Source: a virus (lineage: Duplodnaviria > Caudoviricetes). From it: a stretch of 26,167 bases of DNA. The notes beneath the pieces were generated by a model. That model was given only the letters and a program-made list of their open reading frames with translations, did no database searches and was not told where the DNA came from. The position numbers and the translations under genes were made by a program. Positions within the stretch are counted from its first letter, which is position 1, and each line of letters starts with the position of its first letter. The DNA lies in the IMG/VR virus record IMGVR_UViG_3300048575_000498, positions 1-26,167 of that record; one strand, 5' to 3'. Below are positions 1 through 26,167 of this stretch, piece after piece.

Positions 1-240
1 ATGAAAGCACCTACCTACCTTCGTGTTGATGTCACATACAAGTCTGATGGCACCATCGTCCCCAACACTATCTACTGGACAGACTGCACACCCTATGTCA
101 TTGACCGCATTCTTGATGTCCGTCCTGGCTCCAGCCTCAAGCATGGCGGCGCTGGCCTGCGGTACAAGGTGCGCATCCAGGATCATGAAAGGGAGCTGTT
201 TCTGGTGGAGAACAAGTGGTTCATAGAGGAAAAAGATTAG
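1..240 (+). CDS. Small (79 aa) protein resembling the conserved hypothetical proteins encoded next to UmuC/DinB-type polymerase genes in Clostridia
   Basis: The pattern DG.I.P..I.W.D...Y.IDRILDVRP..SLK.GG.G.RY.VRI....LF....KWF.E matches my recollection of this family. The partner gene would lie outside the window, so the context cannot be confirmed. Confidence 0.55.
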   Translation: MKAPTYLRVDVTYKSDGTIVPNTIYWTDCTPYVIDRILDVRPGSSLKHGGAGLRYKVRIQDHERELFLVENKWFIEEKD

Positions 241-247
241 TACGATA

Positions 248-275
248 GCGTTCAGCGGCCGGCTGGGCGCTTTTT
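248..275 (+). terminator. Intrinsic terminator after the 79-aa gene
   Basis: AGCGTTCAGC-GGCCG-GCTGGGCGCT hairpin followed by TTTTTGTT. Confidence 0.75.
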
Positions 276-276
276 G

Positions 277-305
277 TTGCACTATAGAATTGTTCATGCT
301 ATAAT
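277..305 (+). promoter_or_regulatory. sigmaA-type promoter for 375..590
   Basis: TTGCAC-17 bp-TATAAT with an extended -10 (TGn). Confidence 0.75.
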
Positions 306-374
306 TTGGTAAAAGAATGAGATCGTAGACTTTCACGACACTGACGATATGATGATAGAAAGGGCAGAAAAGCT

Positions 375-590
375 ATGCTGTGGGCGATCGCGGCGTATAT
401 ACTTCAAGGAATCATATGCGCTTCGTTGAGCGACGGACTTTCAAAGCGTAAGGGATACATAGGGGCTAGGTTTGCAACGCTGGGGTTCTTTTTCGGTATC
501 TTTGGACTGTTATATGCAGTTGGGCTTCCGCTTGAAAGAGATGACGATATTGAACGAATACGCAATCCCAAAAATGTATCTACAGAATGA
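375..590 (+). CDS. Small two-TM membrane protein (moron)
   Basis: Two hydrophobic segments separated by KRKG. The GFFFGIFGLL..VGLP pattern is typical of small phage membrane proteins. It has its own promoter and an AAGGG RBS. Confidence 0.7.
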   Translation: MLWAIAAYILQGIICASLSDGLSKRKGYIGARFATLGFFFGIFGLLYAVGLPLERDDDIERIRNPKNVSTE

Positions 591-712
591 AATAAAAATT
601 CGCCCGGCTCATCACCAAGGGCGTCTCGCATTACCAGCTCATAGCCGCCACAAGCATCTAAATTTATGGCGTTTCAGAGAATCACACCGAGAATGCTCAT
701 GTAGTTAAAATA

Positions 713-741
713 TTGATATACAAGCCATTATATGGTATACT
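713..741 (+). promoter_or_regulatory. sigmaA-type promoter for 762..1046
   Basis: TTGATA-17 bp-TATACT with TGn, followed by an AGGAGG RBS. Confidence 0.75.
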
Positions 742-761
742 GACTAAAAGGAGGGATTACC

Positions 762-1046
762 ATGAGCCCAGAGCAACAGGTAAAGGCCCTGCAAGCAGTT
801 CTAGAGCACGGGAAACATTACACATTGCCAGAGATTTTAGACGTCGTAAAAACCATAACAGGAAACGACAAACTTATAAACAACACCCTAGAAAGCCTTT
901 ACAAGGACGGTGTCATTCTCGCACACTATGGAAACAAACCGGAAGAAGCAATACGTATTGATTTTTACACTCATCCAGATATTCCTGATGATGGATTACC
1001 GATCGACATAACAAAAGTTAAGATTCGGAAAGTTGAAATTGTATAG
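762..1046 (+). CDS. Hypothetical 94-aa protein (possibly a winged-helix-like N-terminus)
   Basis: Strong RBS (AAAGGAGGG) 5-7 nt before the ATG, with its own promoter and terminator. The fold guess from YTLPEIL...TLESLYKDGVI is weak. Confidence 0.75.
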   Translation: MSPEQQVKALQAVLEHGKHYTLPEILDVVKTITGNDKLINNTLESLYKDGVILAHYGNKPEEAIRIDFYTHPDIPDDGLPIDITKVKIRKVEIV

Positions 1047-1047
1047 C

Positions 1048-1097
1048 TGAACAGTAAACCTCCGGCACATCACCGGGGGTTGCTTATTCAGGTTTTT
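1048..1097 (+). terminator. Intrinsic terminator after 762..1046
   Basis: AACCTCCGG-CACATCA-CCGGGGGTT core stem, extended by CTGAA/TTCAG pairing and followed by GTTTTT. Confidence 0.65.
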
Positions 1098-1438
1098 CGG
1101 CACGCTGTGTCAGTCTTCTACCTTTCAAAGACCGGTCACACATTCAGTTGACGTTTCTCTGATTTTCTGTAAAACAGTTGAGAGCGGTACATATCAATTA
1201 TAGTACACTTTAGGTGCGAAACTGGAAAGCGATGTTGGCCTCAAACACGGTGACATCGTGCCACAAGTACCTGTGCCGTATCCATGGCCGCTAAAGAGCA
1301 CTGTTCATGGTACAGACTAGATTGTTTTTCGAGGAAATGGACCCGACGCAGCAATAGTGCCGGGTTTTGAAGCATTCTAAATTTATTGCTTAAAAAGGTG
1401 AGCGCTTTCTCCTTTATTTCAACATGTTGTTAATCATC

Positions 1439-1467
1439 TTGATATCTGTAAAAATTGATAATATAAT
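1439..1467 (+). promoter_or_regulatory. sigmaA-type promoter for the DUF4760-like gene
   Basis: TTGATA-17 bp-TATAAT. Confidence 0.75.
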
Positions 1468-1494
1468 ACCAAAAGATGAAATGAGGTGTGGCAT

Positions 1495-2487
1495 ATGGCC
1501 TTGAACAAAAATGATGATGGTAAATGGGTTAATATTTTTGTGGTTGTTTACGTATTCGTACTTATTGTATTGGTGATAGCTATATTGGTTAGTGCATTAA
1601 ATATCAGCCTTACGACTAATGAAATAGTGTTGTTTATATCTGCATTAGCAAATATCGCAACTATAACCGGAGCATTTCTCATCTACAAACAAATTAAGCA
1701 GGCGACAAAAAGCTCAGATGCACAATTATCACAAGCTAATGTGATTCATGAAGAAAGTAGTAAGCATATGACCATTCGTGAATCTGTAGCTATAGCAAAA
1801 CTATTTCAAGAAAAAATTGTGACTTTAATATGCATTATAACTGATATATACTTTAGTTCTTCCTTAAAGGAATTTGCGGACAATAGGCTATCGGATAAAA
1901 ATATATATGATTTTGAAGAAAAGGAAGCAACGGCACTTTTTGGGCCTGACTGTTTAGAAAGACATAATAATGCCCTATTAAATTTAGATGCAAAGTTAGC
2001 ATATGGTTTTTTATGTGCCCATTTACCAAATGATCACTCTTTACAATCCATCAAAATTAAAGAAGATGGTTCATTAGATAAAAATCAAGTATTTGAAATT
2101 AGGTCAACATTTTTCAATATGATAAGCGATGCGTTGAACACACTAGAATGGATAGCTATGTTACTTAATACGGGTGCTGCTAATGATGATGTGATCTACC
2201 AATCTTTACATCAAAAACTACTGCCATTTATTAGGTTGAACTATTTCAGTATATCTTCATGTAACAAAGGATCAAATCCTGTTGATAAATTCTACTGTAA
2301 TCTACTAGAATTATATAATAGGTGGAATAGTAAAAGACTAGAAAAGTTAAATGAAATTGAACTGGCAGAAAAAGAAAGAGCTGATATTATGCAAACAACA
2401 GAAGCTCGCTTGCAAAAAATCGAACATGATACTAGAAAAAGGATAGTTGTAAATCCACCCAATGTAAAGCAAGCAGGCTCTTCGTGA
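1495..2487 (+). CDS. AT-rich moron: two N-terminal TM helices, a DUF4760-like soluble domain and a C-terminal coiled coil
   Basis: ATG at 1495 follows a GAGGTG RBS (the ORF track starts at the upstream GTG, 1486). LNTLEWIAM...G.ANDDVIYQSLH...FY.NL.ELYNRW resembles DUF4760. It is markedly more AT-rich than the virion genes. Confidence 0.75.
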   Translation: MALNKNDDGKWVNIFVVVYVFVLIVLVIAILVSALNISLTTNEIVLFISALANIATITGAFLIYKQIKQATKSSDAQLSQANVIHEESSKHMTIRESVAIAKLFQEKIVTLICIITDIYFSSSLKEFADNRLSDKNIYDFEEKEATALFGPDCLERHNNALLNLDAKLAYGFLCAHLPNDHSLQSIKIKEDGSLDKNQVFEIRSTFFNMISDALNTLEWIAMLLNTGAANDDVIYQSLHQKLLPFIRLNYFSISSCNKGSNPVDKFYCNLLELYNRWNSKRLEKLNEIELAEKERADIMQTTEARLQKIEHDTRKRIVVNPPNVKQAGSS

Positions 2488-2498
2488 GAAGAGCCTGC
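2473..2498. terminator. Probably bidirectional hairpin terminator shared by convergent genes
   Basis: Perfect 11-bp stem GCAGGCTCTTC-GTGA-GAAGAGCCTGC. The loop contains the TGA stop of 1495..2487, and T-rich tracts follow on both strands. Confidence 0.75.
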
Positions 2499-2505
2499 AT
2501 TTGGT

Positions 2506-2610
2506 TTAGCCTTTTTCCTTTTTCAGTCGGTCTAATATTTCTCGTTGCCTCAAAATCTCTTTTTCATCAATGTTGGTATCCGGAGAAAGATTCTTGATTT
2601 GAGGGAACAT
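2506..2610 (-). CDS. Unannotated 34-aa charged peptide MFPQIKNLSPDTNIDEKEILRQREILDRLKKEKG
   Basis: Translated by hand (below the ORF-track cutoff). AAGGAGG RBS 8 nt upstream of the ATG, two upstream promoters and a downstream terminator. Confidence 0.7.
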   Translation of the reverse strand: MFPQIKNLSPDTNIDEKEILRQREILDRLKKEKG

Positions 2611-2659
2611 TTTTCATGCCTCCTTTTAAATCAAAAGCTATAAACTTTTGACTAATACT

Positions 2660-2688
2660 ATGATATCAAATTGCTTGAAAAAAGTCTA
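2660..2688 (-). promoter_or_regulatory. Proximal sigmaA promoter of the peptide gene
   Basis: Minus strand TAGACT-17 bp-TATCAT with TGn. Confidence 0.65.
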
Positions 2689-2738
2689 CAGAAAATGCTC
2701 AAGTAATTCGCTTTAAAATTCATTGATTTATCAGTACG

Positions 2739-2766
2739 ATTATATCATTGAAAATAGTACTGTCAA
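2739..2766 (-). promoter_or_regulatory. Distal consensus sigmaA promoter of the peptide gene
   Basis: Minus strand TTGACA-16 bp-TATAAT with TGn, and an A/T-tract UP-like region upstream. Confidence 0.75.
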
Positions 2767-2900
2767 TAGCAAAAATTTTTTCTGCTAATTTGCACAATTA
2801 CACATTGAATAAGCACTTAATTACGCAGAATTTGCGAAAGCAAAAGGAATCCTTGGGGATAGCCAATGGCCTTTATTAGGTCATTCGGTTTGTTTGATAG

Positions 2901-3026
2901 ACGATCAGATTTCGCCTGCTCCAAGGCGAACCGCTATCGGAGGATGTCTCTGCCCAGGGCCTGAGCCTCAACACCTTTATCGTGCAGCAATTGATAGGGC
3001 AGTGGAAGAAGCCAAAAAAGAAAATA
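2901..3026 (+). pseudogene. Degenerate ribbon-helix-helix (Arc/HicB-like) DNA-binding gene remnant
   Basis: One frame reads TIRFRLLQGE...SAQGLSLNTFIVQ. After a 1-nt shift near 2987 it continues (A)IDRAVEEAKKEN. There is no start codon or RBS, and an in-frame TAG lies just upstream. Confidence 0.5.
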
Positions 3027-3064
3027 GCCCCGCCCTGCACTTTTACAGGACGGGGCTTCTATTT
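3022..3064. terminator. Terminator ending the late/lysis operon (probably bidirectional)
   Basis: AGCCCCGCCCTG-CACTTTTA-CAGGACGGGGCT stem flanked by A-rich and T-rich tracts, immediately after the holin stop. Confidence 0.75.
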
Positions 3065-3067
3065 GGT

Positions 3068-3265
3068 TCAAAACCCTTCCGGATTCGTGGGGTTGTTCAG
3101 TACCCCGAACGCCACCAGCAGGGACAGTATCAGATCCACAACGGTTTGCGCCCAGGATTGCGTGATATTCAGGGCGTCATACAGCCCCAGCTGGCCTAGC
3201 AGCATCAGCATCGTGGCGGCTAGTCCGGCCCAGGTAACTTTCGACTTCCAACGATTTTGATCCAT
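3068..3265 (-). CDS. Holin (two TM segments, C-terminal NNPT motif)
   Basis: MDQNRWKSKVTW...LLVAFGVLNNPT is a typical Bacillota phage holin pattern. It lies in the lysis cassette, and the AAAGGCGG RBS supports a start at 3265. Confidence 0.85.
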   Translation of the reverse strand: MDQNRWKSKVTWAGLAATMLMLLGQLGLYDALNITQSWAQTVVDLILSLLVAFGVLNNPTNPEGF

Positions 3266-3319
3266 GATGATTCCGCCTTTCATTTTATGGAATGCATTTG
3301 ATATTCCTACCCCGGCCGC

Positions 3320-3619
3320 TTATCGGTCGGGTGGGTGCATGTTTATGTGGTCTTCCAAGCGCCCCTCGACTCTGGCCACGCGCTCGGACAGTCGGCCAAA
3401 GTTCTCACGCGTGGCCCGTTGCTCGATCTTGATATCGTCCACGCCGCGCTTGATGTACTCAATGTCGATTTGTAGCCCGGCGCCCGCCCCAGCCTCCTGG
3501 ACTACGTCTTTGTGCTTTGTATACCGCCATGTCATCACGCCCAGGATGATGCTGGCCACCACACCCACGGCCCCCAGGATCCCGCCAAGAATACCTATGA
3601 TCAGTCCTGCTTGTTGCAT
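3320..3619 (-). CDS. Single-TM plus coiled-coil lysis-cassette protein (XhlA-like / holin accessory)
   Basis: N-terminal TM helix followed by IEYIKRGVDDIK...LSERVARVE. It lies between the lysin and the holin. Start placed at the second ATG on RBS spacing. Confidence 0.7.
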   Translation of the reverse strand: MQQAGLIIGILGGILGAVGVVASIILGVMTWRYTKHKDVVQEAGAGAGLQIDIEYIKRGVDDIKIEQRATRENFGRLSERVARVEGRLEDHINMHPPDR

Positions 3620-3651
3620 TGGTTTCATCCCCCGGCTTATAATGAGGCATT

Positions 3652-3673
3652 AAAAAAGGCCCCTCACGGCCTT
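3652..3673 (-). terminator. Terminator-like hairpin between the endolysin and membrane lysis genes
   Basis: Minus strand AAGGCC-GTGAGG-GGCCTT followed by TTTT. Confidence 0.55.
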
Positions 3674-3702
3674 ATACAGGGCTCGCGCGGCAGATGTGAC
3701 AA

Positions 3703-4587
3703 TCACCCCACCGCCTTTGTCGAGCCTGGATGGGCGGCCAGCATCGCGTCAGCTTGTGCCAGGCTGAGGCCCGGTACGGTGACGGTGTACCGGTCATCTG
3801 CAGGTGGTGTTACATCCGGATTTTTTAACAATGCCGCCCATGTGGACGGGCCGCAAATGCCGTCCACGGTGAGACCTTGTAGCCCTTGGAAGGTGCGCAG
3901 GGCGGTATCCGTCAGCGGTCCGAAGATACCGTCAGCCTTGATCTGTGTCCCGTGTACGATAAGCCTTCCCTGCATCTCGGCCACGGTGGGCCCTTTCGCA
4001 CCCTTTCGGATGGTATCATGGCTATTGTCGATAGGTACCGGTGTAGTAGGCATAGTGGTCTCCCCTTCCTCGTCCAGGCCTCTGAATTTTGCCCAGTGTG
4101 TAAATGACCGGCCTATCATGGATCGCCGCACAACGCCGTATTGATGCCCATGGGCTTCCGCCTCGGTGCCATCTCCAAGGCATATGGCGGTATGCTCCGT
4201 GACGCCGTTGACAACCCTGTGGAGCACTAACCCCTTGCTATTTGCCGGTAAGGTATCTATCGTCCCTTGAGCCTCCCATATGTCTTGTTTTCGCTGGCTG
4301 GATGCCCCGGACACAAGCTTATACCCGGCTGCCGCTGCGCACACTCTGACGAGTTGAGCGCAATCATAACATTTTTTACCCAACCACTGCGGGCCGTATT
4401 TGCGTATCTTGTCAGCATAGGCGGAGTAGGCTTTGGCCTGGGCATCAAGGCGGGCCTGAGTGCAAACCCAGCCCGTTGCCCCCATGACGTAGCCACATGT
4501 AACCTTAGCTGCAGGCGGAGTGCCAATATAGGCGTCTACAGGGCACCTATCGATTGCCGCCTGTACGATCAAATCTCGCTTATTCAT
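3703..4587 (-). CDS. Endolysin: NlpC/P60-type cysteine peptidase plus PG_binding_1 domain
   Basis: YDCAQL (catalytic Cys) and EHTAICLGDG..AEAHG (His), then KGAKGPTVAEMQ..L...DGIFGPLT..A...FQ...GLTVDGICGP.TW. GGAGGTG RBS. Confidence 0.88.
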   Translation of the reverse strand: MNKRDLIVQAAIDRCPVDAYIGTPPAAKVTCGYVMGATGWVCTQARLDAQAKAYSAYADKIRKYGPQWLGKKCYDCAQLVRVCAAAAGYKLVSGASSQRKQDIWEAQGTIDTLPANSKGLVLHRVVNGVTEHTAICLGDGTEAEAHGHQYGVVRRSMIGRSFTHWAKFRGLDEEGETTMPTTPVPIDNSHDTIRKGAKGPTVAEMQGRLIVHGTQIKADGIFGPLTDTALRTFQGLQGLTVDGICGPSTWAALLKNPDVTPPADDRYTVTVPGLSLAQADAMLAAHPGSTKAVG

Positions 4588-4607
4588 CAGATCAGTTCAC
4601 CTCCAAA

Positions 4608-4631
4608 TAAAAGGAACGGTCTCACCGCCCC
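4608..4631 (-). terminator. Terminator-like hairpin directly upstream of the lysin RBS
   Basis: Minus strand GGGGCGGT-GAG-ACCGTTCC followed by TTTTATTT. The G-U pairs favour the minus strand. Confidence 0.55.
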
Positions 4632-4666
4632 TGCATAGGATAATATGGCTCATGAGCAATCCTCCG

Positions 4667-4719
4667 CCTGCAGGCACAACGGAACAATCCCATTTTCGTT
4701 GTGCCTGCGGGTTTTTGTT
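4667..4719 (+). terminator. Long antisense-oriented hairpin/terminator
   Basis: 18-bp stem (4667-4684 with 4694-4711) containing two G-U pairs valid only on the plus strand, followed by TTTTTGTT. Confidence 0.65.
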
Positions 4720-4735
4720 GCCCTTACCTCCAATT

Positions 4736-4768
4736 TAAAAGGTTGCATCCGTTATAGACGCAACCTTT
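4736..4768 (-). terminator. Intrinsic terminator after the tail gene cluster
   Basis: Minus strand AAAGGTTGCGTC-TATAACG-GATGCAACCTTTT, adjoining the stop of 4767..4991. Confidence 0.7.
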
Positions 4769-4991
4769 ATTTACCGGTCTTCTGGGCTTCCGGTGCAGCG
4801 GGCTGTGAGGTAATGGGGGAAGCAGGCGTAGAAACTGGCTCGGGCGGCTTTATGTCTGCTGCCGCTACGGTTTGGATCATGTCTTGCACCTGTATGACCT
4901 GCTGTTGAGCTGTAACAAACGGGCCTGTGACTTCAACCATTTGGAGAAGCTGGAGTAGTTGATTCTTCTGTTGCTGGCTATCCAAGATCAT
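4767..4991 (-). CDS. Hypothetical 74-aa protein (Gln-rich helix, Pro-rich tail)
   Basis: AAAGGAGA RBS, co-directional within the tail-to-lysis junction. Confidence 0.7.
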   Translation of the reverse strand: MILDSQQQKNQLLQLLQMVEVTGPFVTAQQQVIQVQDMIQTVAAADIKPPEPVSTPASPITSQPAAPEAQKTGK

Positions 4992-5045
4992 TTGAGTCTC
5001 TCCTTTCGTAATGGGAACTGATTTTTGTATTTCGAAAAGCGCACC

Positions 5046-5372
5046 TTAGGTAGTCGTTTTCTCTGCCTCAAGCTGCGCGATTCTTTGAAGTAGGGCATCT
5101 TCTCGTTCTTCGGCGGTTACGGTTTGAATGAAAACGGTTTGATAACGATAAATGGCACCAAATCCGCGCTGTAATGACGCTACATAGTCACCTTCTGGGC
5201 CTGTATCGATTACCTCCCAGTCGTTGTTCTGCATTGAAGAAATTTCTTCATCGGTAAGCGGCACGTCCGTGGATACCCTCAACGTGGGTCTTAACTTGCC
5301 GTCATTGTTATACTCTTTTTCTCCGTAGATTTCCCTGACCTGAATTTCCCGCCCTCCTGCAATGATTATCAT
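5046..5372 (-). CDS. Hypothetical tail-associated protein (108 aa, C-terminal coiled coil)
   Basis: The AAAGGAGA RBS supports a start at 5372. The position after the fibre genes is typical of fibre chaperones and accessory proteins. Confidence 0.7.
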   Translation of the reverse strand: MIIIAGGREIQVREIYGEKEYNNDGKLRPTLRVSTDVPLTDEEISSMQNNDWEVIDTGPEGDYVASLQRGFGAIYRYQTVFIQTVTAEEREDALLQRIAQLEAEKTTT

Positions 5373-5389
5373 ACAATGATCTCCTTTCA

Positions 5390-5926
5390 TCATCCGTGAC
5401 CACCCTGTGCCTGTCTGATAATTCCGCCATTCTTAACAAAAACTCGCGCTTCTCGCCTTATGATTCCTCCACTCCTTACGAATGGGGTTGAATAGCGCAA
5501 CACGCCTCCACTTTTCACTATTATGGGTAAAGGAACCCATTCATAGGTAACGGTCAAATAACCTGTTGTATTGGTTCTGATCGTTATGCCGTTACCAGAG
5601 CCGCCGCTCCGATGCACGTGGAACGTAAATTGTAACCCCGCAATGGCTAAAAAACGATCATCAAAAGAGGTAAGCGAAACTGTTTCAGTGTGAAAGGAAC
5701 CGTTATTTGAGAAAAGGCTTGTGTTAAACGTGCCAACATATCCAGGAACACCAAGATCAAGGTACACGGATGATACATATGTTGCTATGTTAGTAAGGGT
5801 AAGCGTAACACCCATGACATGGGCAAGTCTGTCCGTTCCACCTGACGAATTAGCGTAAAATACGCCGCCATCGGGAAAGTCGCCAGGTGTCTGAAAGTTT
5901 GAAAGATTGATAGTAAGCTGCGGCAT
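5390..5926 (-). CDS. 178-aa beta-rich tail-tip accessory protein, paralogous to the N-terminal domain of the tail fibre
   Basis: GAGGTG RBS overlapping the fibre stop. Aligns by eye with residues 1-131 of 5935..8658 and has three C-terminal V[KR][SN]GG[VI][LI]R repeats. Confidence 0.75.
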   Translation of the reverse strand: MPQLTINLSNFQTPGDFPDGGVFYANSSGGTDRLAHVMGVTLTLTNIATYVSSVYLDLGVPGYVGTFNTSLFSNNGSFHTETVSLTSFDDRFLAIAGLQFTFHVHRSGGSGNGITIRTNTTGYLTVTYEWVPLPIIVKSGGVLRYSTPFVRSGGIIRREARVFVKNGGIIRQAQGGHG

Positions 5927-5934
5927 ATGTCACC

Positions 5935-8658
5935 TCACCATTGCAAGTATATATCGCCTTCGGCCATGCTCGTTGGGGCTGATGCTTGGCCGTTCGTGAT
6001 ATTTCCAGCATGGTACATCCTTTGCGAGTTGAAATATACATTTGCGTTGTTCGGTGCTATTTTTATGCCATTTGATCCTGTACTTTCATACCCGCCCTGG
6101 GTTATAAGTAGCTCCTGAGAGGGATTTGTACCCACAAGCCATTGACCAGTTGTATTCCCAGCTAAGGCGGTTGATGTCCCAAGAGAAAGATGCGACCATG
6201 AATTGCTTGCTCTTGATATACGTATACCTTCTGCGTAACCGCCATTATGTGAACTTCCTGGATTAACATGCAATGTTCCGTCGATATTGGGGTTTAACTT
6301 TGCAGCGTACTTGTCTGCTAAAGCTGTACCTGCTTCAACCAAACTACCCTTGATTACAAGGTCGCCACCATTATTAAGCCGCATTAGCCATGTATTGATG
6401 GCTAAACCCCAAACAAAGTTATCTGTTAATCCCCAGTGACCAACACCAACAGCCCATTGGTTTGAATTATTTGATTGATACAGGATACCTGCCTCGGCGC
6501 TTGATCCTAACATCTGCGCGCAATACCATAGATTATTTCTTGCTATGATCAACCCGGCATCAATCGTTGCCTTGCCACTTGCCTGCAAAGATGTAGGAGC
6601 AGCGAAAGTGAGTACACCATTACCCTCTATTATTCTGCTGGTAAAATCAAGGGCTGAGTTATTGTAATGGAAATCAATATTGCCTCCATGCCCAGCAGCA
6701 GCACCAGGAGCAAATTCAATTGACCCAATACCATAGGGACTTAATCCGGCATCTGACTTCATCGTAGCGATGTTCCCGCGATGGTACACCCGATACTTAT
6801 TGGCCCCCATGGACCATCCACCGACAAAAAGATCGTTTGTTCCGCCGTCCAAACCAAAATGGACAGCATAGTCATTAGCAACGTGAAGTGAAATTATTGC
6901 ATCTGCCCCAATCGTGGATTGACGCACTTGTAGAGTATTTATGTAATCGCCATACGAGCCAGATGCACCAGCTGCAACGTCAAAAACATACAATCCTGAC
7001 GGAAAATTACCGGACGTGATTGCACCAGCCACATGATTATGGGCAGCAGCTGCGGCCCCAATATCGGATAGCACCTGTGCTGGAGTGCGCGGAACAAGCG
7101 CACCCGTTCCTGCCCCTTTCAGATAGCTTCCTGCTGCAACAACGTCAAGGCCGGTTCCACCAGACGTTACAGGCCATATGCTGGGTATGACAATGCCCCC
7201 GAACCGCTGATCCAGCGTCATACCCTTATAGTAAATCTCCCATTCCGGGTTAACCTCAAAGGCATCTTCACGCACTGCCCGCATGCCTATAGCGACGCCG
7301 CGGCCGCCCACACGATAATGCAGCAGCCAGCTTTCCGTGGGTACGATATCCGTTGACTCAAAAGCGTTCAGGGCGTCCGTGAGTGCCACCTTGACAACGT
7401 AGCTGGCGCCAGCATCAAACCCGTCTCCAGCCACGTATGGTGTACCGGATGCGATAATGGCCGTAGACAACTGCGCGTAGGCACCGCCTGTATACGGGCG
7501 GCGGGAAGTGACCATGGAGGTGATCGAATTCTTCTCATTTACGCTTGCGATTGTGTATGTAGCAGTGACTTTGACATATGTGCCGCTGTCGTTCGGAGTG
7601 CCATCCTGGTTGCACCTGATAGCATCAAGGGAGGTAATTTGAGGGTGTGAATAGGCAACAAAGGTTACATTGACATAGGCGGTATTTTTGCGCCCACGGC
7701 TATCCTTTACTTCACAGACAAATTGCACAGTCCCTACAGCATTGATAGCTCCGGTGTCAAAAGGACTGCTAGCCCCAGTATACCCGCCACCGGTGATTTT
7801 TGTCTCTACAATCGGGCTCCCATATGCCGCTGCCACGCCGTTGGCCGTCAGGCGCACGCCGCTGATCCCCTGGACGTATTCAGCCCAACCAGCCGGCACG
7901 CCGTTGTTTATCCTGTCTGCCGTCAGAGAGGTGATGCTTGGTAGTATGGCAGCCCCGGCCTTGATGGTAAACTGCTTCGTTACGCTGCCGGTAATCACAC
8001 CGCCCATATATGTATCCACGCGCACGGTGGCCAGGCCGCTTTCGGCGTCGGGGATGGCGTCAAGCCAGCTGAGGGGTACAGTCAAACTTTCGGCAAACGG
8101 AGTGCTATGGCTGCCACTGTCGCTATGGGATGAGCTATAGTCCTTGTATGCTGTCTGAAACCGCCATGTAATAACATGGTCGGCGTCTGGATGCGTCGGC
8201 GTGATCGTGGCCGTGATGGTCTGCCCGGCGTCCAATTCGGTCTTGTCCAAAGAAAAATCAGACTGCGGTATGAAATAATCAATCTCTAGGACGCCGCTCA
8301 CGTTGTCGCGCAGGTTGATCATATTGCCTGTACTACCGGCACTGGCTCGAACCGTGAACACAATGGGGCCGTCACCCGATTGAGCAAGGGCCGACACAAA
8401 CTCAGATAAGGCCACAGTTTCGCTGTGTATATCCGAATTCTGAGCAAAATTAACCGTCCTGCCAACGCCGCTGCCCTTTACAAGCTCAAGATAACACTGC
8501 GTAGAGTATATGCGGATATTGTTCAGTGTGAGGCGCACAGCCAATACCATGGCATTGGCCACGCCGGTGCCGGAGGCGTACGCCGAAAAAGACGCGCCGG
8601 CCTTCAGGTCAGCGTTTTTGTTAGTAAACGACGTTAAGTTGAATTGCATGGTCGGCAT
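5935..8658 (-). CDS. Tail fibre / receptor-binding protein (DUF859-like N-terminal half, mosaic fibre C-terminal half)
   Basis: PSITS...YVQG.S...AAYGSPI...DSRGR...Y..P.I....RCNQDGT.NDSGTY is DUF859-like. It is followed by the fibre motifs GGTG, HNH, IDFH...DFTSRI and EGIRI, and ends in GDIYLQW. It lies after Tal. Confidence 0.85.
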   Translation of the reverse strand: MPTMQFNLTSFTNKNADLKAGASFSAYASGTGVANAMVLAVRLTLNNIRIYSTQCYLELVKGSGVGRTVNFAQNSDIHSETVALSEFVSALAQSGDGPIVFTVRASAGSTGNMINLRDNVSGVLEIDYFIPQSDFSLDKTELDAGQTITATITPTHPDADHVITWRFQTAYKDYSSSHSDSGSHSTPFAESLTVPLSWLDAIPDAESGLATVRVDTYMGGVITGSVTKQFTIKAGAAILPSITSLTADRINNGVPAGWAEYVQGISGVRLTANGVAAAYGSPIVETKITGGGYTGASSPFDTGAINAVGTVQFVCEVKDSRGRKNTAYVNVTFVAYSHPQITSLDAIRCNQDGTPNDSGTYVKVTATYTIASVNEKNSITSMVTSRRPYTGGAYAQLSTAIIASGTPYVAGDGFDAGASYVVKVALTDALNAFESTDIVPTESWLLHYRVGGRGVAIGMRAVREDAFEVNPEWEIYYKGMTLDQRFGGIVIPSIWPVTSGGTGLDVVAAGSYLKGAGTGALVPRTPAQVLSDIGAAAAAHNHVAGAITSGNFPSGLYVFDVAAGASGSYGDYINTLQVRQSTIGADAIISLHVANDYAVHFGLDGGTNDLFVGGWSMGANKYRVYHRGNIATMKSDAGLSPYGIGSIEFAPGAAAGHGGNIDFHYNNSALDFTSRIIEGNGVLTFAAPTSLQASGKATIDAGLIIARNNLWYCAQMLGSSAEAGILYQSNNSNQWAVGVGHWGLTDNFVWGLAINTWLMRLNNGGDLVIKGSLVEAGTALADKYAAKLNPNIDGTLHVNPGSSHNGGYAEGIRISRASNSWSHLSLGTSTALAGNTTGQWLVGTNPSQELLITQGGYESTGSNGIKIAPNNANVYFNSQRMYHAGNITNGQASAPTSMAEGDIYLQW

Positions 8659-8669
8659 TTTATATCACC

Positions 8670-10595
8670 TCAACCTATCCATTTATCCCCACAGCTGCCG
8701 TCGGCCAGTTTAACCCGCGCAACAAATCCCACGGCCAGTTGTTTTCTGATGCTCGCATTCTCAATATCCATGTTATTGTCAGTGATCCGCGTGACCTCGT
8801 TGTTATGCTGATCCCTGATGGCCACACGATCGGCAGCCACAAGCACAGATGTAGGCACACCGGTTTTACCGACAATTGCCCCTTCTGCCACCACGCGAAA
8901 GGTAGTCTCCTGGACGGTTTTAAAGCCTTTCAAGTCGGATGTATCGCTTTCAAGCCCGGATACCTTGCTTTCAGCCGTGCCGACGCGCACCGTAAGCCCG
9001 TCCGCGGCTAACTGTGCAGCTGCAAATTTAGCGCTTACATCGGTTTGCTTCGCTAGTCCCGGCAAGGTGGATTCAACAGTGGTAATTCGGGCAGCACTGG
9101 CATTAATCGCCTCGGATGTAAGGCTAAGGTTAGTAGCCACCTCCGTATTCAAATTATCCAGGCCCCCAGATAGCTCCAGGTAAGCATCCTTGACGCTTAT
9201 GTGCACGCCAACCGATGCCTCAATAATTACTTCCTCACCCAAGACCCCGCGAGGTGTGATGCCAATGCGCCAATGCCAGCTGTTATCAGGGTTTTTGGTG
9301 TTTGCAAATGCAACGATGCCCGGTCCATGGTAGACGGCACCATATTCAGAGCTGTCAGGATCGAGGTTTTGGAACAACATTCCCTTGCCCTCGATGACCT
9401 CAGCATTTTGATAGCTTGCTGACATCTGCAGGAAAACGCGCATCAAATCAATAGCGCCCTGCAGCCTGTACGCTCTTACGCCTCCGCTGGGTGTGGTGAC
9501 TGCCTTGATAACCTCGGCGGCGTTCGTGGCGTCGGAAAGGGCCTTATACAGATCCTTCTTGTAGTTGCCAAGTACCACGTTCACGTTGTACCATTCGCCG
9601 GTGGCCATATTAAGTTCCCGGTCAAGTTCCATTGCACGGGCCGCAATATCAACGGCAAAGAAATCGTGATGGATAACACTAGAATCGCCTAAGCCAAACT
9701 CTTCTAAAGGCTTATATAGAGCGTACTGTACACTGCTTTTAAGCTCCAAAAGATCAATGCTGTATTCCACTTGTGGCACATCCACTGTGGGCAGGTGCAG
9801 CTGAGCCTTGGACATTAAGTCTGCGGGAAGATCGTCGTCCGGGAATTCCACACGGCCTTCCAGGGGCATATGGTAGTTGCCGATGTAAGGCGAATCAATA
9901 TAGTCCTTGCCACCGTTTATGGATTCAAAGGTGGCCCCGCCATACCCTGATACATGCAGCCGGGTAATGGTATCCTCTATGCTTTCGGTGTAATCGATGC
10001 CGGCCAGGTTCTTGCCACGGCGGATGGGATAGCGGCGGTCAATTCCTATTTGGGTGCGAATGTTGATGGTCCAGTTGTCCGGCTTAATCTCACCGCCCCA
10101 AAGCTTCAGCACCTGTTCCTTCAGCACCCAGAAAGAAGACTTTTGCAGCACGTCCAGATAGTCCAGGATTTCGGTGTTGTCCACGGTACCCACGGTAAAC
10201 GGCGTGCCGGTCAAGATTAGTGCCAAGGCCGCGCCCTGGGTGATGCCATCCGGGTCTGTCTCGCTGGTTTCAATATTGGTAATCTCTTTCTTGCGTAGAT
10301 CGTACAGGATGTGCAAGGCATCCACCCGGACCTCGCGGCCGGCCAGCTTATCAGACTTTTTGATACGATAAATTCGGTAAAGCTGCCCTTCAGCGCAAAT
10401 CAGGTGCCCTTCCTGCAGCAGGTCGTACCCGCGTTTATTGATCGGGTACCGCATCGAAAAAGACATATCGCCGTTGACAGCCAGGTGAGCGCGTGGCTCT
10501 ATGGCATATGGAAGCCGCCCGAGCCCGGAGGCCAGTCGTTCGGTAACCCAGGCTGCCGGCGTCATGTCGTGGCGGTATACGGTCAAATGTTCCAC
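8670..10595 (-). CDS. Tail-associated (Tal / prophage tail endopeptidase-like) baseplate hub protein
   Basis: Lies after Dit. Motifs WGGEIKPDN.TI...G.D....IRRGKNL.GI....TRL...G...SINGGKDYIDSP, then a coiled-coil extension. Confidence 0.85.
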   Translation of the reverse strand: MEHLTVYRHDMTPAAWVTERLASGLGRLPYAIEPRAHLAVNGDMSFSMRYPINKRGYDLLQEGHLICAEGQLYRIYRIKKSDKLAGREVRVDALHILYDLRKKEITNIETSETDPDGITQGAALALILTGTPFTVGTVDNTEILDYLDVLQKSSFWVLKEQVLKLWGGEIKPDNWTINIRTQIGIDRRYPIRRGKNLAGIDYTESIEDTITRLHVSGYGGATFESINGGKDYIDSPYIGNYHMPLEGRVEFPDDDLPADLMSKAQLHLPTVDVPQVEYSIDLLELKSSVQYALYKPLEEFGLGDSSVIHHDFFAVDIAARAMELDRELNMATGEWYNVNVVLGNYKKDLYKALSDATNAAEVIKAVTTPSGGVRAYRLQGAIDLMRVFLQMSASYQNAEVIEGKGMLFQNLDPDSSEYGAVYHGPGIVAFANTKNPDNSWHWRIGITPRGVLGEEVIIEASVGVHISVKDAYLELSGGLDNLNTEVATNLSLTSEAINASAARITTVESTLPGLAKQTDVSAKFAAAQLAADGLTVRVGTAESKVSGLESDTSDLKGFKTVQETTFRVVAEGAIVGKTGVPTSVLVAADRVAIRDQHNNEVTRITDNNMDIENASIRKQLAVGFVARVKLADGSCGDKWIG

Positions 10596-10599
10596 GGGG

Positions 10600-11403
10600 T
10601 TACCCCCTTTCGATAACCAAAAGTCTGATAGTGGCTGCTAGGTTCTCGCCGGCCACCGCGATTGCGCCGGCGGATTTGATATCAAGCACCGGGAAGTCGC
10701 CGACGAATGGCACAGACGTCATTACACCGCCCGCCTTGTGATACACCACCTGCGCGTCGCAGTCGATGTATAGGGTTGTACTGCCGACGGCTTGCCAGTT
10801 GATCACCAGCCCGGCGCCTCCACCAACGGCCAGTGTGGTCCATGTGCCCGTGATGGCAAAATACAAGGCAGCCGGGTGGGCGGCCAAATAAGCAACGGAG
10901 GGAAGATCACCGGAGTTCGTGCGGGATACGGTTTCGGTGCCGACGGTGATCTGCTCGGGGATGGGCGTGCCGGCAGCTGGGTGCCACCCGACCTGCTTGC
11001 TGCGGACCTTGTGCCAGCAGGGAGGATTACAGATAAAGTCAACAGTGATCCTCGCCCAGCGCGGGGTGACCATTTCAAAGTCGATATCCCCCTCAACAGA
11101 GCCAAGATAGTATTTTTCGGGATCATACCATAGGCGCATTTCGGAGGCGTTAAGGAGCCAGCCCGCTATAGCCTGATACTTATTGACAAGATCATCCTTG
11201 CCGGTACCATTCAGGGCGAAGTTCAAGCGAATGGGTGATGCCTGGTACTGCCAATAGGTGCTTTCCACGGCGGTCAGATGCCCCGGACGAGGTTCCCTGT
11301 TCCGGTTGCGCCGGGGCAAAAGAAGAGGGGTGACACTCCCCAGCGTCAACCCCTTATTAATACTGCTTATCCCATCAAGCAAGGCAAACGGTTGTACGTT
11401 CAT
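10600..11403 (-). CDS. Distal tail protein (Dit)
   Basis: Directly after the tape measure. Pattern IAGWL.....LWYDPEKYY.G.V...I.F......ITVDFICNP. Confidence 0.8.
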   Translation of the reverse strand: MNVQPFALLDGISSINKGLTLGSVTPLLLPRRNRNREPRPGHLTAVESTYWQYQASPIRLNFALNGTGKDDLVNKYQAIAGWLLNASEMRLWYDPEKYYLGSVEGDIDFEMVTPRWARITVDFICNPPCWHKVRSKQVGWHPAAGTPIPEQITVGTETVSRTNSGDLPSVAYLAAHPAALYFAITGTWTTLAVGGGAGLVINWQAVGSTTLYIDCDAQVVYHKAGGVMTSVPFVGDFPVLDIKSAGAIAVAGENLAATIRLLVIERG

Positions 11404-11412
11404 GCAGCCTCC

Positions 11413-14400
11413 TTAGTTCCCGGTACGCTTCATGCGGCGTTCCAGCTCATCCAGAACGTAGTCCGCGTCCTGCTGGCTGCCAATTTGAGTGTTGTAAAAA
11501 TTCACAGTCATGCCGCCCCCGCTGACATTCGGTATAGATCTCCCGATCATGTCAAGCTGCCGCTGTACAGCATCTTGCATGCCGGTGGTGAGGGCTTCAA
11601 GCGTGGCGATGATAGCACTGCCGCCACTGGCAAGGCCGGTGGCCAAGTATTGCACAAGCGACGCCCCGGCATCTTCCCACGGAGAACCAAAGGATGCAAT
11701 CAGGTCAGTCATCTGCTGTAAGTTATTGGACATGACCATGCGTAGGGCTTCCTGACGTAGATTTTCTTCGTCCATTAACTGGGAGTATTTATCCTGCACA
11801 GCGGCCTTTTGATCCTGAAGCGCGTCGATTTCAGCTTGCCGGGCGAGCTGGGCCTGCCGGCGCTGCTCGTCGGCTATCAGTTTGTCAATTTCCTGCTGCA
11901 GCTCGCGGCGTTCGCGTGCGGATTTTGTGGTGCGGAGCTGCTTCTGTTTATCGGTCAGGTTTTCTTCATAGTCCTGGGCACGGGCGGCTTCTTCTTCCGC
12001 ATCAGTCTGGGCGCGCAGTATATCAATCCGATCATCCAGCGCGTCAAGTTCGGCGTCCTTTTCCTCCTGAAGGCGGTTCTTCAGAGCGGCCGCGATCTGA
12101 CGATAGGCACGCTGTATGGCGCTGGATTGGGCCTGTAAAGCCGCCTCCTGCGCCTGTAGGACTTCCTGCTGCTGTTGCTGCTGCAGGGCATACATTTGTT
12201 CCTGCATGCTCCAAAGCTCTTCCTGCGTCAACTGGTGAGCGTTGATGATACCCTGGAGCATTTCAAGCTCCTGCTGTACCGTCAGCTCGCCTAGGGCTTT
12301 CTTGTGGTTATACAGGTCCATGTCGGTCTGGTACTGCTGCTGACGCAGGGCTTCGCGGGTATCGTACAAGCGCTCATCAATGTCGGCCAGTTCTTCAGCG
12401 TTCAGTTGATGGGCAGCCTTGATTTGTTCCAATCCGGCAATCTCGGCCTGCAGGGTAAGCTGGCCAAGCATTTTCTTGTGATCCAGGGAAGCATAAGCAT
12501 CATCCAGGTCCTTTTTTCGGATCTCTTCTTGCACATCAAAGATGCGCTTTTCAAGGTCGCGTTGATCATCGACCTTCAGGGTGCTTGCTCCCCGACGGTT
12601 ACGATATTTGGCTTCCAGAGCTTCCAGTGTGACAAGCTGCTGTTCAAGTGAAACACGCTTCATGTCTACTTCCTGTTCCATGGCGGCGATATCTTTTTGG
12701 AAAGCGGTTTGTCCGCCCCCGCCGCCCCCGCTGCTTTTGGCGCCAACGGAAGACAGTCCAAGAAATCGGCCAAGTGGAGTATTGGCCAAGCGGTTCCAAA
12801 AGCTTACAATTGAATTAAAAGCAGAGAAAAAGCCGGATGTCTCGATCTTGATATCTCCGCGCCTGTTAGCGGCCGCTATCAATGCAGACACAGCCGGCGT
12901 CAATCCGTTTATTTCATCCTTAGCCAGACCCATGCTGCCGGAGATGGTTGCGGCCATGGCGTCCAGGATGCCGATTGCCTCTTCCGGGCCCTTGGCAGAT
13001 ATTTTCGCGTCTCCCAGCATCTTATTAAATTCTTCCTGCGTGGCTGTGCCGTCTTTGGCGGCCTGGGCGATCTTTCGCCAATTGCGCACGTTCTCCGCCG
13101 CTGCCTGATCCATCGTAATGGATTTTTTTAAGACATCAACCTTTGCGGTAAGCTTATTCACTTCTGCCTGGAATTCTTTAGCACTGGCGGTCAGGGGATC
13201 AAACGAATTGCTTCCAACAGAAAAGTCAAATGCGGACTTCGATGAATTTGAAAGGTTTGAATAGGCAGTATCCAGATTAAAAATCTGTTCAGCAAGTTTT
13301 GTCGCCTGTTCATTTCCTTTCCCAAAGGCCTCAACCAGAACCCCCTGCATCGCTACAAGCGTTGCCCGGGTGGTTTGGTATGCCAACATTTGTGCCGCTT
13401 GCCGGTCGGTTAGAATTTGTTCCAGCTCACCTTGTGCGGTCAACTGGGAATTGATCTCGTCCAGCGTATCAACCTGGTCCTTTTGTAGGCTAGTAGTGGC
13501 AAGCACCCTATCCAGTGCGGCTTTATAGGTATCGGATTCCTGGATTCCGCTTTCCTTCTGCATGATGCGCAGGGCTTCTTGGGCATCCCTTGCATCTCGG
13601 ATGCTGGCGGCAAGATTGTCGTAAGCAGAGATTTGGTCGTTTGCAGACTTCACAGCAGCGTCAAACGCTTTTGTGTCACCGGCGCGGAAGGCATCAAGAA
13701 ACTTTGCAGAATCGAATTCCTGCATAGCAGTATACAATTCTTCGACAATGAACTTAAATGATGCAAGATCGGGATAAGTATCGCCCAAAGCTTTTTGAAT
13801 ATCCTTTGCTTCAAGCCCAAACGCATCCCCAATTTTAACAGCGCTCGACGCCAACTTGTTAAAAAAGTCTTGAAATTCCGACAGTTCGGCGTCCGTCAGC
13901 TTTTCACCAGACATTAACCGCTTGTAGTAGCCGTCGACTGCACGCTGAGCTTTACTGAGGTCAGCATTATCAAGGGAGTCAGTAAATTGAGCTATGAGGT
14001 TATTTGCAAAGGCATTTGCTTCCGCAGTATTGGTGAATCCCTTTTCAGCCGCATCGCCCCAAAGCTTCTGGGTAAGCTGCTTTGCAAAACCTTCCGTCGC
14101 TGATTCATCCCCACCAATCGCTTCTACCATTTTTGCGTTCAGCCATGTGGAGAATAGATCGAGTTCACCCGCCAATTCCTGCTTCCAAGCCTCTATAGCT
14201 TTAATCACATCGGAATCTTTCGGGTTTGCTTTCAAATATTCATTTGCTTCTGCAATAAAGTTCCGTACCGCATCGGGCCGTCTACCGGTAATAGATGAAT
14301 CAATGGCGGTCCTGGCGTTTGCGGCATCAAGTTCTCGCTGTTTTTGAAGCTCGACTTCATTGGCTGCGATCTTGTCTTTGATGGCTTGCGTTACTGTTCC

Positions 14401-15825
14401 GTAAGCAGACGCAACACCATCAAGCGCCCCGGTTGTGATTCCGTACTGCTCTGAAAGTGTTTTTTCAATGCTATACATTTCCTTTGTTTCGCTATAGGAA
14501 AGCTTTTTCTTCCCGGACAGCTCCCGGTAGCGAGCGTCTAGCGAACTAAGCTCTGCGTTTGCATCCCTGTATCCATTTAACTCCTCTTTACGTGCCTGAG
14601 CTGCTTCCTGGGCGGCCTTGGCGGCGGCCTCCTGGTTTCGCGCATAGGCTGAATAAGCTAAAGAGAACACCCCAAGAGCTGCCCCGATTCCTATAAGCCA
14701 CGGCATGGCCGCATGAATGCTTACACCAAATACAGTAGCGCTAGCAGCGGCCTTTGCAAAACTGATCTTCAACTGCTCAAGTGCGATAGAACCAGCAGGC
14801 AAAACGATAGCTAGCCCAAGCATGGCAACGCCGCCAGTAGTTAAACCGGCGGTCAGGGACGGAAGCGTATCAACCGTGCCGCGTAGAATATTCTGAAACA
14901 GCGTGAATCCTTCCGTCAGCAGCCCCACGACTGGGGCCATGCTACTGCCGTAACTCCTGGAAGTCAATTCGCTTGCCATGGCAGCTTCGGCCTGCGTGCC
15001 GGCTAGGGTCTTGCTGACCTTCTCAAGGTTCCCGACCATATGTTCAGTTTCAGTCATGATGCCGTTGTATTCGGCCTGGACCTTCTGCGCCTGGGTGAGG
15101 GATTCAACGCCTACACCTAGCTCCTTGGCGTACTCTTTCCACATAATGCTGACGTTTTTCGTAACGCCGGCATTATCCACCAAGATGGACATTTCGTTTT
15201 TCAAGCCTTCAGTGGCGCTTGTAACGGCCTGCGCAATGGACATACTTGCCTGCCGCCCTGTAGCGGCGGCGTCCTTCAGCCGATTGATGGAAGCAACCGC
15301 CTCATCCAGGGTATAGCCGCGTGAAAGAAGGTTCCTTAGGCTTGTAGCGGCAGCGGTCGCATCAAAGAACTTGTCAATCAGGCCATCAAGCCCCGTCAAC
15401 AAAGCGTTTGAGCCGATGCCCTTACCCTCGGCGATAGACTGCACGCCGATGATGGCCGTCTGATACTTGGTCAGGGCATCAATGCCCCTGTCCACCGCAC
15501 CCAGCACGATGTTAATCATCTTTCCGGCGGCAGCGGCAATGCCTGCATACGCCACAGACTGCATGGCGCTGGCTTCTTCGGCGGACTTGCCCATTTGCTG
15601 ATGGCTTTGGGTCATCTGCTGCCCTGCCTTGGTAGTGGCTGTAGCAGCGCCCTGAACAGCCTTTGTTTCCTGGGCGGCAGACTTCTCCACGGCGGCCCCT
15701 GCCTTGTCGCTGCTGGTGCGCATTTGCGCCATGGCGGTTTCAAGCTGCCGGGCGCCTTCGAGCACACCGGTGGCGTCGGCCCGGATTCGCATGACAATTC
15801 CGCCTACATCCAATTCATTGGCCAC
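11413..15825 (-). CDS. Tape measure protein (1470 aa)
   Basis: Longest ORF, Ala/Gln-rich and helical, with a central hydrophobic segment. Contains the conserved block LLSRGY...RLKDAAA.GRQ...ATEGLKNE.S.LVDNAGVTKNVS. Lies between the TAC and Dit. Confidence 0.93.
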   Translation of the reverse strand: MANELDVGGIVMRIRADATGVLEGARQLETAMAQMRTSSDKAGAAVEKSAAQETKAVQGAATATTKAGQQMTQSHQQMGKSAEEASAMQSVAYAGIAAAAGKMINIVLGAVDRGIDALTKYQTAIIGVQSIAEGKGIGSNALLTGLDGLIDKFFDATAAATSLRNLLSRGYTLDEAVASINRLKDAAATGRQASMSIAQAVTSATEGLKNEMSILVDNAGVTKNVSIMWKEYAKELGVGVESLTQAQKVQAEYNGIMTETEHMVGNLEKVSKTLAGTQAEAAMASELTSRSYGSSMAPVVGLLTEGFTLFQNILRGTVDTLPSLTAGLTTGGVAMLGLAIVLPAGSIALEQLKISFAKAAASATVFGVSIHAAMPWLIGIGAALGVFSLAYSAYARNQEAAAKAAQEAAQARKEELNGYRDANAELSSLDARYRELSGKKKLSYSETKEMYSIEKTLSEQYGITTGALDGVASAYGTVTQAIKDKIAANEVELQKQRELDAANARTAIDSSITGRRPDAVRNFIAEANEYLKANPKDSDVIKAIEAWKQELAGELDLFSTWLNAKMVEAIGGDESATEGFAKQLTQKLWGDAAEKGFTNTAEANAFANNLIAQFTDSLDNADLSKAQRAVDGYYKRLMSGEKLTDAELSEFQDFFNKLASSAVKIGDAFGLEAKDIQKALGDTYPDLASFKFIVEELYTAMQEFDSAKFLDAFRAGDTKAFDAAVKSANDQISAYDNLAASIRDARDAQEALRIMQKESGIQESDTYKAALDRVLATTSLQKDQVDTLDEINSQLTAQGELEQILTDRQAAQMLAYQTTRATLVAMQGVLVEAFGKGNEQATKLAEQIFNLDTAYSNLSNSSKSAFDFSVGSNSFDPLTASAKEFQAEVNKLTAKVDVLKKSITMDQAAAENVRNWRKIAQAAKDGTATQEEFNKMLGDAKISAKGPEEAIGILDAMAATISGSMGLAKDEINGLTPAVSALIAAANRRGDIKIETSGFFSAFNSIVSFWNRLANTPLGRFLGLSSVGAKSSGGGGGGQTAFQKDIAAMEQEVDMKRVSLEQQLVTLEALEAKYRNRRGASTLKVDDQRDLEKRIFDVQEEIRKKDLDDAYASLDHKKMLGQLTLQAEIAGLEQIKAAHQLNAEELADIDERLYDTREALRQQQYQTDMDLYNHKKALGELTVQQELEMLQGIINAHQLTQEELWSMQEQMYALQQQQQQEVLQAQEAALQAQSSAIQRAYRQIAAALKNRLQEEKDAELDALDDRIDILRAQTDAEEEAARAQDYEENLTDKQKQLRTTKSARERRELQQEIDKLIADEQRRQAQLARQAEIDALQDQKAAVQDKYSQLMDEENLRQEALRMVMSNNLQQMTDLIASFGSPWEDAGASLVQYLATGLASGGSAIIATLEALTTGMQDAVQRQLDMIGRSIPNVSGGGMTVNFYNTQIGSQQDADYVLDELERRMKRTGN

Positions 15826-15837
15826 AGTCCCACCGCC

Positions 15838-16070
15838 TTAAAATTCATCAGCAAACTTTTCTACTGGCTTGTCTTCTTTTTCAATCTTGTGCATATCGGC
15901 ATATGCGTCCAAGACAAGCATCAGCTCGTCCAAGTAGTAATCGAGCATCATTTCCTGCTTGCTGATTCCGATTGACTTACAGGCGGCTGTGAGCCGCTGG
16001 AGCCAATACTCGCCTTCTTCGTAGTCGTGCGTAACATCGGCAGGACGGCGCTGCGCACGTTCATAAAAAA
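15838..16070 (-). CDS. -1 frame extension of the tail assembly chaperone (gpGT-like C-terminal part)
   Basis: The -1 frame opens immediately after a TGA at the T7 run. It reads FFYERAQ...EYWLQRLTAACKSIGISKQEMMLDYYLDELMLVLDAYADMHKIEKEDKPVEKFADEF*, ending 12 nt before the tape measure start. Confidence 0.75.
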
Positions 16071-16442
16071 ATCAGTCAGGTCGTTCAGCTTCCAGAAGGC
16101 CGTCCATACCTGCATCAATTCGGCGGGGGATAGTCTGTCACGAATGACCGCAATATCCACATCCATGATGGTGGCCATGATCTCTATGGCCTTGCCGGGT
16201 ACAACGGAAAGCAGTCGAACGGCCAGTGCCCGGAAATCTTCCGACGTCAACACGGTGAGCTGCGCCAGGATATCGCCCGGCTTCATTCCGGGGAAAGCGT
16301 CCTCTATCAGGTCCATGAGGATCCCGCCAATGCGTTCCATGGCATCCAGGTATTTGCCGACCGGCATTTTCTTTATTTCAACACCGCACACCATCTGCGA
16401 CACGGGTCGGGATGTTCGGATGCTTTTATCTCTTCCAAACAT
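15948..16442 (-). CDS. Tail assembly chaperone (gpG-like)
   Basis: Between the major tail and tape measure genes. The AGGAGG RBS supports a start at 16442. Confidence 0.8.
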   Translation of the reverse strand: MFGRDKSIRTSRPVSQMVCGVEIKKMPVGKYLDAMERIGGILMDLIEDAFPGMKPGDILAQLTVLTSEDFRALAVRLLSVVPGKAIEIMATIMDVDIAVIRDRLSPAELMQVWTAFWKLNDLTDFFMNVRSAVLPMLRTTTKKASIGSSGSQPPVSQSESASRK

Positions 16443-16465
16443 TGCTTTTCCTCCTACAAAGTCAG

Positions 16466-16494
16466 GCGGCGGCGCCCATGTTGGACACCGCCGC
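16466..16494 (-). terminator. GC-rich hairpin between the major tail and chaperone genes (attenuator or stabiliser)
   Basis: Minus strand GCGGCGGTGTCCA-ACA-TGGGCGCCGCCGC, with only a weak U tract after it. Confidence 0.5.
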
Positions 16495-16510
16495 AATTGT
16501 CATGCCGCTA

Positions 16511-17287
16511 TTACACGGACCAGGTAGCCGTAAGGGTAACAGCCGCAGCGGGCATGGTGACCGCGTGACTCTCGTCGTAGGTGTTTGTGCCGTCGCTCCA
16601 GCCAAGGAAGGTCTTGCCGGTCTTGACGAAGGTATTGGCAGCGGTGATAAGCGTTTCTCCAACGCACAGGGCAGCCTGCACGGGCGCGTCGCCGGTGGCA
16701 CCTTCTCCAGCGGCATAGGTAACGGTGTACTTGACAGTGCCCACGATGGTATCCAGCCAGGTGATAGCAGCGCCTTCTGCCACGTCTTTGATGGCGCGAA
16801 CGCGGCGATCCAGTTGGCGGCCCACACACAGGAATTCCAAGGCGTAAGTGTTGACATCGTTCGTGTTTTCCTTCACAGCCTTGTGATCAGCCTTGACGGA
16901 CTGCAATTGTGCGTCAAAATACTGATACAGCCTGTACCCACCGTTGGACAGCAGTGCGGAGAAGGACAGCGCAACATGGGGGGCTTGGTCGGTTTCAAAC
17001 TCCGACAGAACACCGTCAGCAAACGTTGCCCCGGCCAGCGCAGCAATATTGGCCAACTCCATTTCATTGACCACGATGGACAGGGTGGTGTCGGTCCAAT
17101 CGGAACCGGTCTTGTAGTATCCATCGTCGCCGGGGATTTTGAACGATGCCTTGTTGTCAACCGGAGAACAGGACCGTGTGCCAACAAGCCGAATACCAGT
17201 AGCCGCGACCACATAGGACGCCAATGTATTGGTCGTGTGCGGGAAGTATTTCAGGTTGGAAAAGCCTTTCAATGCGATATCAGGCAT
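16511..17287 (-). CDS. Major tail tube protein with a C-terminal InlB B-repeat (Flg_new)-like domain
   Basis: Position after the neck genes. The C-terminus reads YTVTY..GEGATG.AP.......TF.KTGKTFLGW.....Y.....VTMPAA.VTLTATW. Confidence 0.85.
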   Translation of the reverse strand: MPDIALKGFSNLKYFPHTTNTLASYVVAATGIRLVGTRSCSPVDNKASFKIPGDDGYYKTGSDWTDTTLSIVVNEMELANIAALAGATFADGVLSEFETDQAPHVALSFSALLSNGGYRLYQYFDAQLQSVKADHKAVKENTNDVNTYALEFLCVGRQLDRRVRAIKDVAEGAAITWLDTIVGTVKYTVTYAAGEGATGDAPVQAALCVGETLITAANTFVKTGKTFLGWSDGTNTYDESHAVTMPAAAVTLTATWSV

Positions 17288-17300
17288 CAAGAATCACTCC

Positions 17301-17666
17301 TTATGTTTTGCCCCATAGGGCGATTTCGGAATAGTAGGTCACCGTGGTTTCGGTTCGGTCCATCGGCCGGGGGAATCTCCTGGGGCGGCCGATGACCGCG
17401 CCAGGGTAAGTGAGGGGAATAGGGGTTTCGTTCGTGCCGCTGTCCAGCAGTGTAGTGATGGCCTGGCATACGGCGCGGGCCTGATCGGCATCGTACCGCC
17501 GGACGCGCACCTGCGCGTACCTGGTGCTTGTACCATCAGTGATAGGTGGGCCGGTGTGATCCCAGCAAAAAAGCCCGATGATTTCATCAGGCTCGGCAGG
17601 AATGAAGTCGGTAAAGATGTTAGTGTAACTCTTGGTTTCCAGGAAGGTTTTCACGGCGGCAAGCAA
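17301..17666 (-). CDS. Tail terminator / minor capsid-type neck protein
   Basis: Size, position and the IF.DF.P.EPD..I...QVRVR pattern. TTG start after a GGGGGTGG RBS. Confidence 0.75.
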   Translation of the reverse strand: MLAAVKTFLETKSYTNIFTDFIPAEPDEIIGLFCWDHTGPPITDGTSTRYAQVRVRRYDADQARAVCQAITTLLDSGTNETPIPLTYPGAVIGRPRRFPRPMDRTETTVTYYSEIALWGKT

Positions 17667-18065
17667 TCAACCACCCCCAAAGAGCTTGGAAAGTTCGGCA
17701 CCAAGCTGATCGCGCATGTTTTCGGCTTTTTCAAGCATTTCTTTTTCCAGATACTTCGCTTCACCGCCTAACGGGTGGTCAAACTCGACGTGCTCATGCT
17801 GAACGGCAGCGTATGGCTCGGGGAAATGCACGCTGCCTACAACCTGGTCGACCTGGGCTTCCACCTCATCGTAGGCTGTTCCACGCAGCGTTCCGGTTTC
17901 AATGGGAGCACGCTCAGCAGCGCCTTCGTGGATGTCTGATACGATATCTTGCATGCTATCCGCCGTCACATCAGACTGTTTTGATATGATCTGTCCAATT
18001 CGCGCTGTGACATCCGCCAGCCCTTTGAGGTATTGACCATCGGGCACCGCTTGAAGTGTTGCCAT
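17667..18065 (-). CDS. HK97 gp10-like tail completion/neck protein
   Basis: APIETGTLR...PYAAVQHE....HP.GG.AKYLE motifs. Confidence 0.8.
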   Translation of the reverse strand: MATLQAVPDGQYLKGLADVTARIGQIISKQSDVTADSMQDIVSDIHEGAAERAPIETGTLRGTAYDEVEAQVDQVVGSVHFPEPYAAVQHEHVEFDHPLGGEAKYLEKEMLEKAENMRDQLGAELSKLFGGG

Positions 18066-18382
18066 TATAGCCTCGCCTCCCTGTGATCGATGCCGCTGAA
18101 TAGGCTGCGCTTTTCAGGCACATATTGCACCGGCCATTCCCGGGCGCCGTAAATGATCAGGTCGCCGGTGGCCACAACGGCAGCGGTGCGAAGGACGCCT
18201 TCGGAAACAAATTGCTGGCCGTCAGCCTTTGTGATCAACTTTCGGGAAAACTCCAGGCGTCCCTTGATGATGGCTGGGTCTTGGCCACGCGGGGGATTGT
18301 AGGTCTTCGTTCCACCGGCGTTGGTGCCGGTCAGGTGGCGTATCTGTATATCATCCGTGAACAGGTAATCAAATACACTCAC
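18065..18382 (-). CDS. Head closure / head-tail joining protein
   Basis: 105 aa, beta-rich, translationally coupled between the adaptor and gp10-like genes. Confidence 0.7.
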   Translation of the reverse strand: MSVFDYLFTDDIQIRHLTGTNAGGTKTYNPPRGQDPAIIKGRLEFSRKLITKADGQQFVSEGVLRTAAVVATGDLIIYGAREWPVQYVPEKRSLFSGIDHREARL

Positions 18383-18792
18383 CTGATGCTCACCCCGCTC
18401 CCGGTTTGTTTGGTGTAGCGCCGCAAGAGGGCAAGGGCCTGCGGGCTGTTGATAATGGCCACTGGGAAGCCGTGCGCATCTGTGTAGGATTCCGATGCCC
18501 CGCCAATACTGATTGCTTTTACGCCCTGCTGCTGGGCTCGCTTGCGAGATTCTGTTTCAGGCCGGGTCAACTCCAGGGCCTCCAGGCAACAAGCGTTTTT
18601 TATGTCGGTCGGTATGGTTTCGGGTGTGTATGACTCCACCCAGCCGCCCCTGGACACCGCATAGGCATCCAGGGAGTCGCCGGCAGATTGTAGGGCGGCT
18701 TCCTTGATCGGGTCGGACAGCGCCGCCCAGGCCGTGCCCGTCAGCCGGGCAGCATGGTATGCATCAGCGATGGTTTTATCAGCGTACAGCAT
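18379..18792 (-). CDS. Head-tail adaptor (connector) protein
   Basis: Start reassigned to ATG 18792 after a GAAAGGAG RBS. Pattern YA....ADAY...W..L....KEAAL..A...LD...IP.DIK.ACC.EAL...GVK.ISIG..SESY. Confidence 0.8.
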   Translation of the reverse strand: MLYADKTIADAYHAARLTGTAWAALSDPIKEAALQSAGDSLDAYAVSRGGWVESYTPETIPTDIKNACCLEALELTRPETESRKRAQQQGVKAISIGGASESYTDAHGFPVAIINSPQALALLRRYTKQTGSGVSIR

Positions 18793-18814
18793 GACGGGCA
18801 CTCCTTTCAGGCGA

Positions 18815-20110
18815 TTAGGCGGCGGCGATGATCGCGATGGAGTTGGAGTACACAACGCCCGCAGCGGTACCGGATGCAGTGACCTTGCAGCGCAGGAACT
18901 TGCCAACGTTGGCCACAAGCGGGGTGACTGTCGCGCTGGTGGCGCCGGAGATATCGGAGTAGGTGCCCAGTGCGGTAGCGGCCACCTGCCACTGATAGGC
19001 GAGGGTAGCGGCAGATGCGGGCGTACCGGTGTAAGTGACAGCCAGAGCGTCGGTTTCATCATTGACCTGTACGTTCCCGGAGAGAACAACGCCAGACAAC
19101 AGAGGCAGTACTTCGGCGGTAGGCACGGCAGTCTCAATGTATACCTTCTTGCCGCTCTTGGGTTTGACAAAACTGGGATTGATGTTGCTGATCTTGGCGT
19201 GATACCATTCAGGGCCGTGGTCAAGTCCCAATTGGCCGTAGATCTGATAGGTATCGCCTGCGCCGGTCTTGGCCATAAGCTCACGGAAGAAGTTGCCTTT
19301 GCCGGGCACAGGCTGTTCAATGCGGCCAATCACAGCGGGGTTGAACAGGCCGATGGTGCCGGCGGGAAGGAACTCGCCCAAGTACAGGTTCACCAGGCCC
19401 AACGGGGTCAGGACGGATGAAAGCTTGATACCGTTCATGTCGCGGGCGGCGGGAACGATGGTCAAATCGTTGGCCTGTGCGTCGGCGTTCAGTTGATACA
19501 TAGATACGGCATCCATCCACAGTACCAGGCCGTTCAGCGTGCCGTTGGCCTCATACACCAGCTTCATCAGGTCCGCCACATCCCACAGTGTCAGCGGACG
19601 GCCGTCCAGGTCCATCAGATTGGACGTGATGGCAGCAAGCATACCGCGGGTTTTATTGATTTCGGTAGAAGCTGCAGCCTTGTTATACACACCGCGAATG
19701 AAGGTGTACTCAATGTCGCGGGCAATCTTGTCCATCTTTGCCGCTACCTGAAAATCAATCTCGCTGATGGGGTTGGCCTGCTGACCGGCGGCATTCAGGC
19801 CGGAAAGCGTGCCCATATTGGACTGCTTGGCATAGCTGTCACCAACAGTCTCCTGGAAAATTTGCGTTACGTTGGTCTTTTGGGACCGCGTAACGTGAGA
19901 TGCGGCAGGAGCTGTCAGGGAAGCGGTTTCGCTGATAGCCGGCTGTGCGCCACCTTCAGTCGCGTATTCCTGGCCAGTAACAAACTCCACATGGTTGGTC
20001 TGCTTAGCGTTGGCCGCAATCATGGAAGAGAACGGGGTGCGGGTGTTGCCTTTGTTGAACAACATACCGGAATAATTGAGAACATCGGACGTTACGATTC
20101 CAGCGGGCAT
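18815..20110 (-). CDS. Major capsid protein (SU10-MCP/DUF5309-like) with an in-frame C-terminal Ig-like domain
   Basis: TPFSSMI...TNVTQIFQE...FQVA.K..KIARDIEYTFI.G...QIYGQ.GLDHGPEWYH.KI, followed by an extension of about 100 aa containing YQWQ...ISGATS.T......VGK.LRC.VTA. Confidence 0.9.
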   Translation of the reverse strand: MPAGIVTSDVLNYSGMLFNKGNTRTPFSSMIAANAKQTNHVEFVTGQEYATEGGAQPAISETASLTAPAASHVTRSQKTNVTQIFQETVGDSYAKQSNMGTLSGLNAAGQQANPISEIDFQVAAKMDKIARDIEYTFIRGVYNKAAASTEINKTRGMLAAITSNLMDLDGRPLTLWDVADLMKLVYEANGTLNGLVLWMDAVSMYQLNADAQANDLTIVPAARDMNGIKLSSVLTPLGLVNLYLGEFLPAGTIGLFNPAVIGRIEQPVPGKGNFFRELMAKTGAGDTYQIYGQLGLDHGPEWYHAKISNINPSFVKPKSGKKVYIETAVPTAEVLPLLSGVVLSGNVQVNDETDALAVTYTGTPASAATLAYQWQVAATALGTYSDISGATSATVTPLVANVGKFLRCKVTASGTAAGVVYSNSIAIIAAA

Positions 20111-20123
20111 GAAATATCACTCC

Positions 20124-20675
20124 TTATTTTTTAGTTGCTTGTTCCGCCTGCTGGCGGATAAGGGATGCCACGAGCGGCATGTTACCGGTTTCGCGTGCAG
20201 CATCGATCTGCTGCTGTATGCCGGTAGCAGTAGCACCGCCCGGTGGCGGGTTGAATCCTGGGTTGGTTGCCGCGGGGGGCGGGGTCTGCTGCTGGGCATC
20301 GTCAAAGAACTCGCCAAAGTCGGTTTTGATCTTGGCAAGCTGTTCCTTTAGGTCTTTCGTATGGTCCAGTTTGTCATAGACCTGATCAAAGAACTTGCCT
20401 TTGACACCTTTGAAGTCTTCGCTTGCGCGTGCTTCGGTGCGCTTTTTGAAGCCTTCATGCGTCTCCTGCAGCTTGATGTAGTCCGGGTGCTTGGTGATGT
20501 CTGGTGCGGTTTTCTTTGCTTCATCGAGCGCCTTTGTTACTGCATCGGCGGCGGCCTTGTCGGCATCGGATTTGGTGAAGTAACCTTCCAAGATTTCGTC
20601 ACGGCTGCCCATGATGGCATCGATGTGCTCCTTGGGTACGCCCAAGTCAGCAAGGATTTTTCTGGTAAGTGGCAT
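20124..20675 (-). CDS. Capsid scaffolding protein
   Basis: The AAAGGAGG RBS supports a start at 20675 (MPLTRKILADLG...IDAIM). Charged and helical with a Pro/Gly-rich NPP tail, directly before the capsid gene. Confidence 0.85.
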   Translation of the reverse strand: MPLTRKILADLGVPKEHIDAIMGSRDEILEGYFTKSDADKAAADAVTKALDEAKKTAPDITKHPDYIKLQETHEGFKKRTEARASEDFKGVKGKFFDQVYDKLDHTKDLKEQLAKIKTDFGEFFDDAQQQTPPPAATNPGFNPPPGGATATGIQQQIDAARETGNMPLVASLIRQQAEQATKK

Positions 20676-20757
20676 TTTACGTCCTCCTTTTACGCCCGTA
20701 GACGGTGGGCGAATTGTGGCAGATAACGCACTGCCGGGCGAGTGATTTTGCATATGT

Positions 20758-20788
20758 AAAAAGCGCCTGCCCTCTCGGGTGGCGCTTG
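20758..20788 (-). terminator. Intrinsic terminator after the putative immunity gene
   Basis: Minus strand AAGCGCC-ACCC-GAGA-GGG-CA-GGCGCTT followed by TTT. Confidence 0.65.
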
Positions 20789-20802
20789 ATGACATAAACA
20801 GA

Positions 20803-21024
20803 TTATTTAGTTATTGACAACGCTTCAGCTTCGCTGATCGGTTCAAGAAGCTCCATGACGCTTGAACTGCCAACCCGGTCTGCCTCGTAACCAATGATGC
20901 GATCCATCAGAATATGATCCTTATCAGGGACCCAACCTTTTCCGGACTGAAAAATGGAGCAATCAAACATGCTGTCCTGCCGGCCAATTATTCCTTTGTC
21001 CTTTATCCGGTAGTAATTTGACAT
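20803..21024 (-). CDS. Putative immunity protein for the MuF toxin domain (IapK-like by position)
   Basis: 73 aa, starting 1 nt after the toxin stop. N-terminal YYR, a central W..D and a C-terminal EPISEAEA. Lower GC, like the toxin domain. Confidence 0.65.
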   Translation of the reverse strand: MSNYYRIKDKGIIGRQDSMFDCSIFQSGKGWVPDKDHILMDRIIGYEADRVGSSSVMELLEPISEAEALSITK

Positions 21025-21025
21025 G

Positions 21026-22621
21026 TTATTTCACCCTTTCAATGCCTTCAGGTCGAGTAAGAGAATCAGACAAGCGTTGCATTGCTGTTTCCAGTGGCCT
21101 GCGCTCCGGATTGCCTATGGGCAACACACGCCATTGCTCGTACAGCTTATGCATTTCGCCGTTTTTGAGTTCAAAGCTTTCAGGCGTGTGATACTGCATT
21201 TCGAACTTTTGCCCATTTGGTGCTGTAATTGTTGTGTTTACACCCTTATAAGGGTTCATGGGGTTGAGCCAAGTGTTCTTGATCTCAATTGTATTATATC
21301 CGTTTTGGGAAAAGGTGTCAATCGAAGCAAGGGCTTTGTCTGCAAGCGATTTTGGGGAAGCTGTAAGGGTATACCGTACAATATCCTTAACCTCGTACTC
21401 ATTCCCATCAGGACTGTAATTGGCTTCAACCTTGCGAATGTATGAATCCTGGCTCTTGATTCGATATTCTAGGCCCGCAGGCTTCATGCCAACCATGTGC
21501 GCCGTCTGCTTCACTGCGCGGGTAATTTCCGGCTCATTTGCAACGGCGCGATTATAATACCCCATAGCTTTATACTTGGCTTGCAGCTTACCCCAGTTCT
21601 CACCGTCAGCGGATTTCATGGCTCGGAAGCCGCTGAAAGTCTTTGGCGCATTATCTCCAAGGCGGGCTTTGTACTTCTCCCACTGCTTTCGGTCCCGCAG
21701 CCGTTCGGACAGCTTCTTTTGTGCGGCGTTGTATCGGTTGATTTCAGCCTCGCCGCGCGGATCGGTGTCGAAGGGCTTGCCAGCACTCTGAAGCGCTGCC
21801 TGCTTCTCCTGCTCGGTCTTCTGCCCCCACACATAGGGCAGCAATCTATGAGCACAATTCGGATGCACCGTCTTGTACGTTGGCCATCGGGGCATACCCT
21901 GGGCGATGAAAGGGAATGCCTGCCGTTCATCTCCAGGTTGGAAGTCTTTCAACCTGTACACCCGGCCCTGACGGGGTGCGCAGATCTTGCAGGTGGTGCT
22001 ATGGGCACTCATCTTCACCAGGTACTCGCCCATCTCGGTCATCTGATTGATCGTGCCGGTGTTGGTGGCCTCTGCCGTTGTGGTCCTGGCCACCAACTCT
22101 GCGTAACTGTCCACCCGCATGCTGCCCCGACCATTGCGCCAGGGAACGGTGAAGAACTTTTCGTCAATGAGGACCTTCTGCATTTCCTTGTTCATCTGAT
22201 TCCAGGTGAGGTTTTCACCAAACTTACGGGTGGTCATAAATAGCCCGATTTCCCGGACGGTATCAGCGGCCTGCCGGGCAATCAGGTTATTGGTGATGAA
22301 TAGGTAGCCCTGCGTGTTATGCACCAGCATCTCAATAGCTCGGGTGTGCATACCCGTAAACGCGCTATAGGCAGGCATGACGGCAGTGGGGGAGATGATC
22401 TTGTATGCATCCATGGCACCGCCGATAAACGATTCCTGTACTGCTGCCTGGGTCCATTCCTTTACGGTTTTGTTTAACCTGCCAATCTCCACGTCAATGG
22501 CATCCAGCAGGGCACGTTCCTGATCAGCGCTGCGGCCCCAGAATACCCGGCGCTTGATCTCTTTGATAAGGCGATCCCGGCTGGACATGTAGGCGCTGAT
22601 TAGCTTCTCGGCGTAGGTCAT
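21026..22621 (-). CDS. Minor capsid (MuF / Phage_min_cap2-type) protein with a C-terminal RelA/SpoT-fold nucleotidyltransferase toxin domain (Apk2-like)
   Basis: N-terminal part: VDSYAELVARTT, H.TTC.IC.P.QGRVY and HPNC.H. C-terminal ~180 aa: R387 RIKSQDSYIRK, D413 DIVRYT, Y458 YKGVN and E474 EMQYHT. Confidence 0.85.
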   Translation of the reverse strand: MTYAEKLISAYMSSRDRLIKEIKRRVFWGRSADQERALLDAIDVEIGRLNKTVKEWTQAAVQESFIGGAMDAYKIISPTAVMPAYSAFTGMHTRAIEMLVHNTQGYLFITNNLIARQAADTVREIGLFMTTRKFGENLTWNQMNKEMQKVLIDEKFFTVPWRNGRGSMRVDSYAELVARTTTAEATNTGTINQMTEMGEYLVKMSAHSTTCKICAPRQGRVYRLKDFQPGDERQAFPFIAQGMPRWPTYKTVHPNCAHRLLPYVWGQKTEQEKQAALQSAGKPFDTDPRGEAEINRYNAAQKKLSERLRDRKQWEKYKARLGDNAPKTFSGFRAMKSADGENWGKLQAKYKAMGYYNRAVANEPEITRAVKQTAHMVGMKPAGLEYRIKSQDSYIRKVEANYSPDGNEYEVKDIVRYTLTASPKSLADKALASIDTFSQNGYNTIEIKNTWLNPMNPYKGVNTTITAPNGQKFEMQYHTPESFELKNGEMHKLYEQWRVLPIGNPERRPLETAMQRLSDSLTRPEGIERVK

Positions 22622-24120
22622 ACACCTTCATCAACTCCATCCTGTTTATCGTCTTCAGTAGGTTCATCAGGCTCTTTGCTGGGCTCCAGCATTGCCGCCA
22701 TAGCCGCCGCCTGCTCGTCCAGGATGACTTCCAACTCTTCTTCGGCGTCTTCCTCGGACATCTCGTCCAACTCCATGATGGCCCGTTTGGTACTCTGCGT
22801 CTGCTTGCTGCCGGTACGCATGTTGGCAATTTCGGCCATCTCCTTGGGGTCACGGGGTAGGGGATCAGGCCAGTCGATGGAAATAGACTTGCCCACAAGG
22901 CTTGTCCCTGACACTTGGCTGGCCAGAAGCAGCGCTTTCTTGATAGCCGCCGCGAAGTTGTTTCGCAGGCGGGCAATTTTACTGATTGCGTTGTACAGCA
23001 TCCGGCGCATTGCCGCCCCGGAAGGGATGGCGCCGGACTTGTCAGACAGGTCCGACAGTAAAGAGCCCATACCCGATATGACGCGGATCAGCTCGATCAC
23101 CTTTTCGATGTACTTATAATTGGCCTCAAGCTCGGCGTCCCAGGTGATGTACTCGATCTTCCCTTGGGTCGCTCCGGCTTGATTGACAAAATACTGCCCA
23201 GGGATAAACGTCTTTTGAACATTGCCGTCTGCGTCCGTGGTGATCTGCAATGCGTCTTCCGGCCCCTGCATCGTGGGGTTGGTGTGCCGGTCCAGCACGG
23301 TGGCGATCTGCGCCATGCGCACTTCCAACTCACACACCAGAGCTTGAATATCAGCATAATCATCGAAGCCATGCACCCGATCAGATGTGCGCAGGTTAGG
23401 CACGGGGATTACCGAAAAGTCGGTCATGCCGGTTTGAACGATGCGCTTTTTTCCCGGTGTTTCGGTTACAAGCTCTCCGATCCTGCCGCCGTACAGCTTG
23501 TGATCGCGTATCTCATAGCTGCCTTTGCTGTGGATCTCAATGCGCAGGTACTGTTCCGGAGGCACGCCAACCACTGATGAAGTGCTGTTGACCACGTAAG
23601 GGGTAGCCAGCACATGGTACTGCACGCGGCGGATGTTCGCACCGTCCACGACTGGGTACCATACGTCGGGCCTGGACAGGTCAATGATGCCTTTCCCGCC
23701 TTCATCACGCACCAGAAGAAGGCCGTCGCCGAACCGGCTGACATCCAGGGCACATGTGTACAGCGTGTCTTGCAGGGCACTGCGTTCGGTTATGTCCTGT
23801 GCTGCAAGCATAGCGGGCGTATCGTTTTTGTCGCCTGCCACAATACCTGGGATCTTGTTGAATAGCAGCCCGGCAGTAGACACGCTGATCAGCTTGGGGA
23901 AGTTGACAACCACCTCATACGACACTGCCGGCGTAGGGATGCCCGAATCTGCTGCCTCGCGCATGATTCGCTTGAATGCTTCCGCAAACACACCATTGTT
24001 GATCCCGGCATGTTCGGCCTCGAACAATTTGCGGTTGTCGATATATGTCTGCATGCGGTCCTGTTCGCTCACGGGCGGCCAGGCAGCGCCGGTCTGAATA
24101 AATGTCAAATCAGTCAACAT
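22618..24120 (-). CDS. Portal protein (SPP1 gp6-like)
   Basis: 500 aa, after TerL. Contains N..KLIS...A.LLF, G.DDY.DI, IEYITWD, SGAAMRR and I.WPD.LPRD motifs, with an acidic tail. Confidence 0.92.
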   Translation of the reverse strand: MLTDLTFIQTGAAWPPVSEQDRMQTYIDNRKLFEAEHAGINNGVFAEAFKRIMREAADSGIPTPAVSYEVVVNFPKLISVSTAGLLFNKIPGIVAGDKNDTPAMLAAQDITERSALQDTLYTCALDVSRFGDGLLLVRDEGGKGIIDLSRPDVWYPVVDGANIRRVQYHVLATPYVVNSTSSVVGVPPEQYLRIEIHSKGSYEIRDHKLYGGRIGELVTETPGKKRIVQTGMTDFSVIPVPNLRTSDRVHGFDDYADIQALVCELEVRMAQIATVLDRHTNPTMQGPEDALQITTDADGNVQKTFIPGQYFVNQAGATQGKIEYITWDAELEANYKYIEKVIELIRVISGMGSLLSDLSDKSGAIPSGAAMRRMLYNAISKIARLRNNFAAAIKKALLLASQVSGTSLVGKSISIDWPDPLPRDPKEMAEIANMRTGSKQTQSTKRAIMELDEMSEEDAEEELEVILDEQAAAMAAMLEPSKEPDEPTEDDKQDGVDEGV

Positions 24121-24127
24121 AAAAAAG

Positions 24128-25402
24128 TCATCTCCTTACTGGCGCAGCGGCCGCAAAACCAAGTTTTCCACCAGTTGATACAGGCTCCACGCCGTACCGA
24201 CCGGCATCAATGGTGTGGTTATTTTTGTCTGGATACTCAGCAAGGAAGTTACCGAAGCGGTCCTGCTTATACTCATAACCTGAATACTCACGGGCAACAT
24301 TTGGGCACAGGATTGGATCGATCCAGATGCATGCCAGATCTTGCAGCCAGCGCATACCGTGCTCGACACTGCCCGCGCCTTTCTTGGCCGGCAATGCCCG
24401 GATGCCGCGGCGCTTCAGCTCGTTGATCATGCGCGGGTCTTCATTGTCGCAGGTGATGTACTCGACTCCGATCAGTGCCATGACTCTCTCAGCCAGTACA
24501 TCGGCATTCATTCCTGACCCGTACACCTCGCCAGTGAAGTACAAGGTTCGAAGTTTCGAAGAGTAATGCATCCTGACAACGGCATCCGGATCCCCGGCAA
24601 ATCCAAAGTCCTCGCCGTTGTAAAAGCGGTCAAACGTCTTGCGCAGATCTTCGGGAATGGATTCAATCTTGAGATTGTCGAACACCTGGCCGCCAGTCCC
24701 GGTGATCTCGCCAAGGTAAATATGACGGTACGCCTTCTCATTTGTGGCCTTTAGTGCTTCTGCTGCTTCCAAGAAAGAAGGCCCCAGCCATTCAGGCGGG
24801 ACCTGCGTATAATCACTGTGATGCACCAGGCGGCCGGGGACAGGGATCAGGCATTCGGCGTTGGTCCAGTTGTTTGCCGACTTTGGTGGGTTATAACTGT
24901 AAAAAGTAAATGCATGCCCGCCGCCGCGAATGATGCTGGCCTTGATTGTCCGGATGTCATCCAACCCAGCGAATTCGGTCAGCTCTTCAAACCAGAGGTA
25001 TTTGAAATAACCTTTTTTGAGCTTGATGGATTTGCTCTTGCCCGGGTCGTCAGCTCCGCGGAACATGATCCGCTGCCCTGTAGGCATGTAGATGATCTCC
25101 ATGGGGCTGACCTTGCACTTGAACCAGGGCCCCAGCTCCAGGGCGTTGATGGCCCATTCTATTTGCTCGTATACGCTATCGCGCAGGGTGTCGGCAACCT
25201 TACGGTAAACGATGGCATTGGCTTCCGGATCGCGAACAATGCCCTGCACAATCTCAAGGCTGATGAACGAAGATTTGGCGCTGCCGCGCCCACCCTTCAG
25301 CCAGTACTCACTGTATGCCTCCCGGCGGATGTCCTGATGTACGGTATAAAACGCCGGCCCGGTGATCTGCGATATGCGGATCTCAGCCACTGCCACCACC
25401 AC
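24128..25402 (-). CDS. terL: Terminase large subunit (PBSX family)
   Basis: Walker A GGRGSAKS, Walker B LWFEE, SYNPP, and nuclease motifs DFG and D..NHTIDA.RY. The exact start among nearby GTG codons is uncertain. Confidence 0.95.
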   Translation of the reverse strand: MVVAVAEIRISQITGPAFYTVHQDIRREAYSEYWLKGGRGSAKSSFISLEIVQGIVRDPEANAIVYRKVADTLRDSVYEQIEWAINALELGPWFKCKVSPMEIIYMPTGQRIMFRGADDPGKSKSIKLKKGYFKYLWFEELTEFAGLDDIRTIKASIIRGGGHAFTFYSYNPPKSANNWTNAECLIPVPGRLVHHSDYTQVPPEWLGPSFLEAAEALKATNEKAYRHIYLGEITGTGGQVFDNLKIESIPEDLRKTFDRFYNGEDFGFAGDPDAVVRMHYSSKLRTLYFTGEVYGSGMNADVLAERVMALIGVEYITCDNEDPRMINELKRRGIRALPAKKGAGSVEHGMRWLQDLACIWIDPILCPNVAREYSGYEYKQDRFGNFLAEYPDKNNHTIDAGRYGVEPVSTGGKLGFAAAAPVRR

Positions 25403-25886
25403 CGATATCGTCCACGATCTTCGGAAGGCTGACGTTTAGGTTTATGTCATCCTTGAACATGCCCAGATGCCTGCCCAGCAGCTCTAACGACTTTGTTTTG
25501 TCGCAGAGCTTTACTTCGCGCTCAATGCTGGGATAATCACCAAAAGTCTCTTTTACCTTCACTGATGCAATCGCTGCTATGTCATCGGCGTCGGCATCCG
25601 CTTTCACTGTAGCGTCCTTCATGTTGATCACGTCCGACGCCTTAATAAATCCGATGCGGGCCAGCTCCTGAACAACGCGATCAGCGGATATACCGACACG
25701 CTTTGACCTTTCGGCTTTAAGTTCGTCTATACGCGCACGGATACTAGGCTTTACCATAAGCTGCGCCGCGTTCACGTCAGCATTCTTCGATGCATAACCA
25801 GCACGGATGTAAGCCCGTGTCTGTATCATGTCAATCATGTACTCTTGGCAAAACAATTCATGCTTTGCATTTTTGAGTTCAGGCAC
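25383..25886 (-). CDS. terS: Terminase small subunit
   Basis: FCQEY..D...TRAYIRAGY HTH region and DK.KSLELLGRHLGMF. GTG start at 25886 after AAGGTGGTG. Confidence 0.92.
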   Translation of the reverse strand: MPELKNAKHELFCQEYMIDMIQTRAYIRAGYASKNADVNAAQLMVKPSIRARIDELKAERSKRVGISADRVVQELARIGFIKASDVINMKDATVKADADADDIAAIASVKVKETFGDYPSIEREVKLCDKTKSLELLGRHLGMFKDDINLNVSLPKIVDDIGGGGSG

Positions 25887-25904
25887 AGGCTCACCACCTT
25901 TCAA

Positions 25905-25932
25905 ACAAAAAAGACACATTGCTGTGCCTTTT
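25905..25932 (-). terminator. Intrinsic terminator between the 72-aa gene and terS
   Basis: Minus strand AAAAGGCACA-GCAA-TGTGTCTTTT followed by TTG. Confidence 0.7.
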
Positions 25933-25948
25933 GCCGTATCCTTGTTTG

Positions 25949-26167
25949 TTATTCATTATCATCCGGTGGAAATAATCCGGGTGGCAGATGTAGCTTTTGA
26001 TTACTGTATATTGCATCACCTGGATAACCTCTGGACTCAAGCAATTTTGTTGTTATTTCATCGTACCCATCCGTGTCTTCAAATTCACCCGGGATATCTT
26101 CATGCTTTACTATTCTCGACGGGATACCTTCACAAATGTCAAATGAAAGCGTGTATTTTCTTTTCAT
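25949..26167 (-). CDS. Hypothetical acidic 72-aa protein
   Basis: AT-rich ORF at the window edge followed by a terminator. Its RBS lies outside the window. Confidence 0.55.
   Translation of the reverse strand: MKRKYTLSFDICEGIPSRIVKHEDIPGEFEDTDGYDEITTKLLESRGYPGDAIYSNQKLHLPPGLFPPDDNE

Follow-up and report, generated by a model that had tools for sequence, protein, structure and literature searches.

The protein encoded directly after the portal gene of this phage is a MuF2 head protein fused to an alarmone synthetase of the Apk2 family, a known family of toxins. The locus as a whole probably specifies a MuF toxin that makes (p)ppApp, together with an immunity protein that plugs its active site and whose gene is likely to be transcribed independently, from a promoter-like site within the gene for the toxin. 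A preliminary description of this DNA had accounted for the toxin but had overlooked both the immunity gene and the embedded site.

Positions refer to the window, the whole stretch of 26,167 nucleotides from IMG/VR record IMGVR_UViG_3300048575_000498 that was analysed, and sources cited "in part" are represented by the portion of their text that was available. The muF2-apk2 gene (531 aa; 21026..22621) overlaps the portal gene (22618..24120; PF05133) by 4 bp. On the same minus strand lie the genes for the large and small terminase subunits (24128..25919; PF04466/PF17288 and PF03592) and for the scaffold and major capsid proteins (18815..20675; PF06810, below its cut-off, and PF17236). The window's ORF list contains no HD/Aph1 gene in the interval from the immunity gene to the scaffold gene, and no integrase was identified among the ORFs scanned in the window, which is a partial genome. 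An identical immunity protein is found on 8 contigs, the longest of 169 kb, which suggests a prophage origin; the named close relatives are Bacillota, mostly Clostridia.

The C-terminal domain (aa 353–531; 21026..21565, minus strand), recognised from its fold, its motifs and a shift in GC and GC3, is a SYNTH fold homologous to Tas1. Its motifs, all on the minus strand, are syn1, RIKSQDSYIRK (aa 387–397; 21431..21463); syn2, DIVRYT (21368..21385), in which D413 and R416 align with D121 and R124 of SaEAS; syn3, the G-loop, YKGVN (21236..21250), in which N462 aligns with N169; and syn4, EMQYHT (21185..21202), in which E474 and Q476 align with E182 and Q184. The catalytic Asp and Glu are intact, and RYT (syn2), GxN (syn3) and YH (syn4), which are named in PMC12226406 as adenosine 3'-pyrophosphokinase signatures, are all present. 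These results bear out the preliminary description in its report of four variant RelA/SpoT synthetase motifs in the last ~180 residues and in its assignment of the domain to an Apk2/Tas1-like family from those motifs.

A domain search returned 327 proteins among 597 candidates. DxxRY[TA], YxGxN and ExQ[YF]HT occur in 120 of the 120 homologues listed and the variants typical of canonical (p)ppGpp synthetases (RelP/RelQ), Yx[GS]xH or ExQ[ILV]RT, in none of them; the window protein likewise lacks the syn3 SxH and syn4 IR motifs of the RelP/RelQ small alarmone synthetases. The carrier in the same 120 matches is PF04233 in 101, PF06152 in 18 and neither in 1. Among annotated phages there are 128 records, the 40 best of which are MuF proteins from phages of Streptococcus, Mannheimia and Pasteurella, and the Mannheimia phage protein equals the tested J451_00890 in length and MuF boundaries. 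Tested members of the family make (p)ppApp, and Apk2 domains use up ATP, with a bacteriostatic or a bactericidal effect according to dose (PMC12226406; PMC10083569, in part). The available portion of PMC10083569 counts 89 MuF-fused members, with a Tis1-like gene always downstream and Aph1 sometimes absent. Since the Aph1 hydrolase is described there as variably present, its absence here is compatible with Apk2 membership. The domain also matches Ralstonia phages, which make up 84 of the 128 phage records, and the C-terminus of models for XopAD/SKWP effectors, and the latter link is mentioned in PMC12691689 (in part).

The pairing of MuF2 with RelA_SpoT is already in print for Clostridium cellulolyticum H10 (Jamet 2017, Table S5, in part), and therefore the toxin belongs to a known family. 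The suggestion that this Clostridia-type variant might be uncharacterised is fair as regards biochemistry but does not extend to the architecture. An entry for Alkalibaculum sp. M08DMB also stands in the Tas1 jackhmmer list of PMC10083569 (in part).

The carrier with its helical linker (aa 1–351; 21569..22621, minus strand) contains the N-terminal MuF domain of a phage head module: aa 159–319 match PF06152, which is MuF2 in Jamet's scheme, with an E value of 7e-17 and 61.8 bits against a cut-off of 26.3. Alignments of relatives end near aa 351, and the carrier part is common to relatives without a toxin and to relatives with other tails. A query with aa 1–345 gave 88 relatives, in 86 of which the linker could be located. 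Past the linker, 35 of the 88 have tails of at most 40 aa (some maybe cut by contig ends), 5 have an Apk domain and 46 have other extensions, which form 12 BLAST groups, the largest (n = 25) including DUF6883 matches; 2 were unplaced. The nearest relative (88% identical) has an 11-aa tail and the second nearest (84% identical) an unrelated tail of 124 aa. At the junction GC3 drops from 0.70 in the carrier part (GC 0.56) to 0.49 in the toxin domain (GC 0.47). This is a conserved carrier with interchangeable C-terminal domains, as in MuF polymorphic toxins. Because the tails of relatives differ or are missing and GC3 falls at the junction, the toxin domain has been swapped in at about aa 351 and would be accessory to head assembly. 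In many MuF2 relatives (P0147, P0149, P0155 and others), with or without a toxin tail, the carrier domain is also interrupted by an intein (PF14890).

One nucleotide after the toxin stop lies a 73-aa gene (20803..21024, minus strand) that resembles IapK/Tis1 immunity genes by profile match and in a predicted complex. A profile of 8 downstream genes from other loci ranked it first among 324 window segments (E 6e-4, with 1.6 for the runner-up), and a profile of the four Streptococcus, Mannheimia and Pasteurella genes only gave E 0.45, a weak link to tested-type IapK. There was no match to Pfam Tis1, and ESM Atlas gave a weak lead to PF24154 Tis1_ImmP clusters. An immunity-like gene follows 49 of 52 representative toxins, as judged with a profile built partly from those loci; of the three representatives lacking it, one is cut short. 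The predicted toxin–immunity complex scored 0.88 against 0.01 for the best control, passing a mark reached by 116 of 157 solved pairs and 2 of 215 mismatched pairs, with at least 95% agreement in contacts among runs and a partner pLDDT of at least 91; since Tas1–Tis1 has already been solved, this pass may show likeness instead of binding. The predicted interface comprises D413, R416, Y458, G460, N462, E474 and Q476, and its contacts are tightest at the G-loop; the 73-aa protein is thus predicted to plug the toxin's active site. By eye at least three subtypes can be told apart among the immunity genes (the LMDRIIGY, GWVESG and PEQCCI types). The subtype of the window is also found downstream of distant toxins (L019, L020), a distribution suggestive of immunity-gene exchange. 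In ESM Atlas, the immunity protein aligns structurally (TM 0.59) with a Bacteroidota cluster of 349 aa that has an HD domain and is possibly an IapK–Aph fusion.

The domain is predicted to turn ATP/ADP into (p)ppApp. The preliminary description had drawn this product from the motifs, and the signatures do agree with those of PMC12226406. The motifs alone, however, do not fix the product, because SaEAS, with RYT, YKGLN and EVQFHT, makes both pppApp and pppGpp (PMC12691689, in part) and because motif swaps yielded no ppGpp enzyme (PMC12226406). It is conceivable, though improbable, that the same toxin–immunity module houses a promiscuous or guanosine-specific enzyme like SaEAS, AaEAS or VpEAS and exerts its effect by way of (p)ppGpp or of both alarmones. 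SaEAS is the closest solved structure and the best match in structure and sequence, AaEAS and VpEAS, which the same Apk1-seeded search had yielded, make (p)ppGpp alone (PMC12691689, in part), and the swaps did not switch specificity; Aph-like HD genes, which follow 12 of 49 loci, 2 of them in the promoter group, argue against such an enzyme. Blocking of the acceptor site in the manner of Tis1 is associated with (pp)pApp enzymes, and the tRNA-targeting ones are associated with pZFD antitoxins (PMC11782079, in part), so that (p)ppApp is favoured. Where a donor-site block of the pZFD (FaRel2/CapRel) type is concerned, the predicted contacts of the partner centre on the G-loop, and it is very improbable that the domain pyrophosphorylates the 3' CCA ends of tRNA like FaRel2, CapRel and PhRel.

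Codons I434–N443 of the toxin ORF spell TTGACA-17-TATAAT (21293..21321, minus strand), a perfect sigma-70/sigma-A-type consensus (12/12) that is predicted to be a promoter. The site lies 3' of the catalytic Asp codon, and of syn1 and syn2, and faces the immunity gene. The window holds two perfect sites and 100 shuffles held none. With the protein fixed, synonymous shuffling restored the site 8% of the time in the window alone, and relatives were therefore tested for conservation at the codon level. They were gathered by a syn4-derived pattern, away from the promoter-like site; 246 sequences (window included) gave 231 with the full domain and 52 representatives at <80% identity. In representatives with I..YN, the Ile codon is ATT in 25/25 (11.7 expected, P 3e-9), the Tyr codon TAT in 23/25 (15.9 expected, P 9e-4) and the Asn codon AAT in 25/25 (16.2 expected, P 6e-6), where expected counts come from each gene's own usage and the P values ignore relatedness. 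GAC in the site is not enriched (5/15).

In a tree computed with the site masked, 26 of 27 site-bearing rows fall inside one 29-row clade (98/94 support), separate from a 12-row clade with tested-type toxins. Within the 29-row clade, conservation at the third base is 0.97 in codon 443, 0.93 in codon 442 and 0.90 in codon 434 (median 0.45), all within the top 5 of 173 columns. The promoter-like site is conserved at the DNA level. It is unlikely that it is only a by-product of the peptide I-D-x5-G-Y-N, or that another DNA or RNA constraint, such as a protein-binding site, holds it in place with no promoter. Other conserved Ile columns have their top codon at just 0.36–0.56; the residue after I434 always has a codon starting with G (D, E, V or A; 27/27); TTG and TATAAT are kept where the Ile itself has changed, in L142 (Val) and L200 (Phe); both exceptions at Y442 read TACAAT, with the key A2 and T6 retained; and ATT and AAT occur in all nine members with GC3 of at least 0.4. 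Such an origin would be in keeping with the 8% recurrence noted above, with the lack of independence among related sequences and with the third position of F483, which is likewise at 0.93 in the 29-row clade and is not explained by the site.

A promoter at codons 434–443 would complete a set of signals around the immunity gene. Its Shine-Dalgarno-like sequence, GAAAGGGTGA (21031..21040, minus strand), lies in the last codons of the toxin, E528 R529 V530 K531, and the third base of codon 529, G in 93% of the 29-row clade, also ranks within those top 5 columns and so serves as an internal positive control. Beyond the immunity gene lies a terminator-like GC-rich hairpin with a U tract (20757..20787, minus strand; -22.6 kcal/mol, z -4.25). 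A simple terminator scanner did not call this hairpin; similar ones occur after the immunity gene at 28 of 36 Aph-less loci, compared with 6 of 208 coding windows. The simplest reading is that a sigma-A promoter, the immunity gene and a terminator form a predicted unit of ~530 nt. No description of a promoter within a MuF toxin gene was found in the literature searched, most subscription papers lying outside the search.

The second perfect site, TTGACA-16-TATAAT (2766-2739, minus strand), comes after the lysis genes and is directed towards an ORF of 34 aa (2610-2506, minus strand) with a strong ribosome site, AAAGGAGG. This ORF is convergent on a 333-aa low-GC gene (1486-2487, plus strand) that has its own 11/12 promoter site at 1439. 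The region of the second site and the 34-aa ORF gave no match in Rfam, and it looks like lysogen-expressed cargo.

During lytic growth the late head operon would make toxin and immunity protein together, and a few copies of the toxin might go into the head along with the DNA, close to the portal, like SPP1 gp7, a low-copy portal-associated DNA-binding protein, and 80alpha gp44, which is ejected (PMC10083569 and PMC7290940, both in part). The toxin would then enter the next cell without the immunity protein, lower its ATP and, if that cell is naive, slow it. What would protect a lysogen is a ~530-nt transcript, bounded by the internal promoter and terminator, that supplies the immunity protein; this transcript would start past the catalytic Asp codon and therefore could not encode an active toxin. 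Packaging, ejection and effects on lysogeny or dormancy are in print as hypotheses (PMC10083569, in part; Jamet 2017), and both lysis–lysogeny and competition models have been proposed (Jamet 2017, discussion). The available portion of PMC11699363 gives the role of MuF toxins as unknown, and this source, PMC12226406 and PMC10083569 (in part) call their virion carriage and their victims unresolved. Immunity expressed in the lysogen fits competition or superinfection protection best; control of leaky expression explains it too.

That last possibility belongs to an account, less probable than delivery but deserving weight, in which the toxin is real and acts in the producing cell, as a lysogen addiction module, in abortive infection or as a late-cycle brake, with the promoter guarding against leak. 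Delivery of Apk2 is still hypothetical in print, and internal promoters have made type II toxin–antitoxin modules of Salmonella rhs ends (PMC7043789, in part). An orphan toxin–immunity cassette also exists outside any head module, ~1 kb after an integrase (L002:3863-4752); its 229-aa toxin ORF starts in the conserved linker, without MuF, and keeps 11/12 of the promoter site. Against action in the producing cell, the site lies 3' of syn1 and syn2, so that its transcript cannot encode an active toxin, the fusion retains its position in the head module, and proteomics of phage StB12 detected a MuF toxin (PMC5576092, in part).

Delivery from the virion, with a protected lysogen, has a wider corollary. 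The site clade occurs widely across Bacillota genomes and metagenomes, with 29 representatives at <80% identity, among which no tested member was found. It is tentatively suggested, at slightly short of an even chance, that this large clade of Apk2 toxins carries a constitutive immunity unit inside the toxin cassette, with the sigma-A promoter in codons 434–443, the Shine-Dalgarno sequence in the last codons and the terminator after the immunity gene. Being inside the cassette, lysogen immunity would travel with each swap, whether the new carrier is MuF1 or MuF2. Production of immunity at a time of head-operon silence would be expected if the threat is toxin that virions bring in from outside: the prediction from a conserved immunity-only promoter is that the lysogen is exposed to toxin at a time when late genes are off. 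If true, this would amount to evidence from genomes that MuF toxins are injected weapons from which lysogens are spared. The toxin is one more Apk2 of a described family, and its added value is testability, since synonymous changes in the promoter leave the protein intact and offer a clean handle on what MuF toxins do.

The closest known systems are Apk2/IapK of S. pneumoniae SPNA45, M. haemolytica D174 and P. multocida HN06 (PMC12226406) and Apk2/BcTis1/Aph1 of B. caccae (PMC10083569, in part). As in those Apk2 loci, a MuF carrier adjoining the portal gene bears a C-terminal synthetase with RYT, GxN and YH, and an immunity gene of ~70 aa lies downstream; in four aligned cases the toxin domain is 37–40% identical to those of phage MuF proteins from the first three of the species just named. 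The carrier is MuF2 (PF06152) here, whereas Jamet's table gives MuF1 for these three species. The window also differs from the known Apk2 loci in having no Aph1 and a toxin in a separate clade, and the known Apk2/IapK and B. caccae loci are without the embedded promoter-like site.

Other related systems differ in delivery. Apk1/Tas1–Tis1 of Pseudomonas aeruginosa (PDB 6OX6; 27% identity) is delivered by PAAR and a T6SS, in contrast to a phage head protein, and SaEAS of Streptomyces albidoflavus (PDB 8VX3; PMC12691689, in part) is Sec-exported, has no immunity gene and makes the two products given above. Ccel_3048/Ccel_3295 of the C. cellulolyticum H10 prophage share the MuF2–RelA_SpoT pairing; they are known from their table entry and have 643 aa against 531 in the window protein. 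For the embedded site, the nearest precedent is Salmonella rhs-CT/rhsI (PMC7043789, in part), where a promoter inside a polymorphic toxin ORF makes immunity independent of the delivery genes. The Salmonella transcript also yields active toxin, whereas that of the window, with its predicted start past the catalytic Asp codon, would provide immunity only.
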